NCBI GenBank assembly: GCA_964234715.1
Contig: OZ174276.1
From: Podarcis melisellensis
Lineage: Eukaryota
Strand: one strand, 5' to 3'
Length of the DNA: 64,000 nt
Shown here: piece after piece, positions 1 to 64,000 of the stretch
How positions within the stretch are numbered: the first letter of the stretch is position 1
How the letters are laid out: each line of letters begins with the position of its first letter
Translations under genes and position numbers: made by a program
Notes under the pieces: generated by a model
The model's input: only the letters and a program-made list of their open reading frames with translations
Databases searched by the model: none
Told to the model about the DNA's origin: nothing

Positions 1-212
1 TCAGCTACTTTCCTGAAAGCAGCCAAGGTGCATCGACAGGGAAAAATAATACTTGTGCTGAGCAAGCTACTGCCGTCCTCTGACCAGAAACCCGATTGCT
101 TTGTATATATAAAAAGCGAAACTTCCCTCCACCCTAAGAAACTTCAATATTATGTTTGAAGGCTCACATTTGATAATGCTGATCACTGGCTGAAGCTCAT
201 CTTCCACTAGAG

Positions 213-326
213 CAGAGTTTTCCAAACTTGTGTCTCCAGACTACAACCCCCTAGCAGGACCAATGGTCAGGGATGATGGGAACTGTAGTCCAAAAACAGC
301 TAGAGACCCAAGTTTGGGAAACCCTG
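213..326. mobile_element. hAT-type MITE
   Basis: TIRs CAGAGTTTTCCAAACTTG / CAAGTTTGGGAAACCCTG; perfect 8-bp TSD CACTAGAG (205-212, 327-334). A related copy lies near 51180-51315. Confidence 0.85.
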
Positions 327-440
327 CACTAGAGTAGTTCCACTACCCACTCCCATTAGCTTTTGTTAAAAATAATAATAGCTATAGGTTATGTCTACTT
401 GTTCAGGCATACCTGATACAAACCTTCCATTATGTATGTA

Positions 441-682
441 CAGTGGTACCTCGGGTAAAGTACTTAATTCGTTCCGGAGGTCCGTTCTTAACCTGAAACT
501 GTTCTTAACCTGAAGCACCACTTTAGCTAATGGGGCCTCCCACTGCCGCCTCACCGCCAGAGCACGATTTCTGTTCTCATCCTGAAGCAAAGTTCTTAAC
601 CCAAGGTACTATTTCTGGGTTAGTGGAGTCTATAACCTGAAGTGTATGTAACCTGAAGCGTATGTAACCCGAGGTACCACTG
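441..682. mobile_element. Tc1/mariner (Tigger/pogo-like) MITE
   Basis: TIR CAGTGGTACCTCGGGT / ACCCGAGGTACCACTG flanked by TA; internal TAACCTGAAG repeats. Confidence 0.88.
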
Positions 683-1661
683 TATTATGATCGCAGGCTG
701 CTGCTATCTTACCAACAAGCCCACCCTCCTCTTGTGGAACCTGTTTCCTAAAGAAGTCCATCAAGCTCCTGCTTTGATGAGCTATAGTAGTCTTTGGACT
801 CTGGCCATTTGCTGTGCAGTGTGCTGCTGTAAACAGTGAAAGGTTAGACCCCCAACCTGGTGCCCTCCAGATGTTTAGGACAACTCTTCATAAGCTTTAG
901 GGCCGTGGTCCAAATGCCCAGGTTGGGGAAGCCACTGTTTTATGGTATTTGCTTCTGGTTTCATTGGATGGTTTTGTTCTGGTTGGAAAGCTGAGCAGAA
1001 TTATCAGTTTCAGCAGAGAAAGCCAGCCTCGTAACAAGGACGTTCTGATAAACAGACTAATGGAGCACCACTCCAGTCATGACAAAGGCTTTAGCGGCTT
1101 CCCTGTTGCTGCTGTTTTAAAAGTCTATTTAAAAAAATTTACTTGCCATATTTCCTGCGCTTTCTTGTAATGACTTGAAATTAACAAGCAATCCCAGGGT
1201 TTTTGTTTTAACATTAAGTGCGCAATTAGTATCCAGGCAGCAAGGAGTCTTGCATGACTGAATCATTTGCCACTGTTCTCTGTGAATTACAGCCTCTCCC
1301 CCCACCACCCCCCCACAACCATTTCAAGTTAATCTCAACAATTACCCAGTTATGCCTTAGCATAAAAATAGGCTATTAATAAATCAGGGATTCAACACCA
1401 TTTTACTTTTCTAATGAGAGAACAATGCCCATCAACTTTTTTGAAGTGCTGTGCACTTTTCAAAAAGTACTGTTATATGAGCTTCAGTCTAATGGTTAAG
1501 TTGAACCATTAAATTGAACATATGGACTCCAATTCTATTCCCACTTATTTGGGGGGTAAGATTCATGCAACTCAGTGGGACTTACTTCTGAGTAGACATG
1601 CATAGTATCAGAAAATGTATCTGTCTCTACCAAGGAGACTATGAATCCTTGAAATGGGATC

Positions 1662-1806
1662 TTATAGAATTGTAGAGTTGTTAGGTACCGCAAGGATCAT
1701 CTAGATTCTAGACCAACCCCTTGCAATGCAGGAATATTTCGCCCAACATGGGACTCGGATACATGTCCCTGGGATTCAAGCCTCATGCTCTACAGACTGA
1801 GCTACC
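1662..1806 (-). mobile_element. tRNA(Lys)-derived SINE with CR1-like 3' tail
   Basis: Minus strand GGTAGCTCAGTCTGTAGAGCATGAG...CCCATGTTGGGCG, then ...CAACTCTACAATTCTAT tail. Confidence 0.7.
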
Positions 1807-2439
1807 ATGATCTTGTTTCAGCTGGACTTAGTGGAAACTCTGCATGAAGAAAACCCACAGCTATTCTCCAGTTATGTTTTAGTGAAAAGACACATTTTGA
1901 ACAGGATCTTGGAGCAATGCAATAAGCTCAACTGAGTATCAGTTACTAACAGCACAGCAGAAATGGATACTATTATGGGACCTAAAGAAATAAATGAAGA
2001 AGCAAAAGTAGTTATCATAATCAAAGATCTCGTCTCTATTCTTTCTACACAGCTAGCATTTCAAACAAGAATTGTCATTCTCAAAGTTCCTATGCTGTGC
2101 ATCTCTCTCTCTCTTTAATTGAACAAGTGCTCTCAACCCGAAATGTTAAAAGTATAAAATCACATGCCCCATATCTAAATGGCAGAATGTGGCAATCCAA
2201 AGATAAGGTGACAAAACAGCCTTTGAGGATAACAATATTTAACCCTTGCAAGTGAATACATTACTGCCTTTGTCTCTACCAAAGCAAAATATGGATTTTC
2301 CTGCCTTTATCTCCATTAATGTATGGGAATCCACAATGACACCCTCCTGTTGTTCCAGACCTGCCTCCCCCTCCAAAGTGGGGTTTTACAATCCTGGCTG
2401 TTTTGAACTTTCCAAGAATTGGAAATTTTTGCATTTATC

Positions 2440-3345
2440 TGTCTGGAGAGACAATGGAAGAGTACATCATTGGGGGTAAAGTCAAACCATTGGACAGCTA
2501 CAGTGCCTACTGTGGTTTTAGAGATCATACAGGAGAGACATGTTTTATTGTAGCTGGGGCAGATGAAAGTATTCAGTTTTGCTGTTACAGATGCACAATG
2601 GCGTTTCTTCTCTCTGCACTCCTCCCAGTGGTCATTCCTCCTCTGGTCACTGGAATCATCCAACCATACGGCAGAGTTAATGTTGCAAACCTTCATGCCA
2701 TGTTTGCAGATATCTTTGTAATGCATAGTTGCTCTGCCAAAGGGCCTGGTGCCTGAAGCCAGCATGTTCTTGGGGATCCTGCCATCTTCCATTCTGTGTA
2801 CATGACCCAAGCCAGTGTAGACGTCGCTGAGACGGAAGTGCAGACATGCTAGGAATGTGGGCTTGGAAGAGCACATCTTTGTTTGAGACTCTGTCCTGCC
2901 ATGTGATGCCCAAAATCTTCCTGACACAACAGATATAAAAGACATTGCGGCATCACCCCTTCCAAAAAATCAGTGTGCTCCACATTCAACAAGCCTGGCA
3001 GATCTTCATCTTGGTATTGGTCATTAACATCACATTCTCCCATACCCTTTGGGAGAGGCAAGCCACTACTCTATCTGCCTTGACAATACATTTGTCCAGC
3101 TCAGTGTTGATGGAAAGGTTGCTAGTTACAATGGAGTCCAGGTGGACAAAATTATCTACCACCTCAAGCGTGTGGTCACCAATGCTGATATGTGGAGTGC
3201 TGGTAGCATCCTGACCCAGGGTGTTGGTCTTTGTCTGGTTGATGGTGAGGCCGAACTCCATGCAAGCTTGGGCAAAACAGCTGATGAGTCTCTGTACAGC
3301 TTCCTTGGAGTGTGCTGTCAAGGCTGCATCATCTGCAAACAGGTT
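2440..3345 (-). mobile_element. Degraded RTE-clade LINE, 3' part
   Basis: Frameshifted RT peptides: LFADDAALTAHS...FAQAC.EFGLTIN..KT, then RRLHWLG / GHVHRMEDGRIPK. Confidence 0.85.
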
Positions 3346-4159
3346 GCCAGGTTGAGCAGACCTGAGACAACACTGGGATGAGGAGGAGTTAATATGGATG
3401 CCCTTACATTAATGGGGAAAAGGCAGGTGCAAATCCAAATTTTGTTCTAGTGTGGACAAACCCAAAGAGGTTTCTTGTGGATTTGCATGCTATATTTAAG
3501 TGACAGACCAACAAATAATATTTGGTTTCCCTAAATCTTCTAAGTAGTACAGCTAATTCACTGCTAAAAGGTGGGGGTTTTTTCCCCTTTTCATTTTTTG
3601 TTTAAATAGATGACATGGAATGCCAAGATTTACATGCTATTGCCTTCTTTGTTTTAAAGAAAGGAAAATGCAAAGGTTAAATAGAGATTGGAGACCAGAC
3701 TTGCCCTCTGCTCACAGACCCAAAACCCGTAATCTATTCTACAGATTCTGCCAACAAAATTCAATGGAACTGCTTTGGGTGTTTATCCACATTAGCCTCA
3801 TTACAAACTCTAAGCCTGAAAACTATTAAGAAATCCTACAATCTAGATCACTGCCACAGGGATTTATCATACTATTCAGAGGCAATTTTGTTCATCAACT
3901 TGCACAATGAAGTAGTTTATACTAGATTAGCAACCATCTCTCATAATGAATGTCCTGTTTCACAGCGGGTGGGGGGGGGGAGGGAACAAGCACAGTCATT
4001 TCTAAGTGCAGCTGCAATCCTGAGCAAACCATAATCAACCAATGGCCTCAGCACCATTTGTAAAATGGGAGATAAAAACTGCTGCAGCTCTCAGGTACTA
4101 ATCAAGCAATCATATTGAGCATTACTAATGCATAGTTTCAAAAAGGGGCAAGAACCTTT

Positions 4160-4370
4160 GGAGCTAGTATGGTACAGTGATTAGAGTGCTAAACTAGGAA
4201 CTGAGACCCAAGATTCAAATCCTGTCTCAGCCATGAAGCTCATGGGTGACCTTAGGCCAGTCGCTGTCTTTCAGCCTCACCTACATTACAGGATTGTTGT
4301 GCTGCTAAAATGGAGATGGGGAGAACAATGTGTGCTACCTTGAGATCCCCTGATATAAATTAAATAATAA
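4160..4370 (+). mobile_element. Old tRNA-derived SINE (Squam3/CORE-like)
   Basis: A/B-box-like head followed by CAGCCATGAAGCTCA.GGGTGACCTT.GGCCAGTC..TCAGCCT.ACCTAC. Related copies at ~45175-45385 (+), ~46540-46725 (-) and ~46920-47100 (+). Confidence 0.7.
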
Positions 4371-6289
4371 TTTAAAATAGACAGTGGTCCTATGTGTGCT
4401 TACCTGGAAATAAGTTCCACTGAAATAAAATGGACTCTCTGCCAAATAAATGGGCTTGAGATTGGGTTGCCTGGTTTGCTTTTCAAGCTCTGTGTTGCTA
4501 GATGCTGAAGGCACTAAACTTATTCCTGCTGCTTTGTGTTTGCCTAAACAGAAAGAGATGTCTTCCTTTCATTGTTTCATGATAACTCTCTTGTCTTGTT
4601 CCCCATTTTACCCTCCTGAAAATAAATGGCTTTCATTTTAGTCAACTTCTGTTAAGCTGCCAGCAGCAATCTTTTACTTCCTGTATTTTTGGGTTAACCA
4701 CCATAACAGACTGTCCCAGCTGCCAGGAACTCACTATAGAACACAATTTGAGGGTTTAAGAACTAACGATGCAGTCAAATACACCTCTAAGGTAAAAGGT
4801 AAAGGACCCCTGGACGGTTAAGCCCAGTCAGGTTTGTCCACAGACAGCTACACCTCTACTCGGAAGTAAGCTTAGTAAGTTCAATGGGGCTTACTCCCAG
4901 CTAAGTGTGTATAAGACTGCATCTTAGGGCAGCAACACTTGCCTGGAAGTACATCCCACTGACTTAGGCAGAATTTACCCCTGGGTTAACATGTATAGGA
5001 GTGGTCTACAGTTCACACTCTTTGGAAATATTACACAAAGGAGACAATGGAAAGTTGTTTAGGAGACTCAAAATCTGCTTTTACTCTCGAAAGTCAGGAG
5101 ACAAAGAGCTGTGGTGCCAGAAGATTAATTAGTTGCTTTACAAAATCCTGTCTGAAGGTTCCAGGAGAAAAGAACTTTTCATTCTGGACTGAAACATTGC
5201 TAAAAACCACAGACATCATTGAACAGAACAGAAAAGTGCTTTAGAAACAGCAATACGCATCGCTTGGATTGGTGTGAGAACTAGAAAATGAAAACACTCA
5301 ACATGTCAGTTCATGTCATGTACATTACTCCCTCCTTTTTCAAATGATTCCCCGTCGTAAGATCGCAGCAGAAAATAAAATGACATTGAAGACGTTGATC
5401 CATATGACAAAGTAAGTTCAACCAATCACTCCTTTTGTGTTTCCAGGCTAACTGCTCAAACCTAAACATACAGATAACCCACAGCTACTTTCATGCATGA
5501 AAATACAGTAAACGAGTCCAGAGAGCTCCTAAATTTTAGATGTTGTATAGCATATGAAAATATTATGCACAAAATATTGTTCATGTGAAGAATCACCCAG
5601 AAGCACGCTAAGAGTCCACATATTAATCTTTTACTTTGGTTTTACTTCTCCAAGCTTGCACAGTGATGAACTCCCAAAAAAGAAAAAAGAAGAAAAAGCG
5701 TGCAAGAGCAAAGTTTCATAGACGAAGCGGCCCTAGGCACTGAAAGAAACTAAAGACACAGAGAAATGTTCAAACCATCTTAACCACTGAAGAGGGAGAA
5801 ACACATCTTTAATTTTTTTTACAGAGCAGAATGACAAGGGAGATTCACCATCTAAAAATGAACAGAGACCACCCTTCCATTTCCTACTGCCTGCTCTCTC
5901 TGTAAGCATTCTCTACTTATTTGCAGTTTAGATTATTCTTTCCTAACACCACCAGGGCTGGCAGGGAGCAGAAAGTGGGGGTCGGCCACCGACAGAGTAT
6001 CAAGACAACCATTGTGAGGACGTGAAAACGCAGGGGCATCACAGCATGTGGACTTTGGGGAGATAATCAGAAAGGCCAGCTACTGTGAAGAAATAAGCAA
6101 CTGAGGACTCCTATGCTAAATTTGGAAAAGCAAGTAGGATAGGAAGGGGGGGAGAAGAGGAAGTCTTAGTGACATCGTATTTTACAGGAATTGCAGTGCT
6201 GATTCGAGGGCACAGCCCTTACAGTTCCTAGAGGAAACTGTATGTTCCACTGAGCCACGTTACATGGCTTTTGGAAAAGAAGGGGGGGT

Positions 6290-7690
<1,401 letters not shown>

Positions 7691-10600
7691 CCTCCCCACA
7701 TAGTCAGAGTCATCCCTTCCTGGTTTACAACAACAACAAGAACAACAACATTTATTGTGAGTGCGGATCTGCACCATCAATTTAGTCTTCTCAAGCTGGC
7801 ACGCATGTGCTGGTGGTGTTGAGACTCAATTGATGTGGGAACAGGCAAGGAAGCTGTGCAATAGGGAAGCCTTGTTGGCTGCACGTGCAGGGTGACTGCA
7901 ATGTGTGCTCTGGCTTTTACTGTGTGGCATATGTGTACAGGAGTCCAGTGTGTCAAACCAGGGTGAGATATATATTCACTATGGAACTCTGCATCCCCAG
8001 GGTGAGTTTCCCAACCCACAGCCTTATCATGCGGTGTATTCTGCTACCTGAGTTGTAACCATCACGTAGTGAGTTTCGCAGCCTGCAAATGGCACCTCTG
8101 GCAGGACCGGGGGAAATCACATGGTGAGTTGTATTGAACAATTGGTTCAGAAATGGTTGTAGTTCTGCAAGAGGATGGCGATCCCCATGGCAAATATAGC
8201 ATCTAAACATACCTCTGACAGCCTTCTAGAAATCTAGGGAACTAGGAAGATGGGTAAAAATTCACCACATGCATCGTAGGCTTCTGTCACGCCATGTTTT
8301 CATGTGCGCTGCATCATGTTTACAAGCAGCAACCATGTGACCACCCAGTGTACAGGCTAGACTGCAGGAACATAACTTAGGCAAGACTCTCAGCCCAGGC
8401 ACTGCTGTGATCTGTGGAAGAATCTACAAGAGGCAAGAAAGGATAAAGGCTAGGGGAGGATGGAATGATGGTCAAAATAACTTACTGAAACAAACTTCTG
8501 TAATATTAGTGGCCTGGAAATATATAATCAGCTTTGTATATCTCTAACCCCTCTGCTAATAATGCTGTCTCACACAAACTTTTTAATCCATTGGAGATGC
8601 CCTGCTCATATTCTCATCAGTAAAGGAAGTAAGAACTAATGTGGACAGCAGCAAGGCCTTTTCAGCAGTCGCTCAGCCTAGCCCACTGGGCAAGGCCATT
8701 GTGAGCTCTGAGCTCTTTGAAAGAAGGTTGGGATATACATTTAGTACATAAATATAAAACATACTCTCTGTTGAGGCATTTATACACAACTTGTCTTTGG
8801 CCTTAGGACAGCAAAGAGAGACATCCCCCCCCCCACACACAAATGTTTCACAGCCTTTGAAAGCGTTGGCATAGGTTGCTGTGATTTTATGCTCTGGTTG
8901 TTACTTTGTTTTATGACTGCTGCAATTTTATTATGATTGTGCTTTATTGCCTTCCAGTGACGAATATTATGTTACTTCATTGGTCTTACGTTGTAAGCTA
9001 TCCTGAGCCTAAAGGGATACGATAGGGTATTAAATTTTTAAAGAAAAGCAATAAGGCAGAAGGCCTGAACTATGGCTGGTCTTGCACTGTGCTGGTCAAA
9101 TCAAGAACTTGGAAGGAATAGATGGAGAAGGGGGAAAGAGCCAGACATGTGTTTGTAAAAAACAAATCAAAAACCCTTTCACTGTTAATAAATTGCTAGT
9201 GTCATACATGACACTTTGGATGGCGACATACGCAGTCCCTGCCCTTACAATCTAATTTTATACGAGAGAAATGTAAATAGAAGAAGAATTCTCAATGGAT
9301 CTTTTGCACTTAAGTTTTCAGGGTTAGATCCAAAGAAGTATAAGGGAAACTCTGCTTGTAGAAAGGGGCCTCCCTGGATGTCTCCTTCCTACTGCAGCAT
9401 TCTGTGACACTGCCCCAAGTTGCTCCTGATAATACCCTCTGGGATAACATGGAATTGAAGCACAGGGAACTGAAGAAGGATGGGAATTGGCTGCCTTGAG
9501 TAAGTGAAAATTATTTTTCACTTGTGTAAGATACCTCTGGATCTAGCCTTCCATATTTCAAATCATCAAGTTTAGAGGGTATTCAAGGTTTACATTTCCT
9601 GCCTGGAAGTCAGAAGTCCAATTGATGCCCCACTGAAATTCTGTTTTTGGCCTTTTGTTGTGGTGGTGGTTTTAGGGTCTCCCAAGAGTAAGCATCTACC
9701 AACTTATTAGATGGAATGCATTTACTTTTTTTAGCACATTTGCTCAGAATTGGTTTGGGCAACAAGTCGATGGAGCAATGACCCCACACAGACCTCAACT
9801 TTACTGTTTTCTTCAGTGTCCTTGGCTTCCTTAAAAGATGAAGAGGGAACAGGAAAGTGCAAGTGCCTTGTTCATGCGCCTCTTTGTGATGTCAGAAGCA
9901 GAACTTTTGCATCCTCGCTCTCACGCTGTGGCTGGTGAGGTGCAAAATTTCCAAGTGTGGGTACAAATGAAGATGTAAAAGTTCTGCTTTAGATGTCAAG
10001 GAAATAGGAAGTATGAAATTGTCTGGAATTTTGGAGTATAGGAGCTTTTCTTCTAATAGTCCATCAAAAACTGACAAAGCCATTGTTCATTTTATTGATG
10101 TTACAAAAGAAACTAAATAAAACCTTATTTATTTATTTTTTATTTATTTAAAAAAGACAAAGCTGGTGATTCCTTGATTGAGTGCCTATATCCACTGTCA
10201 GAGACAGTATGCTCCTAAATGCCAATCGCTGGGAATCGCAAGTGGGAGAGTGCTGTCTGCTCATTTCCTGTTTTCGGACTTCTGGTGGGCCACTGTGAGA
10301 ACAAGATGCTGGACTAGGTGGACCACTGTCATGATGCAGCAGGCTCCTCTTAGGTCCTTATACATCATAATAGGTTAAAAGACAATTAAAAAATGAAACT
10401 GAATCAAAACACTATTGAGATATTGTGTTTGGCATCTTGAACAGCTATGTCAACAGTGATTTTAGAAAGGGTTGCACTCCCTGCACCCGAAATGAGATTT
10501 GTAGCCTGGACTCAGCTTTGCTGATTCCCAGACAGCCACTGTGCCCAGAAGTACTTTATTCTGGCTTCAGCTCATGAATCTGGCTGGGACCTATTTTCTC

Positions 10601-11794
10601 CAAAATGGATTTAACCACTGACGTTCATACCCTGATAACCTGTTTCGGCAACTGATTAGATTACCACAATGTGCTTTTTGTGGAGCAACTATTCAAGGTG
10701 GCCCAGAAACTACCCAAAATATAGCTCTTCAGCTTCTGGTGGATTCAAGGCTCAGAGAACCCATGACAATGATTTTGGTTCAGCGGCAGCAAAAGATGCT
10801 GATAAAATTTCTGAGCCGAATTCAGAGTTCTCATTGAAGCTCTAAATGACCTGGGCCCTAGCCTACAGTACACAAGTAAAATTTGCATGCCCACTTTTGA
10901 CTCTGGCCCCACCTACCACTGTCACATGTGGCCCACACCTAGAGGGGAATGTGTGGATTGAAAAGGGTCCCCCACCCTTGGCTTATACATCTGTAACTGG
11001 CTAAAAAAAACAACCATTGGGCTCATGCTTAGCAATTTTAATTTCATACAACTGCATGCCTGACAATTCAAGCATGCTTTCCTCTATTTACATGCATCAC
11101 TGCGCTGACAGACGTATACCAGATCTTTCTCTGGCTTGATTGGTGGAAAAGAAGGTCAGTGCTTATAGTACCAGTGTTTGCAGCTTTCCAGACCAGCTCA
11201 AGCTAGCCTCAAGTGTGGGAGTGCGTTGCTCACGAGGCACAAGCCCAAGCCTCGCTCTCAATAATAATAAAAAGCTGTTTATTCATTGCAGCTGCAAGGA
11301 ATGCCAACAGTGGCCACAAAACTAAATACTGTGGCTCCTCAAGCCAAGTCGGTATTTGAGTACGAGGCTGCTTTTTTTTTCCAGGAAGAATCGCTGATTG
11401 GAAGCTTTCATCACTAATGCTAAATATTTTGTTAGTGATTCAAAACTGCTGCAGATAGATTGCCCAAAAGTTTGCTCACATTCAACAGGTACGAATCGCC
11501 CAGAGACGAAGGTGATTGCCCCTATTTTGTGGGAGGGATTCAAGTGCAGAGCTGAAATTTTGGTTTGTGTAATCAAAGTGGATTAAAGTGCTCTGTTACC
11601 CAACCACAACAAAACCATTTGAAACACACACACAAAAAAACCCTGACCTTTTCTGTTTAGGAAAGTGATGGGGAAATGCATCAGAAAGTGGGTGAATGAA
11701 TGGCTAATGGGAATACATGTAAACTCCCCACAAGCAAATTGAGCCCATGTGGTTAGGCTATTGTGGTGGAGGAACAGTTACAGCCAGTTGATGC

Positions 11795-12440
11795 TAGGAG
11801 AAAGCACTCATAGCCACAGAGGTCACTTGGGCCTCTAGTGACAGAGATGGGTCAAAGAATACTCCCAGACTGCAGAATTGCTCCTTTAGAGGGAGGGCAA
11901 CAACATCCAGAATGGTAGATTGACTTATCACCCACCCACCCACCCACAAGGCCTCCATTTTACCAGGAATCAAGCTCAATTTATTGTCCAGTGTTTGCAC
12001 TGACTAAGTTGTAAAGGAGAAACAGCAGTACTGATAATATTTTACTCCCAAATTCTCAATGGGTTCATATAGATGCTGAACAGCATTGGGGAGCATTATG
12101 CTCCCTATAGCATAAACACTGGGGGGAGGGGTGAAGAACACTCTCCCACTGGAACAGAACCACCACCCATTCCACAGAATCAATCCAGAAGGATATCATG
12201 GTTAATGGTACCAAAAGAGTAGGGTTATGCTCCCCTTGTCAACAGGGTGACCAAGACTGATTCAGTCCCAAACACAGTCTTGCACCCAGACTGGCATGGA
12301 TCCAGTCTCATCCAGGAATGTCCGGTGGTTCTGCCATAGCTCTCTCGGTCACCTTCCCAGAAAGGGAGTATTTGCAACCCACTGGGTCCAGGGCTCCTTT
12401 CTTCAGTTGTGGCTGCACCATTGCCTCCTTTAAGGTGGCA
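11795..12440 (-). mobile_element. Degraded L2-clade LINE RT fragment
   Basis: LKEAMVQPQLKKGALDP and NKLSLIPGKMEAL...LPLKEQFCSLGVFFDPSLSLEAQVTSVA resemble squamate L2 ORF2. Confidence 0.75.
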
Positions 12441-14313
12441 GGCACCACCACCTCACTCAAATCTTCACCATGCCCTGGACACACCCATTCAACACCCCAC
12501 AGCCATGTTCACCATCCATGGTGGGCGGGAATCAAGAGGGCAAGTAGTTGGCAGCGTCTGTGCAAGGGACGTGCCCATGTCCTGTTTGCGTATTGTTTAT
12601 AAGTATTAATAAGACAAGTAGTTTGTAAATTGGAGCTTTTAGATAAGCACTCTGATTCCTAACACTTTGAATAGAATGATTGCAACTATTTAATGTGTCT
12701 TAGTTTTGCAGAAAAGAGTGTCAAACTGTTGGATTTACTTATTTATTTTTAAAGCATTTCCCCTCTATACTGTATTTTAGAATTTTCCCTACTGTTCCTT
12801 CCTAATTTAACAGTCACCTAGTTTGTCACCATGCAGGACAAACTAAAGGAGATTGATGCAGGGCCATTGGCAATAGCTCGTTATACAGTGACACAGCTGT
12901 CAGATAAAATGAAATTGAGCTGGTGGAAAGAGTGTGATTCCGTAATAGAACCATGCGCAATCCTTCATAAAAATATAGCTGGAGGGTAGACTATAGTTCC
13001 ATGCACTTACATAAGGGCTAGGAATAGCATAACAGCCATACACCAAGATGCCCCAGGAGATTTTCCTTCTAATTACCAGCTCCATTAAATTATTGTGATC
13101 AGTAGATTAGCCGCCTCTAATGTAAGAGCCTGATTAACCAAACACAAGGTATGTCTATCAACTTTGGAATGAATCTATGTATTTTAACACTGCATCAGAA
13201 TCTATCCTCTAATCTTCCTGATGCATTGTTGAAATGGTTGTGTTGCTACATGGACAGTTTTTTGTTGTTTGCTTCCCTTCCAGCCCAGACACAGCTGCTA
13301 GCTTTGGGAGCTGTATCAGAAGTGAGGAACTGGGACCTTAAACATTTGAATCTGCATTGCTTGCAGTTTGTTCCACCTCTGCACAAAACTAGCAATTTCA
13401 TAACAGATCTAAAGCTCTATGGATGCTCTGCTACCCAAGGTACATGCAGACTCTTCTACCAGGAAGGCCCCATGCCAATTTCCCAAAAGGAAGAGCACTA
13501 GTGTATGTGAGCTCCTGTTGGCTTTTGGATTTACTTGGAGCATAAACAAGTGTGGCCCTTGTATGAAGGATAGAAGGTGGGAAAATTGTGTTCTGAAAGG
13601 GTCACTTCACACATGCAAAACAGAAACTTGGTAGATGCTTTGAATAACCCAACTTTGCAGAGGCTGCTCCATACAGCCTGTTGTTTCTGTGAAACCACTT
13701 TTTGTGGAATTCTGACAATATTCTTTGCTCCTGTGGGAGGAAGGGCAGGATATACATGAATAAAGCAAAAGTATTCATTGCATCTCTACAACCCCTCTAT
13801 TTTGAAGTTTTGAAGACTGTATTACCACTGCTGCCTGTCAAGCTGTTTCAGATAAAGTCATGCTGTGATGACAAGCCTTCACACTGTTGTGTTACATCAC
13901 AGTTTCTATGTGTGAACTGAGCCTCAGGCCATGAGAAAAAGGAGGAAGGAACAGAAACCGATGTTTGTTTTAATTTCAGACTAATTATGGTTAGTTTGTT
14001 TCTGGGATTTGGTTGCCACATTTGGGAGATCAACTTTTTTTCTTCCTAATTCAACACCCTCTGCCAAGTTCCCAGTATGCATCTGTCAAGGAAATAAAAC
14101 CAGCTCCTGCTCCTATTGGATTTATTTTGCACTCTTGTTCAATATCTGCTTTTCTGTAGGTCCCTAAATGCCAGTCTGATATGCAACAAGGTTGGGGACT
14201 CCAGATGGTCAGTATTTTGTGGGAGGGATTCAAGCAGATACCTTAAATTTAGGTTTGGGAAATTAGTAGATTGAAGCCCTCTGCCCCCCCCCCCCAAGTA
14301 CAACATATCCACT

Positions 14314-14452
14314 CATGGGCATAGCCAAGGTGAGGGTGCAGGGAGGGGCATCTGCCCCCAAAATCAATACAAATCAATAAAAATACATAGCTAACTGAAG
14401 TTCTGCCCCCCTTAACAAGAGGCCTGTCCCCCCCAACAAAACTACGCCCATG
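14314..14452. mobile_element. hAT-type MITE
   Basis: TIR CATGGGCATAG / CTACGCCCATG; perfect 8-bp TSD TATCCACT (14306-14313, 14453-14460). Confidence 0.88.
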
Positions 14453-16712
14453 TATCCACTTCTTCTATTTAAAAAATCCCTGACTTTTTCTGGTTAGGAA
14501 AGTGAAGAGGAAACTGATAAGTGTAGGATGAAGAAATGCTTAACAGTAAGATATATATGAATTCTGTACGACTAAATAAAGATGAATGTTCTTTGTGGAT
14601 GAACGTTCCCCACAAAGAAATCAGAAGTTGATGGACGGTAAGCTTGAATGAAAATATATATTTTTGCCATGAAGCATGCTCAGCTAGGTTACCAGGAGAG
14701 GTCAAATTCCCTTTCTAAAAGCTGCAGATATCTTAAAGGACTTGAAACAACACGGTCTGCAGACAAATCTGTTCCTGCCCTCTGCTGCATCCTTACTAAG
14801 TTTCAGCCACTGCCTTTTGAAGCCCTTTGGAAATGGTCTGCTTGGACAGAGGCATGCTTCACAGATATCTGGCTTTTGGAGCAGGAGCACAGTGTACGTT
14901 GGGGTGACAATCCCAATCACTAAATGGGTCTATCCAAGAGGTAGCTGGTCTGGGTGCGCAAGTGCGATTAGTTCTAGGCATAGTTAGACCACTCAAAAGA
15001 GGTTATACAGCATTTCCCTTGAATCCAAGTAGCAAGGCAAGAAGGAAGCCAAAATTCAACTCTGTTTATAATAGCTCCAGACAGCAGCAGACCTTGGCCG
15101 CTAAACATTTATGCAACGCAAACGCATGTCAAGAAACAGGTTGTGACCAGCTGTCTGTTGTAACAGAGGTATAGGTCACAGCTGTTTCCCTTGCTTGGAG
15201 CCACTCGTAATTCTCTGTAAGACAAAGCACAAAGCCAGGGCCACCATCTAGTGCAGGCGGAGGTAGCGTTAATTCCAGCAATTACACAGGCCACTGGTCA
15301 CAGATGAGACCGTTGATCCCTGACTCAAAACTCGGAGAGTAGGACAGTAAAGGGGGGTATGGAAGAAGAGTCTTGGGAAAGAGCGAAATGAGTGGGAAAC
15401 ATGACATTTTAAAGACTGAAGCTTTCAAATTTGCAAGTGACTGGGGAATATAATAAGAGATCCTGCTTGTTTGGATTTAAGAACTGTGATGCATAGGTAG
15501 CCTGATGAAATAGGGTTGCCATATTTCAAACAGTGAAAATCCGGACAGAAAAATCGTTGAGTGTTTGTTGTTTTCTCTTTACCGCTTCCAACTGCAGTAT
15601 TCCGGATATGTCTGGGAAATTACCGACGTACAGCAAGGGATATCACCAGGGCCACTGGAGTGAAGGCTAAGGTGGTGCTCTCCTCTTCTACATGCAAAAG
15701 CTGACTTGATTGGCAGCTCAATCTTACTGCAACACTGGCCACAGGATAGTGTCCTCCAGCACACCTGAGGGCAGCAGACTAGTTTCGCAGGTGCATGGTG
15801 CACACAGCGCTACCTTCCAATAGCTCAGGGCTCCGGGGACAGCAGCTGCTGCCCCCCCCCCCCCCATCATCTAGCTGCTGTCATATCACTCTGCCTACTA
15901 CTAGGGCTGGCTTGAGAATGCTTGCTGCCTTAGCAGCAGAAGCAGCACCTGCAGCTGTGCTCCCCTCAACTCAGCAGCGTTTCCTGAAGTCATAATATAG
16001 CAGGACTGCCAAACACAAGATGTTCAGAAGCAGAGCAGCATTTGAATAAAGAGAAAATAGACTTGCACATCTATATAAGTTTGAGAGCCATGAACCTCTC
16101 TTGATACACACCCCTCCTCAGTTGTAGAAATTGAAGTCTCTCAGAAAAGGAAGCCGGAGAACATTTTTTATTCTAGAGACTTCCGTGGCAATTTCTACGT
16201 GATGAGTCTGTGTTTGCACAAACTGGTTGCTGTAGGAGAGCTTCCAAGAGAATCTGTTATTCCAGCACAAAACTCTTACTTACTTCAAATTGGTTGAACC
16301 CTGATGTGGAATCTGGGCCTCTCACAGTTATTGTGTGGGTTTCTAAAAGGATTCTGTCTATATTACTCCCTGACAGGGCTCTTAATGCAGATCTGAAGCA
16401 CTGCTTCTCTTATGCTGGGCAGAAAGCTCAGGAAGCTTGGTTGTACTTGTGGACAGCACATTTTTACTATGCCTGAAATGCAGCACATATATCATTTAAA
16501 ATTCATGTATTAAAATGGGAAGGACTATCTGCTGTTAGAACAAAGTTGGAAGATCTCTAACTGAATATTGTTTCAGAAGAGGAGAATCTCATCCCTAGCA
16601 GCTGTGCTGGCTGGGACTGATGGGAATTGGCATCCAATGACACCTGGTCAGACTGTGGGTTATCCCATTCGGTTTTAAGATCTCCCAGTGGACTCTTCTG
16701 AAGGTACCGATG

Positions 16713-16927
16713 CAATGGTACCTTGGGTTAACAACTTAATTCATTCTGGAGGTCCATTCTTAACCTGAAACTGTTCTTCACCTAAGGTACCACTTTAGCT
16801 AATGGGGCCTCCCACCACTGTAACGCAATTTCTGTTCTCATCCTGAAGCAAAGTTCTTAACCCGAGGTACTATTTCTGGGTTAGCGGAGTCTGTAACCTG
16901 AAGCGTTTGTAACCTGAGGTACCACTG
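16713..16927. mobile_element. Second copy of the 441-682 MITE family
   Basis: Near-identical body (CCACTTTAGCTAATGGGGCCTCC...CATCCTGAAGCAAAGTTCTTAACC) and TIRs. Confidence 0.85.
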
Positions 16928-19900
16928 TCAAATATTCATAGCGTGGAGGAGCAGGACCTTTTCAATGGTTGCCCCCAGGGTTGTGAAATACCCTAATTTG
17001 GCCTCATTTCTTCCTTCCCCAGGATAAGCAAGTGCAAACATTTTTATTCCACCATGCTTTTGAGAGCAGTACCTTTGTTAAATGAAACTGAGAGCTGATG
17101 AAGTACTGTTTTGATCTGTTTTACTGACCCACAGAATGCATTTTTGTTGCTGCCATGTTTTATGCTACAAACCATTTGTAAACAATTGTTAAAGAACAGC
17201 TCACAAGTGTCACAAATAAACACACTTTTGCTAGCCCTGTTCCTATAGGTATTACATCTGATGCATCTGAACTCTGTCTAAGGGACATTGATTATGCATT
17301 TATTTCGTGGAGGAAATCATTGGGCCCGACATCAGAAAGCTTTTTTCCTTCTCACTGGAAATGCTGCCGTTCAGAATTTGCATAGCTGTCTCCAAACCAA
17401 TTTACAAGCGATTACTGCAGAGATTCAGTCCCTTCCTGCAAAATCATGTCTTGAGTATCACAGTGGGAAGTTTCAAGAAATGTGAGTTACTTAGCTTACT
17501 AAGACTGCAGTCCTCCCCTGCATACACAGTGGACTTGAACCCTCTTGTAGTCAGTGGCATTTGCCTCCAATTAGACACGCACAGGATCAGGTTGCAAGTC
17601 AAGGAAGCTGCATGAACGCTGAGTTGCTGATAACGGAAGCTTCATCCTTAACAAAGATTATGTTTTCTTATGGAGCCATTACAGTATTTATGAAGATGGC
17701 TACCACATCTGCCTTAACCATCCATTAAATATATCGGGGCTGATCTTTCCCCCTTTTGCATATCTTTGTTTTTGACTCAAATGGAAATAAAGGCAGGCCT
17801 GTAATGAATCTGTCAAGGAAATCAAGGATGTTTGTGCTTCTAAATGAAATGTGGTGATATAAAAGTCTGTAAGTTATAAAGGGAACTATCCTTGGACAAT
17901 TAAGTGATTTGCCGTGTGTGTGTAAACAGGAGAGCATTTGTGCTGTGAAATAAATGCTTTCATACTTCTCTGGAGTTAGGGTTATGGTGACATACATCTA
18001 TTTGTAACTCTATTCTATCCTTCTTATAACAAACATGTTTCTTATCGCTAAAATTGTGAATGCACAGTCCAGTTCTGTTTAGTAGCGTGAGGCAATATGA
18101 AAGAAGGCTTTGGACTTCTTGAAACCAGAGGCACAGACTGGGAACCAAATGATGTCAGCAAGCCACTTTCCCAAGCCACAAGGGGAAAGCAAAGAAACTC
18201 CCTAGAGGCATGAGTCAGGTTATAGGGGGAAACCAATCCCACTCCCATATTTGGCAAGCAGGGGAACTGGGTTCATATTCTGGAGTCAGAGCCACCAGGC
18301 AAAATGCTCTTCCACCTCAGCATCACAAGACTTGACTCACAGACATCATCTCTGGCTGTGGCCATCTCAGGTATTTCCAGGTAGGGCATAATTTGAGATG
18401 AAGGATCATGTCTGGAACTTGTTTTTCAGAATTAAGTGTTTTATTCTAAGAGTTCAAGGGCTACTAGAGCACATCTATCTGATCCCGACAATTACAGCAT
18501 AGTCCGGTGCATATGTCATCAGTAAAAACATTTCGAATGGACAAGAACAGGTTAAATTCAACAAAAGAGATAGGTCCCATAAAACAGTAAGAGCTCGACA
18601 CACCTCTTGGGGAAGGAACAGCTCCCTAAATCAAAACAGCTTAACTGTCAAAGGTTGGGGTAAAGAGATGCGTCTTCAGTTTATTGACCCACATCCGGCC
18701 TATCACTGCCTCCATGCACCAGTTTAGCACTTTGATCACCTCTCCTGATTCAGATAGAACAGAGAGAGAGAGCTGGGTGTCATTCGCTTATTGGTGACAC
18801 CTCAGTCCAAATTTCCTGGTGATAGTTCTTGGCAGTTTCAGATTCATATTCAATAGCACGGGGGACAAAATGGTGATGAATAATGGCTCCCATATACCTT
18901 ATGTGCATAGCCTACGTAGTCTGGGACTCACTGGAAAGATTTCAGTGTTGTGCTCTTCTGATCATTCATCCCCCCCCCATACAATATTCTGGAGTCTTGC
19001 CTGACTCCCTAGACTTAATTGGGTGGGGGACAAGAAGAGGAGGAGGAAAGCCCCATTACACTAGAGGGAGCCCTTGTGTTGCCTTCCGCCTGGATTAGTC
19101 AAATCTGGGCTTCTGTTTCAAGCTTGCAATACCTGTGTGATTTATTTTTTGTTGTGTTTGTGCTGCTTTTATGTATTACTTTGTAATTAAATCATTTTAA
19201 TATATTCTAATAGGATGACAAGAAAACTTGCCATATATATTACAGAATGGCACAAGAATGCAACAAATAAGAAATACTTGCTCCTGATTATTCAGCATCT
19301 ACGTTCCACAATTACTTTCAGTATTTCATAAGTATGAAAATAAAACCAATAGCCATCCTCTGGGCTCTATGTTGTTTTCCCAGAACCTAACTGAAAATAC
19401 CGTGTTATTAGCTGGATGTTTCTCTTTTTAACTTGTCTGGAGCCTGTTTTCAGTGCCAGTCTACAGCCCAGAAAAATGCAGAGCAAAAACCAATAAGAGA
19501 GCCTTTTACTGCATACAGGATTAATTTCTCCCTGTACTGATTAACACAACCCTATTAAGCGGAGATAAGCATTTTCATTGCCTGATCCACAACATACCTA
19601 TCTTTTTAGGTGGGGAGCAGGGGAGGATCACATTACCAAATTAGCATAAGAGTGAGAAAATTCTCTGCTATGGATTACAGGGTTTAGTATTGGTTAACCC
19701 ATCTCTGCAGAGCCTGTGTGGGGCAGCTCTCAGTCCCTGGCAGGGAGCTGGATCCATTCCTACTTTGTCTTGCTGTGACGGAGTTGCTTTCATGTAGCTA
19801 AATCAGGCTACCACTCTCAACAGAACTGGAAGAGACAGGAAGATTCCCATCTAGCAAACAATACCAGCAGATGGAATAAGTAACACATTAAAGCAAATAT

Positions 19901-20286
19901 CATAAATCGAAGCCCATAAATCATGTGCAGGAGAGGAGGTTCCCACAGAGGAGAGGAAAAACAATCTGCCCTAGGTTGCAAAGGACAGTGAAAACACTGT
20001 TGAATGTAGATGGTGTTTCTTTGTCACTGGAATAGGTGGCCTTCTAAAAAACCCAGCTTTGGGACGGTTTTTACCAGCATGTTTTTCCTGCTCTGCCACT
20101 CTCAATGAAAACATCTCACGCTGAAGATCATCAGCCCCCCTTCATGAGGGGCTGAGGCCAGGATACAGGGAGTCCCCGAAAGAAGGCATTGTGGAAAATA
20201 GGCTGGAATGTACTAGCTGAAAAGCGCAAGAGAGCAGGGCAGACGGGCTTCAGCCTTGCAGGCTCTACCACAGTGGCTCACATGAG

Positions 20287-20471
20287 CAGGACCAGCCCAC
20301 ACGTGAGGCAACTGCCTCAGGCAGTAGAATCCACGAGGGTAGCAGCTCCTGATGTGGGATCTTTATGCCCTGCCTTGTTCCCAATGTAGATCTTCATTCA
20401 CCCCTTCTTCCTTGTTGGGGGGGGGGGGTTGGGGTTTGCCTCAGTTGCCAAAATGTCTTGGGCTGGGCCTG
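20287..20471. mobile_element. hAT-type MITE
   Basis: TIR CAGGACCAGCCC / GGGCTGGGCCTG; perfect 8-bp TSD CACATGAG (20279-20286, 20472-20479). Confidence 0.85.
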
Positions 20472-20944
20472 CACATGAGGCTGGAAATACTCTTAGAAAG
20501 AGCAGGATGTCTTTGAGCACACGGTCCACTCATTTTCAGTGTCAGAACTGATCCTAACGTACCTGTTATTGGCAGTTATCCAACCTGGCATAAAAGAGGT
20601 TGGGAATGCCAGACAAAATACTTGGGGTAAAAGCATAAGAAGGCCATTGGCCTATCAGCTTTCCAGTGTCTTGGGCAGGGGAAGTGACTTGTGACTCTTT
20701 CACCAGATTCTGTACCCTCTCTAACTTTTAGTCCTTCCTGAGCTGCCCAAGCACCTGTGCATGGAAGCAACGAGCAGGAAATAAAGGATTATGTTTGTTT
20801 GGTCAATGCAAGTTATATGCTGTTTGTTATATGGCATGATCTCCCCTTTCCTGCTCCTGTGTGATGCTATGGAATTCCTCCCCAAACCAAAAACCCATCA
20901 ACTTGGAGTCATGCAGGGGGAGCAGAGGTGGAAAATCCCTTTTC

Positions 20945-21677
20945 CAGGGGTCAGCAAACTTTTTCAGCAGGGGGCCTGTCCACTGTCCCTCAGACCTTGG
21001 AGAGGGGCTGACTATATTTAGAAAAATATAAATAGCCTGCAAGCCGGTCCCACGGCTGCCTCCAGACCTGGAGGAGGAATGCACTCCGCATGTGCTCAGG
21101 AGCGCGCCTTGGTGCCGCCCACTCACTGGCATTGTTGACAAGCAGCAGCCATTCCATCGGCCCGTTCCTGCAGAGCTCCCAGGTGGCGTGCACCATGCAC
21201 TGCGGCCCATTGGCTGAGGCCAGATCAGCAGGCAGGCCACGCACACGTGGCGCCGGGCAGGTAGCATGCAGCTTGCCCTCCAGCTGCTCCAGCAAGGCCG
21301 TCAAGCATGCCACCAGCAGCAGCTCTGAGCCAGGCACCGGGCGCGGGGCCAGCAGGCTCACCAAGCTCTGGCTGAAGCCCCGCGACACGCCTGTCACGAT
21401 GCCCATGGAGCGGCCCAGACCACCGACCACCCACCCGCCAGCCTCTCCACCCATGGCCACACTCGGTTTACCTCAGCGCAGCCAATCCGAAGCCGTGAAG
21501 CATTGTGGAAGTCAGTCCCCGCATGGTGAGACATCCGCGGCTTCTTTTCAAGGAAAGGCCACACCGTGCCAGTTTAGCTCAGCGGGGACTGACTGAGTGG
21601 GTGGCAGGGTCTACGGGCTGGATTTATGAGCCTGGTGGGCCACATCCGGCCCCTGGACCATAGTTTGCCAAGCCCTG
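20945..21677. mobile_element. Non-autonomous hAT-like DNA transposon carrying captured host DNA (Pack-type)
   Basis: Left end CAGGGGTCAGCAAACT; right end AGTTTGCCAAGCCCTG (reverse complement CAGGGCTTGGCAAACT) with GGGCC..ATCCGGCCC subterminal motifs. The GC-rich interior encodes SPR exon 1. No 8-bp TSD is recognisable. Confidence 0.8.
21127..21454 (-). pseudogene. SPR: Captured sepiapterin reductase coding exon 1 (gene fragment)
   Basis: MGGEAGGWVVGGLGRSMGIVTGVSRGFSQSLVSLLAPRPVPGSELLLVACLTALLEQLEGKL...RVRGLPADLAS...EWLLLVNNA matches the SPR N-terminus (GGLGRAVCLLTGASRGFG...PGS.L.L.AR...ADL...LLLINNAG). Ends at the phase-1 donor A|gtgagt; 328 bp with no stop or frameshift. Confidence 0.88.
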
Positions 21678-23503
21678 TGCTAGTAGAACGGTTCCTGCTA
21701 GCCCAACTATTTAGTTGAATCCCGCTCTGTGGCTCATCGTAAAGTATCTGTAAAACTAAATCCAAAATACCATGTCAAATTAAGAACCCTTGAAAGTACG
21801 GTGTGCTTTGAAAATATTTCCGGTTAGTCAATGGAAATCTGAGGCACTGACAGGACTGAATTAACTTGGACCTAGAATACAGGCATTTTCTATTCTAGGT
21901 CTATTTTGCTATGAATTAAGGTGCTTCCCTTGATGTAAGTAGCAGAAGTGTGTGGAATGCTGCACGTACTGGCTTCAGATATTCCTCTGCCTGAACAAAG
22001 TTTTCCAAATGGATCTTTGCTCATAACTATGGTGAGGATTAATAATAATGATGATGATGATGAAAAATTGGGTAAGTTCAGTCTCTCATAACAGCTAGGT
22101 CTTCGGGTGCTACACACACACCTCTGCCTGAGCTAAAAAGGCAAGTATAATAAAACGAGTGAGAACAGCATTCATAAAACTCTCCAAATACCCAAGGCAT
22201 ATTTACCTTGGAATAAGCATAGCTGACCTCAGTAGAACTTATTTCAAAGCAAGCTTGTATAGAGAGCGGAGCAGATTTATAAAAATCCAGATGATAAATG
22301 CATTAACAAATGGAAGCCAAACTGAGAACTGATGGGAATCATTGACAGCAAATGTTGCGCAATGTGATACAGTACTTTGCTCTGTATAAAGTATGTATGT
22401 ATGTGCGTGTGTGTGTGTCTGTCAGCTCAGACCCTGCATGTTTTGATCATGCCCACAGCCAGCCAAGCTTACTGGTATGTGACATTTCCCTGCCTCAAGG
22501 CCAAAAACATTGCCGCAGCTGGAACAAAATAAAAGGTTGCCACCCCTTTCTTTCTTCCCAACACCTTGTGTTAGCAACAGCCTAATCTGCAGAAATGGAG
22601 CCTTAGTGACAGGAAAAGCTACAGCCACAAGTCAGCTGTATTGATTGCTGTTAAGCACAGGAGGAACATTGAAATAAATGATCTATGGAATACTACTGTT
22701 CACTATTAGTTCATTCACCTCTTCAGTTTATATCCTTCCATCCACTGAGTTGCACACTATAAAGCCATACAATAAAATTTTAAATAGCTAAAACATCAGC
22801 TAAGATGCAGCAAATAGCAATAAAATGACAATATTGAAGCAGCTCAGTGGAGTATTTCCATTGCTCCACGCAAAAACTTGGGCATTAATGTATGTTTTAA
22901 GGCAGCACCAATTAACAAATAATTCTCTGCCTGGTTTTCTCAGTCAATGATGTGGTAAGCAGAAATAATTTTCATGCATTATTAGAAGACTGTTCCATGG
23001 GGCTGATTTGGTTTGCAAAAGGCACCTAACTAGGCAAAAAGCAGTGGCAGATTTGGGAGTCTCAGATTTCAATGGCTTTCCTGTGTGATGCCAAAATTCA
23101 TTCTCCTGCCCTGCCCCCCCACCTCTTATGCTCCATTCTAAATCACCCATTCCAGTGCCCTGAGAATCCATGCCCAGTGCGACCAAACCAGTCGCTCTCC
23201 CCTAAATATGCCTCTGCAAACAGCACAATACAGTCGCTCTAAAAAGCAGGGGACATGAAGTGGTGCCAATGTGAAGTGCCCCCCCCAACCCTCAGTGGCA
23301 CATGGTAACTGGTAATAACGGTCCTGCCAAAGGTTTGTCTAGTCCAGCATAATGTTTCTTGCTTGCTTCCAACTAGATGTCTCTTAGCAAGGATATGGGC
23401 AGGGCATGAGGGTGACTGGTGTTCAGAGGGCATGGTTCCTCTGATCCTGGAAGGAAAGTAGAGCCCTATGACTAATAGCCATGGATAGCCTTATCCTCCA
23501 TCC

Positions 23504-23642
23504 CAGGGGGCGTGTCGCGTGTCCTGGGGGCGTGGTGCACGTCCCAGGGGTGTGCGGCTGAACGGGGGGGTCGGCATTTTGTCACCCCTCCTTTGGAATG
23601 GCACCTGGAGTGCCCCCCCGCCCCCACCTCGGAACGCCCCTG
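23504..23642. mobile_element. GC-rich MITE remnant inserted in an old CR1-like LINE 3' fragment (~23330-24005)
   Basis: Ends CAGGGGGCGT / ACGCCCCTG. The flanks resemble a minus-strand CR1 3' region. Confidence 0.55.
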
Positions 23643-24019
23643 ATTGCCACATCTTGAGAAAGCAAATTCCATAGTTTTAACCGTGTGTTCTATTAAGTAG
23701 TTCTTTCTTTTGTCTGTTCTTAATCTCCCACCTTCATTGGATGACCCTAGATTCTAAACATTATGGAAGCTGCAGAAAATGTCTCTTATCAGCTGTGGTT
23801 CTAAACAGACTTGCCTGGGAGTAAATCCCATTGAATTCAATGGGGCTGGCTTCTAAGTAGCTGTGTATAGGGTGGCCTTGTTAGTTTCTATCCACTTTTC
23901 CCACACCACACATGATTTTATACAACTCTATCATGTCTCCTTTACTCACTTTCCCCCCCTAAACCAAGTAGCCCCAAATGTTGCAAGTTTTCCTTGTGAC
24001 AGAGCTGTGGCACAAAATG

Positions 24020-24038
24020 GATGATGATGATGATGATG

Positions 24039-24091
<53 letters not shown>
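24020..24091. repeat. Compound (GAT)n(AAT)n microsatellite
   Basis: Direct reading. Confidence 0.95.
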
Positions 24092-24194
24092 TTGTTATTT
24101 ATACCACTCTGGGCAGCTCCCAATAGAATATTAAAAACACGATAAAACATCAAACATCATCACATAGGGACAACCATCATGGAAAGTCATTTAG

Positions 24195-24330
24195 GCTGCA
24201 TACATTTAAAGTCAACCCCCCCCAAGAATCCTAGGAACTGTAGTTTACAGTTCCCAACACCCATAGCAAACTACAATTCCTAGGATTCTTTGGGGAGGGG
24301 ACAATATGCTTTAAATGTATGGTGTGGTAA
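24195..24330. repeat. Palindromic MITE-like repeat (related copy ~40730-40850)
   Basis: CATACATTTAAAG...GAATCCTAGGAACTGTAGTTT / AAACTACAATTCCTAGGATTC...CTTTAAATGTATG inverted arms. Confidence 0.65.
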
Positions 24331-25447
24331 ACAGCCATTTTGCATTCACCATACTTTATGCTTGCTAATGAGTGATTCTCCATTGAGTGGCCAAAAAGGT
24401 GGTGGTGGTGGGAATCAACCATTAGTTCCCTGGAAAGGACCTCAGAATGAGACGTTAATTGCTGGCTGGCACTAGATTATGGATTATATTCTCTTTCACA
24501 AGCAGCCCTCCGTCGCTCAAAGCCAGAAGATGGGACAATAAGTGCAGCCAGTGAGCAATTCTCATCACAACAACTGACCTAAATACTTTCCTTAACAATA
24601 TTGTCTTTTCAGAACAAATGCATTGAAAACCGGGGCTGTGTGTGTGTGTGTGTGTGTGCGCGCGCTCTCCCACTGTTGTTCTCCAACAACTGGTCCATTC
24701 TCACAAATCCAAATGTGCTGCTTTTAATCAGTAAGACTTTTTTAAAAACTTGGCTATCAACCATGTAGTTATTTATAATAGTGTTTTCCTCCCATCCTCC
24801 TCAGTAGAGTTGCCCCTTTTCTGGAACTGCTCCTGTATTTTTAAACAATGGTCTGGAGAGAATTCATATGGGGAAGCTTTTCCCAGCCCTCCCTGTGTCT
24901 CTGTGTCAGGAAAAGCTTCCCCACGATGAATTTCCTCCAGTTCTGCAGCCTGACCAGACACTGGCAGAAGCCTTAACTGGAAGAACACAATGCACACAGA
25001 ATAAACAGGCTAGCAGTCCTCATTTGTGCTCACAGGACCTCCTCATTGGCATAATTCCCTATGGTTTGTCAATTATGTAAATGGGCTTCTTTTGATGTAT
25101 CTCCCAGTTCCAGGAATGTAATGAGGACTGAAAGGAGTCAGCGATTAGGCCATCTGCAGTGTACAGAACAAGGGAAACAGAGGAAATACAGGAAACATGC
25201 TGGAATAATACAGGGGAACTCCTTCAAGGGTAGTGGATGTACAAGGAAGCTTAGTGGTAAAGTACCTGCTTTTAATGCAAAGGGTCCAAGGTTCAATTTC
25301 TGGCATTTTCACCCATGACTAGGAAAGTCTCTTGCCTGCAAACCTGGGGAGCTGCTTCTAGCCAGTGTGGACAATACTGAGCTAGATGAACCAATATGGT
25401 GAGATAGAAACTGGAGTCTGAAGGATCCCCTCCTCCCATATATACCT

Positions 25448-25792
25448 TGTTGTCGTTTAGTTGTTTAGTCGTGTCCAACTCTTCGTGACCCCATGGACCA
25501 GAGCACGCCAGGCACTCCTGTCTTCCATTGCCTCCCGCAGTTTGGTCAAACTCATGCTGGTAGCTTCGAGAACACCATCCAACCATCTCGTCCTCTGTCG
25601 TCCCCTTCTCCTTGTGCCCTCCATCTTTCCCAGCATCAGGGTCTTTTCCAGGGAGTCTTCTCTCCTCATGAGGTGGCCAAAGTATTGGAGCCTCAGCTTC
25701 AGGATCTGTCCTTCCAGTGAGCACTCAGGGCTGATTTCCTTAAGAATGGATAGGTTTGATCTTCTTGCAGTCCATGGGACTCTCAAGCTGCA
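25448..25792 (-). mobile_element. 5'-truncated BovB (RTE) LINE
   Basis: LRVPWTARRSNLSILKEISPECSLEGQILKLRLQYFGHLMRREDSLEKTLMLGKMEG.RRRGRQR.RWLD is the BovB ORF C-terminus. CAA-type tail; TSD CATATATACCT (25437-25447, 25793-25803). Confidence 0.93.
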
Positions 25793-26389
25793 CATATATA
25801 CCTACACAGACCCTTACACCATATTCAAAGGCCCTTCTCCAGGTGCCCCCACCCATGAGGTGCAATGGACGAGTACTCAAGAGAGGGCCTTTTTGATGGG
25901 GACGCCCTGGTTGTGAAACCCTCATCAGAGAGGCACATCTGGAACTCATGTCACCATGTCAAGACTTCACTTTCCCAGATATTTAAAATCCTTAAGATCG
26001 CTTAGTACTTTTGAACACTGTTTTATATGGTTTGCAGATTACAGCTCTACTTTTTACCATGATCATTTGTTTTTGTTGGTTTATTTTTTTAAAAAAATAG
26101 TGGCTTTTAAATTGTATTGTTCAGCCACCGCAAAATGTTAGTTATTAGGTGGTGTACAAATCTTAAAAATAAATGAGAGGTGTCTGAAAGTAGTAGATGG
26201 GGCCATTTGTGGTCTGCTTCGGGCAGCAAAACACATAGGGCTGAGGCTGGTTTGCCACTGTTATACCTCTTTTGACAGCGAGGCCTAGTTTCCACTGAAT
26301 TGATGAGCCAGTGTCTGGACTGTACCATTTCAGACTGCAGGTGGAGTGGCGTGTGGTGTCATGTGACTGACTGCTGCTCCTCAGTACAA

Positions 26390-26848
26390 GCAAAACACTA
26401 CTAAACCTTAGGTTATGTAAATACAGTCCTGGTAACAGCACACACAACGTAACATTGTTTTTGACAATGTAAATTCTATTTCAAACACAATTCAACATAT
26501 AATATCTCACAAAGTGTAGTAATTCTGTAGACCAACACATCATACAAACAGAACATATCAAGAGAAATTAAAGTCCAATGGATGGTCAGGAGATAAAGTC
26601 CATTCGGTTCCTAAATTGGCATATTGGCAATAACCACAATATGGTATGCTTATCTTATGATGTTCCACATATCGCTGCTTTGAGGATTCTAACGTTCCTT
26701 GAATGTAGATATCGGATCCGATGGGAAGCTTGAAGGTATGGCACAACAAGGATTCTGGGATAATACCTTGTTTCGTCCAACCGGGCTTCGTCAGCCGTGC
26801 ATACTCATATTCTTGTGTGACGGAAACATGGAACAAAATAAATTCAGT
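26390..26848 (-). mobile_element. TSD-flanked insert, probably Penelope-like element terminal fragment, with hammerhead-like motif
   Basis: 12-bp direct repeat TCCTCAGTACAA at 26378-26389 and 26849-26860. Contains CTGACGA..GAAA with paired stems on the minus strand. Confidence 0.55.
26736..26806 (-). ncRNA. Degenerate type I hammerhead-ribozyme-like motif
   Basis: GTATGCAC-GG-CTGACGA-A-GCCC-GGTT-GGAC-GAAA-CAAGG-(14 nt)-CCTTG-T-T-GTGC-C-ATAC. All three stems can form, with core deviations. Confidence 0.5.
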
Positions 26849-28716
26849 TCCTCAGTACAAAGCAATTCCCTCCATGTCTCAAGCACGACAGCCAAGCCTC
26901 AGCTTTTACCAACACAGAGAGCTCTCAGCTTTGGAGACAGACCCATTTACTGCAGCATGAGCTTTGTGCAGCTAAAGAAGGAAGCTCTTGCTCAAGAAAG
27001 TTTGTGCTGCAATAAACTAGCACTTGTGGCGCCACAGGACACAGAACAAATGCCGTTTTCGGTAATTTATTTTGGGAAGCAACAGAACTAGTGTGTCTGT
27101 TGCATTTCAGGGGTGGTACATACCCAGCTATTCCCTTCACCCCATAGCAATGCCTTATCATTTCAAAAACTCAAAAGCGGGAGTTGTAGTAAGGTGTAAT
27201 GATAGAGTTAAACATTGCCTCCAATTATTATGGGTTTGGCTAAGACTCCACCCCTTATTTGTTCTTGAAGTTACTTTCATTTTTCTATGCAGCTGTGTGT
27301 TAACCCATTCTTCAAAAACAACCTGTTGTTCTGGGCCTACAAGGGGAGCAGAACTTGAAAAAAGCCTATTTCTTCTATTTGGGGGGGGGGCAGTGTGTCT
27401 GTACAGTTTTCCTGGTAGGCTCCCCTTTCAAATGGATTATTAAGCATGCCCTCTTTTAAAGCATCAGGATACTTGGGACAAAATGTGCTAAATGGCTGCA
27501 GGGTCATAGCAATAATTGTTGCCTCCCAAAGATTTTAAATTTCTTTTCAAAGGAGGAAAGTACTGTATATAACCATGAACACAAACATTAGCAAAACAAT
27601 TTTGTTCCCCTCTTTTCCCCTCTCCCCAGAAGAGAAGACTAATGTGTCAGATTCTGGCCATCTGTCATGGATGCTTTAGCTGAGTTTCCTAGATGACCCT
27701 CGAGTCCCTTCCAACTCTGTTTTATGATTCTATGAAATTTTCCCATAAGTTCGTTTGATATTACGTATATAAAGGGGTACCATATTTCAAAAAGACTGTC
27801 CTTTTTGACTACATCATTCAGGTTGTGTACTCTCTTAGTTACTTTCTCAGATAAAAACAGTTGTCCAAGTGTTCTGTTTCCATTGTGTGATGGGCAGATA
27901 AAGCTGCTGCTCCTGAGAAAGGCAAGACTCTCCAGGTGCGTACCTGTGCCAGGTTGTGGGGCTGTGGAGATCAAAGCAAAAATATCTAACTAGAAGAGTT
28001 GATAAGATGCTCAGTACATCAATGACAGTTTAAGGCTCAATGAGTTTGATCGAGGAATAATAAGGAAAAAAGGAGTAATAACTGACAAATGGGGGGGGGA
28101 GGAGGAAGAGGGAAGAGGAACAGGGGGAGAAAACAGAGATGTGGAAAAATGGAGGAATTGTGGTAAGGAAGGGTTAGGAGAAAGAGCGTATTTCCTCCCC
28201 GCTGGCACAGGTTGGTTGTTTCTTGCCACACCAGCTCTCTGTGTTCGCAGAGCAGCTGCTGCATCTCTCTGCGGTTTTGATGGTTTGACTTCCTCTATTT
28301 AGCAGGGTCAGTCCAGGCCAGCTCTGCGAGAGATGCTGTGTTCCCCAGAAAGACACAAGGGGCTCACTGTAAAAGCTGGCTTTTACAGAGGAAAAAAACT
28401 GTTTTATTTTTTTAATAATAATTTGAAGGGGAAAAAATGGCACTCTTTCCTCTGGAGCAGAAGATGCCTTACCCTGAAAAAAGTAAATGGAAAAAAAAGA
28501 TAATGAAATTGAAAGGAATGATGAGTACCAATTGCACTGATTCAAATTTAAAGCTCCAGATTTTGAATTGGGTGTGATGCTGTGGTAGATACTGCTCCTT
28601 GGGACTGTTAGGACAGAAGGCAGAGAGTCCCAGCAGTAGATGCAGCCAGAGCCAGTGAAAGGCAGAGAGAACGAATGCTAGTTTTGCCCCTATCCTTCTC
28701 CTCCCTGGATCATTTT

Positions 28717-28965
28717 GGAGAGCCAGTGTGGTGTAGTGGTTAAGAGTGGTAGACTCATAATCTGGGGAACCGGGTTCGCGTCTCCGCTCCTCCACATGCA
28801 GCTGCTGGGTGACCTTGGGCCAGTCACACTTCTTTGAAGTCTCTCAGCCCCACTCACCTCACAGAGTGTTTGTTGTGGGGGAGGAAGAGAAAGGAGAATG
28901 TTAGCCGCTTTGAGACTCCTTCAGGTAGTGATAAAGCGGGATATCAAATCCAAACTCTTCTTCTT
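28717..28965 (+). mobile_element. Young full-length tRNA-derived SINE (Squam3-like)
   Basis: GAGAGCCAGTGTGGTGTAGTGGTTAAGAG (A box), GGTTCG (B box), GGGTGACCTTGGGCCAGTC core, CTT-repeat tail; CpGs retained. Confidence 0.85.
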
Positions 28966-29299
28966 TCAGAAATGTGATTCCCCATCTGCAAAGGTACGGT
29001 CAGTTCTAGGTCTCACATTCGGCTTTCTGCATGAGCAGAACCTTCTTCGACTCAGAAGGCCTTCCTAGAGGTACTCAAGCACAAACACTTCCTAGGACAC
29101 AGCAAGCCAGTCAGTGGAACAAAGATGGACAACTAGGATCTCCAAGCAATGAGAGAGAAGAGCTCACCCAGGCAATATTTGCAGCCCCTAAAAATTTGGT
29201 TGCGATGACTTGTCTGCCCAATAAAATTAACTTTTTTAAAAAAATGGAGCAGCTTTTCTTATAAAATGTTTTAAAACTAGGTATCAATGAAATTTGTTT

Positions 29300-29845
29300 T
29301 ATTTTTAAAAATATTTATATACCACTAGCTCATATAAAACACTAAGGTGGTGTATAACAATGTATAAGTACGGCACAACACAACACAGCTTACAAACAAC
29401 ACAAAATAATCATGAAAATGACTGGCAGTGACTAGCCATGAAAGTTTAAGCAGCTACATAGGCCTGTTGCTATAAATAGATCTTTAGGAGATGTCTGAAA
29501 CTAAGCAGTGTGGATGCCCGCCAAATCTCTGCTGGAAGTGTGTTGCACAGTGTGGAACTGATGGCATTAAATGCCTAGTTTCTGGTTGAGGCCAGACTTC
29601 TGAAACACAGGAGACACCTTACAGCATTTGTACATACATCTGAGACTGAACTGGGACATAAGGGCCCAGGTAGCTCCCAAGACATCTTGGACCCAAGTTG
29701 GTCAGGGCTATTTATGCCAACACAAGTTCCTTGAACATGGACCAGCAGCATGTGAGCAACCAGTGTAGATGTCTTAGCAGAGGTGCCACATGACGTCGGC
29801 CATCTGCCCCCATCAGCAGTCCAGCCACTGCGTGGGAACATAGAT
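29300..29845 (-). mobile_element. Degraded L2 LINE 3' fragment
   Basis: HAVAGLLMG...HVAPLLRHLHWL...FKELVL resembles the L2 motif HITPVL..LHWLP...FK.L.L. Confidence 0.7.
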
Positions 29846-30132
29846 GTTTAAAAGGAAAATCTGAAATATTTTGAAGGAAAAAAACTGGGAATCCCCCACA
29901 GGGTAAGCTTGCTTGCTTGCTTGCCTTTCCATTTTTGGCTGATAATGGAATCTGAAGTAAGAGTTTCCCCCCTTGCTGCTGCCCCACCCCCAAAGTGGGC
30001 CTCTGGATGTCCGTAGCTGCTGTGGCTTTCCCAATCCATTCACCCAACTTTGGGGAGTTGCTTTCTCTTTCCTTGGCAGCAGATGGCATATTTCCTCTTG
30101 GTTAAGCTAAGCGCTTAATATGAAAAGGGCAC

Positions 30133-30150
30133 TGGTGCCACCTACAGGCC
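30133..30150 (-). promoter_or_regulatory. CTCF-like motif
   Basis: Minus strand GGCCTGTAGGTGGCACCA fits the CC..YAGRKGGCR consensus; motif match only. Confidence 0.4.
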
Positions 30151-31104
30151 AGTTTCAAACACATTATTATAAGATTTCCAGAGATGCCAGGTTTTCAAAA
30201 AGAAGCCAAGGCCTTGTTTTCTGAGCTTGCTGGCTTATCTGCACATCTACTCTGGAGGGAAAATCTGGCAACAACCTCTGGACCTCCAGATGTTCTTAGC
30301 CTCCAACTTCCATCAGCCCCACATCCTCTGGAGGGCCACAGGTCCCACCCCCCCCACCTCTTAAAGACTGTCACTCATTCTTGATCCTTTACATGTAGTG
30401 AGCCAAAGATTGTTTGTTTCTATATCTCTGGCCTTTGCCAAAATGTGTGAAGACTACAGTTCTCAGCATGCTGATTTAGGGCGGTATCAAACTAAATAAC
30501 AGTGTGACCAGAATGACTTCGGCTTGTACAGTGCGACTTTCCCCATAGCCTGTCCCTAAAATGGCTCTGAAGGGTTGGGAGAACCCACAGCACAGATTTA
30601 GCAGGGGAGGCACACGGTGGAGGTCCAGTTGTTATGCTCATGCATGGATTTAATTGGCTCTACTTTGGACACAACCCTAAGATAACAAGGCCTGGGCACA
30701 GACACTGCGCCTAGCTAAACATAGTTCACAGTAACAGTGATACCAGTTGTTTAGACACATGTGATGTTAAGTACTTTTTGATATTTTTGTTTAGTTCCTC
30801 GAATCAACTTACCGGTAAGTTTCTGACTTTTTTATTGAGGTGCAATGCAACTTTGTTTGAATATAAATTAACTGAAGTGCAGGCTCTATGGCAGAGAGAG
30901 AAAAGCTTGCTAGAAATTTTATTACAGGGATCCAGCAATGAAGTTTTGGCAGCAATCTTAAGTAGAGTTACCAAGAAGCAAGCCTTGTTCGACACTGGGA
31001 GCCTTACTTCAGAGAAAAGAAGGTCATGATCAGGGTGTGCATTGTGCTCAGTTTAAGCTTTGGAGTTGCCTACTTTCATTTGGCCAATTTCAGCCTGGCT
31101 TGCA

Positions 31105-31237
31105 NNNNNNNNNNNNNNNNNNNNNNNNNNNNNNNNNNNNNNNNNNNNNNNNNNNNNNNNNNNNNNNNNNNNNNNNNNNNNNNNNNNNNNNNNNNNNNNN
31201 NNNNNNNNNNNNNNNNNNNNNNNNNNNNNNNNNNNNN
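31105..31237. other. Assembly gap (133 N)
   Basis: Run of n. Confidence 1.
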
Positions 31238-32889
31238 GAAGTTTCACATTTTCTTTATTGTTATTTTAAAAAGATTTCTTTCTTTTCCAAATATAGATCT
31301 AATTTCAGCATATAATTTAAAACTGACCCCTAGTACATGTTACAGAAATAGGAACTCCTCCAGACAAGACTCCTCCCTTCTTTCCAGAGATTGACTTGGG
31401 ACACGACAACAAACAGGACGGAATTTCGGACAGAGCAGGATTCACGCACATATACCCCTCCCCACCCCCACCCTGAATCCCTTGGGGAAAGTGGAAGGGT
31501 CCTACACGAAGGGGTGGGAAAACCCAAAGTAATAAAACTTCCTTCTCCAGAATTCCTTCCTATGATACATCCAGCTGAGTTCCCTTACAAAAGTTTGGAG
31601 GAGACACGGACACCTGACCTGCCTTGAGCTAGGCAGCACAGCCTGTCTGTAGTTTGGAAACAGGAAGGGCAGACAGTTGTCACCCACTAGGGTGCCCTTA
31701 TGGAAAAGAACAGGAAAGAGGAGAAGCTTGCTCAAAGCTGGTCCTGAAATGATGAACAGTTGCTTTCCATCAACACCATGGCCCCTTGGGCATTTATTTG
31801 TTCAACTTCTATGTCCCCACCACCCCACTCGGACCCAATTATCATCTATCAGGCCAGGCACCCCAAACAACCAAGACAGCATCTGGGTGCAACAAGTGGG
31901 TGATATAGCTCTCTAGCCTGCAGCCTATGTTACAGGAAATAAATAAATATTAAAAGGGTTGTTAACCTGCTCTAAGCCTAAGGGGTAAAAGAGGACCAGG
32001 AAGGTAATATTTTAGGTTGCACCTGACAAGCCACATGTTCGCTGTGCCGATTTTACCTTCTCTCCTGCCTTCTGTGTTTCATACTTGGAGCCTGGGTTGT
32101 GAGCCACAGGGACCTTTATCTCACATATCCCTGCTTCTTGGGGCCCAACTACACATGACTTTAGCTACACAGCTGCGTATTTAAATGCAGATGTATCTGT
32201 GTGTTTCTTAATGCAAATTGCCAGCTTTGGGGACAGGTTCCTGGTCAGGATCCTAGTAATGTGGGTAAGGAAGCCTTCTCACCCACTTACCCTCTCTCCT
32301 TGTGGCCCTGATCCATGTCAAACCTCCTGTTTAAATTCACATTGAGGGGTGGGGAAAGCTCCCATTGGCTTCAGCAGCTTTTAAAATCTGCAAATTACAC
32401 ATGCAACCCGGATTAGACTCACGGGGGTGGGGGTGGGGGTGGGGTGGGGATGGTTAAAGCCTTCTCCCCTCCCTCCATGCTGGGTATTTGTTAAAAAACA
32501 AACCAACACCCTTGCATTGAAAGGCATGGCCATGTAGCAGTTTAGCCTTAAGAGGCCAGAGGCTGTGACCCAAAGGCAGTACAACTCTGCGGTGACTGCC
32601 GGCACAAAGAGCTCACAGCCTGCACAAGCCCGTGAGATCTCTTGTGATCATTCTCACTCACTGCAAGCACCTCCGGTGGTTGTATGTTGTGGTCTGTGAG
32701 CCATGCGGTTTCTGCAGCAAATGTGTGTTTTGGGTTTGGTTGGGCTCGGTCGCCCATGGTAGTGGTTCAATAAGCACCAGTGCAATGCAGCTGAGTTTTG
32801 GATCAAGTCCTTGGTTGATATTAACTTCCTGAAATAAGCCGAAAGGTCTCAAATGACCTCCCACTGCTAGGGCCAGTGAGATCATTTTT

Positions 32890-33270
32890 AATAACCCAAG
32901 CCAAACTTTTATTGGCAAATGTGTTCTCCTCTCTCCATTTCTCTTCCAGCTGAACACGAGGCTGCAGAAACAGCCCAATTACCCTGAATTTCACAGATGG
33001 CAGTAAGTTTTCCCCATAGCTCAGGCAGGTCTTCTTGTATCCAGTCCCTCATTGCTGAGGACATAAAATATATACACTATACAGAGTTACTGAGCGCAAC
33101 AACAAATACATTAAAAAAGATCTACTCTTATATACAGTATTTATAAAAAGCAAATTGACCAGCCACCATCCCAGTACAAAAATACGTGTCTCTTATTTAT
33201 GTCCATTATATTTATTAAACCCTAGAAATAATTACTTGTGGACTTTAAAATTATTTTTGTAACACCAGTG
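32890..33270 (-). terminator. Candidate distal 3' UTR end / polyadenylation region of SLC38A3
   Basis: Minus-strand AATAAA at 33211-33216 and 32908-32913. Two TGTATATA (Pumilio-type) motifs at 33129-33136 and 33069-33076 in an AU-rich block. Confidence 0.4.
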
Positions 33271-36200
33271 CTGCAAAAATATTCATCTTGGTTTTGCTTC
33301 CTAGCCCTGTACTCCCCACTCCCCACCCCATCTGAGTGCTGAACTTCATAAGGTGCATTTTATTAGTGAAGGAAAAGAAGAATCTTTCCTTATGGCTTTT
33401 GGCAAGAGGGGATATCGAGCAAAGAAGACAGCAGATATAACAATGGGGAAGGATTGTAAGATTATTGGAGGCTAGCTCATCTTATGCAAATGAATAGAGG
33501 GAATGATTATTTTCACTCTTTTTCAGCCCAGATTCCCAAAACCATTTACTTGAAAGTAAGTCTCATTCATTTAAAGGAAATTTACTTCAATAACAATGGT
33601 TTAGGATGGCAGATTACATCAATCGGCTCCCCTACTCCCCCCCAAATAACACTGCACCAATGCAGAATGTTATGTTGTGTCTGCTATTTTCTAAATGGGG
33701 AAGTGGTTCTAGGCAACTGCCCTTAAGTTCAATGGAACTTGCCTAGGGATGGGGTCAATGGAGATTGGACAGCATCCAATGGGTATCAGGGTTGTGCAAA
33801 AGCAGTTCATTTCTACCACTAGTACCAGCAGTCACTCATTGGCAGAGGTGTGACTTCCTTAGCTACATTCCTCAGACTATTTAAATGTGTTCCCTCCTGC
33901 ACAATTCATGTAAAAGAATGTGTACTAGGTGCTACGGGGGGGGGGGGGAATCAAGAGTAAAAATACAGCAGCCTTTTAAGGTGCAAATTACTGGAAGCAG
34001 CAACAATTGCAAACAGCGGCAGGGGGCAGAGTAGCTTCATGGTGTTGTGCCTGCTACTGCCCAGCACCCTGAACAGAATGTCAGATGGTGGCAGTAGCTT
34101 ACAGACTGCTTCAACATGCATCTCATAAACTGGCCAAATGCTACATTTAAAAAATATTGTTATAAACAACTGTACCACCCTGCAATCCAGTTGTACACAC
34201 AGCAGGTATGCTGCATTCACAAAATGGCTGTTTTGCACACCAAATTTCATTGCACGTGGAAAATGAGAGGCCCTTTCCTGCACAGAACCTACACGGGATG
34301 CTGCTGTGCATGGGCAAGAGTGCCATGTGAATGGGCAGAGCAAAGCCGCCCATCTGTGAATGCGGAAGTGAGTACCATAGGGATGGTAAGAGCAGGGATC
34401 CAGTGTTTTTCATCTCAGGAACTCCAGGATTGTAGGCATCTCCTTTCCCGCCTGAGATTTTATTTCCGGGAATATATGCTGGTTCATCATATCAGCTCAC
34501 CTGATGACTCTGCTTCTTATCAGACGTACGACGGATAGGAGGGAGAGTCACCTGGCCAGGATGCTGAATAGCTGGAAGGCCAGGTTCTACCTGTACCTAT
34601 TTAATAGTTATAGCACTTGTGTAATCAAAGTTGTTAGTGAGTATTGAATTCATACCTATTAAAAGAGCACATGCATTCTGAAAATGTACTCATGATGGCT
34701 CCTAGAATGCCTTTTCTTGCTCCAATATGGATCAAATGCGAGCCATTTTGTTGGTACACAATAGCTTCTGAAATACTGAAGGTACCAGCATTTGGTGCTG
34801 GCCACGTAACATAATGAAAAGTTTACAGGGCTATTACCTCCAAGTCCAGAAATACGCTTTTGTTATTCATAAGGGAAAGTGCACTTTGAAGTATCCAAAT
34901 GTTTTTGTGTGCCAGTCACAGGGTCCTATGGAAGATGCTTGTTCATTTCACTTACTCAGCACCTGCCCCCTTTTACGAAGAAAAAGCTGTTTCGCTTTCC
35001 TGCACAACTCAGTGGATCCACTTTCATCAGATGAATGCTGAAAGGTCTGGGAAAGGTTCCTCAATATTACGGGAGAAAAGCAGGGAAATTTTTACAAGTG
35101 TCATCAGCTTCCCACTGCATAATAACAATTGGAAAAAGGTCAATTGGAAATATATTATGATATAAATGGAAAGAAAGTATATTATTCAGTGCTGGTGGGG
35201 ACACCAAAGTTCCTCAGAAGCTTCTTGGGCTTCCTCTGTGAAAACTATGGCCCTAGTACAACCAAAGCGTCTTGCTATTAAACAACTAGCCCCATAATCC
35301 TGTGCTTCTCAAGAAAGAACCAATTACATATTTCAGATTGCATTCCCTAGTGGGAGGGTTGCACACCAGATATTAATTAAATGGGAAGAAATGCTCCATT
35401 GAATTCTCCTACCCTTGGAAGACTTCAAGCTATAGGAGCATGAGAGCAGTTCAGAGATGCTGAATTTTACCATCCAGTCTTCCATGGTTTTCTCATTCTG
35501 GAATGAGCTCAGCTCCATGAAGTCCTACATGCTACCCTTTGACTTGTGTCACTCATTCCACACACAACTTCAGGTCTCCATGAACTCCATGCCCCAAATT
35601 ACACATGAATCTTATATTTCAGGGGTGGGGAACTAATGTTCCTTCTTGGACTCCAGCTCCCATCAGCCCTGGCAGTCAGAATGGCCAACAGTCAGGGATT
35701 ATGGGAGTTGTACTTCAGCCACTTCTGAAGGGCCCAGTATTCATCACCAAGTACTCCTTTATTTCCTAAGCTATTGACAGCAGTCAATCCTTCACAGCAG
35801 TCAAGAAGTCCACTGTTCCCTGTGTTCCGGGGGGGACGTGGTTTTCAATTTTTCAACCTGCCACCGTAGTTTACAGCACATTTCTAATCATGTCCTATTG
35901 AATTCAATGGGGCTTACTCCCAGGTAAGTGAGGGTTAAGATTACAGCCCAAGCCTTCAACAGGGGCTTGATATTAAACAATGACCAACTCATACCTCCAG
36001 GCTTTGAAAAGCTTTCTGCTAATTTTTGCACTCTGAGCCACTGCCAAAGCCATATAAATGCAGAGGTGGGTTGAAAAGTCTCCCACCCTACATGAAATGC
36101 AGACCTACAAGTGTTATTCACTAGAAGACTGGAACAGGGGGTCAGATACAGGGATATGCTTTTCCTTAGATGCAATACTCCCAGTTCCGGAGGTTCGCTT

Positions 36201-38916
36201 TCCAACTTAGACCTGGAGTTGTTATTTCCAACCTGGTCATTTCTCACACTGGACCATCAGCAAAGTCAATAGGACACCCACTGGTGGTAAAGAGCACTGC
36301 AGCTGGTGCAGCTTGAAGATCACTGCTTTGACTCCATCAACCCTACATTTCCCCTTACACATGGGTGGCAGCTGAAGGCCCCTGTCTGTGGCTGAATGAC
36401 TGAGCCTGTGCTTGGCATACAGAAAAAACTAAGTGCAACCCCCCTGGCCAAGTGCAACCCTTCACATCTATAGTTAAAAGAACCAGGTGACAGGAAAGAT
36501 TTCTGCTGAAGACCCTGGAGGGCAGTCAAGAGTAAAAGAGGGACAGGGAACATGTGACTTTCCTGATGATGTTGGGCTACAGCTCCCACCAAACTTGACC
36601 ATTGGCCATGCTGGCTGGGGCTGATGGAGTCCAACAACCCCAGGAGAGCCACTGGCTCGCATCTGGGGAGTAGGCTTCACTAGGCTAGAAGGACCTGGTG
36701 TAAGGCAGCTCCCTATGGGACAAATGACTACCCCGTTGGCAACTACTGGACTCTTTTGAGTTTCCCTTCTCAAGTGGCCTTCTGCTGCTTTTGATATGTT
36801 CTCAGCGGCTTTTTTCCTCCTTTTTCTTCTGAGCTTGCGAGGCCCAGGCTGACTACAGTAAGATGAGGTATGAAAGATTTCAGAGCATTTCAAACAAGTG
36901 CATATTTGGGAGGCCACCTCTGATTTAGGAAGAAGCCATGATGAATATTTTCTCCTAGATATATATAAAATATGACAACGACAAGATCAGAGAGTAAAGA
37001 TGAGGAAGATCCGTTTGTTCCTCCTGATCTGCTATTACACAAGGCCTCATATCCTAGTTCAGGGGGGACACTGAATGCCTATCTGATCGTACATAAATTA
37101 CACTGAAGGAAAAGCAGGGACTCAATGGAGGGCAAATCCTTGCCAATTCGGGAAAGCAGCTATATAAATACAATTCCATTGGAATCTCATGCCTGCTACA
37201 AATTGGAGGAAAAGCAACATCAGTATGTACAAAACAAAACGAATGCAAATTCTCCTAGCCTACCGAAATTAGCAGCAATCAAGTCCTAGTGACCAGTTAG
37301 GCTGGCGGACCAGCTTGGTGGCAGGGCTACACTTCCCAACATGTTCAAGCAACTGCTGGCAGATAGGAAGAGAGGCCACTGTGATGCGTTAGTGGGGAGG
37401 GACCAGTCTCTAGGATGGACAGATCCATTTCCATTGCCTCAGGCGGTACCCTTTCAGGACACAGGAACCTCAGAGAGGCCTCAATGCCGTTCTGTCTTAA
37501 AAGACATTGGGTGGGATTCACTTAGGGAGCCCCATCTGCAGAAGTCCTGTGCAAGGACTTCTACTTGCGCAACTGGGATTCGCCCCCCTGAAACTGACTG
37601 GAGGGGAGGTTCGGGAGAAACCCCGAAACGGCACGTGTGGGGAGGAGAGAGGGGATCATTTCACCCCGCAAGCCAAAAGTATTTGAGCAGGCGGAACGTT
37701 CATCATCGCACAACATTGAATTCCACCCAATGTGATGACTTCTTGCCTTTACCTAATGGAATGAGGAGACAGAAACAGGGGTTTGATATCGCTGACACAG
37801 GCTTGCTTCCCATCCCACCTTGTATGAAGGAGGAAGAGCTCTGTTGCTCACAGCTAACCGTTTGCCCAAAATGCCAACCATCTCTGCTTCACCTCCCTAA
37901 GCGAAGCTTAGGCATGAGCTAAGGAAAGCCAGCGTAAACCTGCACCCCAACCGACAGTTCAGAAAGGCCGACATCTCCAAATCGCTTCCCATCCGCCAGC
38001 CAGTCAGTTCCAAGACCTGTGGCCACCTTAGCGATGGCAATGAGGTCATACTTGTTTGCATGTGTTTTGTGTGGAACAGGTAGCTGCGCAAAGATGGGAG
38101 AGAGCAAGGCCTCCGTGGCCTCTGCCCTGAGCATCCCCTTGCCCTGAGAGAGGAGCGTTGATCATGAGGCTCATCATAAGGCTCACACCCTAGCAGAGGG
38201 AACAGGACCAAGTCTGAGGGAAGAACTCCCACTTCCCCCACCAAGGAACAACAAGGACTCAGGAAGCAACTTCTGAGAGGGACAAAAGCCCTGTGGCTGG
38301 TGGGGGCTGAGGCTATTAAGACTTTAAAAACCAAACAGAAACATTCTGCCCCTCTCTCCCTGTCTGAAAGCATTTACTTCCAATTTGTGGCCCCAGTACC
38401 GTAATTCTGTAGGAAGGCCTGGCTCCAGTTCCCTTGTCAGTGGTGAACCTCAGGCCAAAGCTCTACTCTCAGGCTCTTTAGCCACAGTCCCCTCCCCCAA
38501 TTTCCTCCTGTTCCTGCCCTTGACTCTCCAGTTGCCTCAGGCTGGGCTAGACATACTGGACATATAAGGACAAACATCCCACAGCAACCCTCCCACCCCT
38601 CTGGATTGGCCTATTTCCCTCATTTGCCTGTTCCTCAGGCGCCGTTGGTCTGGCCCTTCCCAGACAGTGAGATTAAAACAAATGCTCAAAAAGTTTAGGA
38701 ACTGGTTTCCGGCTTGGTCTAGCCAGCAGCAGCCCCCCTGGCTCAATGGGGTCGCGTGTAGGAACTGAGTAACGGAACAGCGCCCCCTTGGCTCAGAGCG
38801 GAGCTGTGGACTAAATTACGGCACAGTACTAGCAGAGGTAGGGGAGCAGGAAATGTATCAAAGCTGGCCAAGTTTCCCAAGGCGTTGATCCACAGTTGTG
38901 AGGGTCCGGGCCTTGT

Positions 38917-39021
38917 CTAGTGACTGCCTCCGCTCTTCCCGCCACCTGATGCCCAGTCGATGATGATGAAGCTGAGGCTCATGATCATGAAGAGCACGCC
39001 AAGGCATGCAAAGAGGGCTGC
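38917..39021 (-). CDS. SLC38A3: SLC38A3 last coding exon with stop
   Basis: AALFACLGVLFMIMSLSFIIIDWASGGGKSGGSH-TAG, matching the SNAT3 C-terminus. The 14 exons total 1402 nt and stay in frame. Confidence 0.96.
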   Translation of the reverse strand, partial: AALFACLGVLFMIMSLSFIIIDWASGGGKSGGSH

Positions 39022-40027
39022 CTGCGGGGGGAGAAAAAGAGGGTCACTCACAGAGAAGGAAAGGGGCTTTTTGGCCTGGCTCTTCACCCTGCTCCTCTAA
39101 CCTCCCCACCTAGATCAAGGATAGCCAGCTCGTAACTCACAGGCCAGATTTGGCTCTCAAAGGAATTTTAAGTGGTTCCTGGCAATCCTGCCCATTTTTG
39201 GTTCAGTAAAAGCACAGGCAGAACTTCTGGTCATGAAAGAAAGTGTCTCCTGAAGCCGCATGAGAGAATATATATCCAAGAATTCAATGTTTCGCTTCTT
39301 GCCTGGGTTTTATCTATGAAGCCGCCAAGCATGCCACACTATGAAACCCTGGTGCTACATAGCGCCAGCTTTACTTAAAGAGTGTGTCTTGTGCAGCCAA
39401 ATTTGTCCCTAGCTTCCAGGCCGCTGTCTGTAGGACAGAGTGATCCTTGCAGTTGGTCATCCCTCATCTACAACAAGTTATAACCTTCACAACCTTGTAC
39501 ATCGCTCTGATAATGTTTACGATGACAAAAACTTTGCTTTCCAAAGCTAGAGTTATTGATCTCTTCCCAGGTGAGAAAGCCTTATGGTCATATAAAATAG
39601 CCATAATTTTTCTCCTGTTAAGAGGTGAGAGGGAACCTGATGGAGGTATATCTACAAGGATGGCCCAACTGATTTTCTGTGCTCCTGACTTTACAACCTA
39701 TGGACTCGAGGTTACTGAGGTCAGAATTATGATGGTATCTGATTGTCTCTGAACCCCTGACTTGCGTTCTTGATTGATGAAAAGATTATTGGTGTCATGA
39801 GCAATTAGCAGCTCCCCAGATGAGAAGCATCCCCACAACTGCCTTCACTGAGAGGACAGTTCAAGAACAGCAGTGCCGGCAGGGCGATGTCCTCATGTGG
39901 ACAGTCTGAGATAGGAGGGCCCATTGGGCAGGAGGCCCACACCTCACACAACCAGCAGCACACCACACTCCTTTATAGACACCCCCAAAGGTCTCTAGGC
40001 CAAGCTGGGTTCCTAAACAGTACGTAC

Positions 40028-40131
40028 CAGGATCTTGGGAGGGGATTTCGTGGGCTCCTTGTCCTTGGGCATGATCCGGATGTAGAATATTGCTGGGAAG
40101 ATGAATATCAGGCAGGGGGCCGACGTGGCAC
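40028..40131 (-). CDS. SLC38A3: SLC38A3 coding exon
   Basis: ATSAPCLIFIFPAIFYIRIMPKDKEPTKSPPKIL; AG/GT; 104 bp. Confidence 0.96.
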
Positions 40132-40168
40132 CTGGAAGAGACCAGAAGAGAAGAAATTCTAGTGACAA

Positions 40169-40169
<1 letters not shown>

Positions 40170-40212
<43 letters not shown>
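40170..40212. repeat. (CA)n microsatellite
   Basis: Direct reading; ~40 bp upstream of an SLC38A3 acceptor. Confidence 0.95.
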
Positions 40213-40215
<3 letters not shown>

Positions 40216-41482
40216 CCAGAAAGAGAGAACACTAAGCTATCCACCCATCCTTCGCCACTTGTTTTTCCTAGGAGAAAGCAAAACAAGCTGTGCTGACGGG
40301 CCCCTGGCCTTGCCCCACATCCCTGGCAGAGGCCAGACAAGCTATTGATTTCCTGCCTTAGGAATGATGTTTTCTTTCTCTCCTCAAACAGTGGTTGGGG
40401 AGCTGGGAATGAAAAAAATAAAGTCCTTTGAAATCACACTGCAAACAAACAGGTTGCTGGCGGTAGCCTTGATCCTTGGGAAAACGGGGCCTTTGGGCAG
40501 CAGAATGGGAGACCGGAGATGTGGAGTTGCATCCATGTTCTCAAGGCAGCAGAGAGGAATTATTCTCCCCCAAGTAGTCTATATCATCATCCTGATTCAA
40601 GAGTTTATTTCATCACTGTGAAGATTGGATTGCTTTTCCAGCATCAGAGCTGTATCGGAGGGGTGATTTTTGTGTAAAAACTGCCCTTCTGTGGAGTACT
40701 ACCCGTAAACCAATACCCACAACAAATGCACAGCATACATTTAAAGCCCAAAGAATGCTGGGAAAGTATGTAGCTCTGCGAGGGTAAATTACAGTTCCCA
40801 GGATTCTCTGGGGGAAGCCATGTGGGTGTGCTTTAAATGCTGTGTATACAGTCCAAGTCAGAGTGCAACTCCGTTTTACAGGGAAGTAAAAATTACGATA
40901 TTGGAATTGGTTATGAGAAAGTCACTTGACTGCTTTTTCTACATGAAGGATTTTATGTTTTCCTCATGTGCTCTGAAGTTTAGCCACAGTGGAGACAGGA
41001 AGAAGAGCTGAAAGAGCTTTCTGCTTTCCTCCAGGGTATGAATTAGTCCCTTTCGACCAAAGAACCAGCTCATCTATCCTCCTCTCTGTGGCCCAAAGTG
41101 TATCATGGGAATACCACGACCCAATAGCATGTAGGATAATTTAAAGACAGGCAAAAGTGGGCTCCCATTTGGCTGTACAGTATTAGTGTGCAAGGGCAAT
41201 CCATGCAGTGCTTGCATCCAGCTTTTTAAACTTCCCTAATCTCTCTTTGTTAAAGGCTACCAGAACACAGGAACCACAAGGAAAGAAAGTGATCTGCTCA
41301 GGACACAAGACACATATCTTCTCTCCAACAGTTTTTCTAAAAACTTCCAAAATTTATATTATTGCATTACTGTAAGTCATATTTGCACGGTTCACCCAAG
41401 GGGAAGGTGCAGGTAGAGTGTGGCAATGGCAAACAAAGGGACTGAGGTTAGGAAAAAGAGAACCCTTGAAAGTGGGACTCAC

Positions 41483-41627
41483 CAATCAGTCCAAAGATGC
41501 CCAGGATGGAAGGAGCAAAAATGACAAGCAAGTTGATAGAGGTCAGCAGTATGACAGCAATTATCGTGTGCCGAATCCAGCTGAATTCCTTGTCTTGAAA
41601 CAGCATCTGCTGAATTGCCCGGCGTAC
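41483..41627 (-). CDS. SLC38A3: SLC38A3 coding exon
   Basis: VRRAIQQMLFQDKEFSWIRHTIIAVILLTSINLLVIFAPSILGIFGLI(G); AG/GT; 145 bp. Confidence 0.96.
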
Positions 41628-41858
41628 CTGGAGAGTGGAGGGAGGTATGGTAAGACTCCATTCTTAAGGAATAATGCACAATTCTTAACTGCACAAGAAC
41701 TTAGGCCTGCATTGACAACATATTCCCCATTTGTCCCCTTGTTCCACTGGGCATAAACATGATCTCTTCTGATTTTGGACTCCAATGCCTATTTGTAACC
41801 TGCATTTTGGTGGGCTCTGGTTGCTTCTGTCCATATCCCAGCCAATTCAATCCACTAC

Positions 41859-41901
41859 CCAACCAACCAACCAACCAACCAACCAACCAACCAACCAACC
41901 A
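41859..41901. repeat. (CCAA)n microsatellite
   Basis: Direct reading. Confidence 0.95.
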
Positions 41902-42744
41902 CCAACAGCCTTGACTTAAATGGAAGCTAGCAGTAGTGGCCAATTTGATGGGGTTATGCCACCCTTCCACCATCGGTGTTGCTGCAGCTTACCTAGCTTG
42001 TGTTAGGGCAGGGTGGCTGTCAGCGCTGTGTGGATGCACCAGCAGAACCACCAGATTGGCTACATCAGTGCATCCACACAGCCCTGACCTCACTGCTGCA
42101 GTGCTACAACCCCACCAGGAAAGCTGCAGCAACACTTATGTTCGGTGGTGGTGGTGGGTTGCTCCAGAGTAAAAAGACTTTTATCCCAGCATTGTGGTTG
42201 CTGTTGGGAACTTGTTCTGCAGATCCCTCCCTTTTGAGTTTAGCTTGTTGTGTTAAGCAGCATCCAGGTAGGCGGAGCTGATCTTTTCAGATCTTTACTT
42301 TTGTGGTTAAATTTGAACCAAGTCACAGGGCCCTGCTTCATACAAAGGGATAAATGTGCAGAACGGTGCCCAGGTTCTCTGGATCCCTAGCAACAAACAT
42401 GTCACTGCGGTAAGATATAAACTGATACTTGGGTTCCACCCACAGCAATCGTGAGACACCACAACAATCATTAATGCCCTTTTCCCTCTCCCTTGGTTTT
42501 CTACAGATGCTTAGATATTGCTTATTGCCCTTTCTAACTCTGCAGTGATCCTATGATTCCTGCTTTCAGCAACAGCCAGCCTTGTGCATTTTTGGAGTAA
42601 ACTATTTGTTCTCTGGTTCAGTTACCAATTATAGACAAGGATGGGCAGGCAGTCTAAAAAGGGGACAGTAGACAATTAGACTGGTTTCTGGTATGTGGTG
42701 TAGGAAACCACAGGCACACACAATTTGATGAAAAGGAGACTCAC

Positions 42745-42869
42745 CGGGAAGAGAACAATGGGTACCGTCAGTGTCACAGCAGTCAGCACAGCTACCCGCA
42801 CACACAGGATGAGCACATCAAACGGATCTACTCTGCTGTAGGTATGTAGCAGCTCTGATTCTACCTGGC
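42745..42869 (-). CDS. SLC38A3: SLC38A3 coding exon
   Basis: QVESELLHTYSRVDPFDVLILCVRVAVLTAVTLTVPIVLFP; AG/GT; 125 bp. Confidence 0.96.
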
Positions 42870-43202
42870 CTGCAGGGGACAACCAAGAACAGCACATCCA
42901 TTATTGATCAGGCTGTGTACCTAAGCAAGGTGTCTCTTTGCATCCCAGGTTTGGGGCACGACAGAACTGTTTCTTGGAAGGAAAGGCTATGTAGGCGTTT
43001 CTGCCCTAAATCTATGCATGTGAACAATGGAAGTGAATCCCACAGAATACTATGTATTAAATTGATACCACTGCCCTTCCTCCCAAATGACCCCAGGAGT
43101 TCCTACTTGCTTCCAAGCAAACATGCATAGGATTGTGTTGCACAAGATTAAAATAACAAGACAAAGCAATTTGGTTTGTTTGCAATGGAAGGACCCAAAG
43201 GA

Positions 43203-43247
<45 letters not shown>
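43203..43247. repeat. (AAT)n microsatellite
   Basis: Direct reading. Confidence 0.95.
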
Positions 43248-43248
<1 letters not shown>

Positions 43249-43558
43249 GTTACTATTATTATCTAAAAGTCCTTTAGCAAAATGCATGGGATGGGGCTAA
43301 ACTAGCTATTATGGCTGACTACTGGGAAATGTTTTGTAAAATGTGGAAAGAGCTCTGGCACTTGTGATTCTGATCAACGATTTGGGCACCAGAAGAATAT
43401 TCAGCATCTGTCCTAGTGAAGTGTTAGACGCCCCCACCCAAGGAAATTCTACACTCTGGTCCCAGGGAGGTGTATGTATATACTCAGTGAAGTCATTTGT
43501 CACCACCCCACTGCCTACCTCTCTTCCACCACTTGGGTACCCCGTGGAAGGGACTTAC

Positions 43559-43659
43559 CGTAGAAAGTGAGGTAGCCAAAAAGGGCAGCCAGGAAGTACA
43601 TGATGTACATGACAGCGATGGAGATGTTGGAGATGCACTGCATCTTCTTCTTGGTTGGG
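43559..43659 (-). CDS. SLC38A3: SLC38A3 coding exon
   Basis: PTKKKMQCISNISIAVMYIMYFLAALFGYLTFY(G); AG/GT; 101 bp. Confidence 0.96.
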
Positions 43660-44122
43660 CTAAACGACAGGCAGAAACACAGCATGAGAAGAACCGAATT
43701 CCTAACTGTTTAAAGGCACTTCCTTCCTAATCCCAGCTGCTTCTCTACACACCTCCTTGAAGACAAAGAGGTACCCAGCTAGAATGAAAGGCCCAAGATC
43801 TGAGATGTCCCCAGTTCATCCTGCCAAAGCAAACTATACAAGGCCACAGCTTATCTGATGACATGCCTAGCATCTCCCAAACAGGCCCTAGTTCCCTTGA
43901 GTGCTTGGAGATGATGTTCAGGCGAACCAAAGAAAGGGGAGCCTGATCAACGGAGTTCTATAAAGGATGCACTTGCTCCTTTACTAAATGGAATCAAACA
44001 GGTCATTTGCTGGCTTGGAGCTGCGGTCTAAGGGAGAATCACTGAGAATTTTCCTTGATGCGCAGTGCATGCATGCAATCTGCACAAAATGTACGTGCTG
44101 CAACTGTGGATCCAACACTCAC

Positions 44123-44202
44123 TCTTTCAGCTCCGTGTAGATAGGCAGGACCTCAGGGTGACACACAAAAGCGAATGCCATGATGGGGATAGTATAGGCT
44201 GT
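44123..44202 (-). CDS. SLC38A3: SLC38A3 coding exon
   Basis: TAYTIPIMAFAFVCHPEVLPIYTELK(D); AG/GT; 80 bp. Confidence 0.96.
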
Positions 44203-44913
44203 CTGCAAGGAAGAGAGAGGGAGAAGAAGAGGATGTCAGCTGACCAATGGGCATGCTCCCATTTCCAAGACCTTTGCTGTCATAGCCCTGTAGCAACTTC
44301 CAGTAAGGGGTACAACTACACATTACACTTTTCACTGGAAGCACAGCACGTGGGAAAAGGTCTCTCCAACCCTTCCCTCCTCAGCCAGGCTCCTGATCTT
44401 GCCTACGTTGGTGGTGGTGGGGGAAGTCTCTCATTGGCACAAACTGAACTTTTCTCACATCTTGCTCTTCTGATGCAGGTTCATCAGTTCTCACTCTCCT
44501 CTGCAATCCTGCCTTCCATGACCCACTTTTAGTCCTTTGGCCATGTTGCTCCTTGCACTTCAAACCACTTCACTGCTTCTATCTGTCAGGCTGCCTCCTT
44601 CCCTCTCCCTCCTTCAAACACCCGGCTCAAAACCTGATTGTTTAGCCAAGTCTTTCCACTGAACCACCCTGTCTTCCCTTTATCTGCCCTGTAGGTAACC
44701 CTAACCCATTCTCACTATAGCTCTATCAGTCCCCTCTACTTCCATCACATGGTCTGCCTGTGGTTCAGGATGCAAGACTGTCTCTGCACAGTGCCCAGCC
44801 TCAGTGTTGATCCTATAACCAGAGAACCAGATTCAGCCAGACAGGTTCTCGCAGATTTGATATGATATGTTACTTAGGTTAATGAATATTTATGTATTGT
44901 TTGCTAGTCTGAC

Positions 44914-45072
44914 CTGAGAGTTGAGGGTGAACAAGCTCGAAGAGCAGATGCCGTCTTCCACTGCTTGCTCATCCTGATTGTTGTTCATGCTGACTGGTGT
45001 GTAATTGAGGCTGACGGTGGTGTTGACCCGGTCAGGAAGAGGACAGGGAATGTTGAACTTCTTGTATATGAC
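44914..45072 (-). CDS. SLC38A3: SLC38A3 coding exon (large glycosylated extracellular loop)
   Basis: VIYKKFNIPCPLPDRVNTTVSLNYTPVSMNNNQDEQAVEDGICSSSLFTLNSQ; two Cys and the sequons NTT and NYT; AG/GT; 159 bp. Confidence 0.95.
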
Positions 45073-47280
45073 CTGAGATGGGATCAAGAAACCCTGTTAG
45101 GAATGATTGCCTGGGCTTATTTTGCCTTAGATCAGTCTCAACAATAGACAATAAATGTGTTTGTGGGTGTCTGTAAGAGTCAGTGTGGTATAATGGTTAG
45201 AAGGTTGGACTATGACCTGGGAGAGAAAGGTTCGAATCCCCACTCAGCCATGAAGCTGGGTGACCTTGGACCAGTCACCATCTCTTAGCCTGACCTACCT
45301 CACAGGGTTGTTGTGAGGGTGAAATGGGGAGAAGAACCATGGACACCATCATGAACTCCTTGGAGAAAAAGGCAGTATATAAACATGTGCAGTTTTGTGT
45401 TTGGGCTGCAGCTTTCCCACTCTTACCTACTGAATTAGAACAAATGGAAATCCGTGGTAAAGCTGATTGGTTGGTCCCATTCAGTGGTAACCTGCAGGCA
45501 GGCAAATGGAGGTGTGGACAAGTCCTTAGAAAGAGTGCCAACCAAACCACTTCAGAGAGGGAGTTCCACTACCAAGGGGCCACATCAGAAAAGGCCATGT
45601 GCTGGTGCAACCACTGACAGAAAAAAATGATGGTGTGGAGATGGGAATGGAGAGGGTTCCCACTTAAGGCATTCTAAAAGCATTTGGGCCACCACCATGC
45701 TAGCTGGCTATGTAGAACGACCATTCGTGCCTAATGTTTGGTCGCAACCCATTAGAACAGTGAGTGCAAGCAGGACAAAGTAGCCCAAGTGAGAATCACG
45801 CTGCAGCTATATTCTGCAAGATATCACAGCTATGCATATTTAGAGAACTGGGGTGTTAGAAAAAGCAAGATTCCTTTAGGGTAGTTGTTCTGATGAGAAG
45901 CCAGGGTGAAGGATGTGACTTAATTTGCTATGAATACTTCCTGCGACTGTTTCTTCAAGCACCAGTATTTTGTGTGATTAAATGACTTCTTCAGGTTTAA
46001 GACTTGGCTTTTCTTGGGAGGCTGACGGCAGCTTAAAAAGGGTGTAAAAGACAACAGGGAAACAAAACCCCACTGACTGTGCCTGCATCTCCTTCCCAGT
46101 GAACTGTGGGACTGGGTGAGCATGGACAGCCCCATTCACTGAGATCTCGGCTTTCTCCCTTCACCCTGCGCATCGGCACGAGGCTTCTTCTTTGTCCAGA
46201 AATAGATCAGTGTTGCTGACAAGGAAGCAAGAATGCTGTAACGCTTCTCTCTCGCTGGCTGTTGCTGAAATGGCTGGGGGCAGCACTTGCAAAACTGGAG
46301 TCATCACCCAAGCTTTGCAGCAGGAACTGATACAGAATTCTGCTCTGTTGGTGTGGATGCAGCCCAGAAGCGGGGGCATTTCAAGAGCAGGTTCAGGCTC
46401 TGGCAGGACCAGGTTCAGTTAAGACTGCTGGCTACTCGCAAGAGAACGATGGTTTCACAACAAGTGCCAGGCTCTGAAGCTCTGTTCCCATGGAACCTAA
46501 GTGCAAAATCCTGCCAGTGGGGAACTTATTTTTATTTGTTTTCATTTTGGCCTTTCTCCAAGGAGCTCAGGATAGCAGACACACTTCCCTTTTCCCCTAT
46601 CCTGCTTTCACCCTCACAACAACCCTGTGAGGTGGGTTGGGCTGAGAGAAGACCACCCAGTGAGCTTCATGTCTGAGCAGGGATTTGAATCTTGGTCCTA
46701 GTACAATATTTCATTACTATACCAAACTCTCTTCTTCTGAAATGAACATTTCACAAAAAGTATGCTTGTCGTTGTTGTTGTTGTTGTTCCACTTCCCTTC
46801 GAAGACTCTTAATTGGATCTCCAAGCAACTAATGCCAGTGAGGGAGCTGACAGGAGCTGACAAAGGCCTATAATTGGCTGCAAATCTGACATGGTGTGAC
46901 CCTGCATTACAATTGGAGGGTATTGAGTTCAAATTTCCACCCAGCCATGAAGCCCACTGGGTGACCTTCTCAATCTCTCAGCCAAATCTGCATCACAGCG
47001 TTGTGAGGATAAAAGTGGTATGAGGACGGAGGGGTGGGGGTGGGCTAGAAATGTTGCGCCAAACTCCTAGAAGGTAGCAGGGCAATATAAAAATGCCATC
47101 AGTTAATAACAAGACCACCATTTTATACTTATTTGGAAGTAAGCCCTGTTGAACTCAACGAGACTTATGTCTAAGTACGGTAGATGTGCCCAGGGTTGTG
47201 CTATCAAGAAATAAGTAACCCAAAATTACTAAGAGGACTTGAGATTAATACAAGCAGCTGCTCCCTACTCAACAACTCAC

Positions 47281-47339
47281 CGAAATAAGGAAGAACACCA
47301 TGCAGCTCAGGGAGAAACCACTGGCATAACCAAGATAAC
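47281..47339 (-). CDS. SLC38A3: SLC38A3 coding exon
   Basis: YLGYASGFSLSCMVFFLIS; AG/GT; 59 bp. Confidence 0.95.
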
Positions 47340-47782
47340 CTGGGAAGAGAGAAAACAAAAAGTTGCAGGGGTCTTGAAATACTTCTGGAATGGATCATTC
47401 TCCACTTCCTCAGGTGTTACAGACACCAACTCTGTTCAGGGACAGTAGTACCCTAGGGTGCAGAAACTGCCATGAGAAATGGCAGGTTCTGGGTTCATGA
47501 ATCACCCTCTGTCACTCTCTCACGTCTGGATGGGGAACCTGTGGAGTAACGGGAGATTCTGGGTACTTTCTGGCAGGACTAGACAGAACCAAGGCCTCCT
47601 TCCCCACCCACCCCGTCGCATGGGAGCCATTTCCCTGTGGTGTGATCTCAGGCTGCTAAGGAATATGTGCATATATATGAAAATTGTGTGGATCTCTCCC
47701 ATGTAATCGACATACCCTTTTGCACAACAAACCCACTGAAGCAGCTGCTGGTAACCCTCCATAAACGGCAGGTAAGACTTAC

Positions 47783-47865
47783 CCAATTGTTTCATGAGGG
47801 CCAGCGGGAGGATGATACTGACAGAGACCATGATGACTAGATAGTTCCCATTCATGTACCAGTCC
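47783..47865 (-). CDS. SLC38A3: SLC38A3 coding exon
   Basis: DWYMNGNYLVIMVSVSIILPLALMKQL(G); AG/GT; 83 bp. Confidence 0.96.
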
Positions 47866-48299
47866 CTGGAATGACAAAGGTCAACATTATATCCTCTGCA
47901 GGCCTTTGGATGAGAAAACTCTTAATAGTACATATATATCATCAGGTGACGCAAGGCCTGGAGCTTCCACCCAGGCCCTGACCAGGCCCAGGCCTGCTTA
48001 GCTTCACCAAGGTGACAGCATCCTGTGCCCTCAGACCCCACTGAGCTTTCCACACAGCAAGTTTTGTTCACACTGTAAGCATAAATTTGTGTGGGGCAAT
48101 GTCAGGAGAAACTTTGCAGTATCTGACACCGACTACAGTGTTAGATGCAAGAGAGTTTCTTCTGACATCACCTCATAAACTTGAACTTTGGTGCAGTTTT
48201 GCAGGTTATAAAATTTGACCTGCTTGAATTAACATTCTAAAATAGAATTTCAGCTCTACTTAGAAGTGGATAATGGACAACTAAGCACCAAAATCTCAG

Positions 48300-48625
48300 G
48301 TGGGATCGGCCTAGGCCTGGTATACCTGAAGGAGCGTCTCCACCCCCACTGAGGTCCAGCTCTGAGGGCCTTCCGGTGGTTCCCTCACTGCGAGATGTGA
48401 GGTTACAGGGGACCAGGCAGAGGGCCTTCTTGGTAGTGGCACAAGCCCTGTGGAACACCCTCCAATCAGATGTCAAGGAAATAAACAACTATCTTACTTT
48501 TTAAAGACATCTGAAGGCAGCCCTGTTTAGGGAAGTTTTTAATGTTTGATGTTTTATTGTGTTTTGAATATTCTGTTGGAAGCCACCCAGAGTGGCTGGA
48601 TATAAATCATCATCATCATCATCTT
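48300..48625 (+). mobile_element. L2 LINE 3' end
   Basis: AGGGCCTTCTTGGTAGTGGCAC..CTGTGGAAC.CCCTCC...GACATCTGAAGGCAGCCCTGTTT motif with a CAT-repeat tail. Confidence 0.7.
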
Positions 48626-51511
48626 ACTCCCCAAACCTGAAAATGGACTCAGAACTGAAAATTCCTTGGATGAGGGACTACCTGAGAACCCCTAATAAGT
48701 TGGTTGAGCTCCCTGGAGGAAAGGCGATTCAATATTTTATTTTCTCATTTATTCAAATCTGTATACTGCTTATCAAAAAAAGTACCAAAACAGTAGAAAA
48801 TATAAAACTACATTGGCATACTAAGTTCACAATCAATGGGACATGGAATTGGGTGCTCTAAGGGGGGCAATACAGTGTAAATATAAGCAAAATACTGCAA
48901 CGTTGTCCTAGCCTTCCAGCCACAGCAGTGTTGTTTGGTCAAGCCAAACCTAACAGAGCCTGTAGGGCAGGCAGCAATGACCCTGTATGTTGGACATTGA
49001 GGTTCACATGAAAGCCGGCGTCAAGCTATGATCTGCCTTGTATCTCAGCACAGCCCAGACAACACAAACCTCCCTGTCTCATGAATGAATAATGCTGCTC
49101 TTTGCAGGGGACAGCTGTGGCTGTGCTGTGCACATGAGGCTAAGCCATGTAGCTTGCCCCACTGACTTCCACTCATCCTGCTGAATCTGTCCCTGTCCCT
49201 GTGAAAGGCAGAGCCCTATAGCTGTTTGCCCTGTCAGAGTGTATAAAGTCAGATGAGCTTAAAGTGAAGCAAGATGCTGGCTTTGCTTTTGGTTCCAAGG
49301 CAGGCTGGTTTTGGGTCTCTGATCTTTCCTGCCTCTCCCCACCCACTGCTGACCTTCTCCTCCCCACTACCCCACATACCCCATGGCATTTCACGATCTC
49401 ACGAATCTTTCTGTGAGGCGGAGGAGGTTTTCGGCAGGCAACTCGGAATTCTGCCCCATCTCATATAAAGCATGCAACCAAAACACACTTTTCCAAGGTA
49501 ATCTGTACAACAATATGCTTACCCAATCTGCATTAAGATTTTTGGAAGGGAGGTTTGTGTTGGTTATTTTATTCTATGTGGCGAGGTTAAGGGGGAAAAG
49601 GGCTGGAGCACAGAAATTCACAAAGGCAAAAGGAGAGTCTTTAAAGGAAAGGGGGTAGGGGAGAGAAAGAGAGAGAAGAAAGCAAAAGAGAAGTGGTAGT
49701 GGTGGTAGGGCGAACTACTGAAAATGGCACAGGGTAAAGAAATTCTGCTTCCTGTCAGGCACTATGAGTCTCAAAGTACAGGGCCCCCAGGTCAAACAAT
49801 TATTTGCCCCACTGTACAGTCTGAGGGCAGAACTGCAGTGCATGCAGTCTTGTCCAATGTATCCAATATGGGGCAGCAGTGACAGCAGCAAGGGGCTTCT
49901 TCTAATAGTAAGTCAGCAGATAAAGCAGGGCCTAGTACAGGGGTGGGGGAAGCTTTTTCTGCCACAGTCTCCCATGGGCAACCTCCTGGGGCTGAACGGG
50001 CGCGGCCAGAGGGGAAACTAGGCAGAGCAAGAGATGACCATTAGATCATCAAAGCACCTGTGTTACTATTCTGACTGACTGGGTTAGCCCCTTCCTAGCC
50101 TGCAGCTACAGTAGCCATGGCCAGTTCGGCATAAACCTCCCTGAGAACTAAGTGGAATGTGTATCACACCGAGGGAAGGAAGGCTGCTGTTGGCTCAGCC
50201 CTTGACATGTCTCAGGTGAGCACCAAAGACACCTGGGAGTGAGAGACTCCCTGATGGCTGATGGCGAACCAGCACATTTCTTTAATAAATTTATATCCCC
50301 AACCCTTTCTTCCATCAAAGAAATCAAGGTGGTATCCATTGGATTCCCAGGTAATCTCCCATCATTCAGGCACTGACCAGACCCAGTCCTCCTGAGTTTC
50401 AACAAAATGGCCCCCGTGCATACCATCAGATCATACCCTAGGACTCTCTAGGATGTACCAACTCACTGCATTAACCCCTCAGCAACCAGAGAAGGTTGGT
50501 GCCTTGCACACAGGCTAAATGTGACGCATGGCAAAAGGGTTTCTGGAGCCCACTCAGCCTGTGAGCAGAATCACGATTCGGGCTGCTGCATCCAGGGCAG
50601 GGGCGGAGGAGGAAGTGATGCATCGTGCAAGGATTGGAAGTTCACTCTGGTCTAATCCCATGCCGAGGGTTTATTCAGCGCTGGCGTCAATCAAAAATAG
50701 TAGTGGCTTAATGCCGTGAAATCCCTGGGACAGGCTGCTCAGCAGGAGGCAAATCCCTCTGCTATGAGAGCGAGAGATGTTAGCTAGAGCTGAGCCACAA
50801 GCAGGGAGGGAGGAGAATGAATAAAGGAAGGGGGAAGATGGCTACGAGAGAGGAAAAGATGCCTAAGAGTATGCAGGAAGTAGCTTTGGTAAGGAGCAGC
50901 CTGGGCATTCCTATCATGCCCTGTACTAGCCTACAGTTCCCCTGAGGGTCCAGCACTGGGCTGATAACCAAAAGGAAACCTGTTTGCCTTGCCGGTTTGT
51001 CTCTTGGCCAGCTTCTCCAGCAGGCCTGTCTATGGCCACAACCACAATGTGTCCCCAAACCAACTTGCCACACAGCAAAGCCCAAGGCAAGCCTGTTGAG
51101 CAGCCACCACAGCCTCATTCCTCAGCAGCCTCCACACTGCCACTGCCTGGCTCCCCCCCTCTCATGGCTATAGTCCAATCCACAGTTTCCCAAACTTGGG
51201 TTTCCAGCTGTTTTTGGACTATATCTCCCATCATCCCTAACCGCTGGTCCTGCTAACTAGGGATGATGGGAGTTGTAGCCTCAAAACAGCTGGAAACCCA
51301 AGTTTCAGAAAGCCAATTCTAATCTGTTAGGTGCTGGGTATACTGGACCCGTTATACCAAGTCAAACGATGAGGGCACCTAGCTCAGTGCTGTCTACACA
51401 GACTGGCAGTGGCTTTTCAGGGCTTCAGGCAAGGGATAGTCCTAGCCTTACCTGGAGATGCCATGGACTGGTCCTGGGACCTTTGGCATGCAATGAATGT
51501 GCCCTTCCCTG

Positions 51512-51659
51512 CAGTGGCGTAGCGTGGGTTGTCAGCATCCGGGGCAAGGAAAGTAATTTGTGCCCCCTAACCCGTGGATTTGCGCCCCCTAACCCTAATC
51601 CCCAGATGTTGTGCCCAGTGTGGCCGGCCCCCCCTGCACCCCCCCATGCTACACCACTG
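51512..51659. mobile_element. hAT-type MITE nested in an older minus-strand SINE
   Basis: TIR CAGTGGCGTAGCGTGGG / CCCATGCTACACCACTG; perfect 8-bp TSD CTTCCCTG (51504-51511, 51660-51667). Confidence 0.9.
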
Positions 51660-52119
51660 CTTCCCTGTGAGTTATAGCCCTTCTCCTGCAACAAGGCTGA
51701 TAGCAGTATATGTGCCACAGAACTGGATTCGGCTACTCGGCTCCTTGCCACATACAGATGTGGTGGAAATGTGAGTGTTTGCTACCGCATGTCATGTGAA
51801 GCAGCAAGGACCATAGGGGAAGCCCACAAAAGATCCAGGAGCAGACCAGCCACCTGGATCAGGGTTAGGTAAAAATGGGGGACAGGGTTTGCCAGTTGTT
51901 CCCCACTGACAGTCTGCATCCATCAGGCTCTTCCATTAGACATTGGGAAGAAGGGCAGAGAGTGAGCAAGGCTGACAGAGCAACACTGACACCCCATAAC
52001 TGTTCATCTTCTGCTGAGCACAGCCATGTGATGCTATGGCCCATGGTGGTTGCAGAAATTGTCTGGGTAGGTAAGTTAGGAGTGATAAAGGCAGGAGCCA
52101 AAGGGAGGAGGACACTTAC

Positions 52120-52201
52120 GTTGTTTTCTCCTCCAGGTTGAGGAAGGTCTGGATGACGAGAGGCACTTCAGACTTCACAATGTACAGGTAGCTGGACATG
52201 G
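52120..52201 (-). CDS. SLC38A3: SLC38A3 coding exon
   Basis: (A)MSSYLYIVKSEVPLVIQTFLNLEEKT(T); AG/GT; 82 bp. Confidence 0.96.
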
Positions 52202-52380
52202 CTAGGGAAGGAGACAGAAGTTAACAGGGTGCAAAAGAGTCCCATTCAGATGAAGGGGAGTAAAGATGCTTGGGAACACCGCTGTGGCCCACTTTGCTGT
52301 CAGAAAGCCTTCCTGGGATGGGAACTGGTGTGTGTCTCTGTGCCATCTCCATAGCTGCTTCCTTTCCATGGCATCCTTAC

Positions 52381-52473
52381 CTCCAATATTCTGAAGTGTG
52401 ATGGCAACGGCAGCTGCCAATTTCCCTGGTGTTCCAAAAGCCCTGTAGCCCAGCTGTTCGTAGGCTCGGATTC
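52381..52473 (-). CDS. SLC38A3: SLC38A3 coding exon
   Basis: IRAYEQLGYRAFGTPGKLAAAVAITLQNIG; AG/GT; 93 bp. Confidence 0.96.
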
Positions 52474-52650
52474 CTAGACAACACCAAAAATTAATAGACA
52501 AGAGAGAAAGAGAGAGACAAAATGACTCACATCTGCACAAGACACACAACTGTTGGACAAACTGAGACTTCAGCCCAATGTAACAGGGATTACACTGATC
52601 ACCTAAGAGTCATTTTTAAAAGTCAAGTACTCAAAATGTCTGCATGAACA

Positions 52651-52685
<35 letters not shown>

Positions 52686-52686
52686 G
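52651..52686. repeat. (TAT)n microsatellite
   Basis: Direct reading. Confidence 0.95.
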
Positions 52687-53698
52687 CCCCAAGAAGGTGT
52701 GGAATCATTACAGCATTCCTGTTGCTGAATAATATAGTGCATAAAGGGGCCGTGGAAACTATTTGCATTTCCTATCAGAATTCTGTGACTATCAGTGAAG
52801 GCTGCCCCAAGACAGTACCTAGATTTGACAATACAGTGCTGCTAACCAGCGACCTTTGAGTGATGATGTCTGTATGGGGCCTAAGATACCCCAAGAAGCC
52901 CAAATGATGGTCAGAGTTGATGATTTATCTGAATTCACCTGCCCAGCTAGGTAGATGGAAAAGTATCTGTCCAAGGAAAGACAAAGACTAGGAGACATAA
53001 TGAGAGCTGAGTTTGCTGTGTAAGGAACTGAGGGTGCTGGCCACCAGAGCATTTAAGCTGTTCCTCTACAACTTGTATATGATCAACCTGTATGCTTTTC
53101 ATAACATTTTGCTTCCCTATTTGCTTGGTGTCCTTTAAAGCTCGATAAACCCTAATACTTTCCTCGTCCCCAACCTTGCCCATCCATAACGAAAGCACTG
53201 GAGTGAAAACTTCTCTATTTTTACATACAAATCAAACAAATGCAAATTACATATCTTAAAAAGCACAGGCAGAAGTCTGAAAAGTCCACGTCTCTGCTTG
53301 CATCATCCTTCTGCCTTGAGAGATTTTCATTCCAGTGATGGTTTCTGGTGCTGACAACCTTCCCTCTGAATTCAGGCATCGCTTGAGCAGAGAGGCAGTG
53401 AAGGCATTTATGGAGAGCACTCTTTGGCAGCTCAATACATCCGCTTTGGACAGAAACACAGGAAGCTGCCTTGCACTGAATCAGGACACTGGTTCATCGA
53501 GCCCAGCATGGCCCACACTGGCTGGCAGTGGTTCTCCAGGGTTCCAGGCAGGGATCTCTCTTCCGCTCACAAACCCTGGAAATTCACTGAAGGCCAGAGA
53601 TGGAATGGTCCACAGCACAAAGGAAAAGGTAACAAGTGTGAGACAGGGCTTAACGTAAGCCCACTTTGTGGGCTTTACAGAAGGTTTGTAGTACTTAC

Positions 53699-53772
53699 CG
53701 ACAATCCCTGAGGATTTGAGCAGCAAGTGGATAGAGTAGCTGGACAGCAGAGCTACAGCAGTCAAAAGGAAT
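53699..53772 (-). CDS. SLC38A3: SLC38A3 coding exon
   Basis: FLLTAVALLSSYSIHLLLKSSGIV(G); AG/GT; 74 bp. Confidence 0.96.
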
Positions 53773-56700
53773 CTAGAAGAAAAAGAGGAAAGCATTGACA
53801 CCTAAATTGCATGTCCATCCAGAAAGGCAGAGTGGAGTGGCACCTGAGGATTTATCTTCTGAGGGCTTTCTGCAGGAATAACTGAAGCACATCCCAACTA
53901 CGTTTTAGTCATAGGCCCATAATTCCAAAAGCACTATATCCCATCCACATGGATTAGAGGGTACCTGTGTGTTTGGGAGGGGGCAAGGGAAAGACAGCTT
54001 TGTGAAAGGGGATATCCATGTTGCCATGTTTTGCTTTGTCTTGAAATGGCGAGATGGGGTAGAAGAAGAACGACCACCTCTCCAAATATAAAGGGACCCT
54101 GTAACATTTGAAACTTTTACAAATTTATGTGAGATGTTTATATATATATATATATAGAGAGAGAGAGATTCGCAACACAGTGCCAGCATATTGTTGTTGT
54201 GATGATTTACTGCATCTTGCCCTTTTATTGTTTCCTTTCTTATATTAACATGCCGCTTGCTGCTTTGGGGGCCTTTGGGCTGGAAAGCAGTCTATCAACA
54301 GACAATAGTCCTAAGGACAGGGGACTTGTGCCACTTGCTGTTAATCTCATCCCAAGCAATATGCTGTGGGTGTCCATGACACTCGTGCCATCACAGTCCA
54401 AAATATCAACTGCAGCTGCAATGAATCGCATTTTCCATAGGAACAAAACATCTCTTTTTTTCAGTGCCTGGAAAGTGACCTATCTCTGCAACAGAAGGAT
54501 AGCCTAGGCTGCACACAATGAAAAAAGAAAGAAACATGCATTGGTTTCACAAAAATATCCCATGGAAAAGCCCCACAACAGGTTGCCATCCAGTTTGTGT
54601 TGCTTCCTCCCTTAGCTGAAGCTAAGCTCACAGAGTGGGGGGTGGAGAGAGGCAGCAGACTGAAGGCGCAGCTCCATAAGAGCATTAACCTGCTGGCAAC
54701 TATCCTCCATTGGCTCCCCTGAAGATGCACAGAGGCTCTTGTCAATCAGCAGCTGTGGCTGTAATGCCATTCCGTTACGTAACAATTCATTTGTAAAAGG
54801 TGAGCAATCCTGTCCAGGGGATCAAGTACTGGGCAGGATGCCAGGAGAATTCAGAGCAAGAACTGTTGCATGTATGCACACATGGGCACGTACACACACA
54901 CACGCGGAAAGGGACAGCAGGATGGTGCTGGGAAACTCAGCCAGATGGGCGGGGTATAAATAATAAAATTATTATTCATTAGGAAGTGGCAAATCTTGCT
55001 GCTCAGAACAGGAGCCTAACCCTACCACGGAGCATCAAAAACATCAAATTCTTTCTTGTCAAAGGTACTTAAGAGCAAATCTTAAGGAATGGATAGGATG
55101 CTAAAGGAAGAGGGGCATTTGGGTCCCAAGCCGTGTAGGACTTTTAGCTCCTTGGAGGAAGGGTGGGTCATGAGACTGACAAAATCAATCAATAATCACA
55201 TCTAGGCACTTTGTTTATGGCACAGATGAGGACAAGTTAAACAATCTCTGCCATCCCCAGTAATATAGACATTAATTTTTCAGTATTTAAATTTTTCAGC
55301 ATCCTGCTTCTCAGATTATATGGGTGGGGTACAAAGAATAAAATGGTTGTTGTTGTTGTTAGACACACACCCCACTTCAATCTCACAACACATAGAGGTG
55401 ATGGGGCAGAGAAGGAATGGGTGGGATTCAGCTAAACTGTAGCATGCATGGAACAAGGTGTGCTTATACAACAGGAGTTTCCGCCCCCTCCCCTACTCAT
55501 GATCTCCCGTGCTCCAGGGGAACCTCCAGAACAAGATTAGGGCATACACAGAGAGTGGGGTGGGGAGAGATGGGAAGGTCTCATTCCATGAGCAGACCTT
55601 GTTCTCCCCACTAAGTGCTGCACTGAATTGCACTGAAAAGAGTGACAGAGAAGAAAATGACACCAGTGTCAATATATATAGCCCCAAAGCCAGCATTACC
55701 TCATCTGAAGCAACAACCTTTTTTATTCAAATTCTGAAAGAGGCAGGAGGCATTGTCACTTCCGTTATTGTGATCTCTTTGTAGTATTTTGGGGTGGGGT
55801 TAGTTTATTGTACTATAATACTTTTTTTTTTAGGTTACCTGCCCTGGGATTTACAGAGAAGGGCTGTTAACAGCATCAAGAGCAGCAGCAGCAGCAGCAA
55901 CAACAGCAGCAGCAGCATTAATTGTAATAATAGATTGGGCGCATGCCTGACAATTTCCCTCTCTGTTGAAGTAGCTCTTCTTGATGAAAATCTGCAGTGA
56001 TGCCTGTGGTTGGCTGTGTGTTTTTGCCCTTTCAAGGTTTCCAAGTTCATAGTCTGAATCACAGCCACACTGAATAGCTGTCTGTTTTATTTTGGTTAGC
56101 TGCGTGTTTTTCTATCTGCCCACTGTACTTTCTGCATATATATCCATCATGGTTTCAGTCTACAGTCTCTATCTATATATATCTCCAAGGTTAGAGAGGC
56201 TCCTGGGTGCAAAAATATTGCTAGGTGTTGTTATCCCATAGCAGTAGCTTCTTAGAGTCCTATAACTTTGATTATTTCCTTTCTCACCTTAAGCATTAAT
56301 GGTTGGGTATGCTTTAAGAACGTTAGGCTCCCAGTTCTTCCATAATGCTACTTGCACTAGCTGCCAGTGTAAGTTTGTGAACCTGCAACCTTAGCATTAT
56401 CAGCAGCACATTCTAACCAACCGAGCTATCCAGGTTGACTTAACATGGGTCCCAGCTTCCATTTCTTGGCTATGCTGGGCTTCCCAGGCAGTGTCCCTCC
56501 CAGTTCTCTGGCAGGGCAGGTGTTCACACTGGAACACCAGCATGACCAAAATGGAGAAGCAATGCATCGTGTCCCTAGAGATAACTTTTCCCCACCTAAA
56601 GCAGAATCAAAGAAAATCATTTCATTTCAAATCCTGCCTTGCTGCCTGAAAGCTGGCTAACGAATAAAGTGAGACAGTACAAACTGCAACAAATGGAATA

Positions 56701-59700
56701 AAACCTGGGAATAGGCCACAGCCCAGCAAAACCAGTCCATAGCATTCTTATAAACAGAACTAAGCCGCAAGAACTAAGCAGTTTATAAAACGGGGTCCTA
56801 ACCAGCTTCCAAAAACTCAGTAGTGAGGACACTTTGGCACTTCCTCGGCAAGCGAATTCTACAATAAAACACCAAGAAGACGCTTTGTCTTGAAGCCACC
56901 TCTCTCACCTGAGAAAGTGAGAATAGAGCTCTCTAAGGTGATCTTAAGAGCACAGGGAGTGGGTGGGTAGATTTATATATGGGATCTATTGTGGTTCAAG
57001 GTTCTGTGGTAGATGTGCCAGCATCTCCACATCTACGAAGAACAAAAAACTAGAAAGCACCAAAGACTGGCTCCACAAACCCTCCTTCCATTTGTACAGG
57101 AGCAGTGCAATGTGGGTTAGACTGCGTTCCTTTTTAGTTATATATGGATCTTGAGATTCATGGGATTCTGCATCTGCTTCTCCATTCAACACCAGACCAC
57201 TGGATTTTGCACTGTGCTGATCTTCCATTCCACCCTCCACTAAGTTTTTTTTTAAGCTCCTCAGTCTGATTTGTGTATTCACAAGGGCAGGACCAAATTG
57301 TGCTTGGTGCCATTTAGAGGGAGTACTTTCGCTGAAGTGATCGGCCTTGTGCTTCAGAAGCTGCCTAGGGCTGGCAGACTGAGCTCCCTATCCTGTATGA
57401 GCTGTTTGGCCGTAAGGGCAAAGCCTGGGCTTGCGCAGCCTTCCCAAGGCCTGGGGAGTTCAGCTACCCTGTGGAGAGTTTCTGTTTCGTTGCCTGACTA
57501 CGTACAGCAGGGTTCAGCCAGGGACAGTGCTGAGGCATCCAGTCTGCCTCTCCTCAGCCTGTCAAGCCACAGTTTCTTTAGCCAGGGCACAGGATGTCTC
57601 CTTCCAGACAAAAATGAAGACGGCACTGTTTCTGAGGCCTCCTGTGGATAATAGCCACATTCATATTCTCCCTACCTGAGGCATTGTTCTTAATATTGGT
57701 ATATTGGTTCCTTAAACTTGCTGGAAAGCCCTTGTTTCAGCACATTCCTTGAAGTAATCTACCTAGGAACAGACTGATGGTTTAGATCGGAACGTGGGGT
57801 GGGCTGGGGAGGGAGGCTGTGGCCAAAATGTGGATTCATATACTGACACGGCTGGGAATTAACATGAATAAGACCTTTCCTGTAGCCACCAAGAAGGGAT
57901 GCAGGTTCATTATGGTAAATGGAGCACCAACCTTAGTCTGCCCTCAACCAGCCACCACCCTGCCTCCTTATACTTAGAACCAGTACAAGGGGTGGTCCTG
58001 GCTCTCTGCTTCCTCCTCCTTAGTCTCAGAGTTGCCTTTGTAGAATTCAGCAGGGAGGATGGGGACAACACCATGGCTCCCCCTGCTGTTGGCCTCCCTG
58101 CCTTCCACCCTACCAGTCCCAATGGGCACCAGCCAACACTGCCATTAAATGAAACTGGCAGACATTAAAAGGTCTTTGCAATGAGAGGGAAAACATGTTC
58201 ACAAGGTCACTGCCTTTCCATAATGTTAAGATCAGAAGGGCATGTAGGGAGACATTTTTTTTCTGTGAATGTTCCACCGTTGTGGAACTCTTCTCTCCTG
58301 GAGAGTCACCAAGTCTCATTCCAAGTCTGAGCATCTTTTGTGAGAGTTTTATAGCCTTCCTGCTTGACCTGGCTGCTTGAGGTTAAGCCACTTTGTTTTC
58401 TTTTTAAGGAAAAAAAAGAAGATTTATTTGTTTGTTTGTTTTAAGTAGAAACCAAATATTACAACGTGGGCTAAAATGTATATACTAAAGGGGAAATTAT
58501 TCGGGGTAGGTGGATGGAGACATGGGAAGGAAATGAAGTTGTGAAGCAAAAATTAAAATTAAAAAATGATGCGTTGGGCAGAATAGTGGTAACTGGGTTA
58601 GCTAAGGACATAAATAAGAGCCCTTCTGAATCAGAGGAAGGGTTCATCCCGTTTAGCTCCCTGTTTCTAAGATTAACCAGCCAGATGTCTGTGGAAGCAG
58701 GGCATGAAAGCAGAAGCCTTTCCTTGTTTATTGTCCCCAGCACCTGGCAATCAGATGTAGACTTCCACTGAACATGGAGGTTCATATAGCCAGGAAGCTA
58801 CATGGCTAAGAGCTGTCGATAGAATGTATCCCCCACTAGTTTCTCTAATTCTTTAATGATATGCAAGTTAGTGGCCGTCACCAAACCTTGCAGCACTGAT
58901 ATATAAAATTGCACTGTGTGGAGATGTAATGTTTGCAGCATTCTTACGAGGCTTTCTGAATCTGGAAGAGCATGATGCTGCATTATGTTGAGTCAACCTG
59001 GCTGTAACTTTTGTGGGGAGGGTTTTGAGTTGTGATACTATGTTTGGAGCTCAGACTTCACTTTTGTTTTGTGGTCTTGGGCACTTCACCTGTCTCCATA
59101 TTGCCCATCATGCAAATGCCTCTGGGAATCTGAGAAGAAGGAATCAAGCCATGTTGCTTGTTCCCAGCAGCTGTTACTCAGAAGTATACTTTTTCTAGAC
59201 AGGGAAGCTCCATTAGATATCATGTTTGGCAGGGGGGGGGGGTTGTCCATGGGCAGCGCAGGTAAAACACATTCTGGGTGAACAGAGGTGTGGAAAGGTG
59301 TGGCAAGACTAAACTTGGCCATAGTACCACCACCACAATTTGGGCATAGCAGTACCATCACGGTTGCTATTACCTGGCAGCACAGGAAAGAATCAAACTG
59401 AAACAATCTGTGTTATTCATTAGTTGCCGCTGTGCAGAGTCTGGCCATCTGGGCCTCACCCATCCCAAGGGTGTGTTTCTGGACAGGGAGAGATAAAGCC
59501 AAGCACACCACGGGCAGCGAAAATGAAAGATATTGGCAGCAGTGACAGAGGTGCCAGCAGCTGGGTTATCAAGGAAAGAAAAGTAGAGTGAGCTTCAGAC
59601 ATCTCACTCCTTGCGCTTTATAGCTGAGGCAGCTCTCCAAGACCCTTCAACTTTTGGCACTAATTGGCAGGCAATTTGGTACACAGGACAGGGCTGCTGA

Positions 59701-59995
59701 GCTGCTGCTGAGAAGGCAGGCATGCTGCTGTCAGTGGACTGCTCAGGGATGGGCTGACACTGGAGGGGGGGGGTCAAATCAATGATAAGACACAAGGAAA
59801 TTACCCTTTGGTGTCTCTCCTTCTGAGGTGCCATGAGGGGACAAAGACTGTGGCAGAAGGACTCTGAGTGAGAGGCAGGGAAATGTAGATCTTCCAGGGT
59901 AGGAGAATGGGAAAGAAAACCTCCCAGGTGAGAGCTAGGGGGATGTGCATTTCCTGTGGAGTGGAAATTAAGAGCTAGTTGTGTACAGACAAAAT

Positions 59996-60221
59996 TACTG
60001 TATAAGACTAATGTTTTTTGCTAAAAAAAACTAGACAAAAATTGGGAGTCATCTTATACAGAGATAGTGAATGCAGAGGGGGTCGGGCGGGTGAGCGATT
60101 GTGGCAGCAGCCTTCTCCCAAAAAGCTAAACAACTCAAGAAATATTGATTTATTAATTTCAGGTTAAAAAAAATAGGCGTTGTCATACATGGGGGCATCT
60201 TATACACGGAAAAATATGGTA
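59996..60221. mobile_element. Mariner-like MITE remnant
   Basis: TGTATAAGAC near the left end; TCTTATACACGGAAAAATATGGTA at the right end. Confidence 0.55.
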
Positions 60222-62597
60222 TATGCATTTGTACAGTTACCCCACTTTCAGTATCTTGCTGATGATTTACCTCTCCCTTATTTTTCAGGAGGCTGTCATT
60301 AGATAACAGACTGTATGAGTTGTGGAATTTATTGCTGAGATGTTATTGTGTATAATTTGGCATTCATGATTTACAATTGTGTATTATTTGTTACTGTGTA
60401 ATACTTATGATTAACTGTTTAATTTTTTTGTATTGAATGCATATTATGTATTAATATATGTATATTGTTTATTATAATCTATGTTGTAAACTGCACTGTG
60501 GTCTATTGTCAAAGGGCTGTATATAAACTTTTAAAAGGGATGAATGAATGAATAAATACTGTGAGAAAATCACCTCCGTTTCATTGGATTCCAGGATTCT
60601 ATTATAGAGTGCCAGGGCCAAAGATATGACTTGCTGACTGCCAAGAGTGGTGATGCCCGGATAATTGGCATATTGAGATTGATCCCTCTCTATTCCTACT
60701 GACTATGAATGGTTCTTCCTCCTCACCCTGCCCCAGATATAGCTTAAGGCCTATAAACCAAACTGACAGTGAAGTTCCTCTCAGCCCCTGCTGAAGGCAG
60801 CTGCCTCTGCCTGCTGCTTTGTTTGCATAGTTGTGAGTAGTGGTCATATCCCAGAAAGGGGGAGACAGAGTAAGGGACAAAGGGAAATTGGTAACAAATG
60901 AGGGGAAAGTCAACACCTGCAGTGCCCTCAAATGTTTAGTTGACCTAGCAAGAGGCCCCATGGGTGGTCAGGAGCTGGAACATTATATTTTCAAGCCCAA
61001 GATAGCAATACTACATGTACCAACGTCAAGTGAAAAGTGCTCAGCTAGGCTGTGCTGTCATGTGCTGCCTTCTGGCAGGAGAAGGCCCTTCCCTTTTCTC
61101 TAGGGACCCTGACAAGGGCTGCCCAGTGCCACAGAGGGCTGAGTGAGCCCCCTACAATGGCCTTTTATGTATTTCTGCCTGCTGTTCCTTCCACTTCCTT
61201 TCTCCCGCTGGAGGGCATGTTAATGTGCCTAAAAGGACTGCGGCCAACAAAATCTTTGTTTCACACCAACAGCTTTCTAGGTGATGTGCAAAAGAGAAAA
61301 GCCCACAGACGGGACTGCTTCACTTGGCTCTCCATTCCGAAGAGGTGCATTCTGGGTGGTTCTCCAGGCCTCAGTCCCTCCTGGTTCTAAAAGCCAGAGG
61401 AAGGAGGAAGGAAGGGGCATGGGAACCATTTCAGTAGCCCACGTTGTGGAACTCAACTGCCTCAGCACTTCTCAACTCATCAATAGGCTATAGTCATGTT
61501 TGCCCCTAGGCAGGAGGCCCCAACCTGCCCCAACCCACCTGCCACTACCCACACAGTATAAGCCTAACAAGCCTCCTTTGTCTCTTTCATCCCAAAGCCC
61601 AGCTGTTTTCTGATTCAGGAACCACTCTTGCCAATGACCTTAGCTCCAAACAGAGGAGGAACACTCAACTTTTCTATTCAGACTGTCCCCTCACCACCTC
61701 AATGAGGGGAAACATCCAATTGTACCCCAGTTCTCAGCACAGCGGTTTCTAATCATGCTGGGAAGCATGCCACCTCATGCCACCACATCTCCAGGAAAAT
61801 GTAAATCAATGTTCTCCAGTTTAACTATAGCAAAGCCATTAAGCTGCACTAGAAACACTGGGCATGCCTTCTTTTCTTTTTTGCAGTTCCCAAAATATCA
61901 AGATTTTCACACTTTTGTACTATGCAAATCCCCGAAATATCAATTTAGAAAGAAAGCTATGTGATATATCTTTTTTTTTAAAAGTCATGTTTATGTGATA
62001 GAATTTTAGTCTCAAAAATGGAGCAGAAAGGGCTAAGCAGAGTGTTAATGAGTCACATGTGAGTGCTGCTTGAAGCAATCCATATGTAGTGCTTCTCCAC
62101 ATTTATTGTATTACATTTATATCTTGCCTTTTCTTCCATCATGGATCCCAAAGTGGCGTACACAGGTTTCCCTGGAAGTCTCTCATCCAGGCACTGACCA
62201 GACCCAAAACTGCTTAGCTTCAGAAAGGTGGTAGCCTCATGTGCTTTTGGACCATCCCCTGAGACATGGTGGGTAAAGAATACAAAGCCATGGCAAGGAA
62301 AGACTCCCTGCTGCCACCACACTCTGCAGAGCCAGCTCAAGCAGAAGAATGGAGGAGGCAAAAGGACAGGAAAGGGATGGCTGGCAAAATCTTTATCTAA
62401 AGGAGGTCTTCCTAGCACTGAAGGAACATCACAGCAGTAAAACTAATACCAGTTTGATGAAGCAATTTAAATGCTAAATCCAAAATGATCCAAAAGGACA
62501 GCATTTAGAGCAGGATAAGATCAGACTGCCCAAGCTACTAGTGAGATATAAGGGGATGGTATGCATATATTCATAGCTCTTCTGGAAATGGCACTTA

Positions 62598-62816
<219 letters not shown>

Positions 62817-63260
62817 CTATTCCTCCCCATATGTTCCTTACATTAAGTTTGGGAGGGGAAGTGTTGAGAAGGGTGCTATGGAATCCTGCTCCCCCTAGAA
62901 TGATGTCTTAGTGCAGTTCCCAGAATTCAGGTCTGCAACTAGTTTTTCCTCTCCATCTTTCCTGCAGGCAAGTTCTCTTGCCTTCCATTCTACCCCCCCT
63001 CCCCCAACTAAATGATGAAGACTACGGAGCCATATGGCTCTCTGAGGAGGTTGGATTTAGCCCAAAGGCTGGTAATCCCTTTACTGGTAGGTAGCAATTG
63101 ATGGTGGATGGCTTTCTGGAATGGAGTTGCATGGCTGCTATCTAACCCATTTGCAGAATAATACCGGCCTCACATGCCCCACTGCTTTGACACCTTAGCT
63201 CCCAACCAAACGAATTTAAGAGACCTGAGCCTCTGTATTGTGAAACTGTACTGTACTTAC

Positions 63261-63336
63261 ATCAGTGAAATGAGTCTGTTTCTTTTCAGCACCGTGTGGA
63301 AGGAACTCCTCCATCTCTGGCTGGTTGTCATCAAAT
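63261..63336 (-). CDS. SLC38A3: SLC38A3 coding exon (first in window; start-codon exon is outside)
   Basis: ag|A FDDNQPEMEEFLPHGAEKKQTHFTD|gtaagt. HFTD joins FEGKTSFG as in SNAT3. 76 bp. Confidence 0.88.
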
Positions 63337-64000
63337 CTGGATGGTGGGAAAGGACAATGCTTGTTAAAGTGATTACCCTCCTCTTGAAAGTTTCCCTACT
63401 AAGAGCTTGGGCACATGGGATGGTGGTCTGCAGAGTATCCTCTTATATACCCATTGTCTGCTTGCTTAGCCAAACTGGGCAGATATTAGAATCTTCAAGA
63501 GTCTTCACTTGCAGTTGGTCAATGTATAGCCTCTGCTGATTCATACATTACAAAGAAAAAGAGCTAGGCATTGTTGGAACTCCGTTTGACCGAGCTACTC
63601 CTCTGGTCAAGTCTTTGGAATCTCCTCTGATGGTGAATAACGACCTAAGCCTTTAATGAGGCTTCAGGCATGTTCCCTCATTATGCAGAGTATCCAAACA
63701 GCAGAAGGAGATGGAAATATGAGCTACATCGCTACATTTATTTCTAACTACGCAGGACAGAAAAGAATATGAGAGTCAGTGAACCAAATGGAACAAAGAA
63801 ACAGGAAACTAGCAACATCAACATCCGTCTTCCATCTCCTGTGAGACTTCCAACAGTCTGGAATGTAAACAGAGTCTTGTGACTCCAGGCACTGCGCAGT
63901 GGCATAACAAAAACCTAACAGGCATCACCAGCATACTGATCACACTGTGCCCCAAATCTCCTTATACATGCAGGTCCTGCTTACCCAACACAATGTGTTC

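What the first reader, a model, noticed from the sequence alone, without database searches (positions are those of the whole stretch)
20945..21677. Pack-type hAT transposon carrying a captured sepiapterin reductase (SPR) exon 1 with its donor and flanks
Seen: hAT-like inverted ends (CAGGGGTCAGCAAACT and, reverse-complemented, CAGGGCTTGGCAAACT) enclose ~560 bp of GC-rich DNA. Its minus strand (21454-21127) gives 109 open codons matching the SPR N-terminal Rossmann segment, from Kozak gccATGG to NNA followed by gtgagt. Known: human SPR exon 1 also ends at NNA-G in phase 1, and SPR is not in the SLC38A3-GNAI2 neighbourhood in mammals. Inference: the donor, ~90 bp of apparent intron 1 and ~130 bp of upstream sequence came along, so this is DNA-level capture, not a retrocopy. 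It resembles plant Pack-MULEs, and such events are sparsely documented in reptiles. This MITE family may be a gene-fragment shuttle that prefers CpG-island first exons. Caveat: the flanks (CCCTTTTC vs TGCTAGTA) show no TSD.
Basis: partly seen in the sequence, partly recalled or inferred. Interest (0 to 1): 0.9.

Follow-up and report, generated by a model that had tools for sequence, protein, structure and literature searches.

The report
Lizard transposon carrying SPR first exon
A small cut-and-paste (hAT) transposon in a lacertid lizard carries a decayed copy of the first exon, splice donor and start of intron 1 of the sepiapterin reductase gene; it belongs to an old multi-copy family found in several wall-lizard genera, a kind of gene-fragment shuttle that is rare in animals but already described.

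Summary
The minus strand 21454-21127 is an open 109-codon copy of sepiapterin reductase (SPR) exon 1 (E 6e-14 to human SPR) followed by GTGAGT. It lies between hAT-type inverted ends at 20945 and 21677. No other SPR exon is in the window.

The whole 733-bp unit recurs end to end on other chromosomes of Podarcis lilfordi and in Zootoca vivipara. All four complete copies there have their own 8-bp target-site duplication. Plain MITEs with the same two ends also exist, so this is a true multi-copy Pack-type hAT family.

Homology to the real lacertid SPR gene covers only about 15 nt of 5'UTR, exon 1 and 89 nt of intron 1 (21467-21038). The 131 nt upstream (21468-21598) is not detectably SPR promoter.

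The cargo is decaying neutrally: CpG o/e is 0.54 against 1.07 in the gene, and the open frame is expected by chance in 25% of simulations. The window copy has intact ends but no target-site duplication. It is shared with two related species.

Rhineura floridana holds an independent capture of its own SPR exon 1 by a different hAT element. The scan noted similar Pack-hAT elements elsewhere in this genome. Verdict: new member of a known, rare kind.

The parts
20937..20944 (.). Left flank 8-mer CCCTTTTC. It does not match the right flank, so there is no TSD.
20945..21037 (+). MITE 'left-type' end, including the 16-nt TIR at 20945-20960. It is shared with a very abundant generic hAT MITE family.
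   Evidence: Summed contig depth is about 10^4 times single-copy, and read/contig boundaries pile up at 20943-20945. It is 82-90% identical to the ends of Pack copies and of plain MITEs in L002, L007 and L009.
21038..21126 (-). Captured first 89 nt of SPR intron 1, beginning with the donor GTGAGT (21126-21121).
   Evidence: It is colinear with intron 1 of the true SPR gene of Lacerta agilis (L006), P. lilfordi (L005) and Zootoca (L010).
21127..21454 (-). Captured SPR exon 1 coding part: 328 nt, 109 codons plus 1 nt, phase 1. The frame is open but degenerate; the Rossmann motif TGASRGFG has become TGVSRGFS.
21455..21467 (-). Last 13-17 nt of the SPR 5'UTR. This is the 5' limit of detectable homology to the source gene.
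21468..21598 (-). GC-rich filler of unknown origin, specific to this Pack family. It holds a 13-nt perfect hairpin (21510-21522 / 21582-21594) and a CCAAT-box motif CTTCGGATTGGCTGC (21478-21492), which forms a palindrome or duplication in other copies.
21599..21677 (-). MITE 'right-type' end, including the TIR at 21662-21677 (13/16 with the left TIR).
   Evidence: It is 78-86% identical to the corresponding end of Pack paralogs and 73-81% to that of plain MITEs that carry both end types and TSDs.
21678..21685 (.). Right flank 8-mer TGCTAGTA. Its CTAG core resembles the family's target consensus.

Best explanation
Window 20945-21677 is one old, inactive copy of a multi-copy Pack-type non-autonomous hAT transposon family of lacertid lizards.

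Shown: a generic hAT MITE of about 250-320 bp has had its AT-rich interior replaced by two pieces. The first is 130-250 nt of GC-rich filler of unknown origin. The second is about 430 nt copied as DNA from the SPR gene: roughly 15 nt of 5'UTR, all of exon 1, the splice donor and 89 nt of intron 1.

Shown: the composite kept both MITE termini and was then moved by a hAT transposase to many sites. Complete copies on different chromosomes each have their own 8-bp target-site duplication. All copies descend from a single capture.

Inferred: the capture arose by template switching during repair or replication of a MITE (gap-filling or FoSTeST models). It happened near the base of the Lacerta/Podarcis/Zootoca radiation.

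Shown: since then the copies have decayed like methylated, unconstrained DNA. The window copy keeps an ATG, an open frame and a weakened donor, but there is no sign that it is used.

Inferred: the missing target-site duplication most likely reflects a later change of its left flank.
For: - Cargo identity: E 6e-14 to human SPR. It is 82% identical over 431 nt to the L. agilis SPR locus, running into intron 1.
- Full-length paralogs: L003 2704-3444, L002 2766-3462, L004 2613-3426 (P. lilfordi, three chromosomes) and L007 2655-3426 (Zootoca). Their TSDs are 7/8, 8/8, 8/8 and 8/8. L009 holds a further copy truncated at one end.
- Plain MITEs carry both end types and TSDs: L002 43603-43923 and L009 29385-29635.
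- In the window's own genome and two related species, 7-44 distinct contigs cover the cargo at 15-18% divergence. Some span the junction of MITE end, intron and exon, and some show internal deletions.
- Tree: lacertid Pack copies form one clade (100/99) that is star-like, with terminal branches of about 0.13. It sits in a polytomy with the three lacertid SPR genes.
- Decay: 42 of 81 differences from the source are C>T or G>A at CpG. CpG o/e is 0.54 against 1.07. dN/dS against the source is 0.55-1.2. The frame stays open in 25% of neutral simulations.
- Predicted proteins from Podarcis muralis, P. lilfordi and Zootoca are the same chimera. P0001 even reads through the intron into the MITE end.
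Against: - The window copy itself has no target-site duplication (3/8 matches), unlike every complete paralog examined.
- No empty site was found. Organisms B and C carry the element at the same place.
- The autonomous hAT partner was not identified.
- Copy number in the window's genome rests on counts of short contigs, not on assembled loci.
- The origin of the 131-nt filler is unknown, so the element may hold a second cargo.
- No RNA data exist for this species, so silence is inferred from CpG decay only.
Confidence: 0.87

Rival explanations
1. The window copy did not arrive by ordinary transposition. It was placed here, or its left flank was replaced, by one of three routes: ectopic recombination with one of the roughly 10^4 generic MITE left ends, hAT 'alternative transposition' with adjacent deletion or inversion, or segmental duplication. 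This concerns the local history only, not the nature of the family.
For: The termini are intact but the flanks match at only 3/8, while 4 of 4 complete paralogs keep 7-8/8 TSDs. The right flank has the CTAG core of the family's target consensus and the left flank does not. At 20967 the window has the generic-MITE base where all P. lilfordi and Zootoca Pack copies have another.
Against: Only one diagnostic site supports it. The rest of the left end (GGCCCCCTG) is Pack-like. No outgroup with the pre-rearrangement state is available, because organisms B and C have the same junctions.
Confidence: 0.55
2. The captured first exon with its ATG and donor is used. It would act as an alternative first exon or promoter that makes chimeric transcripts with downstream host exons (exon shuffling).
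For: Gene models in relatives start in a Pack copy and splice from the captured donor to exons 40-45 kb away. Examples are Zootoca XP_034995904.2 (SPR exon 1, then an exon, then an eL27 retrocopy; L007) and P. lilfordi CAI5771369.1 (L002). Tan et al. 2021 report that many Pack-TIRs are transcribed as chimeras.
Against: These are predictions whose RNA support I could not see. In the window copy the donor's -1 base is A instead of G, the CpG island has decayed (o/e 0.54), dN/dS is unconstrained and the open frame is expected by chance. No RNA run holds this stretch; the only RNA-like contig is the true SPR mRNA of another species.
Confidence: 0.08
3. The two inverted ends belong to unrelated elements, or are two separate MITEs bracketing an ordinary duplicated SPR fragment (composite transposon).
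For: The TIR match is only 13/16 and is not significant alone. The right end is far less abundant than the left at 80% likeness. Another note of the scan describes a two-MITE composite (s1-501839).
Against: Plain MITEs of 250-320 bp with one left-type end, one right-type end and perfect TSDs exist. Each end here is a half-MITE without its own second TIR. The whole unit is colinear in five other loci.
Confidence: 0.03
4. It is the real SPR gene, a functional SPR paralogue, or a retrocopy of SPR mRNA.
For: There is an open 109-codon frame with a Kozak-like ATG.
Against: No exons 2-3 are in the 64 kb. The real SPR genes of lacertids are complete elsewhere. The intron 1 sequence and donor are retained, which excludes a processed retrocopy. 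Cofactor-binding glycines are mutated.
Confidence: 0.01

Closest known systems
Multicopy Pack-TIRs of animals (Tan et al. 2021, Nat Commun 12:4280, PMC8277862), e.g. Pack-hAT-N8_XT of Xenopus tropicalis carrying 291 bp of the CAPSL 5'UTR
   Same: A non-autonomous hAT element with both TIRs carries a GC-rich 5' gene fragment copied as DNA from a parental gene elsewhere, and was amplified to several chromosomes with distinct TSDs.
   Different: That survey found only four multicopy cases among 370 Pack-TIRs (three in frog, one in alligator). It found none in its single lizard genome, anoCar2, where almost no TIR TEs were annotated. The present family is older. It is spread over at least three lacertid genera, has tens of copies, and carries a coding first exon with donor plus an extra filler.
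Pack-MULEs of rice and other plants (from my own knowledge; mentioned in PMC8277862 and PMC8903248)
   Same: They are TIR transposons that pick up GC-rich 5' parts of genes and amplify them, and chimeric transcripts are possible.
   Different: The superfamily differs: Mutator with 9-bp TSDs and long TIRs, against hAT with 8-bp TSDs. Pack-MULEs are plant elements and number in the thousands.
Ssk-FB4 of Drosophila melanogaster (PMC8277862)
   Same: It is a multicopy Pack-TIR that arose by template switching and then transposed.
   Different: It is young, expressed and under positive selection. The SPR cargo here shows neutral CpG decay and no sign of selection.
Maize Ac/Ds (hAT) non-autonomous derivatives and alternative transposition (from my own knowledge; Ds heterogeneity in PMC3260210)
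   Same: Non-autonomous hAT elements with heterogeneous interiors and internal-deletion derivatives. Alternative transposition can change one flank and leave an element without matching TSDs.
   Different: No transposase source or activity is known here. The mechanism for the missing TSD is inferred only.

Membership tests
hAT superfamily, non-autonomous (MITE-like) element | 8-bp target-site duplication | tested here: met
   The family meets it: 8/8, 8/8, 8/8 and 7/8 in four complete Pack copies, and 8/8 and 7/8 in two plain MITEs. The window copy itself does not meet it (3/8).
hAT superfamily, non-autonomous (MITE-like) element | Short terminal inverted repeats starting (C/T)AG, with termini conserved among copies | tested here: met
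   CAGGGGTCAGCAAACT and CAGGGCTTGGCAAACT. All paralog alignments stop exactly at these bases.
hAT superfamily, non-autonomous (MITE-like) element | Mobilised by a hAT (DDE, BED/hATC) transposase encoded by an autonomous partner with the same ends | not tested
   No transposase ORF lies in the element. The host genome could not be searched with these tools.
Pack-TIR (Pack-hAT) | Both ends come from a TIR transposon family that also exists without cargo | tested here: met
   Plain MITEs at L002:43603-43923, L009:29385-29635 and L007:27629-27893 carry the same two end types.
Pack-TIR (Pack-hAT) | The interior is derived from a host gene whose parental copy lies elsewhere, copied as DNA | tested here: met
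   It is 79-82% identical to the true SPR loci L005 and L006 across 5'UTR, exon 1 and intron 1. The parental gene is complete, next to a Sec15/EXOC6-like gene.
Pack-TIR (Pack-hAT) | Multicopy class: the composite itself transposed, giving several loci with different TSDs | tested here: met
   Five loci in P. lilfordi and Zootoca, four of them with distinct TSDs. In the window's genome 7-44 contigs cover the cargo.
Functional sepiapterin reductase (SDR family, PF00106) | Complete Rossmann fold with TGxxxGxG, the catalytic Ser-Tyr-Lys region (exons 2-3) and the Pfam adh_short signature | tested here: not met
   No Pfam hit. Exons 2-3 are absent. The motif reads TGVSRGFS.
Processed retrocopy | Introns absent, with a poly(A) tail and L1-type TSD | tested here: not met
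   The donor and 89 nt of intron 1 are retained, and the fragment is bounded by TIRs.

The most novel reading that the evidence does not exclude
SPR exon 1 may be a recurrent capture target whose 5' limit is set by the template rather than by chance. Two independent captures exist: one by the lacertid MITE family, and one by a different hAT element in Rhineura floridana (TIR CAGTGGCGTACCAAG, TSD TATAAAAC). Both begin about 14-20 nt upstream of the ATG and both end inside intron 1. If that limit marks a transcription start site or the edge of an R-loop, then the first-exon/CpG-island bias of Pack-hAT cargo in lizards would come from copying promoter-proximal nascent-transcript or R-loop DNA during break repair. 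That would give a testable mechanism for why Pack elements pick up 5' gene ends.
Probability: 0.1. Interest if true: 0.8.

Novelty: new member of a known kind. Interest (0 to 1): 0.55.

Why it matters
Gene-fragment capture by cut-and-paste transposons is well known in plants. In animals it has been seen almost only as single, immobile copies; a survey of 100 genomes found four multicopy cases and none in its one lizard genome.

This finding adds a clear vertebrate case:
- The source gene is identified.
- Both breakpoints are mapped to within a few bases.
- Several copies carry target-site duplications in three genera.
- The capture can be placed near the base of a lizard radiation.

An independent capture of the same exon by a different hAT element occurs in an amphisbaenian. 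Other notes of this scan report similar elements in the same genome. Together these suggest that lacertid-type genomes are a good natural system for studying how Pack-TIRs arise, why they favour GC-rich first exons, and whether dispersed ATG-plus-donor cassettes seed chimeric genes. For SPR biology itself it is of no consequence, because the copy is a decaying pseudo-exon.

Tried and rejected
- Pfam on the 109-aa frame gave no hit, because the fragment is too short and degenerate.
- I looked for SPR exons 2-3 in the window by tblastn and found none.
- DNA comparison with the Rhineura SPR locus aligns only the coding exon. That species is too distant to test the flanks, so lacertid loci were fetched instead.
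- I tested whether 21468-21598 is SPR promoter. BLAST against ±5 kb of the true loci found nothing. Smith-Waterman against 600 nt upstream, and dinucleotide-shuffle tests on -90..-18, were all at chance level. By eye some alignments looked tempting (TAAAAG box, CCCGGC), and I reject them as unsupported.
- The same test for the Rhineura element gave p 0.41, although the best weak alignment lies on the colinear diagonal.
- I looked for a displaced TSD within 300 nt of either end and found none.
- Rfam and tRNA scans of the element found nothing.
- Pfam on ten long ORFs of the window, to place the element in a gene, found nothing.
- A look-up of the Podarcis muralis protein P0001 on contigs found it not on record.
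- A findings look-up by sequence was blank.
- No empty site was found. The two related species laid on the stretch both carry the element.
- The RNA-like run X18 gave only the true SPR mRNA of another species, which is no evidence for expression of the element.
- I considered selection on the open frame and rejected it.

Full report
**1. What is in the sequence**

- CAGGGGTCAGCAAACT sits at 20945-20960, and its 13/16 reverse complement sits at 21662-21677.
- As a bare 16-mer pair this is not significant: 30 of 100 shuffles give two matches.
- The interior is GC-rich, 0.64 against about 0.38-0.52 nearby.
- The minus strand 21454-21127 translates into 109 open codons.
- These codons match sepiapterin reductase residues 1-108: E 6e-14 to human SPR chains in the PDB, with no other family close, and 56% identity to Rhineura SPR.
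- The exon ends in phase 1 and is followed by GTGAGT (21126-21121).
- tblastn with a full-length squamate SPR finds nothing else in the 64 kb, so exons 2 and 3 are absent.
- Pfam does not recognise the fragment.

**2. It is one copy of a mobile family**

A search of protein representatives returned a set of short 'hypothetical' proteins 63-70% identical to the frame. They come from Podarcis muralis, P. lilfordi and Zootoca vivipara. One of them, P0001, even reads through the intron remnant into the MITE end, exactly like the 156-aa read-through ORF of the window.

I fetched the DNA for these proteins. The whole 733-bp unit is colinear, end to end, at the following loci:

| Locus | Species and record | Coordinates | TSD |
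|---|---|---|---|
| L003 | P. lilfordi OX395135 | 2704-3444 | GTGTGGAC / ATGTGGAC (7/8) |
| L002 | P. lilfordi OX395128 | 2766-3462 | GTCTGGGG (8/8) |
| L004 | P. lilfordi OX395140 | 2613-3426 | AGCTGGAG (8/8) |
| L007 | Zootoca OY735917 | 2655-3426 | TTTTAGCC (8/8) |
| L009 | P. lilfordi OX395137 | from 42026 | truncated copy |

Similarity stops exactly at the terminal CAG...CTG of each copy.

The same loci also contain plain MITEs of 250-320 bp. Each has one 'right-type' end, one 'left-type' end, an AT-rich interior and its own TSD: L002:43603-43923 (GCATAAAC, 8/8) and L009:29385-29635 (7/8). The two ends of the window element therefore belong to a single hAT MITE family, and the SPR-bearing composite has itself transposed repeatedly.

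In the window's own genome and two related species I laid public contigs on 20000-22600 at 80% likeness.
- The left end (20945-21043) is enormously repeated, with summed depth about 10^4 times single-copy. Boundaries pile up at 20943-20945, and the preceding consensus is a weak ..TCTAGA.. .
- The cargo is covered by 7-44 distinct contigs per species, at 15-18% divergence.
- Several of these contigs span the MITE-end/intron/exon junction (for example X1 record 2, 20978-21293) or show internal deletions.
- Depth from contigs is not a copy number, so I say only 'tens of copies'.
- Contigs of organisms B and C cross both junctions of this very insertion with 2-4% differences. The insertion is therefore shared, and no empty site was found.

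**3. What exactly was captured**

I fetched the true SPR loci of P. lilfordi (L005), Lacerta agilis (L006), Zootoca (L010) and Rhineura floridana (L001).
- Window 21467-21038 aligns to L006 4987-5414 at 82% identity, and window 21458-21044 aligns to L005 at 79%.
- The cargo is therefore 13-17 nt of 5'UTR, exon 1 and the first 83-89 nt of intron 1. It ends at GGGACCGGCTTGCA, where the MITE's ...TATTTATATTTTTC AAATATAGTC begins.
- The retained intron and donor exclude a processed retrocopy.
- The real gene is complete. In P. lilfordi it lies next to a Sec15/EXOC6-like gene, not near GNAI2.

The 131 nt between the cargo and the right MITE end (21468-21598) is conserved among Pack copies and is longer in some of them.
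- It contains a perfect 13-nt hairpin and a CCAAT-box palindrome, GGCTTCGGATTGGCTGCAGGAAG.
- It is not detectably related to the 140-600 nt upstream of any lacertid SPR gene. There was no BLAST hit within ±5 kb, and local-alignment scores were at the level of shuffles.
- It is not part of the generic MITE either, and it has no Rfam match.
The origin of this filler is unknown.

**4. History**

A maximum-likelihood tree was built on the cargo region.
- It separates {Rhineura SPR + Rhineura SPR-like copy} from {lacertid SPR genes + lacertid Pack copies} with 100/100 support.
- All six lacertid Pack copies fall in one clade (100/99). That clade is star-like, with terminal branches of about 0.13, and sits in an unresolved polytomy with the SPR genes of Lacerta, Podarcis and Zootoca (AU test p 0.27).
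- The window copy is sister to L003 (97/94), but their flanks differ, so they are paralogues.
- This fits a single capture near the base of that radiation, followed by a burst of transposition.

The copies then decayed.
- Against the L. agilis gene the window cargo has 81 differences. 65 are transitions, and 42 are C>T or G>A at CpG positions.
- CpG o/e has fallen from 1.07 to 0.54, and GC from 0.78 to 0.67.
- dN/dS of Pack copies against the gene is 0.55-1.2, while gene-to-gene comparisons give about 0.43.
- Other copies have frame-breaking deletions near the start.
- Neutral simulations with the observed substitution spectrum leave the 108-codon frame open in 25% of runs. The open frame is therefore no evidence of selection.
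- The cofactor-binding motif TGASRGFG reads TGVSRGFS.
- The base before the donor has changed from G to A.

**5. The missing target-site duplication**

The window copy has intact termini, but its flanks are CCCTTTTC and TGCTAGTA (3/8). No displaced copy of either 8-mer lies within 300 nt.
- All four complete paralogues keep their TSDs, so simple decay is an unlikely cause.
- The right flank has the CTAG core of the family's target consensus, and the left flank does not.
- I infer that the left flank changed after insertion. One route is ectopic recombination with one of the very many generic MITE left ends. Another is an Ac/Ds-style alternative transposition with adjacent deletion.
- One site fits this idea: 20967 carries the generic-MITE base rather than the base shared by the P. 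lilfordi and Zootoca Pack copies. One site proves nothing.
- This point stays open.

**6. An independent second capture**

Rhineura floridana has a 113-aa 'sepiapterin reductase-like' model (P0007) on a different chromosome from its SPR gene.
- L008:2987-3821 is colinear with the Rhineura SPR locus L001:5987-7030. This covers exon 1 plus part of intron 1, at 85% and 77% identity.
- It lies between 15-nt inverted repeats CAGTGGCGTACCAAG / CTAGGTACGCCACTG (2900-2914 and 3881-3895).
- These repeats are flanked by a perfect 8-bp duplication, TATAAAAC.
- Different ends, a longer intron segment and the tree together show a separate capture of the same exon by another hAT-type element.

In both lineages detectable homology to the source begins 14-20 nt upstream of the ATG. 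I could not show further upstream homology in either lineage. In Rhineura, however, the best weak alignment lies on the colinear diagonal, so the true breakpoint there may be further upstream.

All SPR genes share a TAAAAG box at about -40. Against a start site at -17, an RNA-like 2119-nt contig of another species extends about 96 nt upstream of the ATG. I therefore record the coincidence as unexplained, not as a finding.

**7. Possible use**

Gene models in relatives start at the captured ATG and splice from the captured donor to distant exons.
- Zootoca XP_034995904.2: exon 1 = L007:3001-3243, then 43673-43768, then an eL27 retrocopy at 47540-47884.
- P. lilfordi CAI5771369.1: L002:3001-3279, then 44058-44174.

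I could not see their RNA support, and no RNA run holds the window stretch. For the window copy nothing indicates use.

**8. Comparison with what is known**

Tan et al. 2021 (PMC8277862) define Pack-TIRs in animals.
- They found 370 in 100 genomes, 208 of them hAT.
- Only four were multicopy (three in frog, one in alligator), besides Drosophila Ssk-FB4.
- Multicopy cases tend to capture GC-rich DNA.
- They propose gap-filling and FoSTeST (fork stalling, template switching, transposition) as origins.
- Their one lizard genome (anoCar2) had 0 Pack-TIRs and almost no annotated TIR elements.

The present element meets every defining feature of a multicopy Pack-hAT that I could test. It is a new member of that kind, not a new kind.

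Other notes of this scan report similar Pack-hAT elements with first-exon-like cargo elsewhere in the same genome (s1-498154, s1-504995, s1-494271, s1-501839). The scan has therefore found this phenomenon before, on other DNA. I did not test those notes.

**9. Limits**

- The host genome could not be searched directly.
- Copy numbers in the window's species are rough.
- The transposase source, the filler's origin, the cause of the missing TSD and any transcription remain untested.

Noticed in passing
L008:2900-3895 (Rhineura floridana CM057606.1): This is an independent Pack-type hAT element. It has TIRs CAGTGGCGTACCAAG and a perfect TSD TATAAAAC. Its cargo is Rhineura's own SPR exon 1 plus part of intron 1 (colinear with L001:5987-7030). 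It is annotated as 'sepiapterin reductase-like' (XP_061468803.1).
   Followed up: partly
L007:3001-47887 (Zootoca vivipara OY735917.1): NCBI model XP_034995904.2 'eL27-like' is a chimera. Its first exon is the SPR exon 1 of a Pack copy, spliced from the captured donor to an exon at 43673-43768 and to an eL27 retrocopy at 47540-47884. RNA support is unknown.
   Followed up: partly
L002:3001-44177 and L009:3001-42582 (Podarcis lilfordi): Two further gene models (CAI5771369.1, CAI5789214.1) use a Pack SPR exon as first or last coding exon across about 40 kb. These may be annotation artefacts or real chimeric transcripts.
   Followed up: no
window 20261-20521: This is a highly repeated segment of about 260 bp, with summed contig depth 50-400 times single-copy in three species. 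It has a G-run boundary at about 20429 (loose-end consensus ..GGGGGGGGGGGGGGCACCATT) and is probably a SINE-like repeat. It is unrelated to the finding.
   Followed up: no
window 21218-21421 versus run X18: A 2119-nt, high-depth contig from an RNA-like run of another species (organism E) matches the SPR exon at 83% identity and extends about 96 nt upstream of its ATG. It is most likely the real SPR mRNA of that species, not a transcript of the element.
   Followed up: partly
L002:43603-43923, L007:27629-27893: Generic copies of the MITE carry one or two tandem copies of an internal unit of about 70 nt (TGTTTTTACATGAGTAGAATGTGTCCTTTTATTTAAAATGCATCTCTGGGTTATTTGTGGGGC). This accounts for their size differences.
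   Followed up: no
L001:5955-5975, L005/L006 about 4955-4975, L010 about 1955-1975: A conserved CTGCGTAAAAGCGCACG box lies about 40 nt upstream of the SPR start codon in Rhineura and three lacertids. It is a candidate TATA-like core promoter element and is absent from the Pack cargo.
   Followed up: no
L005:12159-12733: In P. lilfordi the real SPR gene is followed by a Sec15/EXOC6-like gene. From memory this matches the human 2p13 neighbourhood (SPR near EXOC6B), which would support that locus as the ancestral SPR position.
   Followed up: no
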